The notes under the pieces: generated by a model
The model's database searches: none
What the model was told of the DNA's origin: nothing
The model's input: only the letters and a program-made list of their open reading frames with translations
Program-made: the position numbers and the translations under genes
NCBI GenBank assembly: GCA_951406725.2
Contig: OX597822.1
Coordinates: forward strand, 17,856,001 to 17,920,000
Direction of reading: 5' to 3'
DNA from: Octopus vulgaris
Taxonomy: Eukaryota
DNA: 64,000 bases
Part shown: positions 1 through 64,000 of the stretch, piece after piece
How the letters are laid out: every line of letters starts with the position of its first letter
Numbering within the stretch: position 1 is the stretch's first letter

Positions 1-524
1 TTGTTCCTCAGCAAGCTTTCAATGAAGATGTTTATGCAAAAATAAAATCAGAAAACATTTTCCACTTTCCCAACTGAACCTATAGGAAGAAAGTAAACCA
101 AAGAAAGAAACACTTTAGTGTTCCTTCCATTCCTGTCTCTCACCTTCTCATTCTCTACTTCAGACTCAATCATTTTCCTATTTAAGTCTCCCCACCCCAC
201 ACACCATATTCTTTTCTCATCTTCTTCATCATCATCGGTCCGCAGATTCTCTTTCCTTCTTCACTTTATTCTGACTCGTCTTTAACTCCACAGTCCTGCC
301 TCAAAACACAATAGCTATCAAGGAATCATTCAATTTGAACATTATACTCGTTAATCTATTCCAATTATCTCTACTTTAATCCCACCTTCTTCTCTCACAA
401 AGGCCAAGAAAGATTATCAATGTTTCTCCTTATTCTATCCCCCCAGTTTTCATGTTTTGTCATCCTGTTTGAGTTGACTCAGGATTATAGCAATAAATAT
501 TAAAACACTCTCTCTGTATCATGT

Positions 525-770
525 GAAGGTACTTGGTGTTGTGGTTAGGGTGTTGCTATCTGAATCACAAAATCAGGGTTTCCATTCCCGGATTGGTAGG
601 TGTATTGTGTTCTTGAGCAATACACCTAATTTCACGTTACTCCACTGAGCTGGAAATGAGTAACCCTGCTGTGGACTGAGTCCCATTCAAAGGGGATGCT
701 GTAATCTCTGTTATTTATACATCACGGAGCCTGGGCCGACAGCCTTGGAGTCCTAGCACTTATGACAGAA
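525..770 (+). mobile_element. Decayed tRNA-derived SINE (third family; related copies near 9095-9410 -, 18345-18480 +, 26700-26960 -)
   Basis: A-box-like gtggttagggtgttg, B-box-like gtttccattcc, then gtgttcttgagcaa..cac core. The same motifs recur in other copies in this window. Confidence 0.5.
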
Positions 771-2485
771 CTTTCTATACCATCTTATGAAATCATTTTC
801 TCTTACTGCTTATGATTTCGGCCATAATCAAATCAATCATTTTACAATGAATATTTGCAGAGGTAAATTAATTGTTTTCTTTTTCTTTGTGCAATTGTAT
901 CTTTGTTGTGTATTTTAAGGATCAGTGTTCCACCAGAATTGGTCCTCATCACTTATAATCAAGCATCCAAGCGATGAAGATCGAAGTGTATGTTTCTGGT
1001 CAAGAGAATATTATTAATCTCAGGTGTAAGAACAATCTCTTCTGCGATCTACCTGGCTCTGCAGTAGATCTCCCTTAAATATGCACAGTCTGCTTTGAAT
1101 GATTATCAAGTTTGCTTCACATTGAGTCTCTGCTTCAATTTCACTGCATGGCACCTTCAACTAGTGCCATTCTTTGTAACTGTGGTCAACCCATGAGTGA
1201 CATTGGGCGGGGGACATAAGCAAAGTAGAAGTCCATCTCATGAGTCAAAGGTCAAGCCTTGCCACTCGTTGTATCATGCTGACTCTACTTGAGAACTCCA
1301 TTAAAGAGTCACATGTTCGTGGAATACTCAGCCACAAAGCTGATTCAAGAAGCAGCTTATCAAACAACTCGATGATGATCATCAAAACTGATGGAGATTC
1401 ATTTTCAGTTCGATTTTCTTCTTTGAGCCTGGTTTTGGTTAGCTATCTGACTATTCCATAACTAGAAAGATTTTTAAATCTGCTCAAATTACAGATGTTT
1501 CTCTTAGCCACCAGTAAGCCTAGTTTTAGTAAACTAAATGAATCTGACATTACCAAAATGGCATTAAATCTCCTCAGATTTGATCAAATCACTGACATAC
1601 ATCTTCAAAACTAATGTAATCAGCTGTTTCACCTGTATAATTTATGAGGTAATGATCTTATGACACTTCCCAATCAACACGTTTTTATAGTAATTTACAA
1701 TAATTTACATTTGGTCTTCCTCTAAGAAGAAATTGTCACTTATCTGGTGTAGAATTGTTATCTTTGTACATCCTTATTTCTATCTAGTTGCACTATAAAT
1801 ACTATTGAATGGTAAGATTAACCTTTTCTCTCCTGACATAAAAGAAAAATTGAAAAAATTAAATTCAAAGAAAAGCTGATTAAAAAAAAATGAGAAACTG
1901 TACTGTGATAAATGCTAATGGGGAAAAACAAAATGAAAACATTGTGTCTAATTTCTAGGTAGGTCTGTAAACATTTTTTTTTTCAGACTTCTTCTCTGTG
2001 GTAGAAAATGATATTTCTGAGGAAACAAATAAATATATATGTAAAGAAATTAAAAAATAACGTTCAGAATTGTGATCTGATGTTATTTATTTATTTATTT
2101 ATGTACAAATAGAAAAAAACAAAAATAGAATTTTCTTACTTTAGTATTGCTTAAATGATAAAAGATAAGCGATATAGCAGTTGGCTTAGTAACAGTATTC
2201 CAATGCACGCATGCACACACACACACACGTGCATGTATGCACACAAACATATATGGGAAATATTTTGATTGCTAGATGATCATTGTCACTGAAGACTATT
2301 ATTATTATTATTATTATTTTTATTAACAATAATGGTATCTTATGCATTTTCATGTTAACTGAAACATGTTAGCCATCATATTCCCCTCCTATACAACCTG
2401 GTCTTTAGATAGCATCTTTGCTGGGTTCAGTTGCATTATCTGAATGCCGTTATTTATCCTAGAACCATCTTCATTTGCCTTCCAT

Positions 2486-2487
<2 letters not shown>

Positions 2488-2536
<49 letters not shown>

Positions 2537-2537
2537 T
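2488..2537. repeat. (CT)n microsatellite
   Basis: Direct reading of the sequence; it explains the SLSLSL ORFs. Confidence 0.95.
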
Positions 2538-3797
2538 AACATTCATATCAGTCTTTGCATCACCACTTACCACACTCATTCCTCAACCTCTATTCTCTCC
2601 ATCTGTTCATTCTTTTCACAATTCTTTGTTATGCAATGCCATTCAAATATTCTTTTATTTGATTTGCATTATATACACACTCACATCAGTCTGCTTGACA
2701 TGTCCATCATCATCTTCATCACCATCATCGTTAAACTGACCACCACCTCCACCACACAAGAACTGGTTTGTACATTCCCTTGAAGGTTTTCTTTTTACCA
2801 ATAACAAAGCCTTCAAATATTTTCTCGGATAAACAGCTTCTAAAAACAATGTCCACTCCCTCTGCATGGGACCTTGAGCAAGTTTCTCCCACCTCAGTCC
2901 TAGGCTGACCACTGCCCTGTGTATGGAGTTGGAAGCCTGTTTATACACACATGTATAATGTGTGTAACTGCAAAATCCATTTCATATCTTTTGCTTGTTT
3001 TAGTTACTGGATGGGGACCAGGCTGGAGCAGCGCCTTCAAAAGCTTAGTCAAGTAAATTGATCCCTAGACTTATTTTTATAAAGTCTGTTATTTATTCTA
3101 TCATTCTCCATTGCTGAACTGCTAAGTTACAGAGGCATAAACAGAGTGAGAGGGGAGGAGAACAAAGGAAACATTAAAATGCTTGATGCCAAATAAGTCA
3201 GTATTGAATCCATGGCGCCAAATGGGCAACACCAGAATGGCTGTGCCAAAACGTCCCACACCCATGGTTGATGATAGTTCACTCTTTTGTTGATAATCTC
3301 TTAGTGTGCAGTTGGTAATGTTCTATTGTAAAATCCTCCCACATCCACATGGATGACATTAATCCTGTCTCTTATGTGATACAGAAGGTTATTGAAATGG
3401 CTTCAAATGTTGAAATGATTTTATGCTTTTTAATTCTGGATTTTAAATTATTTTGCTTCACTTAGATTGCTAATTCTCTTGAAAAACTTCCGAATTTATA
3501 GATTATTTATTTATTTTATTTAATCCACTGAAAACACTTTCGTTTTCAGCATTATTGAATTTTAAAAAAACCAGTGGAGCAGGGAGAATGGTAGAATGTC
3601 AGAGTAAATGCTCTCAAATAATTTAGTTTCATTCCAACATATCCTGCTTTAAAATCTTGCTAAGGTTCACTTTGGTTTTTAAATCTTCATGTTTGATAAA
3701 ATAGATACCAGTCAAGTACTGGGGGGGGGAGGGGGTCAACATAATCAACGAGCACCTTCCCCTGAATTTTTACCCCATATATCTACAGTATCCTTTT

Positions 3798-3837
3798 ATA
3801 ATAATAAATAATGATGATAATAATAATAATAATAATA

Positions 3838-3885
<48 letters not shown>
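3798..3885. repeat. (AAT)n followed by (ATT)n; tail-to-tail microsatellite palindrome
   Basis: aataataat... switches to attattatt... near 3839. The (ATT)n half abuts the 3' end of the Dong/R4-like LINE. Confidence 0.9.
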
Positions 3886-5310
3886 GTTGCCTTTGCTTCT
3901 AACGCTGGAGATATACTACGGTGTCAGCTGTTCTCTACCGGTGAACTATGGTAACACCTTTTATTTTTTGAGCACCTTCCAGAGTATTCGAGTGGTTCCA
4001 AGCAGTGCTGTTTTCTGCAAGTGCTCCACCCTTATTGCAGCCCCTATTTGTTCCACATACTTCTCAAGATTTTTGCTCACTGTTCCCAGGGCTCTCGCAA
4101 TTATTGGTACTACAGCTACCTTTTTCCTATTATCAATCTGATGGTCACACTGAATCATAAAATCCCATAGGATCTTTGCATTTCTATTTTCAACAATGCC
4201 TTCAGGTTTGTGGTCATACCAATTTTTTGCTCTGTCAAGTCCATACTTATCGCAAAGTGTTCAATGGACAAGCCTGGCTATATTGTCATGGCATCTCTTA
4301 TATTCTTTCTGGACTAGTGGTGTACATTGGCTGGTAATATGCCAAATGGTCTCACAGTTTTGTCCACAGATTCTGCACTTATCTGATGTGTTGTCTATTT
4401 TATGTAGTTTATTCTTAGTGCTTGCTCTTGGGCAGCACAAATTAGAACCTCCGTTTCCGGTTTTAAATCATTTTTAGTCATCCACAGCCATCTTTTTTCT
4501 GTGCCTGTCTTTTCTTCAACATCCCTATGAAATTGTCCGTGCATTCTTTTCTTTACCCACCTATTTTCAGTTTCATTCGTTTTCAAATGCTTGTACAGTG
4601 CTTTATCTTTGCAATCTTCCATCCTTCACAAGCCTGTCCTTCCTAATTCTAATATTAGTGGTTCTGTGGCATTTTTTACATACCATGCTATGTTATTTTC
4701 TTCTGCTCTAATACTGTGTTCGCATCCAATAAGTCATCTCCCCCCTTCTTTTTCATGGTACAATCAGTCTGTCACTTTTTGGTTGGAGTGACCCATATCT
4801 AGTTAGCAACTTCCTTGTCTTTCTGTCTAAGCTGTTTAGTTCATCTACTGTCCATGCAATTACCCCTGCTCCATATCTAAGGAGTGAAACTGCCCAGGTG
4901 TTTATAGCTTCGATCTTATTCTTTCCATTTAATTTCGACTTTAGGATCAGTCTCAGTCTACACAAGTACTTCACCTTAGAATTTTTTTGTCATTTCTTTC
5001 TCCATTATTTTATCCATTTCCAAAATCCCCAAGTACTTACAGCCTGTCTCTTCTACCTGCTTCATAACCTCCCACCCGACTGTATCGTTAGCCCGTCCAT
5101 GCATTTCGTTTTGCCTCTCTTCTAGACTAACACACCATATTTTCTCAGTCCAAACTCCATTCTGATATCAGCACTGTATCAACGAGAGAACTGACTTGGG
5201 TTTCATCTTTACCATAAAGTTTGAGGTCATCCATGAATAACAAATAGTTGACTTTGTGTTGGTGGCTTTTGAATACATACCCAGCTTTTGCTTTCCACAG
5301 AATCAGTTGG
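3886..5310 (-). mobile_element. 5'-truncated Dong/R4-clade non-LTR retrotransposon (RT C-terminus, CCHC knuckle, restriction-like endonuclease region), frameshifted
   Basis: Minus-strand translation gives NYLLFMDDLKLYGKDE (RT catalytic motif), LKSKLNGKNKIEAINTWAVSLL RYGAG, MHGQF, LICAAQEQAL, CRICGQNCETIWHITSQC..YKRCHDNIARLVH, and VVPIIARALG..LQKTALLGTTRIL. It ends in (TAA)n. Confidence 0.88.
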
Positions 5311-6248
5311 GCAGAATCTGTAAGAAATAGGTTGTTGTTTCAAGCAGGTGCTTCTTATTCCATTGGTCTTTAAAGAGATAGTTTATCATATAGTTTGGAA
5401 GTAGGGTAGTATCCTTGATCATTTAAAGACTTTCTAAGACTGGTTGGAAGAAGGGGGGGGGGGTTAGCCTCCATCAAAGACATCATTCAAATTTTTGTGA
5501 CAGAGTGAATCTTGTTAAAGGCACCCAAGGACCAAGTGACAGTAGACTTTAAACCATACCACAGATCAAGATCACAATCTTGGACTGCTATTTTATTCAT
5601 TGACCCCACAAAAAAATAATGGTTGACTTCAGCAGGATTAGAACTCAGAACACAATGCACTAGAATAAATAATAAATGCTATAAGGCATTTTGTCCAACA
5701 CTGTAATGGTTCTGCCAGTTCACCATAAACCCATTGCTTATTTCATTTTCCTCCTTTTCTTTTTTCTTTTTCTTAACACTGTATTATCTGAGGGAGATTT
5801 GGCTGGTGTTTCCAGCTGACTGGGTAACTGGATAGAATTTCCTCTATTAAACCAGCTCATTTACAGTTAATGAAGTAAATTGCAGCCACACACTGGAAAT
5901 GATTCAATTGACAATATATCGCTACTCTACCCACTGACACTTTCCTAATTCGTGACCCTCAATCAATGTAAGAAATCCTTCTCACTGGATTTCTTTCCAC
6001 TTTCCAACTTTGGTTTTTGGAACTGATTAATTGTAAAATCCATAAAAATATCTTATTGTTTTTACTTGTTTTATGTTTTTATACATTCGCTGTTGATTTT
6101 TTCTCTAAAACATCTTAATTGTTTAATGATTTTGTTTAAAACGATTCTCCAATTTAATGCCTTCTTTATTTTATTTATTCTGCTTTTTTTTTTGTTTTTT
6201 AAATTTTATAACCTATAACTGGATATTGAGATAATTTTCATCTTTTAG

Positions 6249-6281
6249 GATGAAGCTTCTAGCAATGTGATGCACAGGAAA
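6249..6281 (+). CDS. Candidate 33-nt micro-exon (DEASSNVMHRK) of an unidentified host gene
   Basis: Long T-rich tract ending ttttcatcttttag, an open phase-0 frame, then a possible donor gttcgt. No homology recognised. Confidence 0.2.
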
Positions 6282-6507
6282 GTTCGTTAATTAGATTTTA
6301 ATGTCTGATGAAGATTTTAAAGTTTTAAATTTGAAATAAATTTGACAATAAACTTCTGTCTCTTTGACGTTGAAGAAATTTTCCTAGGAAAAGTAAAACT
6401 ATGATTAATATGGAATCCAAAAGAAAATGTTTGTAAAGTGTGAAGAACATAACGAACGTGATTCTTTATTGGTGAGTGTGCCTGTGAGCAATGATTGTGG
6501 GCAAGTT

Positions 6508-7020
6508 GTATGCGTGTGTGTGTGTGTGTGTGTGTAATGTAGGTATGTATTTGGGTGTATGCATGTGATTTCTATATATTTGTGTGTGTGTGTATGTGTT
6601 TCATTTGTGTTTGTGTGTATGTAACTTGATTATGTATCTGTGTGTGATTCGTGGATATATGTGCGCATTTGTGTGTGTACTTTATCTACATGTGTGTAAG
6701 TGTATTATATGAGTGTGTGTGTAATTTATGTGCTTTGTGTCGATATATATATATAATTTGTGTGTCTGTATGTGTATTTAATTAATGTGTATAAGTAATT
6801 TGTACATAGCTGTGTGTATTTATATGTGGTTATCTATAATTTATGTATGTGTATGTTAATGTAATTTGTCTGTATTTGTGTGTATATATATGTAATATGT
6901 ATGTGTGTGTATAAGATTTGTGAATGTATGTGTGTATAGATATATACGCATGTGCATATGTATTTTGTTTATCTGAGTGTACATGTATATATGCATAACT
7001 GGTGCGTGTGTGTGTGTGTT
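6508..7020. repeat. Degenerate (TG/TA)n low-complexity tract
   Basis: Direct reading of the sequence. Confidence 0.9.
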
Positions 7021-7849
7021 CTTTTACTTGAAATTCCAAACTTCTCTTCCTAACAATATCAGTATTTGTCAAGATTGATCATTTAATGGTGAAACAAAAC
7101 AAAAATAATTTGCCAGAGGAGGTAGCAGAAAAGAGAACCATTCCATCTGTTTACGTATCAACTATGGGCATGTCCCTCAAGACATTTTAGTTTTCATTAA
7201 ACATTCCCTTACAATTTTACCATTTTCACAACAGAACTTATTGGATTTCAAATATAATTTGTTTAATGCTCAAATTCATTGAAACTTTGGAGGACTCTTA
7301 ATTAATTTAGTTGCTGATGTTATGAAAAGAATCTATTTGTTTAAAGCTAGTTCTTGGTTTAAATAGATAGAATAATAGATAGAGATGATATTGGAAGGAA
7401 TATTATTATTTGTGATAGAGTATTCAATTCTAAGAAAGAAGAATTGCTAACTTGCTTCTAATCACTATTCTGATTTTGTCTTTTAAAAAAGTGTCCAGTG
7501 TTTGGTGAGGTAGAATTCTGTATAAGTTATTTGTGTCATGCTCCTGAGCACATTGTTGAGCTTGCCTCACTCTACCTGGCTGATAAAACAGACTCTGCTT
7601 CTATTTCATTGTTGTGTGTTTAGTGACAGGAAGTGTGTCTTCATGTGAAAAAAATGGTCCTTTCAAATTTTGGCAAAAGTCACTGACTACATCGATCCCA
7701 GTGCTCAGCTGATATATTCTTTGTGAACCCCAGAATTACGATAGACAAAGTTGACCTAAGTTGCATTTGAACTAAGAACATAATGAACCAGAAGAAATAA
7801 TAGCAATTGCATGAACAAAGACCCTCCTAGTTAAGTGAATGTTGAAGAC

Positions 7850-8400
7850 CATAGTATGAGAGTTGAACTGGCAAACCCATCAGGACACCAAACCAAATGA
7901 GGTATTTCCCCTGATTCTCTGCATTCTTAGTTCAAATCACACTATGCTCAACTTTGCCTTTCACTCTTCAAACATTCAGAAATGAGTTACTAGTCTAGGA
8001 TGGATTGGTTAGTAGAATCTTTAGAGAATTGGATCAGTTAACTTGTAGGATATATTCTGTCTGTATTCTGAGTTCAAATCACTCTGAGAACAGCTTTGTT
8101 TTTCATCTGTTGGGAGTTGAGGAATAAAGTAGCAGTCTAGGATGAGCGATTGGTCAAAATGCTAAAGCATCAACCAAGATGCCTTACATTATTTGTTCTG
8201 GTAGAATTGTTACCAGACAAAATTCTTAGTTGCATTTCTTCTGGCATTTTATGTTCTGGGTTCAAATGCCACTGGGTTTGAATTTCTCTTTCATTCTTTC
8301 TTGTCCAATTAAATGAGTACCAGCTGATCACTGGGGTCAATGTAATCAACTAACCCCCACCTTTGCAGTTGCTGACTTTGTACCAAAATTTGAATCATCT
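7850..8400 (+). mobile_element. Three tandem decayed units of the Meta-domain-like SINE family
   Basis: gttcaaat...ctttgcctttca...gtaccag-like blocks repeat near 7930, 8070 and 8260. The first two are each followed by agtctaggatg. Confidence 0.5.
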
Positions 8401-9979
8401 CCTTTTTTGTGGTTTAAAATTCAAATGTTGTTGTAACCTATTTGCATGATAGACTTAATGTGCTTCAACAACACCATCAAGTCAGTGGGTCCTGCTCAGT
8501 TTCAAGCACTCTGGCCTGGACTTCTGGTTTACAGGTATTCTCCTTCCTGTGTTTCTTCCAGTAATCTTAGGTGCCATGAAAAGAAGCACTACATACTGCC
8601 ATTCCCTTTAATCTATGCAATAAAGAAAGACTTAATCTGTTACCCTGTTTAACATTAACACTGACCCCTGTGCACTTTTTGTGGCATCACCAAACCGAGG
8701 GTAGCTCCACCTCTTCATATGCTGCTTTCTATTATTTCCTTGCTTTGCCTTTTTTAATCAAGGGTTCCTACCCTTTCCCCGCTTCAATTAAGCCAAACAT
8801 TTTCTCTAAGCTGTGACCCACTTTTGTGTCACGTATAGGCTGCAGGTGTGCCATGTGTCTTAGAGGTGAGTCAGAAAACACCAGAAGTTGAGGGTTTTTA
8901 ACCAACACAAAACGTGTGTGTGTGTGCATGTGTGTATGTGTTTGTGCACATGTGTGCATGCATGCATTTGTATATGTATATATCTGTGCATGAATATGTG
9001 TGTGTGTATTAATCCTCTACAAAATATTAATATGCACTCTACTAAAATGTATTGAGTATTCAGTTTAATGTTAAACTGTTTTTGTATATAAGTTGACATA
9101 AAAACAATATAATGGACTCTTCCATTGAAGATGGCGCATGAGTGTCCAGCTTTTGCCGAACACCCTGCACAAAGGATTTCTTTATAGTGATCCAATGTAT
9201 GTGCAGTGCATCAGCTCACACTCTCTATTAAATCAAGGTTGCCTGAACAGGTGCCCAGTGTACTACATGCCAGATGATGAAGTGACCACAGGGTTACATG
9301 AGATGAAGTGTTTTGCTCCAGAATACAACACATCACCTGGTCCAGGAATTGAAACCATGATCTCACAATTGTGAGTGCAACACCCTAACCACTAGGCAAT
9401 GCATCCCCACACACATGCACACATATATATAAAAAGGTTGTTTGCAAAACACTTAACCGTATAGGCAACTTGCCAGACTCAAATGGCCAGAGGCACATAA
9501 CCTCTCTACAACTGGAGCAAAGAATATATAATAGTTTGTTAATTTTGTAAGCAAAAAATTCCTGTTATGAACTTCTACTGGTAAGCTTTCAGGCAGGTGA
9601 GGTTCTCCCCCGTGTTCAATTTCAGGTGTGTCCATAATGGTTTTCAAAGTTGGTAGTGTGTTCTTATTTGGCAAGTGGAGAATTCCATATTTGCAGCAGG
9701 AATCTTCTCTGATGTGGGCATTGATTAAACATCTCTTTTTTGAAGTTTAAAAAGATCCCAAGAGCAAGGGAAATTTTGAGGGTCCTTGTTTTCCTAGCCA
9801 AGCAAAGCTTATGATATTTGCTCCCTCAAAGACTTCGAAGCAGCCCCAGTGAGCATTATTCTTAAACTGGGCTTCGTTTGGTTTTCTAGTTTCTTTCTGA
9901 TTTTCAATTGCTAAAAGACTTGGATAGTGCCTTACTCTTCTCCGCTAAAAACATAACCTGTATAGGATAGACACATGTA

Positions 9980-11271
9980 CGAGGGACGTTCAATAAGTAA
10001 TGCCCCTAATCCACTTGCAGTTGTTTGATCTAGCTGAAATTTTGCATGTGCAATTATTTATATCTCTATAGATTAAGTAGCAAATTGCAGCTCTGAACTA
10101 ATTGTGGTTTCTGATTTATAGGTGTTTGAACTGAGTCAAGTGTGAAATGGAGCCTGTTGAGTGTCGAGCAGTGATCCGGTTTTGATATTTGAAAGGACGC
10201 ACACCACGGGAGACTTTTGATGAAATGAAAGTAACTTATGGTGATGATGCCCCATCATGTGACCTTGTAAAACGCTGGCATCGTGAATTCAAACATGGTT
10301 GGAACTCTGTGGAAACAGCTCCCAGATCTGGTCGCCCCCTTCTGCCATTGATGAGGCATCTGTCCGTCAAGTCGAGGCTGCCATTTTGGAAGATCGACGC
10401 ATAACTATTCGCCAAATAGCCCATGAGGTCAAGATTAGTACCGGGTCTGTGGAAACTATCATTCATGACCATTTGCATCTGCAAAAGGTGTCTGCCAGAT
10501 GGATTCCCAGGTTGCTCACACCTTTCAAGAAGCAAGAACGCATTGAGTGCTCGAGGATGAATTTGGAGATGTGCCAAGGAGATGAGTCAAAATTTTTCAA
10601 AAGACTGATTACACAGGATGAAACCTGGGTCCATCACTATGATCCAGAGACCAAAGCCCAGTCAATGCAGTGGAAGCACCGTGACTTACCTCCTCCAAAG
10701 AAGGCAAGGCTGCAGCCTTCCGCTGGCAAGGTCATGCTCACAGTCTTCTGGGACCAGGACTGAGTAGTGATGACAGATTTCCTGGCAAAGGGTACCACAA
10801 TTGCAGGAGCCTATTTGCTTCACTTTTGAGGAAATTAAGAGAAGCTATCAAAATCAAGAGGCGGGGCAAGATCAGCAAAGGCATCCTCCTCCTGCAGGAC
10901 AATGCTCCAGTCCACAACTCGCGTGTCGCCAGATCAGAAGCACAGGCATGCGGCTATGAACCCCCCCCCCCCATTCCCCTACTCTCCTGACCTTGCACCC
11001 TCTGATTTTCACCTCTTCCCAGCCATGAAGTTGTTTTTGAAAGAAAAGCGTTTCCCAGATGATGCAGGCTTGATTTCTGAAGTCACGTCATGGTTGGAGG
11101 ACCAAGCTGGGGTCTTCTACAAAAACGGTCTCCAGAGCTGTATCAAACGATGGGAGAAATGCATAACTCTGGGTGGTTCCTATGTAGAAAAAGACTAATA
11201 ACTGTGCCAAATTTCGTTGCTCTACTGCTATGGGAAGTGGGTCAGGGGCATTACTTATTGAATGCCCCTCA
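9980..11271 (+). mobile_element. Full-length mariner (DD34D) DNA transposon with TIRs and TA target duplication
   Basis: Left TIR cgagggacgttcaataagtaatgcccct and right TIR aggggcattacttattgaatgcccctca. TA lies at 9978-9979 and 11272-11273. Confidence 0.95.
10147..11198 (+). pseudogene. Mariner transposase pseudogene (stops and frameshifts)
   Basis: Motifs MEPVECRAVIRF*, RSGRP, WIPRLLT, ITQDETWVHHYDPE, LLQDNAPVH and PYSPDLAPSDFHLF are split over three frames. Confidence 0.93.
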
Positions 11272-13111
11272 TATATGCAATGGGCTTTTAGAGGATAGCA
11301 TCACACAGAAGTATGGATACGCTTCCCCACATCTGTACAATAGCATTAACAGGGAAGCCAAACAGTCAAAAGTTCAGGTATAGCAGATTGAGTACAAGTG
11401 TTAACCAAGTGGAATACCTTTATCAGCATCAAGGACCAGAAAGCAAACATTGCCCCTAACCCCTAATGCCTCCTGATTAACCTGCTTCAACCAGAAATCA
11501 GTGTGGCTGCAAACATATACAAAGAAAAAATCAATGGCAACATAAGGGGTGCATTCAATCTCTCCTTATGGTTTCCTGGTTTAAAGCCAACCAGATTAGT
11601 GGCAGGGCAAGGTTCACCCAGTTTGGTAAAGTGGAATTTGATATGTCTATATTGAAAGGGTTACTAGTTAAAGCACATATGTTTGCCGAGAATTCCACTG
11701 ATACTAGTGATAGGGACATAGACGTAATCATGCATGCTAGGAAAACACTGCTGTTCAATAAACGGGTCTTTGGTTTGAAGCTAATTTCATCCCTTTCTTC
11801 CCATCAGTCTCAGGGACCCTAAAAAAGTAAGTGCTGCCCTTTCCTTTTTGACCACAAGGTTGAAAACACATACACACATGCACAAGTTATCAATGTGTTT
11901 GTTTGTTAAACAGAAAGGGTTGTTACATAGAACCCTTTCTGTTTTAAAATGATTGAATGAAAGAAATTTCTAAAAACTCATAGCATGCCATAATGCTTCT
12001 GAAATCTTATTCATTGATCCCTGAACAGAAGAAGGTTGAAAATTGCTGGCTGTACCCGACAAAAAGATGAGCTCTGTAGGGGTCTAAGATTGATAAGCTG
12101 TGTTCGTTTCTTTATATCCCCCATAAGTCAGCTGCTCAGGAAAAGAGACTGATAGAATAACTACCAATACTGGTTATAAAGCAGTGGTGGGGGGTACGCA
12201 CACACACACGTACACACACAGGATGGCCTTCAAAAACTTTTTTCTCATATTCATATAGAAGACACTAGTTGGCCTAGGGCTATATAGTAAAATGCTTTTG
12301 TCCAAGTTATGGTGCAGTGAAATTGAACCCACAACTCCTTGGTTGCAAAGTGAGCTCCTTTACTGCACAGCCATACTTGCATTGATATTTTGATAAAGTT
12401 AAGATTCTTAAAATACAGACTTTGATACTTTATCCATTTACTGTTATTGTTGTTGTTGTTCTCCTTCTGAACGCCATCCATTTATTGCCTTCCCACTATT
12501 TTACCTCAGATTACATTACACAATTTATGTGTTTGTTTTCGTTTAAGATGTTAGGGTGCCATTTGTGATACATTTTGCTGCTATTTTTAGCAAGCTGAAC
12601 GACCATGTACTGGCTCCCATGCTGGCTTGGTCTTATTTAGTTGTAAGGTAATGTATCCTCAATCACCACTAATAATATTCCATCATTCATAATTCTAATC
12701 CTTCACCTGATTCATAAATATCTTCTCACAGTATAACATTACTGTTCAACACAGGCTGCCAAGCTCTTTTCTCTCTTCCATTTCTACTTCGACTTTCTTA
12801 GCAGCTGCTCTTCACAATACTCAAGTACAACTTAGCTACTTAGGTGTCATCCTTCACTTCAAACCAAACCATGCATTTTATCTGCTGCATATCACACTCT
12901 ACAAGGATTCTCCTCTACAATGTGCCAACCACAATTCTAGAAAGACATTAATTACTGCACAATCTCTCTCTTGCCTTTATCTTCCTCCAGCTATGGTTTC
13001 TGTGATTCTCTTCTCTGTTTAAATGAAAGTGTGTTCATAAAATATTTCATTTTCAAACTGAGATTATTTTCTTCTGATGAGTTTATTAAAGAACTGGATT
13101 CCTTTAAACAC

Positions 13112-13145
<34 letters not shown>

Positions 13146-14918
13146 ATGTATATAGGTTCAGGAATGGCTGTGTGGTTTATGATGTTTGTTTCACAACCCC
13201 ATGGTCTCAGTATCACTCCCATACCAGGGCATCTTGGGCTAATCTCTTTCCCATGGCCTTGACAATCACCAAAACCTTGTGAGCAAATTTAGAATTTAAG
13301 TGGCAGAAGAAACCATGCAGAAGTCCTTTGTGGGTGTGTATGTGGTGTAAGCCCAATATGGTCAAACAGTCAAGAAGTTCATTTTGCAATGACAAAGCCT
13401 CTGGTTCAATCCTATTGCTCAGCATCTTGTGCTAACTTCATTTTCTTTAGGCTTGAGTTAATATCTGCCTCATAAGTGAAATATGATCGATGGAAACTGT
13501 ACAGAAGCCTGTCAGATTGTTTGTAAAAGAAGCACAGCCTTGCCACAATCTGTTTCATACACTGAATCTGTCTGAGAATTCCATACAGGGGACACCAAGT
13601 ATTAGAGGAATATTCTGCCACTTACACATTAATTGAAGAACAATAATTTTACAGAATTGAATAAAACTGAATCACAATCATTGAACGATGGGAAACCATT
13701 CAGTCATGCATCCACACACACACACACACGTGTGTGTGTGTTTACATATGTGCATGTATTTATATCTCCTTGTTTTGATATTGCATGTGAATAAGTGCCA
13801 CCATCGTACAAGTGGTGTCGTATGTTTGCAATTGTCCATGATAACATGTCTGGCCTTGGGAGGTGTATTACTTTGCTTAGAAACAGTTGAGGGTTTGCAA
13901 CAGGAAAGGCATCCAGTCATAGACACCCTTCCTCAGTAGATTTCATCTGATCCATGCAAGCAAGGAAAAGTAGATGTTGGCATAATGGTGGTGGTGTTGG
14001 TGGTGGCAGTGATATATTTGCTATTTAAATACAAGTAAATACCATTCATAATTATTTGTAAATATAAGAAAACAAACTCTATTGTGTCAGTTGAAAGAAA
14101 CTTGTTTCTTTTTTTCTTTCTTTTTTTTTTCTTCATTAACAAAAAACTGAAACTGCAATCAGCTGTGAATAACAGAAAAGTCTTCTGTTTGAAATCTAAT
14201 CCTACTTGAGACTGAACTAGCTGCCACATCGTACAATACTTTAACCCTGTCACAGACAGTGTCTCAATGGAAATCATTCTATGAGCAGAGGTGGAACAAA
14301 TGATTCCCATGCCAACAAGCTACTAGAATTCAGTTAAATGCCAAAAAAAAAAAAAAAGAAAAGAAAAAAAGATTATGAGTCATCAAGAGTTTAGTTGCAT
14401 AAAGATGTAGGTTTTCATTTTATCATAGTCATTATTATTATTATTTCCAGCAGTCACCATGCTGCAATTTAGCATGAGTTAATACAGCAATGATAATATT
14501 AAGAAAATATTATCTCTCTCTCTCTCTCCAACTTCTTAATATTTATTTCTTTTTTCTTATCTAAATACCTCACAATGTTCAGAAAGCTAAATAGATCTGC
14601 CAGTATTTTTCTTGCTGTAATTTAAACTCTGCTCACTTCATTGCTAACAACTGCTGTAACCTGCAAATGTTTGCTTCTTCATGGAATTTCGTTAGCTGCA
14701 TTGTGACTGAGTACCGTGTAATCTATTTGTTTTTATTGTATTTATGTCTCTCTTTCTGACAAGCCATTTTACTGTATTTTGGTGACATGGTTGCTAAGTC
14801 GAAGAGAATTTCCTGGTGATATGTGCCATTCATTTATGTTTCACTTTTATTGCAAACATCTCTAGACAATGTCCCCGAGAGATAATATCTATTGCCAGAA
14901 AGTTATCTCTTACTATTC

Positions 14919-14956
<38 letters not shown>

Positions 14957-15539
14957 CATCATTATTGTTATTATTATTGTTATTAATTTTTTATTATTAT
15001 GCTTTTTTTGTTTATGTTTTTTTCCAGTACAGCTCCCCCTCCATATGCATAGCTTTGAGGAATTAATATTTGGACAGCAACTCAGATAGAGATAAATACA
15101 ATTCAGTTATAATGTCATCGTCTATATTTGTCTGTCTTGCACAAATATTTATTAATATATGATGAAATATATCTGAAACAGGAATCTATTATTATATATA
15201 AGAACTTCAAAAGCATACCTATTCTTTTAATATTGGATGGTTTGCTTGCAGTAAATATCTAATTTAATTGCAGCAATAGACTATCTGTGTGTGTGTGTAG
15301 TCTTTTTATATACATCTTCCTGTTGTATGCATTTTATATATTAACATATTGGCAAGGATTTTTGCTTGTGAGGAAATGAATGATTATCCTTGTCTGAACA
15401 TCTTACTGTATCTGTTGCACTTAAACACACAAAGACATGTATACCAGAAAGAAGTAATTTTACTCTGGAAATATTAAAAAGAAAAAAAAAACGGCCAACA
15501 AACATCAGGAAGCAATTGGTGAGTTGCTGTACGTTTCGA

Positions 15540-15900
15540 TATCAAGCACACGCTCTCATATCACAATGTTCTGGTATCTCATGGATTCGTCATTTCAAGT
15601 TTTTCAAAGCGAACAAGGTTAGTCTTCTTTACGGATGTGAAGAGTCTGTGGGACTGAAACCTGGATTATGAAGGAGTTTTAAGTTCACCAGGATTCTCAC
15701 AACAACTTAAAACATCTGAGAGCAAGAACACAAGACTAAAGATGAAACTCGAGGTCACATTCCTCCTTGTGCTTTAATGTTGCTCAACGCAGGTAGACTT
15801 TGCCAGTGATTGCTATCATGCAGAAGAAAAAGCCATATGATGTGTGATATTTGAGAGAGTTTCAAATTCTGCTAGGGGATGTATATCACTCATCTTTACT
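15540..15900 (+). mobile_element. Highly decayed RTE/RTEX-like LINE fragment
   Basis: FFKANKVSLLYGCE, followed by remnants resembling TRML..NI..GHIPP..AQRR..FA..CY. Confidence 0.4.
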
Positions 15901-16024
15901 GATGTTGGGAGTAGGGACATACAACATGAAGTTGGGGTGCTACCAAGGCAAATGGGAAATAATTTGATTTTTTGGTACAGAACGGCACCTCAGTTGCAGC
16001 TACATGAAACTGAAGAATAGGATA

Positions 16025-16450
16025 TTCTCATTATCATTTTAATGTCTACTTTCACATACTTATATGGGTCTGATAGTGTTAATAGAGGCCAATTTTCTAA
16101 GGTCACTTGTCCTACTTGTCACCAACCCTCACCTGTTCGCAAGCAAAGTAATAACTCCTCATGGCCAGACATAATTATATAGAATACTGGAAATAAATGA
16201 CACTGCTCGTACAACAATGTCACTTGTTCACAGCAACCATACAATACCAAGGCAAAGAGACACATACACACACACACGCACACACGCACACACACACTCA
16301 TATTCTTTCAGGTTCCAACTACCAAATCCACTTGCAAGACTTTGTTCAGGCCAGGGCTTTAGTGGAAGACACATACCTAATGTGCCATGCAGTGGGAATG
16401 AACCTGTGTGGTTGGGAAGTAAACTTTGTCCTGTCCAGATATAAACTACA
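16025..16450 (-). mobile_element. SINE with tRNA/CORE-like head and RTE-type 3' tail
   Basis: The head matches the 17770 SINE in reverse (accaaatccac..gaagacac..gtgccatgcagtggga..gaacc). The tail resembles the RTE 3' terminus. Confidence 0.6.
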
Positions 16451-17127
16451 AATAAATATGTTATGGTCGGATTGTTAGAGTCACTCCAAGCACTTGTTGT
16501 ACTTGATACCAGATCTGCCTGTTTAATCAAATGTGACAAAGAAGATAGTCCCTTTGATGCTCCATACTATCTGACAGTAGATGACTATCAATATTAACCC
16601 TCACTGATGATTGTAACATGTTAATCACATGCAATACATTCTTACAAGCTTTTCCTATTGGCCACTAAAAATAATGTGTGTATTACATCATATGAAATGT
16701 GGAGGGTTCCCCTGTCTCAAGGGCACCTACATGGAACTGGATATATTCAGCTTGCCACAAAGTAAGGGTTAACCAGCTCCTGCGAGACCCATGTCCCATC
16801 ACATAAAAACTGATTAGGGAAAGTAGAACTAGAAAAGAGACTGCAAAGCACCATTTCTGTTGCTTTAACACTTCTGCCTTCAACTGGTTGTTTGTTTATC
16901 AACCCTAGAAAGATGAATGACTAATTTAACCTTGATTTGATCTCAAAAAGATTTGAACTCAAAGCTCAGAGATCCAGAACAAATACTCTCAGACTTTCTA
17001 TCCACTTCTGTAATGACTCTTCCAGTTTGCCATATTTTGATTCCTAGCTCAAGTGTTGACTGCTTCGTTGCTGTAGCTTGAGATGAAGGTCTATACAATG
17101 CTAAGGCTGAGGAGTCAAAGCTAATCA

Positions 17128-17320
17128 CCATCATCATCATTGTTTAACGTCCATTTTCCATGCTGGCATGGGTTTGACGGTTTGACTGAGGACTGGCAAG
17201 CCAGCAGCTGCACCAGTCTCCAGTCTGATCTGGCAATGTTTCTACAGCTGGATGTCCTTCCTAATGCCAACCACTCCGAGAGTGTAGTGGGTGCTTTTTA
17301 TGTGCCACTGGCACGGGGGC
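17128..17320 (-). mobile_element. Short 3'-terminal copy of the RTE family found at 29133 and 61540
   Basis: (CAT)n, then tttaacgtccattttccatgctggcatggg..ctacagctggatgtccttcctaatgccaaccactccgag. Confidence 0.85.
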
Positions 17321-17769
17321 AGACAGGTAAGAATTGATGTTGAAAATATCCTCAACTAACAAAGCATTCTTTAGGTAAATAGCTACAGGCATGGCTGAGT
17401 AGTTAACAAGTTTGGTTTGCAGCCTCTTAGATCTAGATTCAATCCTTCTCCACAACACCTTGGATCTTCTGTGATTGCCTTGGGCTAACCAATTGTATCT
17501 AGAATTTAGTTGAAGGAAACTGTGCTAAAGCTTGTTGCATATATGAACGTGTGTGTCCATTGGTTATGATTGGATGCTTTAGAAGTTCAGTTTGAATCAC
17601 ATTCTTCTGAATTTCTATTTTACTGCAAAGAACTCTGAGTCTTCTAAAGTCTTTGCTTGACAAATAGTTTGTGAGTAGAATTTGATAGACTTGAAGTAAG
17701 CTGATGCATAATGTATCAATATATATATGTGTGCAGGAGTGGCTGTGTGGTAAGTATCAATATATATTA

Positions 17770-18154
17770 GGCGCAGTAGTGGCTGTGTGGTAAGTAGCTT
17801 GCTAACCAACCACATGGTTCCGGGTTCAGTCCCACTGCGTGGCATCTTGGGCAAGTGTCTTCTGCTATAGCTCCGGGCCGACCAATGCCTTGTGAGTAGA
17901 TTTGGTAGATGGAAACTGAAAGAAGCCTGTCGTATATATGTATATGTATGTATGTGTGTGTCTGTGTTTGTCCCCCTAGCATTGCTTGACAACCGATGCT
18001 GGTGTGTTTACGTCCCCGTTACTTAGCAGTTCGGCAAAAGAGACCAATAGAATAAGTACTGGGCTTACAAAGAATAAGTCCCGGGGTCGATTTGCCCGAC
18101 TAAAGGCGGTGCTCCAGCATGGCTGCAGTCAAATGACTGAAACAAGTAAAAGAG
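17770..18154 (+). mobile_element. Near-intact tRNA-derived SINE (CORE-like middle, OR2-like) with CR1-type 3' tail
   Basis: A box tggctgtgtggtaag, B box gggttcagtccc, core catcttgggcaagtg, internal TA/TG microsatellite, and tail ggcggtgctccagcatggctgcagtcaaatgactgaaac. Confidence 0.85.
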
Positions 18155-19754
18155 TGCCCTCATCTTTTGTTTAATGTTGCATTTTTCTGTGTCCTGTAAC
18201 TTATCATCTTGACAAATAGAGAATGATGAAATAAAGTACTGAGTAGCTGGTCAAATGCCCAAGCATAGCCACAATCCAATGACTAGAAGAAAAAAAAATT
18301 TTAAAAAAACATCCACAGTTCCTTAACCAGGTTCTGTAAAAGTGTGTAGCCTAATGGTTTTCGGATTGTAGGGTCATGAGACGAATGTCTGCATTGAGTG
18401 GTATGTTGTTTTGTCTTTGAGTAAGGTGCTTCGTTTTAACATTGTTCCAATCTTCTCAGCTGAAAATGAGTGCTGGTGCAACCATTCCTCTCACTCTTCA
18501 TCTGTCACATCTTTGATATTCCCTTGGTTCAAGAGCCAAGAGGCCTTTGTGTCTGTTCACAGCTACATTTCTGCCTAAATCAGTGAGTAAAATCACAGCA
18601 CATGCTACCAGACCATACTTGCTTATGAGTGACAACTATAGTTTTATAGACAAACATATGCATGGATATCAATGGAAAGTGCTAAACTTACTAATACATC
18701 CACCGATTCTTTACATAAATAATCTCATTGTTTTAAATGACACTGTAAATATATATTTAAGTCCTAATTCCTAAGACAGCAATTTTCAACATGGAGATGA
18801 AGTTGTGGAAGATACATGGCTAATCAAATGTCAAAGTTCAACACAAACCAACATAAAAGCTTTAAATGTCAAGTAATGTTTTATTATGTACAGGCTGTTT
18901 GGTAGCTTAGTTGTGTATTTTTACCAAGACGACCTTGTCCTTTCTGCATGGTTAAGTGGGGAGGTAGGCTTTAGATGTCCCAAATGCATGTCATGAGTTA
19001 GAATAGGGTCAGCGGTCATGATTGAGGTCAACCGTCCAGGGCTTTTATCATTCATTTGAAGTTGTATTCTGTTTGAAATCCTGTTCATTGATACTCAAAG
19101 AATATAAACAGAAGGAATTCTAGTGAACTTCAGTTTCAATTGGGTGCAGTATTCCATGTTGACAAAGTTGAAATGAAAAGTGATGGAGGAGAAGATTCCT
19201 CACGAGAATCGAAATGAAGGCAGTTTTTGATTTAGAGAAACAGAAACTGGCATAAAAGGGGGAAAAGCAATAATGTCTGCAAGTCAGAGGTGAATGGATT
19301 TTTGGCAATCATCAGAATGGCCTGCTTTTCTGTGCATGTCTTCTACATTTCAGAGATAAGAACTACGTCTCTTCTCTGGTACTTTTGTGTCTAAAAGACA
19401 GGTTTATAAAGATGCACGAATTAAAATATTAACAGGAAAAGAAAACAGGTTCATGTTTGGTTGTGTGGTTAAGAGACTTGCATTGCAACCACATGATTTT
19501 GGGTTTCAATCCCACAGCACAGCATCTTGTCTTTTTAAGGCCCTGGTCAAACAATGCCTTCTGAGAGGATTTGCTCCATAGAAACTACATGAAAGTCTGT
19601 TGTATATGTATATATATGTGTGTGTGAGCATGTGTTTGTTTGTTCCACTACCACTTGACAACTAGTGCTGGTTTGTTTACATCCCTATAACTTGGCAATT
19701 CATAAAAAGCATCTGATAAAATGAGCAATAAACTTTTGATAAAATAAATACTGG

Positions 19755-19887
19755 ACATTACATTATTTATATTGGATGAATATATGTCCTCATCTTGTTT
19801 GCTACCATGGGCATATAGTGTAGTGGTTAAGTGTGCAGGCTACTAACCCCAAGAATGCGAGTTCAATTCCAGGCAGTGCCTTGAATA

Positions 19888-19925
<38 letters not shown>

Positions 19926-20119
19926 CATCATCAAAAAAAATATACCTTAGGAATGAGAACCCAGGGTTGGGTTCAAAATTCTACCAGGTCACCTGATGAA
20001 GGCTGGAGAGTAAACCAGCCGAAACGTTGTGGTAACAACAAACAAGATGAGGACAAATATCCGTCCATTGTAAATAATGTAAATAATGTGCAGAATTCCT
20101 CATCTCTAAAATATAGAAG
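19755..20119 (+). mobile_element. tRNA-headed, hammerhead-containing short retroelement with Penelope-like inverted end and tail (copy 1)
   Basis: 14-bp TSD. A 44-bp inverted arm at 19758-19801 matches 20039-20082 (39/44). tRNA-like head at 19809-19880 (A box tagtgtagtgg, B box gagttcaattcc), then (TAA)n, the hammerhead, and a 37-nt unpaired tail. Confidence 0.85.
19988..20033 (+). ncRNA. Minimal type I hammerhead ribozyme motif
   Basis: Stem I gtcac/gtggt, core CTGATGA (19993-19999), stem II ggctgg/ccagcc, GAAA, loopless palindromic stem III AACGTT, predicted cleavage after GUU. Confidence 0.8.
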
Positions 20120-21212
20120 AAAATAAATACTGGGTTAATTTGTTTGACTTAATCCTTCGAGGTGATGCTCCAGAATGGCAGCAGTCTAATGGCTGAAGCC
20201 TGTAAAAGATAAATGCTTATAGGTTGGCTCCAGCTGGGCTAAATTGTGGTTATGTAACAACAACAGAGGAGAGAGTCTATGCAGTCTACTGAAAATGATA
20301 GCCAAATGGTCCTCAAATGACACCCGACTCTCTTGGAAAACGATTGGTGTATAGTCACTAATGTACTTGGAAATATGTAATTCTTATGAGAAGGACAGGG
20401 TTGCCATGGTTGGATAGAATTTGACTGTAAGTTTAGTCATTCAAGGTTGACCTGGGGTTAAAAAACAACCACCACACAATCAATGAATCCCCTTCCCCAT
20501 TCAACCAGATGTTGAGTTGGTTTGTAACTACAAATTACTTGATTGTCTATCCACATGAAATAATTAGGCTTAATTAGAACTCTTCAGTTTATCAACATTT
20601 TTTCTACTAATAAGCAACGAGGTTTCTATGCACCAATCTCTGTCATAAAAGAAGAAATGATGCTAAATATAGTGAAGCTGTAATTAAACGTTGGTGTTAA
20701 TTACAGCAATCACCACCCCTGTCATCATAGTCTATAAGGGAGATGTGAGAGAATCTTGAGGAATGGTTAAATGATAATTCTTTTTCAAAACAGACACAAA
20801 GCAGCAAATTCTTTTGTTAGTGGGGGATGGGTTAGTCATTTCCATTGGCTTGTATTTTATTTCACTGACCCTGGGAAAGTGACCTGGGTAGGATTTGAAC
20901 TCATAATGCAAAGACCCAGAACAAATACCACATCCTCTTCACTGATACTCTAGCAATACTCCCAGTTTACTATTCTTGATCTTATTTCAGTCATCAGACT
21001 GTGGTCATGCTGGGGCACCACCTTGAAGAATTATAATTGAATGAACAGACCTCACTACATAGTGTTTCCTTTTTTTTAAGTGTAATACTTATTCTGTTGG
21101 TTTCTTTTGCTGAACCTCTAAGCTATGGAAATGTAAACACACCAATGCCAGTTGTCAAGTGGTGGAGGTGGACAAACTCACACACATACACACACACACA
21201 CATGATATGCTT

Positions 21213-21502
21213 TTTACATTATTTACATTTGATGGATATTTGTCCTCATCTTATTTGTTGTTAACACAACATTTCGGATGATATAACCTCCAACCTTCAT
21301 CAGGTGTCTTGGGGTAATTTTGAACCTGGGTTCTCATTCCTAAGGCATTTTTCGATATTATTATTATTATTATTCAGGTCACTGCCTGGAATCGAACTCA
21401 GAATCTTGGGGTTATTAGCCTGCACTCTTAACCTCTACGCTGTGGGCATATATCTGTCAAATGTAAATAATGTACATAATTCCTCATCTCTTAAATATAG
21501 AA
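21213..21502 (-). mobile_element. tRNA-headed, hammerhead-containing short retroelement (copy 2; body inverted, tail direct)
   Basis: The minus strand reads tRNA head (21377-21440), (TAA)n, ttaggaatgagaacccagg, hammerhead, 3' arm. The right end repeats the arm plus the tail aattcctcatctcttaaatatagaa in plus orientation. Confidence 0.82.
21263..21308 (-). ncRNA. Hammerhead ribozyme motif, partly decayed
   Basis: Minus strand: gacac CTGATGA aggttgg aggttatat catcc GAAA tgtt gtgtt. Stem I is gacac/gtgtt. Stem II has mismatches and stem III shows CpG decay. Confidence 0.65.
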
Positions 21503-21643
21503 CTGTAGGCGTTTTTCAGTTTCCAGCTACCAAATCCATTCACAGGGCTTTGGTCAGCCAGAGGTTATACCTGGAGATATTTGCCCAAGATGTCGTACAA
21601 TAACACTGAACCTGTAACCATGGGGTTTGGAAGCAAGATTCTT

Positions 21644-23033
21644 TATTTCAATATTTTGCCATAAAGGCATTACACAGAGGGGTACACTACAACACATGTA
21701 GGGACATATAAACAATTAAAAATAAAAAAATTAAATGTGATATAATGAATGATACATGAACAACAAATCAAAATATAAGCTGAATGATATCTGAAAATGA
21801 TATTATGAAGAATGTGCTACTCACCCCCACACTGAGTAACACCACTCCCTTCCTCTGGGTCCTAAGTCCTTTTTCTCCTTCAGTCCCTTTTCTTCCTTTT
21901 TCCCCTTTCTCCATCACTTAGTGACAACATCCCCCCCCCACCAGGCATCCGTAACCTTTTTCACGGGGGGGGGGTCAGTATAGGGAGGGTAGGTCTGAGT
22001 AGCCTTGGATGGGATGGAGTTGGACTGGGGTACCACATTATACTCTTTTCTTTTTTTCCTTTTTCTCCTTCTGCTCTCTGTAACTTTCCATTCTTCTTCC
22101 TTTTCCTCCTTTCCTCAGTCTGTCTTTTCTTCCTCTTTTTTCTCTTCTGTCTCCACAACTGTTTCCTCAGCCATTGTCCTCTGTAGAGGGCAGTATGCTC
22201 TAATGTGGCCCTTTTGGCCACATTTAAAACAACGTGATACTCTGCCCTCTACCCACACCCTCAGCACGATTTCCCCCAACGTCACTGTCTCTGCCAAGTT
22301 CTCCAATTGACTCTCCTCCACCTGAATAATTAGTTGAAGTGTCCTTCCTTTCCACCCTCCTTCTTCCGTTTCTGTGGCTTGGAGGACCTTCTCCTCGCTT
22401 CCAACAAGGACAGCTGCTGCTACCCAAGCCACTTTTATATCTGGTGGAATTGCTTCTACCCTCACCTTGGAAGTCTTTCTTCCAAGATACGTGGGCAGAA
22501 GCACTATTTCCTCTGTCCTCACCACTACACTCGCCAGCCTCCTCGCCTCTTCCACTGTCCTAAGCTGGACAACCACCGTCCCGTCTTTATTTACTTCCTC
22601 TTGTTATATATGCAATTTGGCTTGATTGTTCCCTCAGTGCCTTTTCTATTTTTGCTGCTTCCACCTGTTCAAACTTCTTATACTCCAAGGAGTGTACTTT
22701 TTAGGTGATGGTCTTCTTTTCCATGTTCTCCATAATTCTTTTAGGCAGCGACAACTTCACGTCGCCTCCCACCTTCATCCTCTTGCCATACTTCTTCAAT
22801 TTGGCTAGGTCCACTTCCCTTCTCTTAACCTCCACAGCCTCAGCAAAACTCCTTGTTTTTTCCAATATTTTATCCATTTTTTCCCCCGCCCTCACGAGCT
22901 CCTCCTCTGTTGAAGACGACTCACACCCACTACAGCCTGACTACTTTGTCTCTATCCTCAAAGCAGCAACAAAAGCCAACGTCCGACACAAACAACAAAC
23001 CAAATGCACTCTGGGTGACACATGCACAGGGAC
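21644..23033 (-). mobile_element. Full-length ORF1-only (HAL1-like) non-autonomous L1/Tx1-type retroelement
   Basis: TSD gcaagattctt (21633-21643) and gcaagcttctt (23034-23044). About 155-nt 5'UTR, a gag-like ORF, a T-rich 3'UTR ending at aataaa, and no EN or RT sequence. Confidence 0.78.
21817..22877 (-). pseudogene. ORF1p-like nucleic-acid-binding protein with CCHC zinc knuckle (disrupted)
   Basis: MDKILEKTRSFAEAV...GTVVVQLRTVEEARRL..LLPTYLGRKTSKVRVEAIPPD..LRVWVEGRVSRCFKCGQKGHIRAYCP, then an acidic/basic tail (EWKVTESRRRKRK). It has several stops and at least one frameshift; the 3' end is approximate. Confidence 0.75.
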
Positions 23034-23069
23034 GCAAGCTTCTTACCATGCACTCACATCTACACCTAT

Positions 23070-23269
23070 TATTCTTTTACTTGTTTCAGTCATTTGACTG
23101 AGGCCATGCTGGAGCAAAAAAAGTTGTCCCCAGGACTTATTCTTTGTAAACCTAGTACTTATTCTGTTGGTCTCTATTGCTGAACTGCTAAGTTACAGGG
23201 ACATAAACACACTAGCATTGGTTGTCATGCGATGTTGGAGGGGGGGGACAAACACAGACACAAACATGT

Positions 23270-23310
<41 letters not shown>

Positions 23311-23496
23311 CATACACACATCGCTAGCCACTAAACCTTTTTCTATTTTCTCTCCCTGTTTATTTCTGTGTTCCTTTCTATCAAAGAGTGTAGGCTCAAA
23401 ACATAAAAGACTTTCTCACTTCCCAAGTGTTAAACTAATACATCTGTTTGTTGTTTACATAACCATCTTCATCTTTTGTGTTTTTGTAAATCCTCA

Positions 23497-23527
<31 letters not shown>

Positions 23528-23692
23528 CACAATGGGCTTTCAGTTTCCATCTACCAAATCCACTCACAAGGCTTTGGTCTGCCCAAGGCTATAGTAGAAG
23601 ACACTTTCCCAAGGTTCCACACAATGGGACTGAACCCGGAATCATGTGGTTGGTAAGCAAGCTACTTACCATGCAGCCACTCCTGCTCCTAT
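23070..23692 (-). mobile_element. CORE-like SINE with a Penelope-like terminal remnant (about 23320-23497) in its microsatellite
   Basis: Tail cttgtttcagtcatttgactg, head ccatgcagccactcctgctcc, and an unrelated 180-bp insert flanked by (TA)n. Confidence 0.75.
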
Positions 23693-25139
23693 TGTGAACA
23701 AATATATAATAATTGATTCTGACTTCAGTAAGCTTTGGGGGGAGGGGGTTTCTTGGTAGCATTGGCTCTGGTTCTAAACTACCAACTTATTACAGCCATC
23801 CCTGATGGATGAAATGCCTGATTGGATTAGAACTCAGAACATAAGAGTTGGACAAAAAATTGCAAGGCATTTATTTTGTTTCATGTCTCATTCTGTCCAC
23901 TCATCATCATTATCATCATCATCATCATGATGGTTGTTTTATTATTCACGTTTTCACACTTGCATGCATTTGATAGAATATGTTGAGGCAGTTTTTCTGT
24001 AGCCAGATGCCCTTTCTGTTGCCAACACTTGTCTGTTTCTAAGGAATGTAATATTACTCCTTGGCTGGACATGTATTCTTGGAAGACATTGGTTGTGTGA
24101 TGATGTTGCTCATTCACAGTTATCATGTGATGTGAAGACAAGAAGACACAGTAACACAGAACACACTCATGTAAATAATTATATATATTTCTATAAATAA
24201 TCATCAGTGACTGAAGCAGTATTAAGCAGAAAAGGCAATCGTTACGTCCCATGATACATGAAAGCAAACATATTTGTATCATTGGCAGATAAGAATCACC
24301 TTCTACAGGTGTCAAAACTGCATTTCTTCAGTACAGCCACTGGTATGTTGCTTGTGAACGGCTTTCACTGAAGAGGTGCAGTACATTGAAATTATGTGAT
24401 CAAGCAGTTCTGGTGTCCATGGCAGATGATTCTCATCTGATAACGCTATAATTATGTATGCTTTTGAGCACCATGCATCCATTTCAAAGGTCCTCTCAAG
24501 GTGAATACCACAATATTTGGCATTCTAACAAAACATTCATGTGAAGCTTGACACAAAGATTACCTTTTGTGGTGTGTGTGTGTGTGTGTGTGTTGACACA
24601 GCAAGAAAAAATGCAAAACACAAATAAGAAACTGTTGTCTGTCTCTCTTTAATAACCCAGAATCTTGGTGCAGGATCTCATTCATTTAAGTCTGCTGACA
24701 ATTACTTACTCAAAAATTACAGAGAAAAAAGGAAAACGATTTTCATATTGCAATACAATAAAGATTGCAAATTTTCTCCTAAATTCAATATTTAATTTTG
24801 AATAATAGCTCTGTAATTGAAGAACGATATTCATGATAACGGTGAAGCCACATATAGGAAATATATTGAGTTGAGTTCAAGTGTCAAAGAAATATAAATT
24901 TCTAATTTCATAAAGTAGAAAAACATTAACATCTGAGAAATTAAACGAACTTGGTAGACTCAAAGAATTATTTTGATAATGTGTAGGTTTTGTTGTAATA
25001 TGTTTTTGTGGTTTTTGTTGTAACATATTTTTTCTTTCTGGAAAATTTAACTTTCTATGATACATATATATATATATATATACCTATCTATCTATCTATC
25101 TATCTATATAACTATACACACGTGTCTATACCTCTCTAC

Positions 25140-25190
<51 letters not shown>

Positions 25191-25367
25191 GAGGCATATC
25201 TATATCTATTAGTATGTATATATATATATATATAACACATTATGTGGTTGATAAGTTTGCCTCTCAACCTCCATCTGTGGAGCATCTTGGGTGATTGCCT
25301 TCTATTATGGTGTCAGGCAAACCAAACTTTTGTAAGTAGATTTGGTAAACAGAAACTGAAAGAAGCT

Positions 25368-25419
<52 letters not shown>

Positions 25420-25839
25420 ATATACACATTCTAAATTTCACCTGTCTCTCAACTTGCCTGAAGGTCCTGTGTGCTGACAGGTGAAACTCTGAATAGCAAG
25501 AGGCTGACTCAAACAAAATAGAATAGATCTCTGTTATGGTATTGAGTATACTTTTTGCTGCCAGTCAATACCGTGTGTGTTCTTTATGTGTGTATCTGAG
25601 AGTTTGTGTCCCTTCGGTTGACATTATGCGATAGTTGTAAAATGAGTATCACCATAATACAAACAATGTCTTTGGTGAAATCATGTGAAGCTATGGGAAC
25701 CATAATCTTGCTCCGAAACTGGTGAAGGTTGGTAGCTGGAAGCATGTCTGCCTGCAAAAGAATCTGCCTTAATGAATTCCATCTGAGCCATGCAAAAAGG
25801 GGGAAGTAGACATTAAAACGATGATATAGGCACACACGC

Positions 25840-25871
<32 letters not shown>

Positions 25872-26256
25872 GCATGCACACATACACACACATGCATGTA
25901 CGCACACACACACACACACACACACATACACAATCATTTCTGTTGATTCACCAAGAAGCAAGAAATCACAGAACTCAGAACATAAATATAGAGATTTATT
26001 CATTAATGCATTCTAATAGAAAGGCTCATAAGTGACAGTATTTAGAGTTTCATGTCATTCGCTCTTTCATCTCGAAACCCAAACCGGTTCTTCTCTTGAA
26101 TTGTTTGAATATATTTTCAAATATCATAAAAGTGCTTTCAAGAAAATGTTTATCTTTTATTTTTATGTTTAAAAAACAAAAAAAAAAAAAAACCACATGT
26201 GAGCATGCGTATGTAAAAACACCTGTTTCAAGCTCCAATCTGTTGTTTCATTATTG

Positions 26257-26270
26257 GTTGCCATGGAAAT
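26257..26270. promoter_or_regulatory. Candidate RFX X-box overlapping a reverse CCAAT box
   Basis: GTTGCCATGGAAAT versus the X-box palindrome GTTGCCATGGCAAC, with ATTGG at 26253-26257. It lies in TE-poor sequence. Motif match only. Confidence 0.3.
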
Positions 26271-26587
26271 ACTCCAGACATTCTTTTTCTTAAATTATTG
26301 TATTTGTCTTTGAAACACCATTCGAGAGAAGTGATTCTAAGAACCACCTTCATCTGGAATTATGTTGTTTTAAGCAATATTCGAAAAACAGTTAAAAAGG
26401 TTTCCTGTTTATATTCCACCCAACGCAAGAGATTTTGTTTTTTATTGAATAAATGTTTCTGTTAAGTCTTTTGAATTTTTTTTTTATCACTTTGAGTAGA
26501 AACAGTTCTACAGAACCATCTGAGTACTTTTTTCAATTCTTGTCATTTAAGCAATAAGATTCAAAACTAGAATCTTATTGCTTTACA

Positions 26588-26634
<47 letters not shown>

Positions 26635-26751
26635 AGGCTGGCGCTTAAACCAATTTTCACAATGCATAATAAGTGTTTTAAACTACATTGCACAGCTGTT
26701 GTTGGACTTCATTTACAGCTGAGTGGACTGGGCCCAAGGAGAAATGGGGTG

Positions 26752-26895
26752 CTTTCTCAGATTTGTATGGCCCAGTCACGTTCATCCATTGTCATTCAAA
26801 TGTAATCCTTTATTGACTAGCTTGAGCAATGGACAGTATCGTGTGTTCATGTAGACCTAGACATTGAACGTTTTTTATTGGATGTCTAACCCAAG
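26752..26895 (+). repeat. 144-bp direct repeat, copy A (inserted within a SINE remnant)
   Basis: Identical by eye to 27393-27536. Confidence 0.95.
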
Positions 26896-27392
26896 AACAC
26901 TTCTGATCCAGGAATTGAAACTCTGATCTTACTTGTGTGAGTGCAACACCTTAACCACATGGCCACATGGTAACCTTCACATTGCAACTCTTTCCCCTCG
27001 TTCTTTCCTCCTCCTCTATCACTACCAGGAAAAACAAAACGAAAAAAACAACAACAAAAGAATTCAACTCTGCCTGGAACTGGAGAGAATGAGTTCCAAC
27101 TAGTTTGAAATAGCCAAACTATATCACGTGTTACAATAACTCTTCCACTACAGTCTCAGGGGTTGAGGTTCTGTTACCAAACGGAAGAAAAGAAGGACTC
27201 GCATAGGAGGGAGAGTTTGTAGCTTTATCATTGATAATTCATTTGTAAAACACAACTGAGAACATATTTATAAAATAAAAATGCAAAAGAAAAAAAAAAT
27301 CACTGATTTGGTTATTTCCACCTGCAGAGTTAAATGTGCAGGTAAGAATACACAATAGAGATTACCATTTCCAGTGCTGTTATCTGGTTGAA

Positions 27393-27536
27393 CTTTCTCA
27401 GATTTGTATGGCCCAGTCACGTTCATCCATTGTCATTCAAATGTAATCCTTTATTGACTAGCTTGAGCAATGGACAGTATCGTGTGTTCATGTAGACCTA
27501 GACATTGAACGTTTTTTATTGGATGTCTAACCCAAG
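27393..27536 (+). repeat. 144-bp direct repeat, copy B (probable donor)
   Basis: ctttctcagatttgtatggcc...ggatgtctaacccaag, embedded in unique sequence. Confidence 0.95.
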
Positions 27537-28121
27537 TGCATCCTTGCCAGGGTGTCCATAGCATCCATTATTTTTTACTTCATTAATATTCTGTATAGCA
27601 AGTTAGTTATTACAATACCAACAGACAACAAGGAAAGCTATACTACCACTGATGACGTTTCATAAGGTAAAAGCTTTCAAAGTTATCTCCCTTGCTCACT
27701 CTGCCAAAGAATAATCTTAGCTAACAGTTAATATCTTTTTTCCTAATTACTGCATTTTATCCCTCCTGGTGTTGTAAATATTTAGAAATAAGTAAAAAAA
27801 AAAATGTTCAGTTTTTTGAGATATTTTCTGACATTGAAAAATAGCTCTATCTCTTTCTTAAAGTGAAATGTTATGATTATAATGTTTCGTCTCACAATCT
27901 GTTCTCATTGCATCTTCAAAATAACAAATGACTCTCTAAAAGCCTACTTCCCCATCTGTACAAGCACACACGCACATACCTTAGCCATGCTTGATGCAAT
28001 AGGTTTGCAGCCAAATATGTTATCTTGTCAATTCATGTTTTTTTTTATTTATCTATTTGTTAGTTGATTTTCTTTTCAGGTTTTTTTCTTTATTTATTTG
28101 TTTCCTTTATCCAATAAATCA

Positions 28122-28409
28122 TTACCATCTTATTTCTTCAAGATGTTGCATGTCCAACCCACAGGATCCCATTTCGGCAAGAACTCCCTTTGTTATTAAC
28201 ATGAACGCAGTTTCTCTGAACTTCTTTGGCAAACTTTTCTCCTGCTGCTGTGTTGCAGCATTGATTTTACCTCCTGGATAACACAATATGATATCTGCTA
28301 CACCTAATTTCCTTTTTTGCTGCAAGTCTATTTCTTCACCTACGAATTTGCTTGCACATTTTTCTGTAGATTTTAAAACAAATTCCCAAAGTGTGCAATC
28401 AGCTTGCAC
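28122..28409 (-). other. Unassigned non-repetitive 95-codon ORF (candidate exon 28363-28126 or TE ORF1 relic)
   Basis: Complex open frame with a possible acceptor aaaatctacag and donor ATG|gtaatg. The CYPGGKI motif loosely recalls LINE ORF1 SGNH domains. Confidence 0.25.
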
Positions 28410-28539
28410 TTTCTACTCATGCTTTTCAAAACCAATAGGTGCACTTGAAGAGCAACTGTTTCTCTTTGACTAAAACTATTTCGTCTGGTTCCTTTCCGAA
28501 TGGCACTATGCTGTGTGGTTATCCAGAAATAGACTTGAC

Positions 28540-28890
28540 TGTAGGACATCACTGAGGAAGTGAACAAGTTTAAGTGTATTGGGACCATATTCATGAATGA
28601 TGATAGACTGGAGGTGGCATTGGATGCTAGAATTGCAGGTGCTAATGCAGTAATGCACCATCTCCAGCCTTTGATCCTCAGAAGGGAAGAGGTTGGGAAG
28701 ATAACCAAACTTACTATTTCTAACTCAGTTTTTGTGCTATTGTCATGAATGTTGCGTAATGGCTGAGGAAGCTCAATTGGGAACCATAGGAGGTGAAATG
28801 GGGTTCCTCTGCAAGGACTCTGGAGTAATGTCTTTCAACAGAGTAAATAGCTCCGAGATCAGAGAGTCTCTCCAATTAAGGCTTCTACTT
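28540..28890 (+). mobile_element. Decayed Expander/Rex3-like RTE fragment
   Basis: [66 protein letters not shown]. Confidence 0.75.
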
Positions 28891-28938
28891 CACACACACA
28901 CATACATATACATATATATATATCTATATATATCTATA

Positions 28939-28997
<59 letters not shown>

Positions 28998-29132
28998 TAT
29001 ATATGAATATATATATATATATGAATATATATACGTATATATATATATATATACATATATATGAATATATATATATATGAATATATATACATATATATAT
29101 ATATATGAATATATATACATATATATATATAT
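28891..29132. repeat. Compound (CA)/(TA)n microsatellite with atgaat interruptions
   Basis: Direct reading of the sequence. Confidence 0.95.
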
Positions 29133-31687
29133 ATCATCATCATCATCATCGTTTAACATCCGTTCTCCATGCTAGCATGGGTTGGACGGTTCGACTGGGG
29201 ATCTGGGAAGCCAGAAGGCTGCACCAGGCTCCAGTCTTATCTGGCAATGTTTCTACAGCTGGTTGCCCTTCCTAACGCTAACCACTCCATGAGTGTAGTG
29301 GGTGCTTTTTACGTGCCACCGGCAAGGAAGCCAGTCGAGGCGGCGCTGGCATCGGCCACGATTCGGATAGTGCTTTTTACGTACCACCAGTCCAGGGGTC
29401 CTGGCATCTGCCGGGTGCCAGTCATAGGATTGGTTCAATTTCGATTCCGATTTCATTTGCCCCAACAGGTCTTCACAAGCAAAGGGGGCTGGCACGGGTG
29501 CCTGTCATCGGATAAAGTTCGATATCGACTTCGCTTGCCTCAACAGGTCTTTGTGTGTCCAAGGGAGGGAAGGCATGCATAAGTGGGCTGGACTCACTTG
29601 TCCTGCCTGGTCTTCTCACATACAGCATATTTCCAAAGGTCTCGGTCGCTGGTCATTTCCTCAGTGAGGCCTAAAGTTCGAAGGTCGTGCTTCACCACCT
29701 CGTCCCAGGTTTTCCTGGGTCTACCTCTTCCATGGGTTCCCTCAACTGCCAGGGATTGGCACTTTTTCACACACCTATCTTCATCCATTCTCACCACATG
29801 ACCATACCAGTGCAATCGTCTTTCTTGCACACCACAACTGATGCTTCTTAGGTACAACATTTCTCTCAAGGTACTAACATTCTGTCGAGTATGTACACTG
29901 ACATTACACATCCATCGGAGCATACTGGCTTCATTCCTCGCGAGCTTACGCATGTCCTCAGCAGTCATGGCCCATGTTTCACTGCCATGTAGCATGGCTG
30001 TTTGTACACATGCATCATACAGTCTGCCTTTTACTCTGAGCGAGAGGCCTTTAGTCACCAGCAGAGGTAGGAGCTCCTTAAACTTTGCCCAGGCTATTCT
30101 TACTCTAGCAGTTACACTTTTGACGCACCCACCCCTACTACTGACTTGGTCACCTAGATAACAGAAGCTATCAACTACTTCTAGTTTTTCCCCCTGGAAA
30201 GTGACGGAAGTTGTTTTCTGCAGATTTTCAGAGGTTAATGCTCCCGAGCATCTGCCACATACAAAAACTATCTTCCCAGTTAGCCTTCCTTTGACATTGC
30301 TGCACCTCTTATGTGTCCATAGCTTACACTGGGTACATCTTATAGAGTTTCTACCTACACCTTTCTACAGATCGAGCAGAGCCATCTTCCTGAAGACATT
30401 TGTGGATTGTCTACCATCCTACTTATTAGTGCTTTGGTTTTAGCTAGGTTGACTCTAAGGCCCCTCGATTCTAAACCCTCCGTCCACACCTGGAACTTCT
30501 CCACCAGTTCTGATAGTGACTCAGCAATTAGAGCAAGGTTATCAGCATAGAGGAGCTCCCAGGGGCAACCTGTCTTGAATTCCTCCGTAATTGCCTGGAG
30601 GACTATGATAAATAGGAGGGGGCTGAGAACTGAACACTGGTGGACCCCAACCTCTACTTTGAATTCTTCTGTGTACATGTTGCCAACCCTAGCCTTACTT
30701 ACGGCATCCCTCTACATGGCTTGCACAGCCCTCACCAGCCGTTCATCTATCCCTAGTTTCCTCATTGACCACCAGATAAGGGATCGGGGGACCCTGTCAA
30801 AGGCTTTCTCCATGTCAACGAAAGCCAGGTACAGGGGCTTATCTTTGGCTAGGTATTTCTCCTGCAGCTGCCTTACCAGGAATATAGCATCAGTGGTACT
30901 TTTCCCTGGCATGAACCCAAACTGCATCTCATCTAAACTAACTCTCTTTCTAATTAGTTGGGCTATGACCCTCTCCGTAACCTCCATTACCTGATCCAAC
31001 AGCTTGATACCTCTGTAATTATTTGTATCTAGGGCGTCACCTTTACCTTTGTAGCAGTTGACTAGTATGCTGCTACACCAGTCATTGGGTATGACTCCTT
31101 CGTGTATCACCTGGTTAACTATACGGGTGACTAGGTTATAGCCGACACTGCCAGATATTTTAAGCATCTCTGCAGTAATTCCTGATGGGCCTGGGGCTTT
31201 CCCTGTCTTCATGCTTCTAATTGCTTTAACTACCAAAGATGGCTGGTTTAAGATGGCTGGTCCCCTTGTTGGGTTGACATTCGGCAGACTCTCTTTATCC
31301 CATTCATTTTCTTTATTCAGCAAACTTTCATAGTGGCGTCTCCAAACCTCTCTCTTTGCATCCTCATTTAGCGCAAGTGAACCATCATCCATGCGGACAC
31401 ATTTCTCTCCTGCCAAGTTTAAGGCTGGTCCCCTTGTTGGGTTGACATTCGGCAGACTCTCTTTATCCCATTCATTTTCTTTATTCAGCAAACTTTCATA
31501 GTGGCGTCTCCAAACCTCTCTCTTTGCATCCTCATTTAGCGCAAGTGAACCATCATCCATGCGGACACATTTCTCTCCTGCCACATCACGATTCTCTCTC
31601 ACACACTGTCTTGCAACATGAAATACCTCAAGTCTTTTATCCTCACAGCTCAGAACATTGGCAAATTTTTTCTTATTCGCTTCTCCG
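29133..31687 (-). mobile_element. 5'-truncated RTE-clade LINE (RT domain, 3'UTR, (GAT)n tail) inserted in (TA)n
   Basis: KAPGPSG, NYRGIKLL, QFGFMPGKSTTDAIF, FVDMEKAFDRVP, GVHQCSVLSPLLF, LLYADNL, LHGSETW, RRLHWYGHV, GRGRPRKTW. Contains an internal 168-bp duplication. Confidence 0.95.
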
Positions 31688-31757
31688 ATATATATATATA
31701 TATATATATATATGAATATATATATATATGAATATATGGATATATATATATATATGG

Positions 31758-31786
<29 letters not shown>

Positions 31787-31788
<2 letters not shown>

Positions 31789-32388
31789 GAAGTGAATCTA
31801 TGGCACAACGAAGTACCGATATTTACTGGAAATAGCGAACATAATAATACGACGCTAATGTGTAGCTTCACCGCGTATGTACTATCAAAAATGCGTGAGT
31901 GCAACAAACTTGAAAAAAATTGTCTTACCTCCAGGGAGAACATCTAAAAGATGAAATTCCTAGAAAAGGATAATGTGGGACCGGCGCCGGTTTCAGATTT
32001 TTCAAGATATGCCTGCACACATATACTTGATCTATCTTCATCAGCCAAACATATACCATGACAACATTTCAGATGTTACCACATTAATGCCAATACACTC
32101 GACTGAAACGCCAAAATGCTAACAGAATGAGAACGGTGAAGAAGTTTCAATAAAATTAGTAATGCAATACGAGAGTATTGCTTTTTTGCTTTCCAGTAAA
32201 GAATAGCCCGTGAGGGAAAATTATACATAGAAGTAAATATATGGCACAACGAAGGACCGATATTTACTGGAAATAGCGAATGTAATAATACGACGCTAAT
32301 GTATAGCTTCACCGCGTATGTACTAGCAAAAATGCGTGTGTGCAACAAACTTGAAAAAAATTGTCTTGCCTCCAGGGAGAAAATCTGA
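31787..32388. repeat. Unclassified element: two ~160-bp direct repeats (period 441 bp) around a ~280-bp spacer
   Basis: tagaagt..atggcacaacgaag..cctccagggaga occurs at 31787-31947 and 32228-32388. It is CpG-rich and flanked by (TA)n on both sides. Confidence 0.85.
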
Positions 32389-34616
<2,228 letters not shown>

Positions 34617-35932
34617 CAACACTATGACTGGGTGCTGAAACGGCTGCTCAACCACTCAAATGTGGAAGTGATATATCTCGACTTTGCAAAGGCCTTTGAT
34701 AAAGTCGATCACGGAATGATATGTCACAAACTGCGTGATCTCAACATAGTTGGAAATCTTGGAGAATGGCTTCATGACTTTCTGAAAGATAGAAGTCAGG
34801 TGGTAGTAGCCACTTCCATTAACCCGCAAATAGTCAGGGGTATTCCGCAGGGCCCTGTTTTGGGACCACTACTGTTCATAATGGCCCTCTCAGACATGCC
34901 CTCAGCCACGCAGAGAGCCACGATCACAAGTTATGCAGATGATACAAAAGTTTCACAGGCAATACAGAACCCTGAGGACACTAAACGCCTGCAATGTGAG
35001 CTGGACAAAATATACAAGTGGGCTGAAAAGAATAGCATGCAGTTCAATGCTGAAAAGTTTCAAGCTTTATACTATCAGCATGCAAAACTAAATGCAATAC
35101 CCAATGAATACACTGGACCCGGAGGAATTGCAATCCCAGAGGCACAATCAGTGCGTGACCTGGGTATTTACATGAGTGATGATGCAACCTTTCATGTACA
35201 TGTTGCTAAATTGGCAATGAAATGTAGACGACTGGCCGGATGGATTCTTAGAACCTTTAGAACAAGAGAACAAGAAACCATGATGGTCCTCTGGAAGACA
35301 CTTGTCCTAAGCCACTTTGACTATTTCTCTCAGCTATGGTCACCATCCAGTGTCAAGCTGATCACAGAACTTGAGGCGATCCAACGTAGCTACACGAAGA
35401 ATATAGCCTCTGTGCAGAATGTAAGCTACTGGGAAAGACTCAAGAGATTAAAACTCTATTCCTGGGAGCGTAGGCGAGAAAGATATACCATAATATACAT
35501 CTGGAAGATCCTTGAAGGACTTGTTCCAAACTTTCGCATCGAGAGTTACACAAATGCCAGAACTGGGTGCCACTGCATGTAGCCAAGGACTCCAAATTTG
35601 CCATCAAGATGTAGGACAAGATACTGTGATAGCCTGGGCTTCCGAGGCCCACAGCTCTTCAATATCCTCCCGAAGAACCTAAGAGACCTGCATGGGGTGG
35701 ATGCAGATGTCTTTAAAATGAAACTGGATCTCTTCTTGTCAGGTATCCCAGATGAACCAACTTCACGGCAGGAGGTGCAGATGAGGGCAGCTGCATCGAA
35801 CTCTCTTATGCACCAAATGACATTTGCTAAAAAGCATTCGTGAAGTAAAACCATGTAGCAACACCAAATGGCGGTGCCCCAGCATGGCCACAGCTCGTGA
35901 GCTGAAACTAGAATCAATCAATCAATCAATCA

Positions 35933-35935
<3 letters not shown>
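34617..35935 (+). mobile_element. 5'-truncated young CR1-clade LINE with (AATC)n tail
   Basis: [59 protein letters not shown]. The ORF runs to 35843 with one in-frame stop at 35580. Flanked by (TA)n. Confidence 0.95.
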
Positions 35936-35980
<45 letters not shown>

Positions 35981-36308
35981 AGTATGGTTGGATGTATATG
36001 AAGTACTCTTGATCACACATGCGCTGGAATATAATATATAATTACTCATCCTTACACCTGCACACCCTGCAACCACCAACAACAGCACCCACTGCCCACT
36101 CTTCAAATGCAAAACAATGCATTTGTTGTGATGAAAGCAAATGTTAAACTGATCTTCCTCTTGCTTGTTCTCTCTTCCCTGTTGATTACATTCCCAACAT
36201 CGAGTTTTGATATTATAGAAAAATGTTTAACAGAATATTAATACAAAATGTTTTCTATTTATTCTTTCGTCCTTTCTTTTAATACATTCTGGCAGTGAAG
36301 TTTGCTTC

Positions 36309-36351
<43 letters not shown>

Positions 36352-36851
36352 CTGAGAAATAATTTCTAAAAAATACTAATGAAACAGATTAATAATAATA
36401 ATAATAATAATAATAATTTTTAAATGCATGTATATACATGCATACACTTATAAAATAATTAGAAACTTTTAGCACTTGTGTGACATATTTCAATCTTGTT
36501 TCCTTCCATATGGGTATTTTTCTCTCTAATTTTTTGCTATTATTTTCTTTCTTTGAGAATTTTTCAAAACTTTTTTTTGCGGCTTATCACATTGATAAGA
36601 GCCTTAGTTATTCTGAAATTAGTTTAATATCTGCTTGGCAAACTTTGCATATTTTGCTCTCTATAAATAAGTTGTTTTGTCATTTTCGCTACCTTTAATA
36701 TATGTATATATATATTTATATTAAGAAAAGAAAGATAGTCAGGATTTTAGATAAAAATTATTTATTTAGCACTTTCATCTCTTTTGAGAGATTCATCATG
36801 ATTGAATCTCTCAAATAATTTGTGTATATATTATATTATACATATACATAT

Positions 36852-37727
36852 CTCGGTGGTAACAAAATATTACCAGACTAATTCTGTTTAATAAAAATAA
36901 CTTATTTAGCTAAGTTTTAACATCATCTCTTTCAAAATAGTCCCCTTGAGCAGCAATACACTGGGCTCAGCTTTCTTCCACTTTTAGTTTCCAGCCTGAA
37001 AGTTGTTTTCTGTAAGTGAGTTGAGGACCTTCTGTGATTCCCTCTGGAGCTTGACATCAGTGTTAAAACAGCAACCTTTGGGATGCCCTTTCATCTTGGG
37101 GAAGAGAGGGAAGTCCACACGTACTAAATCTAGTGAATAGGGTGGGTGTGAAAGCAATACCATGTTGTCTTTGGCAAAAAACTCTTGGTGAAGAATCCAA
37201 TTCTTTGCGCTCCAAAGATCCAATCACTCTCACTGAAATGTCTTTCCTTTAATTCTTCAACATGTTGCAGTAGAACACTTGGTCGATTGTCTGGCCCCAG
37301 GGGGATGAATTCTCAATGCACAATACCACATTTCTGGGGGGTGACACTCGTGTCAGGTCTTCCACATTGCTCAGCATCTTCCAGAGATGTTCTTCTGTTT
37401 TTGAAGTGCTTGTGCCACTTGAGCACTGCATATGACCCATTGTCTCTTCACTGTAAGGATGCCAAAGCATGCTCAATGTGTCTGTAGCAGACTTCCCAAG
37501 ATTAACTTAAAATTTCACGTTGCCGTCTTGTTCCTGTCCATGACAAAATCGTGGGCCACAGCATGGACATGTTCACAAAATTACAAATTTCACAACTTGC
37601 AAATTAAACAGTGACTCAGTGCACTTCCTCATTAAGGTCACTGCTATCTCTCACTGTGCACACAACTGTGTGCTGCCACCTGTTGGCACACTGTAGAATC
37701 GTCTGGAAACCTTTTGATGCCACCTTG
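36852..37727 (-). mobile_element. Internally deleted, decayed mariner
   Basis: LSHPPYSLDLVRVDFPLFPKMK (YSPDLAPxD motif). Degenerate TIRs ggtggtaacaaaatattaccagact and gtctggaaaccttttgatgccacc. Same family as 60821-63490. Confidence 0.85.
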
Positions 37728-39973
37728 TGCATCATGTTACCATCCACTTATCCACACTTTGATGGGTTAGAAAGGAATTGTTGAGGTAGTTGTTGGATGG
37801 CTGTCCAGTCACCAACTCTCTCTCTCCTTTTTCCGAAATAATATTTTTTCCATGTAAAGCAGATTGGAAACAAATGACAACTGCTTGAATGATAGTAGTC
37901 ATCAGCTGTGGCAATCTTCTCACAAAGCGTTGGGTTCATGTGGAAGAAAGAATTTTGCTCAGGTTCCATGGTTGTTCACTGACAACGTTAACTGCATCTA
38001 CCTTACTGATGTGGAAGGGTACCATGCAAACATACCTCTGTATATATGATTATATATTCATATGAAGAAGAAGAAGAAGAAGAAGAAGAAGAAGAAGACA
38101 AACAAGGAGAAGAAGACGAACAAGAAGAAATTCAAGTTCCTGAAAGTTTTAATCCTTATATTGTTTCTGCCTTCATATCACAAAATGTATTATTTATGAC
38201 AGCCGTAAATGTCTCCTTGAAAAAGCCCCAATGTGCCACCCTGCTCCGAGGCATTACCCTAGCCTTACTTACTACACTGCACACTTGAACTACAATGATT
38301 TGATGTACTACAATGGCCTGGAGCATGGGTCAGTGCATCAGAACAGAAATTCCATTTTTAAGTTGGTAACCACATCCAATAACCATTACTCATGTGTGTG
38401 TGTGGGGGGGGGGCGTTAACCCCCGTAGAGTGGAATTCTTTGATCACTTGCATTACTACCACCTTATCCATATTCTTTGTTAGTATTTCAATTGGTTTTT
38501 CTAATCTACAAGAACCACTCCAACAACAGCAACAACCCTATTTGCACCACTTAACAACTTGTGTGTTTTTATTAAGCCACTTCTCTGGATACAACTATGA
38601 AGTAGTATAAAAAATTCAGGGGGTGTTTTTCACCACCCCCTAACTACTGCCCCTTCTCCTCCCTTTGAATGTGTTCCTTGTGAATGGTGGGAAATGATAA
38701 ATTGGCTTTTACTGACTCAAAGAAAAGTGGAATTATCAGCCACAAGTAAAGAAAAAGAAGGGGTGGCTCACAGGAAAAAGAAAAATGGATTAAGGCAAAG
38801 CAAATGGATTCAGTCTTGAAAGTTTCATAAAAACTTCATGCTTTTTTTTTGTCTGTTTAAAGAAACCGATTGTAGAAGCATCGATAAGGATTTTTCATTA
38901 ATGATTATTAGAACAACATTTAGATTTAGTTGCTCAATTCATTTGTTATTCTTCATTATTCCCCTCACCTTTCTTTTTCTTATTTAATTCTTGGAATATT
39001 AAACGAAAAATTAAGATACGTTTATGTATGTATATGTGGCAGGCAACTGGGGGGACACGGGGTGATAGTGGACCGATTAGAAAGATGTTTCTTTTAATAC
39101 ATTTTCGTCACAATTTTTTGGCTTGCTTCTTTTTTTTTTTGAAAGAATTACAATAGTTTTCAAATAAAAGATGTTTTAACTTTCTCCTAAATTTATTTTT
39201 TCATTTTGCTTTTGTTTGTTGTTTTAAAGAACATGATACGACTTTCATTGATTAGACTCAAGTCTCTATGTTTTTCTTTTCTCTTTAATTCAACAAAATG
39301 GTATTAACTTTATATGAAAGTCATGATGATGATGATGATGATGATAATAATAATACCAACAATAATAAACATGATGCTGATGGTAATAATAGTAATAATA
39401 ACAGTTGCAGTAATAAATAGATAAATAAACGTATAAATAAGTTTTATTGTTGTTAACATGATATCTCTGAAGAAAATGGAGAGAAAAAAAAACCATCTTG
39501 TATTGCATGGCGAAATGAATAGAAAAACCAACTTTTCTGATAGGCTTTCTTTCTTAATATTCCCTTCTGCTGGAATTTTTGTCTCTCCATATCACAATCA
39601 GGGAAAAAATTTTTTAAAAGTGCATTTGTGTTTTGTGTGTGTGTGTGTGTGTGTGTGTGTTTAAATAAGGTTGCCAACTTATATCTTGATATCGTTTATA
39701 ACTTAAAATATGTCGCTCAAAAGCAGCTTCCTGTTTCATGTAATTGAGATGGCATTGTTGTTGTTGTTATTTTAATTAAATATTTATCATGTCTTGACTA
39801 AGATAGATGACACCTTTTCCTTATAATTCCTTCTTTATATTTTTAGTTAAGTAATAATAACAGAAACAACATTAATAAAATTGTAATTATAATAATAAAG
39901 ATTAATGATGATGATGATGTTTTTCCTTTATCCTTTCTTTTTACATACTTTCCCCACTTCCTTCACCTATTAG

Positions 39974-40037
39974 AGAAGCTGACCTGGAGATTATGGCCAG
40001 GAATGTGGCACAAAACAACATGAACCTCTGTTCTTTG
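39974..40037 (+). CDS. Candidate 64-nt internal exon (EADLEIMARNVAQNNMNLCSL) of an unidentified host gene
   Basis: About 50-nt polypyrimidine tract ending cacctattag, a single open frame, donor TTG|gtaaag, and more than 1 kb of TE-poor upstream sequence. Confidence 0.35.
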
Positions 40038-40745
40038 GTAAAGATGACAGACAGTAACTGATAATTCCGATTATTTTTCTCTAAACCCAAGGCAAATTTT
40101 TTGGTGCTTCGTGATTAATGGTAATTAAACGGATAAGAGGAATTGCTGTCTGGTCGCAGATTGAATCCCACTGTGCAGATCTAGAGAATTCTATTATAGA
40201 CTTTTTGAATGGAATTTCTTGAATAGAAACTATGGAAGCCTATTAGCTGTGTGTGTGTGAAGGTGAAGACAATAACTTTGCAGGGTCATTGGATTGAAGG
40301 CTTGTTAATAGAGTTTGAATAAGTCATAGGCCGAGTGAAACTTCAAAGTTACTATCAAAAACGTTGTGCTAGACAATAGTTTCTAAGTTTCTTCACAGGT
40401 ACTTATTCCTCCAAGCCAAACCTGACTTATTCCCTCAGCAGACTTTTTCCTTTGAGCTCATTGTTTTTCTTCACAGGTAAAAAGCACTGGTGATGGTGCC
40501 AGGTAAAAAGCACTCACTACACTCCATGGAGTGGTTGGCATTAGGAAGGGCATTCTGCCATAGAAACCAAGCTAGAACAGACTGTGGAATCTGGTGCAGC
40601 CCCTAATCTTGCCATTTCCTGCCAAGCCATCCAACCCATACCAACATGGAAAACAGACATCAAATGTTGATGCTGATGATGATGATGTTATATATATCAT
40701 CATCATCATTTAACATCTGTTGTCCATGCTGGCATGGGTTGTATA

Positions 40746-43006
40746 TCTTCTTCTTGGCATCGTTTCACTGTCAAGGATTAGGAAGGCTGCTGCCCACGAA
40801 ATCTGCACACTTGTTCGTGGCTGATAAGGCCAATGTGGGAACGAGATATCTCATTGCAGTGATGACAGGGGTATGTTTGTTCAGGGTCTGATGATGAACT
40901 TTGCATTATTTTTTCACCTCTGACATTTGTCTTCAAGAGAGGTGCAGTGAGAGATCACAAAGGAGGAAACAGCATTGCTAATGGTATGGCGCCAAGTGAT
41001 GTGGTCAGCTGTTACAGTGGACCACTCATGATAATCAATGTCACAAATGCTAAGGAACTGCTTCAGACAGTCCTTGTAACACTTCCTTATTGGCCTTTAT
41101 TGCGTTGGCCAGTGGTGAGTTCACCGTACATGATGATCTTAGGTAGGAGGTGGTCTTTCATCCTGTCAACGTGCCCTGCCCAATGGAGTCGTGTCTCAAG
41201 TAAAATGGCTTCCAGACTGGTGACCTTTGCTTGCTTGAGGACCTCAGTGTTGGTGATGTAGTTGTTCCAGTAAATGTTGAGGATGGTACAGAGGCAGCAT
41301 TGGTGAAAAAGTTGAAGGGACCTGAGATGATAGCAGTAGGGGAGCCAGGAATGTGAACCATATAGGAGCATCGTGAAAAGGACAGCCCTGTAGACTTTTG
41401 TTCTGATTTTAAGATCTTGTTCCACACACATTTGTGCAGTCTGCCAAATGCTTTGCTTGCCTTTGCAAGTCTGCTGTCAATTTCTTTGTCGATACTCACA
41501 TCTGATGAAATGGTACATCCAACATAAGTGAACTGCTGTACTGACTTCAGTTCTGTTTCAGCAATGGTGATGTGTGGTGGGCTGTACTCTTCCTGAGGAG
41601 TTTGTTGGTGTAGGACTTCAGTCTTTTTCAAGCTTACTTCCAGCCCAAAGAGCTGGGTGGTCTTTGCATAGCAGGATGCAATGTGCTGCAGGGCTCTTTG
41701 TGTGTGTGCGATAAGTGTGGCATCATCTGCAAAGAGAAGGTACTGGATCAGTCTTAGCGTGGGCTTGTAGGCACTGGAGGTTGAGAAGACTGCCATCTAG
41801 ATGGTACATGATGTAGATACCATTTTTGGCATCGAGGTCTACAGTGGCTTGCTTGCGCATCATGCTGAAGAAGATGCTGAAGACAGTTCGTGCCAGGACA
41901 CAGCCTCGCTTCATGCTGTTGTTTATGGGGAATGCCTCAGATATGTCACTATTTAGGTGGACTTGTCCTTGTTGGTCTTCATGAAGCTGGATGATCATGG
42001 TTAGGAATTTTGGGGGACAGCCAAGTCGGTTTCGGATCTGCCACAGACCTTTCCTGCTTACAGTGTTGAACGCTTTTGTCAGATTGGCAAATGTTAAATG
42101 AAGTGGGTTGTTTTGTTCCCAGCACTTTTGTCGGAGAATAAAAACCATATCTGTTGTGCTCCTGTTGGCTCTGAAACCACATTGGCTTTCTGGAAGATAA
42201 TTTTCGGCAATGGACAGAACAAGTCTGTTGAGGAGTAGTCTTGCTAGAACTTTTCCTGCAATAGAAAGCAGTGTAAGCCGCCCCCCACCCACAGTAATTT
42301 GAGCTGTCTGACTTTTCCCCTTTGTTTTTGTACAGTGTAAGGATAACAGCATTGCAGAGATCTTGTGGTAGCTTTCCCTGTTCCCAGCATGCAATGAAGA
42401 GCTCATGGAGTTTAGCATGTAGGACAGGACCTTCATGCTTCCATATCTCTGGTGGTATGCCATCCTGCTGTCTTGGCAATGCTTGGAGGGTGTGTGGAGT
42501 CTTTCCTTTTTGTAATTGTGCATATTCGACCACTTGAAGATGCCTGTTGGCCACTGTTTGCCAGCTGGGTGTGTAGGAGACGAGCTTTCTTTAGGCCACC
42601 ATTTCTAGCCCCCTCTTCATGTGGAGCAAGCAGTGCACTCCCTAGATAAGGCTGCTTGGTCATTTGGGATGCTGCCAAGTGATGTTGTTGACTCCAGGTC
42701 AACACCAGATGAGCACTGGCCCGAACCACCCGCATGCAGGTTGGGAGCTGCGATTTCCAGTGACATCTTCCGCTTGCCCTTTTCACCCCCTTCCCATCGT
42801 TACAGGGCTTGGGGAGTTGGGATCATGGTTGAGGATGTGGACAGGTCTTTCAGCCTGCATGATGGAGTTTAAAGGTGAAGTGCAGTCTGAGCAAAACTGG
42901 CCCATCCTTTACACCTGGGGTTCATCTGCTATGGCCCAGCAAGCTGGGATGATGACAAAGAGGTCCTCAGGACATGGGTTTTCTATCAGAGTGTCCTTCT
43001 CCCAGA
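40746..43006 (-). mobile_element. RTE-clade LINE with 5'UTR, RT and 3' end but no endonuclease
   Basis: 5'UTR motif ggagaaggacactctgat. The ORF start joins DGIPPEIWKH near 42470. Motifs LPESQCGFRANRSTTDM, LLFADDA, FGLEVSLKKTEVL, LHWAGHV, and C-terminal CHHC..HIGLISH. Confidence 0.9.
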
Positions 43007-44996
43007 CGTGTGTGTATCATCATTATCATACATTTTGGATGATGATGATGATGATGATGATACAGGGTCACACCTCACATGACACATGCCAACTCATACA
43101 CACACACACACACACACCTCTATATGTGTATATGTGAGAGTAAAAGGCTGCTGTCATTTGGCAGAGTGATTAGAGTACCAGATTGAATGTATTGTATTCT
43201 CTGTGCCCTGAGTTCAAATCCTACTACAGTCAATTTTGCCTTTCATCTGTTCAGGTTCAATAAATAGACTGTTCAGTGTCAGGGCACACTTCTCTTCTTC
43301 CAGCTGTTGTTATTTCCGGATGTTCCCTTGGGAAGGCCTGCCACTGTTGTCTCTGTCTGCCCATAACTATAGGGGTTACCGAAAGGAATGACCAAACACA
43401 AAGAACAAACTCTCAACTCATTCTTCATTGTGACTGGTGAATGTAGTTGCTTCTAGTCTGAGTTCATTTTTTGTTTCCATGTGGATTAGAGGAAGATATA
43501 TGCTTGTTGCTAAAGCATGCTGCTGTTTTGGCATTACGAAGGGCAGCCAATCACAGAAACCATGATAGATCAGACTGGAATCCAATGCAGTTCTCCAGCT
43601 TGCCAGTTCCAATTAAACTGTCTAACCCGTACTAGCAAGGAAAGCAGATGCTAAATGATGATGATGAGATCGTCTTGATTGCTCCTTGAGGTTTGCTTTG
43701 TCACCCCATCATATCTTGTTCCTTAACTGATCCTTAAATAATGCAGGGTAACCATGGATATTCCCTATAAGAAGACTCTTTCATTTCTCCCTGCATACAG
43801 CCACCCCTAATGCTACTCCCATCCATACACTTAGTCAGAGAGACTTTTACCCCTTTTCTTTGTTCTTTTCCTGTCTTGCAAGTTTCTTGGCAACTCCACC
43901 AGTGCTGCTGGTTGCACCAAAAAGTCACTCAGTTCATGCAGTAAAGTAGTTGACGTTAGGAAGGGCATTGAGCCATTGAAACCATGATGCAGTCCTGTGG
44001 CTCACCAAATCCTATCTAAATACCCAACAAAAATATCACTGATGATGATGATAACCAGTCTTTAATTGGCAGATTTCAATAATATATAATGTCTCCAAAA
44101 TTAATAATGCTAGCAGATAATTTCTTTTTTGAGAGAAAAGATATTTGTAGCTCAACCATATTTTGTTGAAGAATGTCATCTTGCAGTGATCTGTGGTGAT
44201 TTATTATCCTCTAAAATATAAATCACATCTCATTCATCCTGTTTGTTGTTTATTCTTCTGTAAATTAAAGAATAAACAATAATTGATTAGAAATGCAAAA
44301 TCCCTAGATTTCAGATGAATGTTGCCCAGGGTTTGGGGGTAAAGCCAATAACTCTTCTGTTGATGGAGAGAGAAATTTAACACCAGTTTATCTATATATT
44401 TTTTTCTAATTTGCCATACTGTGTGAGGGCGGAGCCAATGTAAAGGGATGTGTGTGTGTGTGTCTTTATTTTATGTTTATCAATAAGAAAATTTTGATAT
44501 ATAATTTAGAACTTAAAAGTTAAAATTTTAAATTTTGTACAAATGATCCTTCAAGAATTCTAGAAATGTTGTTGTAATAAGAATAAACACCCAAGAAATA
44601 TTAGCATGTAATTTTGGATTTTTGTCTGCAACATCAATGGAGATTAGATATATTCACCAAAAAAAAAAAAAAAAGAAAAAAAAATTGATGAAGCTGTTAG
44701 AGTTGATTTAAATGATAAAAGAATGACATAGTAACTAGAAAATCTAACTCAAGAAAGAAGAATGGAAAAGAAAATTTGAATGTAGTTGCAGAGAAGCAAT
44801 CATGTTCATTCTAATCAGAAGAGCAAAAAATATAAATTGCAAATAATAATCTTGAAGATGAAAAAAAAAAAAGAATAAAAATAAAAAATAAAAGTTTGAA
44901 TGAAGGAAAAAAAAAGGAAAATGAGGAAAAAATTATCAAGATACATTATCTTTTGTTCTAAGAGAATATAATAGAAAGTTTTGTGCGTACAGTATT

Positions 44997-44997
<1 letters not shown>

Positions 44998-45039
<42 letters not shown>

Positions 45040-45040
45040 G

Positions 45041-45072
<32 letters not shown>

Positions 45073-45093
45073 CACACATGTGCATGTACCTAT

Positions 45094-45131
<38 letters not shown>

Positions 45132-45229
45132 CACACATACACACACATATATACACACACATATAAACATACAAATATACATATACACACATACATATAT
45201 ATATATATATACACACATATATAAATAAA

Positions 45230-45275
<46 letters not shown>

Positions 45276-45367
45276 CATTCAAATACATGTATATCATCAT
45301 CATCACCATTTAACTAATGTTGATGATACAAAGCTCTTGAATCAATTTATGTGCATATATATATATA

Positions 45368-45409
<42 letters not shown>

Positions 45410-45490
45410 AATATATAAAAAATATATATACATATATAAATATAAATATATGTATGCATGTATATATATGTATGCAAAGGTGTGAGTGTG
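44998..45490. repeat. Compound TA/CA/TG microsatellite tract
   Basis: Direct reading of the sequence. Confidence 0.92.
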
Positions 45491-46129
45491 TGTTTAGCAT
45501 TTTGTATTTCTCACTTAACATGAATACGCTGTAGAAAACATCTCTTAGAAACATAAAGCGCTAAAAAACCTCAAAAGTCTGTGAGTAGCAAGCAAGAAGC
45601 ATCCATCAGTGCCAGCTATATGCTTAGGTAAACTTAGCATCTACTGATATTGAAAAACAGTGATTAACAAATCCCTGGTGTCAGAAATAGCCATCTGGTT
45701 TGGAAAGGATTTGGTTTTAGTGATGGAAGCAGTTTTTGTCCAAAATAAGTCTGTGTATGATTCTTAATTTGGTGGAAATGGGGATAGAAAATGCTAGAAT
45801 CAGTGTTCTTGCTAAGAAAATCCTGAATTTACTGGCTCCTATTCTCTCTCTCTCTCTCCCTCATTTTCACTCTTGTCCACTCTCTCTTCCTACTTTCTCT
45901 CTCCCTCTCCCTCTTACCATCATTCTCTCTCTCTCTCTCATGCCATCTAATTTGATCTGATTACTCCAATGTCAGAAAGCTATGTCCATTTATATTCAAC
46001 ATGTTTGGGTCCAATGAAAAGTGGGAAGCCCCGTGTGGAAACTGCCTTGGCAGAGCAATTCTCCCTGTATAGGATGTGTGTGAAAACACACTGAGCGAGG
46101 CTCAACTTCAGAGTTTCAAACACATGTTT

Positions 46130-46540
46130 CTGCATCGTTACACTTCATTACCTACAGACACTAAATCCATTATCCATAACTCATCGAGAACTGTCATCCT
46201 TACATTAGAACAACAAATAGAAAATTTGCTGATGTACTGTGCCTCTAATTAATTAATACCAGTAATATATGTGTGTCCATTCTGTTGACTGTGCTTCTTC
46301 TCCACATCAAAATGGCTTGATACAGTGTTTGCTGATGAAGTTCTTGCTAAAACAGGGCACATGGTGTTATTCCCTATTAAAGATAGATGCCTTGGATTTC
46401 CAGCAAGACTGGTACTCTCTCTGTTGCAGAAGATTGGTTTGGAACTCAAGCAACTGAAGAAAGCCTTCTGAGGCAATTGAAATGAATTCAAAATGGTTGC
46501 AAATGGACGTTTTCTGTTAGCAAAGTTTACCTCAGTCGTC
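46130..46540 (+). mobile_element. Possible relic of a restriction-like-endonuclease (Hero/NeSL-type) LINE C-terminus
   Basis: SSRTVILTL and LFPIKDRCLGFPARLVLSLLQKIGL..LKKA resemble the xFPVEVGCRGF motif region. Confidence 0.4.
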
Positions 46541-46584
46541 ACTTCACCTCACAGGTGAGGGCAAAATTCTAGGGCCCTCAAATC

Positions 46585-47025
46585 TCATCTTTTAATGTTC
46601 ACTTTTCCATGCTTGCATGGATAAGATGAAATTTGTTGAGATGTATTTTCTACAGCTGGATGCTCTTCCTGTTTCTAACCCTCCAATGTTTCCTAGCAAA
46701 GGTAATATTTCCCTATGGCTAGACATGATTTTCATGACTGGACTGGAAATAAGCCACACTGCTTGTACGACAGTGATGCTTATTTACTGCCATTCTATGG
46801 TGTCAAGACTAAGGTACACACAGACATATACAGACACATGCATTCACGTATACCCACATACATGCACCCACACACACAACATTGTTTCTTTCTATTTTTG
46901 TCTACCAAATCCAATCAGAAGGCTTTGGTTGGCCTGAGGTTATAACTGAAGACAATTGTCCTCGTGCCAAACAGTGGGTCTGAACTCAAGACCACATGGT
47001 TGAGAAGCAAGCCTCTTAACCACAC
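46585..47025 (-). mobile_element. SINE with tRNA/CORE-like head and RTE-type tail
   Basis: The head matches the 17770 SINE. The tail ttttccatgcttgcatgg..ctacagctggatgctcttcc matches the RTE 3' end. Similar copies lie near 25240-25830 and 49010-49560. Confidence 0.7.
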
Positions 47026-49163
47026 AATGTGTTTAGTGCCTTTGTGTTTGTCTCTCAGTAATTGACAGCCGGCACTGGTTTGTTTACATCCTCATAATTG
47101 AGTGGTACACCAAGAAAGAGACTAATACAGGAAGTGCCAGGCTTAAACCCCAAATACTGGAGTCAGCTTGACCGACTAAACCCAAAGCATTCTCCAGCAT
47201 GAGCAAAGTCCTGTAACCAAAGCAAGTAACAAAAAAAAAAAAAAAAAAGAAGAGTATGCATAATTTATTCAAATACCAATAATTTTGCAACAACAGCCAG
47301 ATAATAGAATTGTTTGCCTGCAGTCATGTTATTATTCCAACATAAAGAATCCTTAGAACTCATCCAAGCTTTAAATGTTATTGTTTCCTTCCCATAAGAG
47401 CAAATTATTTCAAACATGAAGAATTTATTAACAATAGGCATTATAGAGTTAAAATAAATAATACATATCACTTTCTAAGTGAATTCTGTGTATCGTTAAT
47501 ATAGTGAGTGATGGAGAGACTTTGAAAGTAAAATATTTAAAAATTATCAAAGATTATTTAATTACAATAAAGATAGAAATATTTACTCCATGGAATAATG
47601 TTATAATAAATAAAAATCAATTGTCTGGTTTTTGCGGATCAGATCGAACCATCAACTGGGATAATTTTATTGACATTTTTATTTGGGGAAGTAGGAAATG
47701 AATGCAGTTGTGACATTCATGCCTTTTTCACGAGTTAATAAACTGAAAATAACTACAACTTGGAGTTATAAATAGATGCCAGACTTAGTCCAGCAAGTGG
47801 TTTCTGTTTGATCCAAAGATTAACTTGGAACTCCAGATGATTCCACCTGAAATGTTAGGTTTTTCTTTTCTCTCTTAGCAAAATAATTTCTTTCATTTTA
47901 TGGAGTTTTCTATATTCTTTTGGCAGACGCAGAGCATTATTTGTTGTCTTGAATTCACTCAGTAACTTACGTGTGTATCATGTGTTTGTTTTTTGTTTTT
48001 TTTTTTGTTTGGAATGCTATTCTACACAACATGATATGTCTGTAGGTTTGGTATTAGGATTGCATTCCGAAGTAGAAACCATGCCAAAGCAGAGAGTGGG
48101 ACTTGGCTGTCCGCTGAATCACTGGCTTCTCTTGAACAATCAAACCCATGTAAAACAGATGTTAAATGATGATGATGATGTCTACTCCAACCCTTTGTCT
48201 TTATATGCAATACCTTTGCAAACAGATAATGAGAGATGATCAACTGAACTGGTTTCCATCCTATGCTGGGATATTACTAGTCACAAATTACTTTCATTAC
48301 CATCATCAGCATATTGCTTATAAACCCACTCTTACTAAAGGCTTATGCTAATCAAACAGACCAATTTACTTATTATAATGCATTCTTGATAGTTCGTTTG
48401 ACTAATGAATTGGAGTATTTTCATGTTGTTTTGACAAGTGAGTGTTCATCAAAACACAGGGACTGAGTTTGCTGAACAACCCTCACGATGAGTATTGTTG
48501 TTGTGGGTATATTTTCTGCCAATCCAGTCCCACCCTCATGTCCTTCCAACTTGTATTGTTTGGTGCAACAAGTACCCTCGGTCCAGCAGTTATCAGAGTG
48601 CAGGCTTTGTATTCCTGGATAAGCAACACTGAGTTTATGGGGTTGTCTGTGAGTAACCTTCTTCTGGATGCAGTTCTGTAATATGTTTATCAGCCTATAG
48701 CTGGGATCCTGCCAGGAGCTGCTACTCTAGGTCAGAGCAGATATGGGAACAATAGTATTGAAGAGTTCGGTTCCGTACTCTTCGAAACTTTCAAACAGGG
48801 ATCCACTATTGGATTTAGGCTAAACCCATACTCAAGAATTTAAAATAATTATGTGTTAACAGTATTTCATTTTAATGTTCTTCTAATCTACAGAATATAA
48901 CCATAGGTTTTAACTAAGAGGGTAAGATGTAAATACCTTGTTTTAATGCACAGGATCAGAAAAAAAAAACAGGGATCAATCAGCTTCACTAGTTTCAATA
49001 TCATATTGATGCTGGCATAGCTGTAGAGTTTAGAAGTTTGCTTGCCAGCTATGTGGTTCAGTCCTATTTTGTGGTACCTTTAGCAAGGAGTCTCTACTAT
49101 AGGCCCAGATTGACCAAAGCCTTGTGAGTGGATTTCATCGATGGAAACTGAAAGGAGCCTATC

Positions 49164-49194
<31 letters not shown>

Positions 49195-49300
49195 CAAATA
49201 CAAAATATGCAGATTTACTTCACAAGTGATCTAAACAATTAGGTATGCTAGGTGAGTGTTGTAACGGACTACTAGGGCTCCAAGGTTATAGCTAAGCGCT

Positions 49301-49340
<40 letters not shown>

Positions 49341-50389
49341 TTATGTATATTTGTCTTGCCATGACATCAAGAGTTTGTTATAAATAAACATGCGTAAACA
49401 AAGTCCTTCATTTTCTTCTGTGGAAACATGTCTAGCCTTGAAGAAATGCTGTTTTGCTTGGAACTTTTCAACCCAAAGGACATCCAGCCATAGAAAACCT
49501 GCCTCAACAAACACTGTCTGACTCATTCTTGCATAAGTCATGGAATAAACATTAAGACAACAGCAACAATAATAATATTACATCGTACGATTGTTTCACT
49601 TTAGTATTTCTTTCAGTAAAAGTTAGTCCATTAAGTTAAAAGTATTTTTGTTATATTTTTAGTCATTTCTCGTTTGATTTGCCATGTTACCTTCAGTAAG
49701 TCAGTGCTGCCAAATGAAGTGTTTTGTTTCCTTAAATTCTTAAAGCAGGATCTTTCCATGCTGTATCTCTATCAGACATGATTTGTGACCAATAGCTTTG
49801 TTCCTTCAGTTACATCAGCTTGGTTTATAGCATCTTGATAATAATATCAGTATTGTTATATCATGCATTTGTAGCCTCTATACAACTGACTGTCACTGAA
49901 AATATAATTCATTATGTAGATAATTAAATATATTTATAACTGGACTAATAAATGAAATGTAGCATTCTTGATCTCTTTTGCTGATGAGGTTCAGTCTTTT
50001 CCCCAAATTTATTGTGGTGTGTCCAGAGGCAGTTTGACATATTATAATTATCCATAGGGCAGAACTTTCAAATGTAAAGTCACAGCTTTGGTATTTAAAC
50101 TATGTCAATGTGGTGGAGTAAATATAAAAATGCTACTTTTCTTCTCTAATTGTTAAAAAAATATTCATTTTAATCATTGCTTTAATTAACCTTTAATCAT
50201 TTCACAAATTACAATTCTTTTGCTTCCCAGCAATGAAATTTGGGGTTCATTCCCACTGCACAGCACCTTGGGCAAATGTCCCCTACTAAAGCATCAAGCC
50301 AACCAACACTGTGTGAGTGGCATTTGGTCACTCTCATGTAAAGACTGTTGCTACTAATGTGTAAATAATCCACTGAATGATCACTCTTC

Positions 50390-50689
50390 ACCTTACTCTA
50401 CATGTGTCGCAGCCAATGAAATGGACTGATTTCTCTGCATACACAGTGCGTAGTGAAGAAGTTATGATATTGCTGTGGGCTCGTCCTAGGCAAAAAGTTA
50501 AACTTTGTTTTTGCCAATGACACTCTCCAGACCCCAAGTAAGGCATGTGTAAAGTTTGAATGAAATTGGTTGTGTAGTTCTCAAGTTTTAGGGAAACACA
50601 GACAGGCAGACAGACACACATCATCATCATCATCATCATTTAACGTCCGCTTTCCATGCTAGCATGGGTTGGACGGAAGCATGATTCTC

Positions 50690-50700
<11 letters not shown>
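50390..50700 (-). mobile_element. Fragment of the non-autonomous Helitron family seen at 61482-63457, with a short RTE tail (50620-50677) inserted
   Basis: aagtaaggcatgtgtaaa..tttgaatgaaattggttgtgtagttctcaagttttagggaaacac matches 63327-63390. The left boundary is uncertain. Confidence 0.65.
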
Positions 50701-50730
<30 letters not shown>

Positions 50731-50830
50731 AAATAATATGTCACAATAGTGTCACATATTATTTTACAAATAAATTTCCTCTATTTACATAATATTGAGG
50801 TCTCTTTCTTTTGTTATCTTGCCGTTTTTA

Positions 50831-50860
<30 letters not shown>

Positions 50861-50861
<1 letters not shown>

Positions 50862-51183
50862 CATCATCATCATCATCATCATCATTTAACGTCCGCTTTC
50901 CATGCTAGCATGGGTTGGACGGTTCAACTGGGGTCTGGGGAGCCCGAAAGCTGCACCAGTCCAGTCAGATCTGGCAGTGTTTCTACAGCTGGATGCCCTT
51001 CCTAACGCCAACCACTCCGAGAGTGTAGTGGGTGATTTTATGTGCCACCGACACAGGTGCCAGACGAGGCTGGCAAACGGCCACGCTCGGATGGTGTTTT
51101 TTATGTGCCACCGACACAGGTGCCAGACGAGGCTGGCAGACGGCCACGCTCGGATGGTGTTTTTATGTGCCACCGACACAGGT
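50861..51183 (-). mobile_element. RTE 3' terminal copy with ~62-bp tandem units
   Basis: (CAT)n tail. ttttatgtgccaccgacacagg repeats three times from about 51037. Confidence 0.88.
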
Positions 51184-51544
51184 ATATATAAATAGATGTA
51201 TGTATGTATAAAACAGGTCTCTGAGTTTTTGGCCATGAAATCAAGTCACAAAGCTTTTGTTAACCTGGGGCTATAGTAGAACACAATACCCAAGGTGTAA
51301 CAGTGTTTTGAATCCAGCACCACATGGTTAGTAAGCAAGCTTCTTAACCACACTGCCACATTTGTGCCTATTATATATATGTGTTTGTATACAACAGGAG
51401 TTTTTTCCAGTTTCTGTCTTCCAAACCCAATCACAAGGGTTGGCCATAGTTGGAGAAACTTGTCCAAGGTGTCCTACACTAGGACCAAATCTGAAAGTAT
51501 ATCGGTGTGAAACGAACTTGTTAACCACACCGTCATGCTTGCAC

Positions 51545-51960
51545 TTTTCTTGGAAATAATTTTTCGATGTTTGGTCATCGACTTTGAACTCTGCTGTTTG
51601 CCAAGAAGTTAATGTTTCATCCTTCACCAAGTTGAATCTGTTTCTGGGTTGTTGAAGTAAAACAGTTTTGTTATGAAGATGTTTATAGCCGAAGCCTTTT
51701 TAAACATTAATTTTGCCTGCAGATAAAATGCTTCTGTGATCACATTGCCAGCAGACCATGAACATCAATCTCTTGTGATGCAATTTCATACAAGTTTTCT
51801 TATTGTGTGTTTAACAGTTGAGTAGTTATCATAATAGACTTGATATTTGCCTTTCAGCTATCTGTAGATGTGTGTCCTAATGAGCCACATCATTTTGCTC
51901 TGCTTTCTTAAAAGATATCACCCATATTGTCGATCGTTTCCTTTTATCTGCTTCTATAGT
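51545..51960 (-). mobile_element. Very decayed mariner-like transposase fragment
   Basis: Minus-strand remnants YYDN and KLHHKRLMFMVCW resemble mariner YDN..LHxKKxMLxVWW. Confidence 0.35.
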
Positions 51961-52269
51961 TTCTGTTCCATTTAAGGTGGGAAGTTCTATTATCGACTTG
52001 TGTTACTTTTATTTAGTTTAACAGCCAAGATACTGTTGTATAGCAACAAGCAAAGAACTTCCATGCAAAGGTTTGCAGCCAACTGGACATTACATTTGCT
52101 CTCAGTTCCATGTAAAGAAGCAGGCATTTCAGTTTTGACTTTACTGTAACAGGTTTTAGCCAGAGGTTGGTGTCAGGCTGGAGCAGTATCTTTAGAGTAA
52201 TTGAGTTTTATTTCACACTCACTTCCCAGCTTTCTCTCTGGAACTGCTTCTTAGGAAGTGGCAAGCTGG

Positions 52270-53480
52270 AGAGAGCTGCTCTTCATTGTATTTCCTGCCA
52301 AGTAAAACTGAGTCCAAAAATTTGTCCAAATATTCTTTGAAAACATCTTCGTCTACACCTCACAGATCTCTCAGGCTGTTTAACAGAATATTGAAAACTT
52401 GTTGGGCCTTAAAACTGGTCCTTGCTCTAAGTGGAGGTGATGGCATCTTTGGTATTATGCTGTGGCATCCAGTTCAGTGATTGGTGTAGCTTTCAATCCC
52501 AAAGTTGGCTGCTAGACCTTCCAGGATCTTCCATATGTGTATCACTGTATATTTTTCACACCTTCTCTCTAGGGAGTAGAGCTTCAGTTCCTTTAGCCTC
52601 TCCTCATTTGTTGTACAAGTCAATCTGTTTTGTATTATGTTGTTGGATTGCCATGTGCTCTGCCATCAGTTTGACACTCTGAGGTGACCACAGTTGGAAG
52701 CAATAATCCAGATGACCGAGAATGAAAGTTCTCCATAAGAGTAGCATGATATCCGTTTTCCTGGCGGCTCTAAATGATCTTAGAATCCATCCAGCTGCTT
52801 GCCTGCACAATGCTACCATCTTGCTAATGTTCATATGGAATGTTGCATTATTACTCATGTGGAATCCCCAGTTCACTGACTCTGGGATTGTAATAATTGC
52901 TGATCCTGTTTATTCCACTATTGTGGGCCAATAATGAAGTGCTTAGAATTTTTTCAGCATTGAAATGTATGCTATTTCCATCAGCCCTTTCGTACATTCA
53001 TTTGTAGATCATATCATGTCATCAGGTTCCTTGATTTCTTGCAATACTTTTGTATCATCATCACAGCTGGTGAGACTGGCTGAATGTAAGGCTGAGAGAG
53101 TGTCTGAGAGAACCACCACAAACACTAGTAGTCTCAGTACAGTTCCCTGAGGGACTCCACAGAGATAAAATATCTCTCCAGAGAGAGCACCATTGGCTGC
53201 ATCTGTTTGACATCTTTTGAAAAGTCTTGCAGCCATTTCCTTAGTTTATCAACAATACCAAGACCATGCAACAGTTAGTTGAAGCGTTTGGTAAAGTGGA
53301 GACATACCACATTTGTATGTTGCTTTTAGTACCCAGTCAAACTGCTGTAGTAGTGGTTTGCAGTATCTCCTCCCTGGATGTTTGTGAGCAAGCTATTTTC
53401 TTTTAAGAACATGACCCTTCTCACGATGTGTTCCCTGACTTTGTTACTATGTGAAGTCAGAGAGAGATAGGCCTATGAAA
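52270..53480 (-). mobile_element. Older decayed CR1 copy, related to 34617-35935
   Basis: GVPQGTVL..SCDDDTKV and AGWILRSFR..MLLLWRTFILGHLDYCFQLWSPQSVKL. Confidence 0.85.
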
Positions 53481-53599
53481 ATTACAATTCTATCTCTTTA
53501 TCAAAATGTATTACATATTTTTACATACTGAAGCACCAGTCATGTACTGGGGTCGATGTAATAGGCTATTCCCTCTTAACTATGTTCTTCTTTTAAATG

Positions 53600-54050
53600 T
53601 GCCTTGCCTATAAGCATTGGAGATCATGTATCTTCGCCCCTTCTTGTCCCACAAGCAATTTAGCAAATTATTGGATTGATCTTTATGTAGCCAACAAATT
53701 ACATACAAACCAAGTATTTTTCTCTCTGTTTCTTTTTCAGCTTCTTGTTCCTTTTCATTTTGCCATTGTTACTAAATGTTTAAAGGTTTGTCTTCTCATT
53801 AGATGTCCACTGAACTTAATCTGTTGTCTTCTTAGGGTGTCAAGAAGCTTTCTGGAAACTTCTGCTTGTCTTAGGACTTTGATATTTGCCACTCTATTTC
53901 AAGAGAATATCTTCATTATTCATCTAAGGGAACTCATCTTTGCACCATTGAAAAGCTTTTGTATTCATTTCCCGATGTTTGATGTTACACATCAAGATGG
54001 ATTCTATTTATGTCCAAAGGATATTTTCTTTCACTTTTGGAAATCAGTAT
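53600..54050 (-). mobile_element. Decayed RTE-like LINE 3' coding fragment
   Basis: Minus-strand remnants resemble EMxFLRxxMKIxWxxRVxNxxVL..RKLLxTLRRxQIKFxGHLMR. Confidence 0.5.
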
Positions 54051-55465
54051 TAAAACCAGCACTGACTTTTACTGTTGTTTTCCGGCATTGATGCAAGGCC
54101 TCCAATTATGAAGACAGACTTGACCAATATTTTATAAACACCAGATATATAAAAGGTGAAGTTTATTGGTCAGATTTGAACACAGAATGTAAAGATCTGT
54201 AACTAAATAGTGTGAGGTATTCTGTCTGACAGCAATAATTTTGCTAATTTACTTAAACATGAGGTAAAACTAATTCTTAATAAGTATAACAAACTGTGAT
54301 TCCTCAAAGAAATTGTGTATCTGCTTATACTTCTCAACTGCTTCTAAAATACTTCTGTCCATACCAAATGCTAGAAAGAAATTACTTGATTACCATTTAC
54401 ATAGAATAAATCATTATCAGTGTAAGAAATCATTTATTATGACTGACATGAGCAAAGCATATTCACTGGAATTTAGTTTGGTACAGCCTCAAAGACAAAT
54501 AACAGAGATAAGGAGAAAAAACAAAATTGAAATGGAAGGAATGATTTCAAATATAATGCAAATGTAGTTCTTGATTTTGGTGACCTTTTGATTGTTCTGA
54601 TAATAGAATGTATAAAATAGTAGATGCATCAGCATCTTAGGAATACGGTTGGCAAGAAAGCACCATTATTGCCAGTGAAGCATAAGGATTGGTTGGCTAT
54701 TCAGATCTTCATACAAAGGTTGTCGTTTTTTTAAAATTTTATTTTTGAATATATTATATTTCCTTATTTTTACATACATATCTAGTAGATGAAGCACAGT
54801 GCCAATGTATTGGTGTGGAAGAAGAAGAAAGATATTTTCCGACAGACTTGAGTCCTTTCCCCAAATATTCGCCACAAACTGGACTGTTTAAAGGCCTCTA
54901 CAGATCAAGTCGTGGTGTTAAATCAGATAATGGATTAAGTCTACAACCCAAGAACAGAAATAGTTCTTCCAACAATCTTCCATAGAGTTTCCATTTTCTA
55001 AATTTCCATTACTAGGTTTTGATTGATCTGATGCCATGATAGAAGACATTTGCCCAATGTGACATAGAATGGGTTTGAATCTAATACTAAACAGTTGCAA
55101 AGCAAAACTCTTAATCATGTGGCTGTGCTTGTACCCAAATTGTTAAATACAGGAATTTTGACATTACAGAATCATTACATTCCTGAAAATCTTACCATTT
55201 TATGGCATTCCATAATAAAAAATTAATTTCTCATTGATTTCCATTTTACATAGAACTGAAGGAAGATAGAAATCAACAGCAGAATTTAAGAATTCTATGT
55301 TATGAGATTTTCAGGAATACAATGCTTCCATAACACAATGGGTACTTGTAAAGTGAAACTAGGTTTTGTGTTCTGTGGAGAAAACTTTGCATGAAGTTCT
55401 GTGATTTATCAGGAACATATTTTTAAAATAACTTGCAAAGTCTTTCTAGTAATTTTTGGAATAGA

Positions 55466-55840
55466 TCTCTCTATATATAAACGGCAGTTTGTCTGTGCGT
55501 GTTTCTGTGTGTCTGTTTTCTCGTACCCTCACCCTGACCACGGCTTTCAACCGATTCTGATGAAACTTGACACACACATAGCCCAATGTCATAATTCAAA
55601 ACTAACGCAGTGAAAATTTTGAAAAGTTCCCCCAGTTCTGAAAAATATCGATAAATTCGACATGGGGTCGAGAATCAGAAACCCAAACCACAGACCGTCT
55701 AGGGGACGCAACTCCACCTTTTTTAACTATCAAAAAAAAATTTACCATCATTTTTTTGCTATTCTTTGGCTATAACTCTCTAAAAATGCTTTATAGTTAT
55801 TTCCCTTACAAACCTGAGCAACGCCGGGCGATACTGCTAG
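55466..55840 (+). mobile_element. Complete non-autonomous Helitron
   Basis: 5' A|TC(tctctatatataaa), subterminal GC hairpin cctgagcaacgccggg, 3' CTAG|T, and no TSD. Confidence 0.88.
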
Positions 55841-56949
55841 TTGTCATATAAATTCCAAAAGTAACATATCAGTGATATAGATTATTGGTCTGGTGCAAAC
55901 CATATTTGCTAACCCTGTATACTTGTAACAAAATTAAGCAGTTAGCATTGGTTCGTGGTTGATGTGAACAGGGTGTACAGGGTGTAATAAAAGTTGTGTG
56001 GATTATTGGGAAATATTGCACGTTTTACACAATGAAGATTTTGTTGTTGTGTTTGCTGTGAACCAAATTATTTTTATGTTTAATTTCAAAATCTGAATTG
56101 AGGAGGACTTGTTCCCCTTTGTATTTGTGTGTTTGTATTGTGTGTTCAATTCAATTTCAATATTTGAGATTAATTCCTTTTAACTCTGAAATTTATGCCA
56201 CTTTTCCTTGAGTAGTGGCAGCAGCAGCAACTCGTAATACTAATCAAACTTGTGCAAAAACCATTGCTAATAAAATCCACAAAGTAACTTGGATTCATTC
56301 AAGAAATTTCTTTCAGTTCTAAGAACTCTTGAAAATAAATGTTTGTCATCATCTAAACAGAAGCACGGACAATATCCAGCGTTCAATTGATTATCTTCAT
56401 TGATTCTGAAAATTTTAATGAAAGCTAAAATTGTACGCTCCCTCCTCCATGATTTTGGGGGTTGCCCCCTATCCATGTTACTCTACCCTACACAATTGTA
56501 TTTTGTTCCGTCTACTTTTGTTTTTATTTCATTATGTTATTGGATATTTCTCTCATCCTGAGTTTGTCTTTTGCATCAACAGATTTCATTATGTCCAACT
56601 CATGACATTTCATTTCTCTTATGGAATCCTTCATTCACAATAAACCCTTTATGTTTCTTTTTGATTAATAATATTTAGTTTTGTTAAGGTGTTTTTATTT
56701 CTCCCTCATCTAATTCCTTTCTTTCAAATGATCTCCTTTCACCATATTGTCTACAATGGAACAAATTGCATTTCTAGTATTGTGTTCGATGCCAGAGAGA
56801 CCGTCTCTTCTTCCAGTGAATGTTTGAATTCATTTCCATACAACTGAAATGTTAATATATATCTAAAACACATATTCTGTTGATCACTCAAAAATATTCG
56901 ACCTTATATTTCATTAGAACTGGCTATGCATTCCACATGCATATATATA

Positions 56950-57405
56950 TCATCATCATCATTGTCATTTCACAGCCACTTTTCCATACTAGAATGAGTC
57001 AGATGAAATTTATTGGGGTGAATTTCCTCTGGCCAGATGCCTTTCCTGTTGCCAACCCTCACCACTTTCCAAGCAAAGTAATATTTCCTCATGATCGGAT
57101 ATGTTTTCTCGGAAGATTGGAAATGAAAGAAACCACTTGCTGTCACTCATCCACAACCATCATGTGATGCAAAGGCAAGGAGACAGTAACACACACATAC
57201 ACACACACATGTACATATATATATATAAGTGTATCTGTGTTTGACAAGTTTTGTCCAGTTTCTGTTTACCAAATGCCCTCAGAAGGCATTGGTCAATCCT
57301 GGGGCTGTAGTAGAAGATGCTTGCCCAAGGTACCTCTCAGTGGAAGTGAGCCTGAAACCATGTGGTTTCAAAATGACCTTTTTAACCACCCAGCCATTCT
57401 TACCC
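56950..57405 (-). mobile_element. SINE with tRNA/CORE-like head and RTE-type tail
   Basis: Same organisation as 46585-47025. Confidence 0.65.
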
Positions 57406-57497
57406 CTTTAGTTACAATTGTACCAACAGTGTTCAAGTGAACACATTTTACTAAAAAATCATTCAACCATTCCACCCATGGTAATCGCTGACGTTAA

Positions 57498-57728
57498 GGT
57501 GGTGAGCTGGCAGACACATTAGCACGCCAGGCGAAATGCTTAGTGGTATTTCATCTGCCGCTACATTCTAAGTTCAAATTCCACCGAGGTCAACTTTGCC
57601 TTTCATCCTTTCGGGGTCGATTAAATAAGTACCAGTTACGCACTGGGGTCGATGTATTTGACTTAATCTGTTTGTCTGTCCTTGTTTGTCCCCTCTGTGT
57701 TTAGCCCCTTGTGGGTAGTAAAGAAATA
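57498..57728 (+). mobile_element. Young tRNA-derived SINE with Meta-like central domain and perfect 18-bp TSD
   Basis: TSD ggtaatcgctgacgttaa at 57480-57497 and 57729-57746. B box gttcaaattcc, then ccgaggtcaactttgcctttcatcctttcggggtcgattaaataagtaccag. Confidence 0.92.
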
Positions 57729-60108
57729 GGTAATCGCTGACGTTAAATGGTTCTGAACAACCAAGTAGTTGGTTCCCGTTGCTAGTATTTCTCTTGTAGT
57801 TGTTCCACTGTTTAAAAGTGTAATGTGTAATAGAATTCAGAGTCAAGCTAAGCAGCCTGAACGGAAAGTATCAATGTGGCTTGTTGTAAAGACATCTAAA
57901 ACATTTCATGTGAAACAGCTGAATCAGTTGGATAAGAATTTTACTTGATGTCTGTTATATTGAACTAACACCTCCTTTTGTAATTAATTGATCTTTAAGT
58001 CAAAACAAACATGAAATGAAAACAACTTCAATGAAAATTTTGTCAGATATACAAACAGAATTTGCCACTTTCAAACTACAGTATAAATAAATTTTCCTTC
58101 TTGACAATACTGTCTTTCTCTTGTTGTTTCATTTGATTAATGAAGTGAAATTTAATTGAGATTCACTACTTTGAATTCTGTGTTAATAGATAAGTGACCT
58201 TAAAATGCTTTCATTGTTGTAAAACTGCACCAAACATTTAACATGGTCTGTTTCCGTATTAACTTCATTAAACTGTAATTAACTACAATGGGTGTATTTT
58301 ACAGTTATAAATTCAGGAAATAGAATGGTCTTTATTACAATTACCCTTGTTTGGATTTTATTTTATTTTATGGAAAACGTATTATTTAATTATTTGTTGC
58401 ATGCTGTGCTGCTCTATTTAGTATTTTTGATTGAGTTAGTTAGAATGTTATCGTATTGATTATGTGGCCACAAGCTCAAAGCTGTTGTATCATTACAGCC
58501 ACAGTAGGTACATAGACATGGCTGAATGGTTAAGAAGTTTGCATTACAACCACAAGATCCCAGGTCCTGTTCCATTGCATGGCATCTTGGGTTAAATGCA
58601 TCTACCATAGTCTCAAATTCATCTAAGCTATGTGATTAAATTTGGGTAGATGGAAGTCATTCAGAAGTACATCCTATGTACTCTGCCTCTAATTCAAAAG
58701 TCTGGCCTTGACACTCCACATTATGCTGATTCTACCCAAGAATTATATTGAGGGTACAAATCTGAGAATTACTCAACCAGTTCTCTTATTAAATGAGTTC
58801 TCCATTTGATCAGAGAACTAATATGCTTACACACTGAAATATATGTGAGCGAAGCCTTGTGAGTGAATTTGTTTATAGGAGGAAAAATGTACAGAATCCC
58901 ATTGGGTGGGCTGTACCCTGTTACACCTACATCATATTGATTCTGTCTTAGAATAACAAAAAGGGTGCATATATCTGTGGAATTCTCAGCCACTGCAGAA
59001 TATTAATTCAGAAAGTAGGTTGACCATTTCATCAAACAACTGAATGTTATTTTTTTTTATCTTTCACTTGTTTCTTTATATTTGATACTTTTAGTCGTTT
59101 TGCTACAGTGCTAAGCTATGGGGACACAAACAAACCAACACCAGTTGTTAAGCAATGAGGGCATGCTCACACACACGGAGTAATACAGAGTTGAGCAGAT
59201 AGATCTTGGCAAATTAGCGTAGTTGCCCCTCTGCATATCTTTTCACTAAACAGATTACTCAGTAAAACGCATTCCATGTAATTCAGCTGGTCAGTTCCGC
59301 AATTTGGACTGAGTTAAACAGTTGTTCACTTGCCCCTGGACCCCTGGTATCCTGCAGATGCTATTGAGCAGTGAATCATTTAGTAAACCAAAATGAAGGG
59401 ATAGTTTTCAAAGATTTCTTTGCATGTTTCTATAGCAAGGTTCATTCCAGATGTGAGTTCACTGAGTAACTTTACAGATAATATGTAAATTTGAAACCAT
59501 TCCATTTCTTGGGGTGATATTCTGCCAAATATTTTACTGAAAATACACTGAGCCTTTGGGGGAAGAGAATCTTACATTGGAATTTACTAATGAAAGAAAT
59601 TTTGAAGGACAATTAATCACTCTCAGGGCAGAGTATCTGCAATGTATTCTGTTCAATGCTCTTTGCCTCATTATATTTGGTTCCTTTCAAATCTAGATCA
59701 CATAACCATTTACATACCTTTAGGAGAGAAGATAAAGCCAAATCAGCACCATTGGAGACAAAAATCTGGGAAATAAAGACTTGGTATTCATTGCACAATT
59801 TCTTCATCTATCTTAAGGAAAGCTCTACCAGACTTGGGTGGTGGCATCAGTTATGTGTGTTGCCTGGAAAATCTCAATATAAAATTTTGCGATGCAAGAA
59901 GAATCTTATTAATAAATTTGAGAAATTATATATAAGATGTCCTCACAAGATACGAGAAACTTTCTAATACTATCTACCAATATAATGATTTTAGTTGGAT
60001 TGTTATCTTTAAGAGTTGTTGTTGTCATAATTCAACTGGAAAAATTATTCTCAGTATCATAATAGCAGTATCTATATTATTCTCAATATGTGATATTTCT
60101 GCTATTTA

Positions 60109-60600
60109 ATCATCATCATCATTTAACGTCCACTTGCCATGCTAGCATGGGTTGGACGATTTGACTGGGGACTGGTGAACCAGATAGCTGCACCAGACTC
60201 CAATCTTGATCTGGCAGAGTTTCTACAGCTGGATGCCCTTCCTAATTGCAACCACTCCAAGAGTGTAGTAGGTGCTTTTATGTGCCACTGGCACGAGGGC
60301 CAATTAGGTGGTACTGGCAATGGACACACTCAAGTGATGTTTTTGACATACCACCTGCACAGGAGCCAGTCCAGCAGCACTGGTAATGACCTCGCTCGAA
60401 TATTTTTCACGTGCCACCGGCAGAAGTGCCAGTAAGGCAACGCTGGTAATGATCACATTTGAATGATGTTTTTTTACGTACCACTTGCACGGAAGCCACT
60501 CAGCTGCTCTGGCAGCAATCATGCTCGGATGGGGCTCTTAGCGCTCCCCTGGTACGGGTGACAGTCATTGAATTTGCGAATTTGATTTGATTTTGATTTA
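60109..60600 (-). mobile_element. RTE 3'UTR copy with about five degenerate tandem units
   Basis: (CAT)n tail, the conserved terminus, and repeated tttt..gtgccac..gcac units. Confidence 0.85.
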
Positions 60601-61481
60601 GTACAATACAGTTATTGAGGGTAGTAATAATAATAATAATAATAAGATTAAACAATGACAATTGTAATATTCTGCAATATTAATTAATAATTAACAATAA
60701 ATATACTAATTAAAATAATTATAATAATAATAATAATAATAATAATGATAATAATGATAATAGCAAAAATAATAACTAGCAGTACCCTTGGAAATTCCAT
60801 GGTAATTATGAAATCTTTTAGATGATTATATCAAAAGGTTTGTAGACTTGTTTTCTGGCATGCCAACAGATGGCAGCACATAGTTGCATACACAGTGAGA
60901 GCTAACAGTGACCTTCATGAAGCAGTGGGCTGAGTAACACCATTTACTTCACAAGCTGTGGTGTTTGTGTTTTTGTGATGACTTGTGATGCTGTAGTCCA
61001 CAATTTTGTCATGGACAGAAAGTTGGAACAAAAAGCCAACATTAAACCTGGTAAGTCTTGTGATGTTTTGAAGTGTTTGAGGAAGGACATTCAGTGGAAA
61101 TGACTGAATCTGTGAAATGTGGAGCATTGGATTCTTCATGACAGTGATGCACCCTGTTACCAAAGTCTCCTCACTTGTGAGTTTCTTGTCAAAAACAAAA
61201 TGCTATCACTTCCACACCTGCCATATTCACCCATATTTAGGGCTTGTGGACTTCCATCTCTTTCCCAAAGGGGAAAAAGCAGCTTGAAGATTGCCATTTT
61301 AACACCATTGTCAGGATCCAGAGTGAATTGCAGAAAGTCCTCGACTCACTTCTGGAAAACGACTTCCAGGCTTGATTCCAAAAGTGGCAGGAACACTGAG
61401 ACCAGTCTATTGCTGTGCAAGGTGACTATTTTGAAGGTGATATTGTTAAAACATTGGTAAATAAGTTATTTTTATTAAATA

Positions 61482-63393
61482 CTAGCATTATGACCCGGCG
61501 TTGCCAGGTCATAGTGCTAGTGCATGTATATATGTGTATAAAGTTCAGAGAGCTCTTACCTCTGCTGGTGACAAAAGGCCTCTCGCACAGAGTGAAAGGC
61601 AGACTGTATGATGTGTGTGTACAAACAGCCATGCTACATGGCAGTGAAACATTGGCCGTGACTGCTGAGGATATGCGTAAGCTCGCAAGAAATGAAGCCA
61701 GTATGCTCCGATGGATGTGTAATGCCGGTACTCACACTCGGCAGAGTGTAAGTACCTTGAGAGAAAAGCTGGACCTAAGAAGCATCAGTTGTGGTGTGCA
61801 AGAGAGACGTTTGCGCTGGTATGGTCATGTGGCGAGAATGGATGAAGATAGTTGTGTGAAAAAGTGCCACACCCTAGCGGTTGAGGGAACCTGTGGAAGA
61901 GGCAGACCCAGGAAAACCTGGGACGAGGTGGTGAAGCACGACCTTCGAACTTTAGGTCTCACTGAGGAAATGACTAGAGACCGAGACCTCTGGAAGTGTG
62001 CTGTGCGCGAGAAGACCCGGCAGGACAAGTGAGTCCATAACCCGTGGCCTTCTACATGGGATGGAGCCAGCCTACGTATGCATACCTTCCCTTCTTGGGA
62101 CACAAAACTCTACTTGTGAAGACGTGTTGAGGCAAGTGAGGATCAGAATCGAAATCGATCAATGGAAATTGCAGATGTGTTACCAGTGACGGTGGCATGT
62201 AAGAGAACTTTCCGTTTTGCGACCGTTGCCAGCACCGCCCTGTTTCGTGTCCGTTGCCAGCCTCGCCTGGCCCTCGTGCCGGTGGCACATAAAACGCACC
62301 ATCCGTTCGTGGCCGTTTGCCAGCTCTGTCTGGCACCAGTGCGGGTGGCACGTAAAAAGCACCCACTACACTCACGGAGTGGTTGGCGTTAGGAAGGGCA
62401 TCCAGCCGTAGAAACACTGCCAGATTTGACTGGGCCTGATGAAGCCTTCTGGCTTCACAGACCCCAGTAGAACCGTCCAACCCATGCTAGCATGGAAAAC
62501 GGACGCTAAACGATGATGATGATGTACATCTATATATATACATCTACACATAAAATACAAAATACAACGTTATATCTTGATATCGATAGTGATAACAATA
62601 CTCAAAATATATAACAGACTGGAATTGTAAACCCGTCTCTTGCAATTTCGATCAATTGTATCTTGTCCTCCCTCTTGTATACAAGTGTGGCTACAATCCA
62701 GCCTACCTCTTCTTCTGGGGGGACATTTTAAATTTTTATCCGGGACGTCCTATGTCCCAGATATAAAGGTAAAAATAAAATATTTCCACTTTGCAAGGTT
62801 CAAGTCGAGTACTCCCTTGCACGCTCCGTTGACTCAAACCTTGCTTCTATTGTGGCGAATTTACTCCCTCTGGTTAGATACTTGATATCTTTCATAGTCG
62901 CACCAAGACACTTTTCGATGATGCTTTCCTTCAGTTGTTCAAATCTTTTTTCCTCTACATTGTATATTTTATAGACAATAGTCTTTTCTTTAATTTAATG
63001 GACTATTCCTTGTCTGCGCATTAATTTTATTTTTAATTTATTCCCATTCATGTGAAACCACTTATTCAAGTTCAAGTCATTGATGCAATTTTATACCAAT
63101 TGCTATTTTTACTTTTGTTATGTTACGATTATATTATACTTTAGTTTGATTTTAATTATTACTTACTACATATAATTCAATTGTTATTATTATCTCTAAT
63201 TTTTATTGTTAAAGTGAAAGTATCTGACATAAAATAGAGAAATGTTTTTGTTTCACTTTTAACATGTAATACTGAAATAGGCAAGAAGTTGAACATTTTT
63301 TTTGCCCATGAAACTACATGGACCCTAAGTAAGGCATGTGTAAAATTTGAATGAAATTGGTTGTGTAGTTCTCAAGTTTTAGGGAAACACACG

Positions 63394-63429
<36 letters not shown>

Positions 63430-63457
63430 CACATTCTCAGTTTTATATATATAGAGA
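61482..63457 (-). mobile_element. Non-autonomous Helitron containing an RTE insertion
   Basis: The minus strand starts A|TCtctatatatataaaactgag with a (GTCT)n tract and ends in a hairpin plus CTAG|T (actagcattatgacccggc-gtt-gccaggtcatagtgctagt). Confidence 0.82.
61540..62524 (+). mobile_element. 5'-truncated RTE LINE, same family as 29133-31687
   Basis: KFRELLPLLVTKGLS..LHGSET..RRLRWYGHV..GRGRPRKTW..EKTRQDK*, then 3'UTR and (GAT)n tail. Confidence 0.95.
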
Positions 63458-63546
63458 TAACTAATCCAGGAATCTTTTGATACCATTTTGTAGAGCCCTA
63501 CCAATTAGTGTTCCTTTATAAATTGCCTATTCTGCCTTATTTTCAT

Positions 63547-63740
63547 TTAGAGACACCTTTCAGTCCTTCTGTATAAGATTGTAATTGAAGGAGTATAACT
63601 CTCCCATTCTCTCAGCCGTTCAGACGGTTCTTCATTTATAAATCTAAGAGCTTCACAATGATTACAGAGAATATTCATGGCACCAAAGTTGCAATTTTCA
63701 ACCATATTCATGGCACCAATGTTGCAATTTTCCCTCATCG
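63547..63740 (-). pseudogene. Helitron RepHel N-terminal zinc-finger-like fragment
   Basis: GAMNILCNHCEALRFINEE matches the Helitron GxMxxxCxxCxAxxFxxE motif. There is a 33-bp tandem duplication (63671 and 63704). Confidence 0.6.
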
Positions 63741-64000
63741 GTTATAAATACCCACCTTTTGATGCATATTTCCCCATTTTACACACTCCGATACCCCTGT
63801 ACTTGTCCTAGTAATTCATCTCTCCGGTTCCCTTTACACCATTGCCCATACAGTCTCATTCTTTCTCTTGTTAGCTTACATCATCTGTCATCCATATTTC
63901 ATAAAGAAACATCCATCTTCAAGCGAGCAGATGATATATAATTGCACTTATGCACATGCATTAAGTGACAGGTGATGTAAAACATTTAGTTCAATTAAGA

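Follow-up and report, generated by a model that had tools for sequence, protein, structure and literature searches.

Does a short insertion in the genome of Octopus vulgaris that joins a tRNA-like head to a hammerhead ribozyme represent a mobile element in its own right, or is it a piece of something larger, and what would a tRNA-type promoter be doing there? The insertion is 365 bp long and occupies positions 19755..20119 of the window, by which we mean the whole 64,000-nt stretch of contig OX597822.1 that was analysed. A first-pass annotation had read it as a separate, non-coding and self-cleaving SINE or retrozyme, driven by Pol III and mobilised by a Penelope-like element (PLE). We found that insertion by a PLE stands, and that the separate non-coding SINE or retrozyme does not. 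The insert has the anatomy of the terminal repeat (pLTR) of a PLE, and we are highly confident that it is a solo pLTR and not a separate element.

Anatomy of the insertion

Every feature that had been listed for the insert, namely the target-site duplication (TSD), the inverted arm, the A and B boxes, the (TAA)n tract, the hammerhead and the tail, was found where it had been placed. A repeat search showed that the insert lies within an exact 14-bp TSD, the left copy at 19741..19754 and the identical right copy at 20120..20133 (both on the plus strand); the chance expectation of such a match is about 6e-6 when 625 offsets are allowed for. Next to the left duplication is an inverted arm of the pLTR on the minus strand (19755..19808), truncated at its 5' end and without the tail. 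The clear match in the repeat search covers 44 nt at 89% identity, 19758-19801 against 20039-20082, and a short microhomology with the head may carry the arm as far as the ribozyme cut.

The remaining features are on the plus strand. The tRNA-Arg-like head (19809..19880) has its A box at 19816-19826 and its B box at 19861-19869, and is followed by a (TAA)n tract with approximate limits of 19884..19922, which varies in length and at which copies are often truncated. A minimal type I hammerhead (19988..20033, predicted to cut after 20028) leads into the 3' arm (20034..20082), which stops near the end point of the tailless copies, and then into a one-sided PLE tail of 37 nt (20083..20119) that continues directly into the ORF in ORF-linked copies. 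The earlier reading had overlooked an open frame that starts with an ATG at 19953 and runs to 20117; these are the first 55 codons of the PLE ORF, and they overlap the hammerhead, the arm and the tail.

The window contains a second insertion of the family at 21213-21507, of subfamily B, in which a long inverted tailless arm that reaches the head is paired with a short forward tailed arm. It also holds about 2.3 kb of (TA)n microsatellite with a GC content of 7% (32300-34650) and decayed transposon frames at 10287-10763, 29594-31797, 34600-35582, 41158-42604 and 61400-62032, which by their motifs we take to be pieces of LINE RT in several cases and of a mariner-like transposase in one.

The unit as the terminal repeat of a protein-coding element

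Of 30 endonuclease loci, 29 have the unit immediately downstream of the end of the endonuclease. At locus L005 an endonuclease-type C-terminus abuts the head on its upstream side, and at L298 a stop-free RT-endonuclease frame of 569 codons is followed by the head. On the other side, the unit is attached to the 5' part of the ORF in most of 30 ORF-start loci; the tail leads straight into the ORF, and in ORF-linked copies the frame goes on into RT. Copies of subfamily A, the subfamily of the window insert, continue into ORF-side sequence at L005, L186, L011, L184 and L199, two of them by at least about 100 nt, and partial tandems of the pLTR are present at L441, L453, L454 and L458. The PLE partner that had been predicted, with RT and a GIY-YIG-type endonuclease and sharing both arm and tail, was found.

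Translation of 19953-20117 from its ATG gives 55 codons without a stop, and the peptide matches the N-terminus of an unrelated 847-aa PLE protein, P0003, at 21 of 45 residues (47%; E = 8e-6). The majority sequences of subfamilies A and B differ in the coding part by indels of 6 and 9 nt, and the frame is kept. The description of the unit as non-coding must be withdrawn, because its 3' half, made up of the hammerhead, the arm and the tail, encodes the N-terminus of the ORF.

Family copies align with residues 52-811 of an anole protein, P0091, at 29-55%; we take P0091 to be the Poseidon protein. The closest protein relatives, P0001-P0009, are 53-72% identical. A Pfam search gave a weak RVT_1 match below the cut-off (E 2.6e-6) and no GIY-YIG match, and the endonuclease was identified by alignment together with its known motifs. 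No match was returned by a PDB sequence search, a metagenome scan with P0003 found nothing, and a fully intact copy of the ORF was absent from the best matches. RT is followed by the endonuclease in one ORF, the repeat has the features of a pLTR and the hammerhead lies over the start of the ORF; by this anatomy the element is a member of the endonuclease-bearing (EN+) PLEs, and domain order and similarity point to the Penelope/Poseidon clade.

Every part of the unit, including the head, belongs to the terminal repeat of the coding PLE itself, and this disposes of a separate SINE or retrozyme. A SINE is non-coding and distinct from its partner except at the 3' end, whereas here the whole unit is inside the coding element. 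The tRNA-related 5' head with A and B boxes that is expected of a SINE is present, and the solo unit behaves partly like a SINE, yet it is not a member of that class.

Family size and insertion footprint

We surveyed an assembly of 2.8 Gb in 227 contigs, in which a 17-nt hammerhead word has 9,022 exact matches, a number that includes copies borne by another element. Samples taken at fixed positions, 600 kb in all, held about 6 insertion sites, which extrapolates, with a wide error, to roughly 28,000 sites genome-wide. Two subfamilies were distinguished among 198 long arms, with 48 arms in A and 145 in the commoner B, and copies diverge by about 6-7% from the majority of their own subfamily. 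A fragment of the subfamily A pLTR, with a mutated hammerhead core, has been taken up by another element, which is young and present in many nearly identical copies. That element accounts for 16 of 29 listed loci (L153-L157, L159-L166, L168, L174 and L175; for example G000:C30:17353486-17353648), and the sequence shared by its copies extends at least 400 nt upstream and at least 45 nt downstream.

Arms of the family finish either at the end of the tail or about 22-30 nt short of that point, and 42 of 49 back-to-back pairs are made up of one tailed and one tailless arm. At unselected loci a TSD of 8-14 bp was found at 17 of 38 pairs of neighbouring arms, compared with none of 38 shifted controls. 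An inverted partial pLTR, a tail and a TSD make up the PLE footprint as it is described in the relevant parts of two papers (PMC8557442; PMC3846280), and the inverted arm, tail, TSD and hammerhead are all already known as PLE features. The proposal that PLE machinery made these insertions is upheld by the pairing of tailed with tailless arms, the one-sided tail and the TSD. Inverted arms within a TSD could also be produced by a DNA transposon or MITE with terminal inverted repeats, but arm length in this family ranges from about 40 nt to more than 1 kb, the tail is one-sided and the element encodes RT. We consider such an origin next to impossible; inverted repeats of fixed length, which had been named earlier as a finding that would contradict a PLE, are excluded by the variable arms and the RT-endonuclease partner.

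An abundant repeat of about 400 nt that ends in (AAT)n is found directly upstream of truncated pLTRs (L008/L151, L024/L158, L028, L171, L172 and L080), and from the sequence it looks as if the PLE inserts into the (AAT)n tail of that repeat. Such siting would be consistent with the ATT cutting preference described for the anole element (PMC11167929).

The earlier reading would make the solo pLTRs Pol III source genes in their own right, a genuine SINE lineage that the PLE mobilises in trans. The solos possess both boxes and TSDs, some 78% of head-reaching arms begin at the head (see below), and six columns show different frequencies in solo and in ORF-linked copies of subfamily B (p < 0.01), although about 200 columns were tested and the sampling was not neutral. 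We nevertheless judge this improbable. The same comparison, of 47 solo with 31 ORF-linked B copies, revealed no solo-specific lineage, no fixed diagnostic difference and similar divergence (6.4% and 7.3%, respectively), the unit is coding, and 3' ends track the letters of the ORF, the bases beyond the tail matching its continuation over a variable 0-11 nt. No free-standing head-only SINE was seen among 29 loci selected by their heads; all 29 had the hammerhead-bearing half of the unit near the head, in the same orientation in 28. The protein of the anole PLE, moreover, is described as requiring ORF RNA past the start sites (PMC11167929). The ORF letters after the tail and the lack of fixed differences in the solos favour ORF-bearing templates over self-propagating solo copies.

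The hammerhead

The CUGAUGA core of the hammerhead (19993-19999) is followed by one extra A, and GAAAC-GUU lies at 20021-20028. Stem I (19988-19992/20029-20033) consists of 5 bp, two of them G-U pairs, stem II (20001-20006/20015-20020) of 6 bp, and stem III of the palindrome AACGUU; the RNA fold of 19985-20036 has a z of -2.8. The minimal hammerhead of PLEs, as characterised in the pertinent section of PMC4209133, has a long helix II, a short helix I, an extra base before stem II and a palindromic stem III, and the window copy fits that description, in agreement with the type first assigned to it.

Conservation of the core in the family had also been anticipated, and the core, stems I and II and the palindromic stem III are present in the majority sequences of both subfamilies. 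The perfect stems are in part private to the window copy: in the subfamily A majority, stem I contains an A-G mismatch and stem II ends in a G-U pair. When the stems were checked for covariation, stem II was identical in A and B, and stem I was the one mismatched in A. Among 64 copies the core columns score 0.93 and all columns 0.94, as expected from neutral decay. Scanning with covariance models did not recover the ribozyme, Rfam giving no hammerhead match at the insert or in 17 family loci. Across stem II, P0003 (residues 16-30) has R and W where the window peptide has W and Q, and a hint, no stronger than that, comes from its back-translation, which would permit a compensatory change from U-A to C-G in the stem.

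The ribozyme cut was considered as an insertion end and rejected: an early count had seemed enriched, but after the removal of same-strand joins it was 13 of 52 (p = 0.10). Cleavage of the anole PLE is reported to be unnecessary for insertion in vitro (PMC11167929).

An intact hammerhead core, a palindromic stem III and occasional direct dimers (L194 and L269) are what a retrozyme that replicates through a self-cleaved circular RNA might display, and a PLE origin of animal retrozymes has been proposed (10.64898/2026.07.22.740005). That this family replicates in such a way is very improbable. Its insertions are mostly single or back-to-back pairs and not the tandem arrays by which retrozymes are recognised, its ends are not set by the cut, and the joints listed from one ordinary RNA-seq run included no circle or cut-to-cut junction.

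The tRNA-like head and the 5' boundary

The A box departs from the consensus by one mismatch at a decayed CpG, and the A and B boxes are spaced as in a tRNA. A head of subfamily A shares 49 identities with host tRNA-Arg-TCG (z = 9.0), the best of eight host tRNAs tried, the other seven giving z values of 4.1-7.6. Five differences separate the heads of A and B and three of these are inside the boxes; all three occur at purine-degenerate positions of the consensus, so the consensus is kept. The two boxes reported for the head are confirmed, and a Pol III-type head is plausible from the sequence. Rfam detected no tRNA at the insert or in the 17 family loci, and ARAGORN none anywhere in the window; because these programs recognise neither the tRNA nor the hammerhead, both labels rest on motif and pairwise comparison. 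The A/B-box pattern was not found downstream of 80 control PLE matches, in many of which the sequence available on that side was short, and ARAGORN called no tRNA in the 44 of these loci on which it was run. Elsewhere in the genome, seven tRNA genes, six of them called Cys, lie within 3 kb at L211 (G000:C12:25267077-25270148).

The head marks a 5' boundary. Our sample for this feature was 85 sites, obtained from the first 100 listed hammerhead-word matches on contig C1. Of 45 head-reaching arms, 35 (about 78%) end between -18 and +4 of the first base of the head, and the stop rate per nucleotide is 0.065 at the boundary, 0.012 within the head and 0.0026 upstream, making the boundary rate 5 times that of the head interior and 25 times that of the upstream sequence. 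Genome-wide, exact matches drop from 5,817 for a word within the head to 1,129 for one just upstream and 864 for one at -150, with equal match rates for the head word and the just-upstream word (0.37 and 0.36). Random truncation would yield far fewer copies that begin at the head. Longer copies were seen too: seven of 30 ORF-start loci have an upstream pLTR that reaches the 5' part of the head, and three of these stop at -1, -1 and +4 while four extend up into the preceding ORF. The latter imply that some templates were longer RNAs made by read-through. One of the three that stop, the 2.8-kb copy L463, begins at the head and crosses the entire ORF as far as the following head, so that at least one long template had its end there.

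A promoter is not the only way to make such a step. The head could be a captured relic, with the RNA supplied by Pol II or by read-through, and the boundary could reflect stalling or fold-back of RT at a palindrome, or a Pol II start. A short palindrome does occur at the boundary and many junctions there are perfect hairpins, so that arrest or fold-back could give the same step; palindromes are described at the 5' end of the Adineta pLTR without any tRNA (PMC3846280), and the Penelope pLTR of D. virilis is described as having a LINE-like internal promoter (PMC2377424). On the other hand, the perfect stem of the octopus palindrome is only 5 bp, many copies start between -3 and +1 without a hairpin and are joined to flanking DNA or to an arm that ends elsewhere, and the box changes between subfamilies retain the consensus. 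We regard a relic head as rather unlikely, and favour a Pol III promoter in the head that would set the start of the RNA, which is probable though far from assured.

Terminators and RNA

The sense strand of the 2,811-nt family majority (depth of at least 34) contains no TTTT, compared with 31 AAAA. The significance of this is modest: the probability of zero TTTT is 0.04 by synonymous shuffle and 0.06 and 0.13 under two Markov models, and statistics as weak as these leave room for a relic head. Scarcity relative to other PLEs argues the other way, as the decayed copies of the family have 0.59 TTTT per kb and the 37 controls, which were metagenome PLEs no shorter than 1.5 kb and comparable in T content, have 0.42-6.46, with only one of them lower. 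TTTT-free sequences made up four of 80 controls, all shorter than 1.5 kb.

RNA data came from one raw RNA-seq run that was unstranded, chosen by its species label, probably from another individual and read to about 6%; a search of indexed sequencing runs listed no RNA run containing the family. The raw run showed no Pol III transcript and no sharp starts or ends on the unit. Between 76 and 97% of the reads on the unit continue into unlike sequence, depth falls past the tail from about 2,000 to less than 12, and the signal fits passive transcription of old copies.

That Pol III makes the full-length RNA of the element is possible, although we would put it somewhat below an even chance. The fuller picture, in which a 2.8-kb coding RNA is made by Pol III, the coding strand has been purged of terminators and tens of thousands of solo repeats have been shed, we offer tentatively and with slightly less assurance still. 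Lacking a cap, an RNA made by Pol III would have to be translated by a cap-independent route, and in the accessible text of PMC10886601 Pol III is argued to be too weakly processive for autonomous elements.

A possible life cycle

The copies show the order of the element to be head, (TAA)n, the stretch with ATG, hammerhead, arm and tail, then RT, endonuclease and a further head, often as a partial tandem. Pol III would start a few bases before the head and read into the ORF, whose sense strand would present it with no TTTT terminator. If the octopus element works as the anole one does (PMC11167929, in the part that deals with insertion), the protein would bind just inside the ORF and nick AT-rich DNA on both strands, and reverse transcription would begin internally at two sites, which would account for both kinds of end point, tailless and tailed. 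A cDNA begun in the 5' pLTR would run off the 5' end of the RNA, and as a result most products would be short solo pLTRs that start at the head. The footprint of two cDNAs joined back to back within a TSD of 8-14 bp is seen in the copies; the route by which they come to be joined is presumed. In the window insert, one arm would have stopped after about 50 nt and the other would have reached the head. Solo copies, which do not have the ORF sequence past the tail, probably give rise to no further copies. Cutting by the hammerhead, perhaps as a dimer or assisted by protein, would remove the start codon, and appears not to set the ends of insertions.

Comparison with known systems

Reportedly, Ohshima and Okada described tRNA-derived SINEs of octopus in 1994, with families derived from tRNA-Arg, and these are possibly the same repeat. 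In practical terms, a repeat of great abundance that would be annotated as a tRNA-SINE is here the terminal repeat of a PLE. Autonomous retrotransposons are generally held to use Pol II or host read-through, Pol III being the polymerase of non-coding SINEs and TRIMs, and the same division is stated for LTR elements in the text available of PMC10886601. A coding PLE with a tRNA-type promoter, if true, would break that division, and one would have to ask how an RNA without a cap comes to be translated. Should the solo pLTRs be products of run-off copying of the 5' repeat, the fixed position at which they begin would mark the start of transcription, and this step of PLE replication would become accessible to experiment.

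The head is the unusual part of the element and its remaining anatomy is known from PLEs. The Poseidon element of Anolis carolinensis (PMC11167929) and Pen2/Pen2a of Adineta vaga (PMC3846280), as far as their published descriptions were available, share with it a single ORF with RT before the endonuclease, an ORF that starts in the pLTR at the hammerhead, a one-sided tail of 30-40 nt, an inverted pLTR, a TSD of 8-14 bp, partial tandems and a palindrome at the 5' end of the pLTR. In the anole element the ORF start overlaps the hammerhead and the tail falls between the two internal starts of reverse transcription (PMC11167929). The octopus pLTR differs from both in that it opens with a tRNA-derived head containing A and B boxes; the Adineta paper proposes TATA/Inr motifs and, in its accessible text, mentions neither tRNA nor polymerase III (PMC3846280). 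A literature search whose coverage stopped short of subscription journals, Repbase and paper supplements returned no description of a tRNA-headed PLE.

Other likenesses are found among shorter repeats. Animal non-LTR retrozymes are also short, hammerhead-bearing units related to pLTRs, but are defined in the portion seen of their description by tandem hammerhead units, whereas the octopus family is dispersed, arranged mostly in inverted pairs and linked to an ORF (10.64898/2026.07.22.740005). In Sm-alpha of Schistosoma, too, a type I hammerhead is preceded by a Pol III-type promoter; the published account is of a non-coding repeat whose copies stand in tandem, in contrast to the coding pLTR and inverted pairs of the octopus (PMC6765202). 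The TRIMp3 elements Helenus, Ajax and Cassandra carry a Pol III promoter derived from a small RNA in their terminal repeat, but they are presented as non-autonomous LTR elements whose repeats are not common to an autonomous partner, while the octopus repeat is that of the coding element itself (PMC10886601). From these partial accounts, the nearest precedents for the head are Sm-alpha and TRIMp3, both of them non-autonomous.

Follow-up and report, generated by a model that had tools for sequence, protein, structure and literature searches.

A candidate non-autonomous Penelope-like retroelement with a tRNA-like head and a minimal hammerhead in the genome of Octopus vulgaris

Two short insertions in a stretch of Octopus vulgaris DNA (the window, meaning the whole 64,000 nucleotides that were analysed) share the same outer frame and have bodies that are inverted relative to each other. 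What kind of element produces this arrangement? The initial annotation of the locus proposed Penelope-like element (PLE)-style integration from two head-to-head cDNAs. The common frame on which this proposal was built is present: the left parts (19758-19801 and 21214-21257) are 89% identical over 44 nt, and the right parts (20076-20118 and 21460-21502) are 93% identical over 43 nt. The bodies match in inverted orientation in two blocks, 19970-20083 with 21213-21326 (114 nt, 85%) and 19817-19888 with 21370-21441 (72 nt, 86%), and a body-to-body blastn comparison gives an E value of 2e-52 over the whole body. Between copies, 58 of 69 positions are identical in the head and 118 of 136 from the middle to the end. 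As originally described, the head of copy 2 (boxes from 21442) and its hammerhead (core at 21303) lie on the minus strand.

In its own sense the repeated unit consists of a tRNA-like head, an (AAT)n tract, a middle segment, a minimal type I hammerhead, an end region and a tail (Table 1). Each copy is a single insertion in which two arms of this unit are joined head to head, with a target duplication of about 14 nt on either side. Copy 1 comprises the reversed end region, which has no tail, followed by the whole unit with its tail. Copy 2 comprises nearly the whole unit in reverse, again without a tail, followed by the last 33 nt or so of the end region with the tail. The arm lengths are therefore swapped in the way that had been reported, with a short inverted arm in copy 1 and a long one in copy 2, the head of the latter lacking about 6 nt; the 29-nt tail is found on the long arm in copy 1 and on the short arm in copy 2. 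An inverted arm and a tail on one arm only are seen in both copies, and we read neither copy as carrying two tails. The related claim that the tail occurs only on the direct part holds as an observation (one tail on one arm, 2/2 copies) but fails as a rule, which is circular because "direct" is defined by the tail. Similarly, the common outer orientation of the two copies is a one-in-two coincidence. Within copies, the arms are identical at 39 of 44 positions in copy 1 and at 29 of 34 over the common block in copy 2. The target duplications, a stem-loop joining the end region and the tail, and a possible coincidence of the copy 1 breakpoint with the ribozyme cut are additions to the earlier description.

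Table 1. Coordinates, within the window, of the two copies and of their host sequences
Feature	Position	Strand	Remarks
Host SINE interrupted by copy 1	19439-20209	+	Pieces 19439-19754 and about 20120-20209
Copy 1 left target duplication	19741-19754	+	14/14 identical to 20120-20133
Copy 1 short arm	19755-19801	-	Reverse of end region, tail-less; inverted repeat 39/44
Copy 1 spacer, 7 nt	19802-19808	-	Between short arm and head
Copy 1 tRNA-like head	19809-19884	+	A box 19816-19826, B box 19860-19870; starts 7 nt before A box
Copy 1 internal (AAT)n tract	19885-19925	+	
Copy 1 minimal type I hammerhead	19988-20033	+	Core 19993, predicted cut 20028/20029
Copy 1 end region	20029-20089	+	Tail-less arms stop at equivalents of 20080-20089
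Stem-loop	20045-20105	+	9-bp outer stem, 20045-20053 with 20097-20105; encloses stop point of tail-less arms
Copy 1 tail, 29 nt	20090-20118	+	
Copy 1 right target duplication	20120-20133	+	
Host SINE interrupted by copy 2	20966-21646	-	Interrupted beside its (CA)n tract; pieces 20966-21211 and about 21503-21646
Copy 2 left target duplication	21200-21213	+	Decayed, about 14 nt; edge uncertain by about 3 nt
Copy 2 long arm, end region downstream of predicted cut	21214-21267	-	Tail-less
Copy 2 minimal type I hammerhead	21263-21308	-	Core 21303, predicted cut 21268/21267
Copy 2 middle segment	21309-21352	-	Within the window, unique to this element family
Copy 2 internal (AAT)n tract	21356-21374	-	
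Copy 2 tRNA-like head	21375-21443	-	Lacks about 6 nt of 5' end; A box 21442-21432, B box 21398-21388
Copy 2 short arm	21441-21473	+	Last 33 nt or so of end region
Copy 2 tail, 29 nt	21474-21502	+	26/29 identical to copy 1 tail
Copy 2 right target duplication	21503-21516	+	Decayed

Both flanks of both copies adjoin 3' ends of the unit, which is why the same motif is seen at both ends of each copy. The outer junctions fall at two fixed places, each in 2/2 copies. Tailed arms stop at the same base, the tail end, 90 nt past the predicted hammerhead cut, and tail-less arms stop 52-61 nt past that cut. The outer stem of the stem-loop (z -2.56, with 2 of 200 shuffles as good) joins the end region with the tail, and both of its strands are intact in both copies. 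At the stop point of the tail-less arms, a 9-nt unit is doubled in copy 1 (20072-20089) and single in the tailed arm of copy 2, and thus the length of the tail is blurred to 29-38 nt.

The target duplication of copy 1 has a P value of 0.0026 against random 24-mer pairs. That of copy 2 is decayed, and its left edge is uncertain because a TTT could belong either to the host or to the element. When its left and right flanks are compared directly they agree at 8 of 10 positions, which is not significant (P 0.20). Both flanks match one 14-nt segment of the host (left P<1/1500, right P 0.013) in a test that used 8 of 11 candidate empty host sites. A target duplication in copy 2 is in this way only indirectly supported. 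The targets are only mildly AT-rich, with 11/14, 10/14 and 8/14 against a background of 64%.

There is also a resemblance between the copy 1 tail and the host sequence beyond the tail-less arm (19726-19754; 6/8, and 16/29 overall, with an AT-matched, post hoc P of 0.003-0.007), compared with 9-11 of 29 at empty host sites. We do not read this flank as a second tail because it is collinear with the host SINE (40-42/64) and holds the 14-nt duplication. Nothing similar is found beside the tail-less arm of copy 2. The resemblance may reflect pairing between primer and RNA, a preference of the endonuclease for tail-like DNA, or chance. It runs against a clean PLE reading; the anole PLE required no target homology (PMC11167929).

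Each copy has Pol III A and B boxes, which start at 19816 (+) in copy 1 and at 21442 (-) in copy 2; they are separated by a spacer of 33 nt and carry 4 mismatches over 18 positions, and 0.61 sites of such quality are expected anywhere in the window. The scores of both copies are within the range of those of the host-SINE heads. The start of the copy 1 head, 7 nt before the A box, corresponds to tRNA base 1. No cloverleaf is obtained from the head, whose stems are broken, and ARAGORN (0) and Rfam (0) both miss it, which causes us to call it tRNA-like rather than a tRNA. At the anticodon position the two copies read ACT and AAT. The boxes and their spacing suggest that the head is of tRNA origin. 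The sense strand of either copy is free of a run of four T residues for more than 500 nt, and a Pol III transcript would therefore continue into the flank. An internally starting reverse transcriptase would tolerate such read-through.

Among the four matches to the hammerhead core in the window, only those at 19993 (+) and 21303 (-) pass the stem criteria, and 0.01 such sites are expected per window. Stem I has five pairs in both copies, one of which is altered on both sides (T-G to A-T), and stem II has 6/6 pairs in copy 1 and 5/6 in copy 2. In both sequences the core is accompanied by a 6-bp stem II that is preceded by an extra A and opens with a G-C pair, by a loop-less palindromic stem III and by a U at position 17. 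Position 15.2 of copy 2 is a T, which gives a wobble pair. Minimal hammerheads of metazoan PLEs are described as having an extra base before stem II (after A9), a G10.1-C11.1 pair, palindromic 15.2-16.2 positions and no loop 3 (PMC4209133), and these features of the minimal type I hammerhead are present in both copies. We consider the hammerhead to be a predicted ribozyme of the minimal PLE type, whose cut register is set by the 5-pair stem I. Rfam misses it, with nothing at gathering level and five weak unrelated matches across its results. Each insertion carries one hammerhead. When two hammerhead copies are folded together no dimer fold is obtained, just a 6-bp self-pairing at -5.7 kcal/mol. 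Hammerhead pairs on opposite strands and 100-700 bp apart have already been noted (PMC4209133).

Between copies, the inner junctions differ by about 24-25 nt. The short arm of copy 1 is clear as far as 19801, and the head begins at 19809. Given one slipped CAA unit, the intervening 7 nt agree at five of seven positions with 20029-20035, the 7 nt that immediately follow the predicted cut; the two differences are transitions, one of which would be a CpG created at the junction. The chance of such a match is 0.014 in exact register, 0.033 when a deletion of 0 or 3 is permitted and 0.095 for any deletion of 0-6 nt. The short arm of copy 1 may thus stop exactly at the predicted hammerhead cut, adjoining tRNA position 1. 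Alternatively, the spacer may be a SINE 5' leader or filler. A profile-based extension of this arm to 19807 was discarded as circular, the arm itself being in the profile. The short arm of copy 2 does not begin at the cut: it starts about 20 nt beyond the predicted site and joins a head without its first 6 nt or so. An 11-mer at this junction is ambiguous, matching the 5' end of the head at 9/11 positions and the end region at 8-9/11. Perhaps it marks a microhomology jump to the 5' end of the RNA, a collapsed palindrome or plain decay.

These features point, with fair probability, to a non-autonomous retroelement of about 300 nt in which a tRNA-like Pol III promoter sits on the pLTR/tail end of an endonuclease-bearing PLE, and whose insertions are made from two target-primed cDNAs. 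Mobilization by a PLE in some form is very likely. The original argument that a variable inversion point with a fixed tail fits PLE-style integration is strengthened by the PLE-type hammerhead, the 3' ends at both flanks, the duplication of about 14 nt and a tail of PLE size. From this anatomy we infer transcription, a partner PLE, two cDNAs and any cleavage, as follows. Pol III would transcribe from the tRNA-like head and read on past the element. The PLE protein would bind the end stem-loop and make a staggered cut about 14 nt wide, and both 3' overhangs would prime reverse transcription, one at an outer start from which the tail is copied and the other at an inner start some 29-38 nt upstream from which the tail is skipped. 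Two cDNAs of independent length would then be joined head to head. Either primer would be free to make the long cDNA, and so copies 1 and 2 would represent the two outcomes that are possible. Both cDNAs of copy 1 may be run-off products, which end at tRNA position 1 in one case and at the 5' end left by hammerhead cleavage in the other.

There are precedents for parts of this scheme among PLEs. The anole PLE in vitro is described as cutting and extending both strands, as a predicted dimer, from two internal stem-loop starts that bracket the tail; its commonest start lies 85-92 nt after its ribozyme cut (26 subtracted from 111-118; PMC11167929), and the tail end here lies 90 nt past the predicted cut. 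The stem-loop of the octopus element is the counterpart of that of the anole PLE. PLE tails are reported to measure 30-40 nt and to occur at either end (PMC8557442), and a rotifer PLE is described with a tail on one of its inverted pLTRs and with duplications of 8-10 bp (PMC3846280).

Two other routes to the same anatomy retain a PLE as the agent. One, which we regard as unlikely, is that the source already had a short inverted arm and that copy 2 is an isomer formed by arm exchange or template switching, together with the loss of about 24 nt from the inner junction. Exchange between the arms of copy 1 would yield exactly the order of parts in copy 2, and the copy 2 junction aligns to that of copy 1 with one gap. 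This route requires the extra deletion, however, and a Pol III transcript begun at the head would omit the upstream arm. The four arms differ by 9-21% in all pairings without consistent grouping, as expected of decay after insertion, and three informative sites group them in three ways. One site unites both short arms against both long arms, as an inherited arm would (chance 0.025-0.06, or 0.07-0.17 for any of the three groupings), but another groups the arms by copy, the third is a CpG, and the base shared by the short arms may derive from a head-like 9-mer at the copy 2 junction. Slightly less likely again is formation of the inverted arm by self-priming, in which an antisense template or the first cDNA folds back. 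Palindromes at inverted junctions have been reported in rotifer PLEs and such a model proposed for them (PMC3846280); here there is a 6-bp palindrome at each inner junction, and that of copy 2 holds the first 9 nt of the head in inverted form. Against this, palindromes of 6 bp often arise by chance, what the arms reproduce is the 3' end region rather than sequence adjacent to the junction, so that fold-back alone is insufficient, and extension from both target strands is described in vitro (PMC11167929).

The remaining explanations dispense with a PLE altogether, and the earlier rejection of a MITE or an ordinary SINE insertion holds, since the unit meets its flanks with a 3' end on both sides. 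With a single RNA as template, twin priming of the L1 kind inverts an upstream part. It is improbable that the element is an ordinary tRNA-derived SINE that was moved by a LINE and inverted in this manner, even though its head is tRNA-like, its duplication measures 14 nt, the window contains RTE-type LINEs, and the copy 1 target can pair with the start of the tail at 6 of 8 positions. The inverted arm of copy 1 is nested inside the direct arm and is not an upstream part, the second start site is identical in both copies, and the hammerhead is of PLE type. There is no 3' simple repeat, and the end of the element is a unique sequence without significant match elsewhere in the window, LINE fragments included. 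A MITE with terminal inverted repeats that enclose a captured SINE in two orientations would explain the target duplication and the presence, near both ends, of inverted arms 34-47 nt long. We give this very little credence: the right inverted repeat ends 29 nt inside the element in 2/2 copies, the arms differ in length, and turning the element round would put the tail of copy 2 on the left, whereas it stays on the right. An artefact of assembly or amplification, or a local duplication, seems equally far-fetched. Inverted PLE structures are reported to trouble assemblies (PMC8557442), and the copies are close together (P 0.045 for two random points), but the arms differ by 11-15% within copies and the bodies by 13-16%, and the insertions occupy different host-SINE positions with different duplications.

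Both copies had been placed in one SINE family in opposite orientation, and this is correct (host 1 +, host 2 -; the copies are 1095 nt apart, end to start). The host SINE is probably an octopus family. It covers 7-9% of the window, and the probability of 2/2 insertions falling in it is about 0.005-0.009, a post hoc value with n=2 that is not counted as enrichment. The body of the element is sense to the host SINE in both insertions, which may be chance with n=2. Abutting pieces of the host SINE are also found at 46855-47181 and 51171-51551, where the members of one pair are 6 nt apart and point in opposite directions and those of the other are arranged in tandem. Pairing of the two copies in a read-through transcript, as had been suggested, is possible (duplex -287 kcal/mol) but unremarkable, in that 24 host-SINE matches make 19 inverted pairs within 3 kb. 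Such pairing joins sense with antisense and therefore could not give rise to a hammerhead dimer.

The window is repeat-rich animal DNA (64% AT), and a scan of 25 of its 56 long frames shows RTE-like reverse transcriptase fragments, a piece of a mariner-type transposase and a zinc knuckle. Two frameshifted RTE-like LINE fragments (RVT_1) lie at 29594-31797 (-) and 41087-42604 (-), one with a C-terminal PHD-like finger. Among the species-named matches listed for a LINE frame of the window, the best is from Octopus bimaculoides (70% identity over 55% of the query), and the others show 46-51% identity. The mariner-type fragment is at 10287-10763 (+), and the zinc-knuckle frame, at 22115-22603 (-), is immediately to the right of the host SINE of copy 2. 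A block with 7% GC at 32001-34000 is apparently a long AT microsatellite tract. Additional A/B-box pairs with 3-4 mismatches, outside the mapped host-SINE matches, start at 534 (+), 9399 (-) and 26965 (-) and are possibly the heads of other tRNA-derived SINEs.

No third copy of the element is found elsewhere in the 64-kb window by blastn or nhmmer; the next-best head matches to the element profile have nhmmer E values of 0.056 or worse, and several are at host-SINE heads. Its 21-nt middle motif has no match in the bacterial and archaeal genomes scanned, in which the hammerhead pattern is matched nine times against about seven by chance (a hand estimate), with none alike beyond the pattern. Plasmid and phage collections give no match to the element, and its translations match no protein among longer or similar-length proteins, nor among 1.84 billion representatives. 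There is no RT plus GIY-YIG ORF in the element, the longest sense frame of copy 1 having 67 codons, and an autonomous PLE was rejected on this ground. That frame (19923-20126, +) is free of stops and spans the middle, hammerhead, end region and tail; the matching frame in the long arm of copy 2 has one stop. It could be a relic of the N-terminus of a partner PLE. No partner was found, there being no GIY-YIG match among the 25 of 56 long frames scanned. In the genome of O. vulgaris as a whole, Penelope-like elements are reported to make up 6.83%, with 30 Penelope families recently active (PMC13282606).

With its predicted hammerhead, inverted arm, one-arm tail and target duplication, the element has the structure of a putative non-autonomous PLE derivative. 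Insertions of EN+ PLEs of the Penelope/Poseidon type, including rotifer Pen2a and anole PAc, are likewise described with a head-to-head inverted arm, a tail on one arm, a short duplication, a minimal type I hammerhead and a 3' stem-loop (PMC3846280, PMC8557442, PMC11167929). Compared with these descriptions, the element has no RT or GIY-YIG frame, a tRNA-like Pol III head replaces the pLTR promoter, there is no direct partial tandem, and the duplication is 14 nt rather than the 8-10 nt of the rotifer examples. Chlamys MRC1 is also a non-coding PLE derivative, and it shares its 3' end with an autonomous partner; Chlamys PLEs such as this are green algal and mostly without canonical hammerheads, and no tRNA head appears in their description (PMC8557442).

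Other short non-coding elements share one portion or another of the architecture. Schistosome SM-alpha and Sj-alpha have a Pol III promoter followed by a hammerhead, but they are often tandem, with canonical hammerheads and, by description, no inverted arms or tail (PMC6765202), whereas the octopus copies are dispersed monomers with a minimal PLE hammerhead and an inverted arm. Animal non-LTR retrozymes are short, non-coding and equipped with a type I hammerhead, and it has been proposed that they are PLE-derived or PLE-mobilized (PMC7229834, PMC7761336, bioRxiv 10.64898/2026.07.22.740005). They form head-to-tail tandems and are said to be without promoters, unlike the present element with its A/B boxes, one hammerhead per insertion and head-to-head arms; a tandem non-LTR retrozyme was accordingly rejected as a classification. 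The words tRNA, tail and octopus each occur 0 times in the main text of the retrozyme preprint (bioRxiv 10.64898/2026.07.22.740005). The A/B boxes, the 33-nt spacer, the length of about 300 nt and the target duplication are as in tRNA-derived SINEs (consensus in PMC8969392), from which the element differs in having no 3' simple repeat, an internal (AAT)n tract and no 5' end at either flank; its unique end sequence and flanking 3' ends led us to reject a LINE-type SINE insertion.

The flip of the arms is not new, because PLE insertions that have a target duplication, an inverted arm and a tail at one end or the other have already been described (PMC8557442, PMC3846280). In a survey confined largely to open-access papers, no tRNA-headed PLE derivative with inverted arms was found, and none of six motifs was in any paper. 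The terms hammerhead and ribozyme occur 0 times in the text and supplement of the O. vulgaris repeat paper (PMC13282606). What may be new is the tRNA-like head on a PLE-type end, and the arm of copy 1 that may end at the ribozyme cut.

Two questions about PLEs are open, namely how the inverted ends arise and whether cleavage by the minimal hammerhead takes place in vivo. The in vivo role of these hammerheads has been called "still a mystery" (PMC7761336), and it is reported that no RNA reads end at the ribozyme cut and that cleavage is not needed in vitro (PMC11167929). We suggest, tentatively and with more doubt than confidence, that the family consists of PLE-dependent SINEs whose insertions preserve the 5' ends of their RNA templates, with short arms ending at the hammerhead cut and long arms at tRNA position 1. 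If true, this would amount to evidence from the genome both for in vivo cleavage by PLE minimal hammerheads and for the use of the 3' cleavage product itself as a template for integration. A defined Pol III start and a defined cut provide two fixed landmarks, and thus a plot of inner breakpoints over many copies would test both questions from genome sequence alone. Extrapolating from one window, two copies per 64 kb indicate that the family may be large enough for such a plot. The element would also be a natural minimal substrate for PLE integration assays. More generally, it would add PLEs to the machineries that move SINE-like RNAs, being in effect a SINE whose partner is a PLE and not a LINE.
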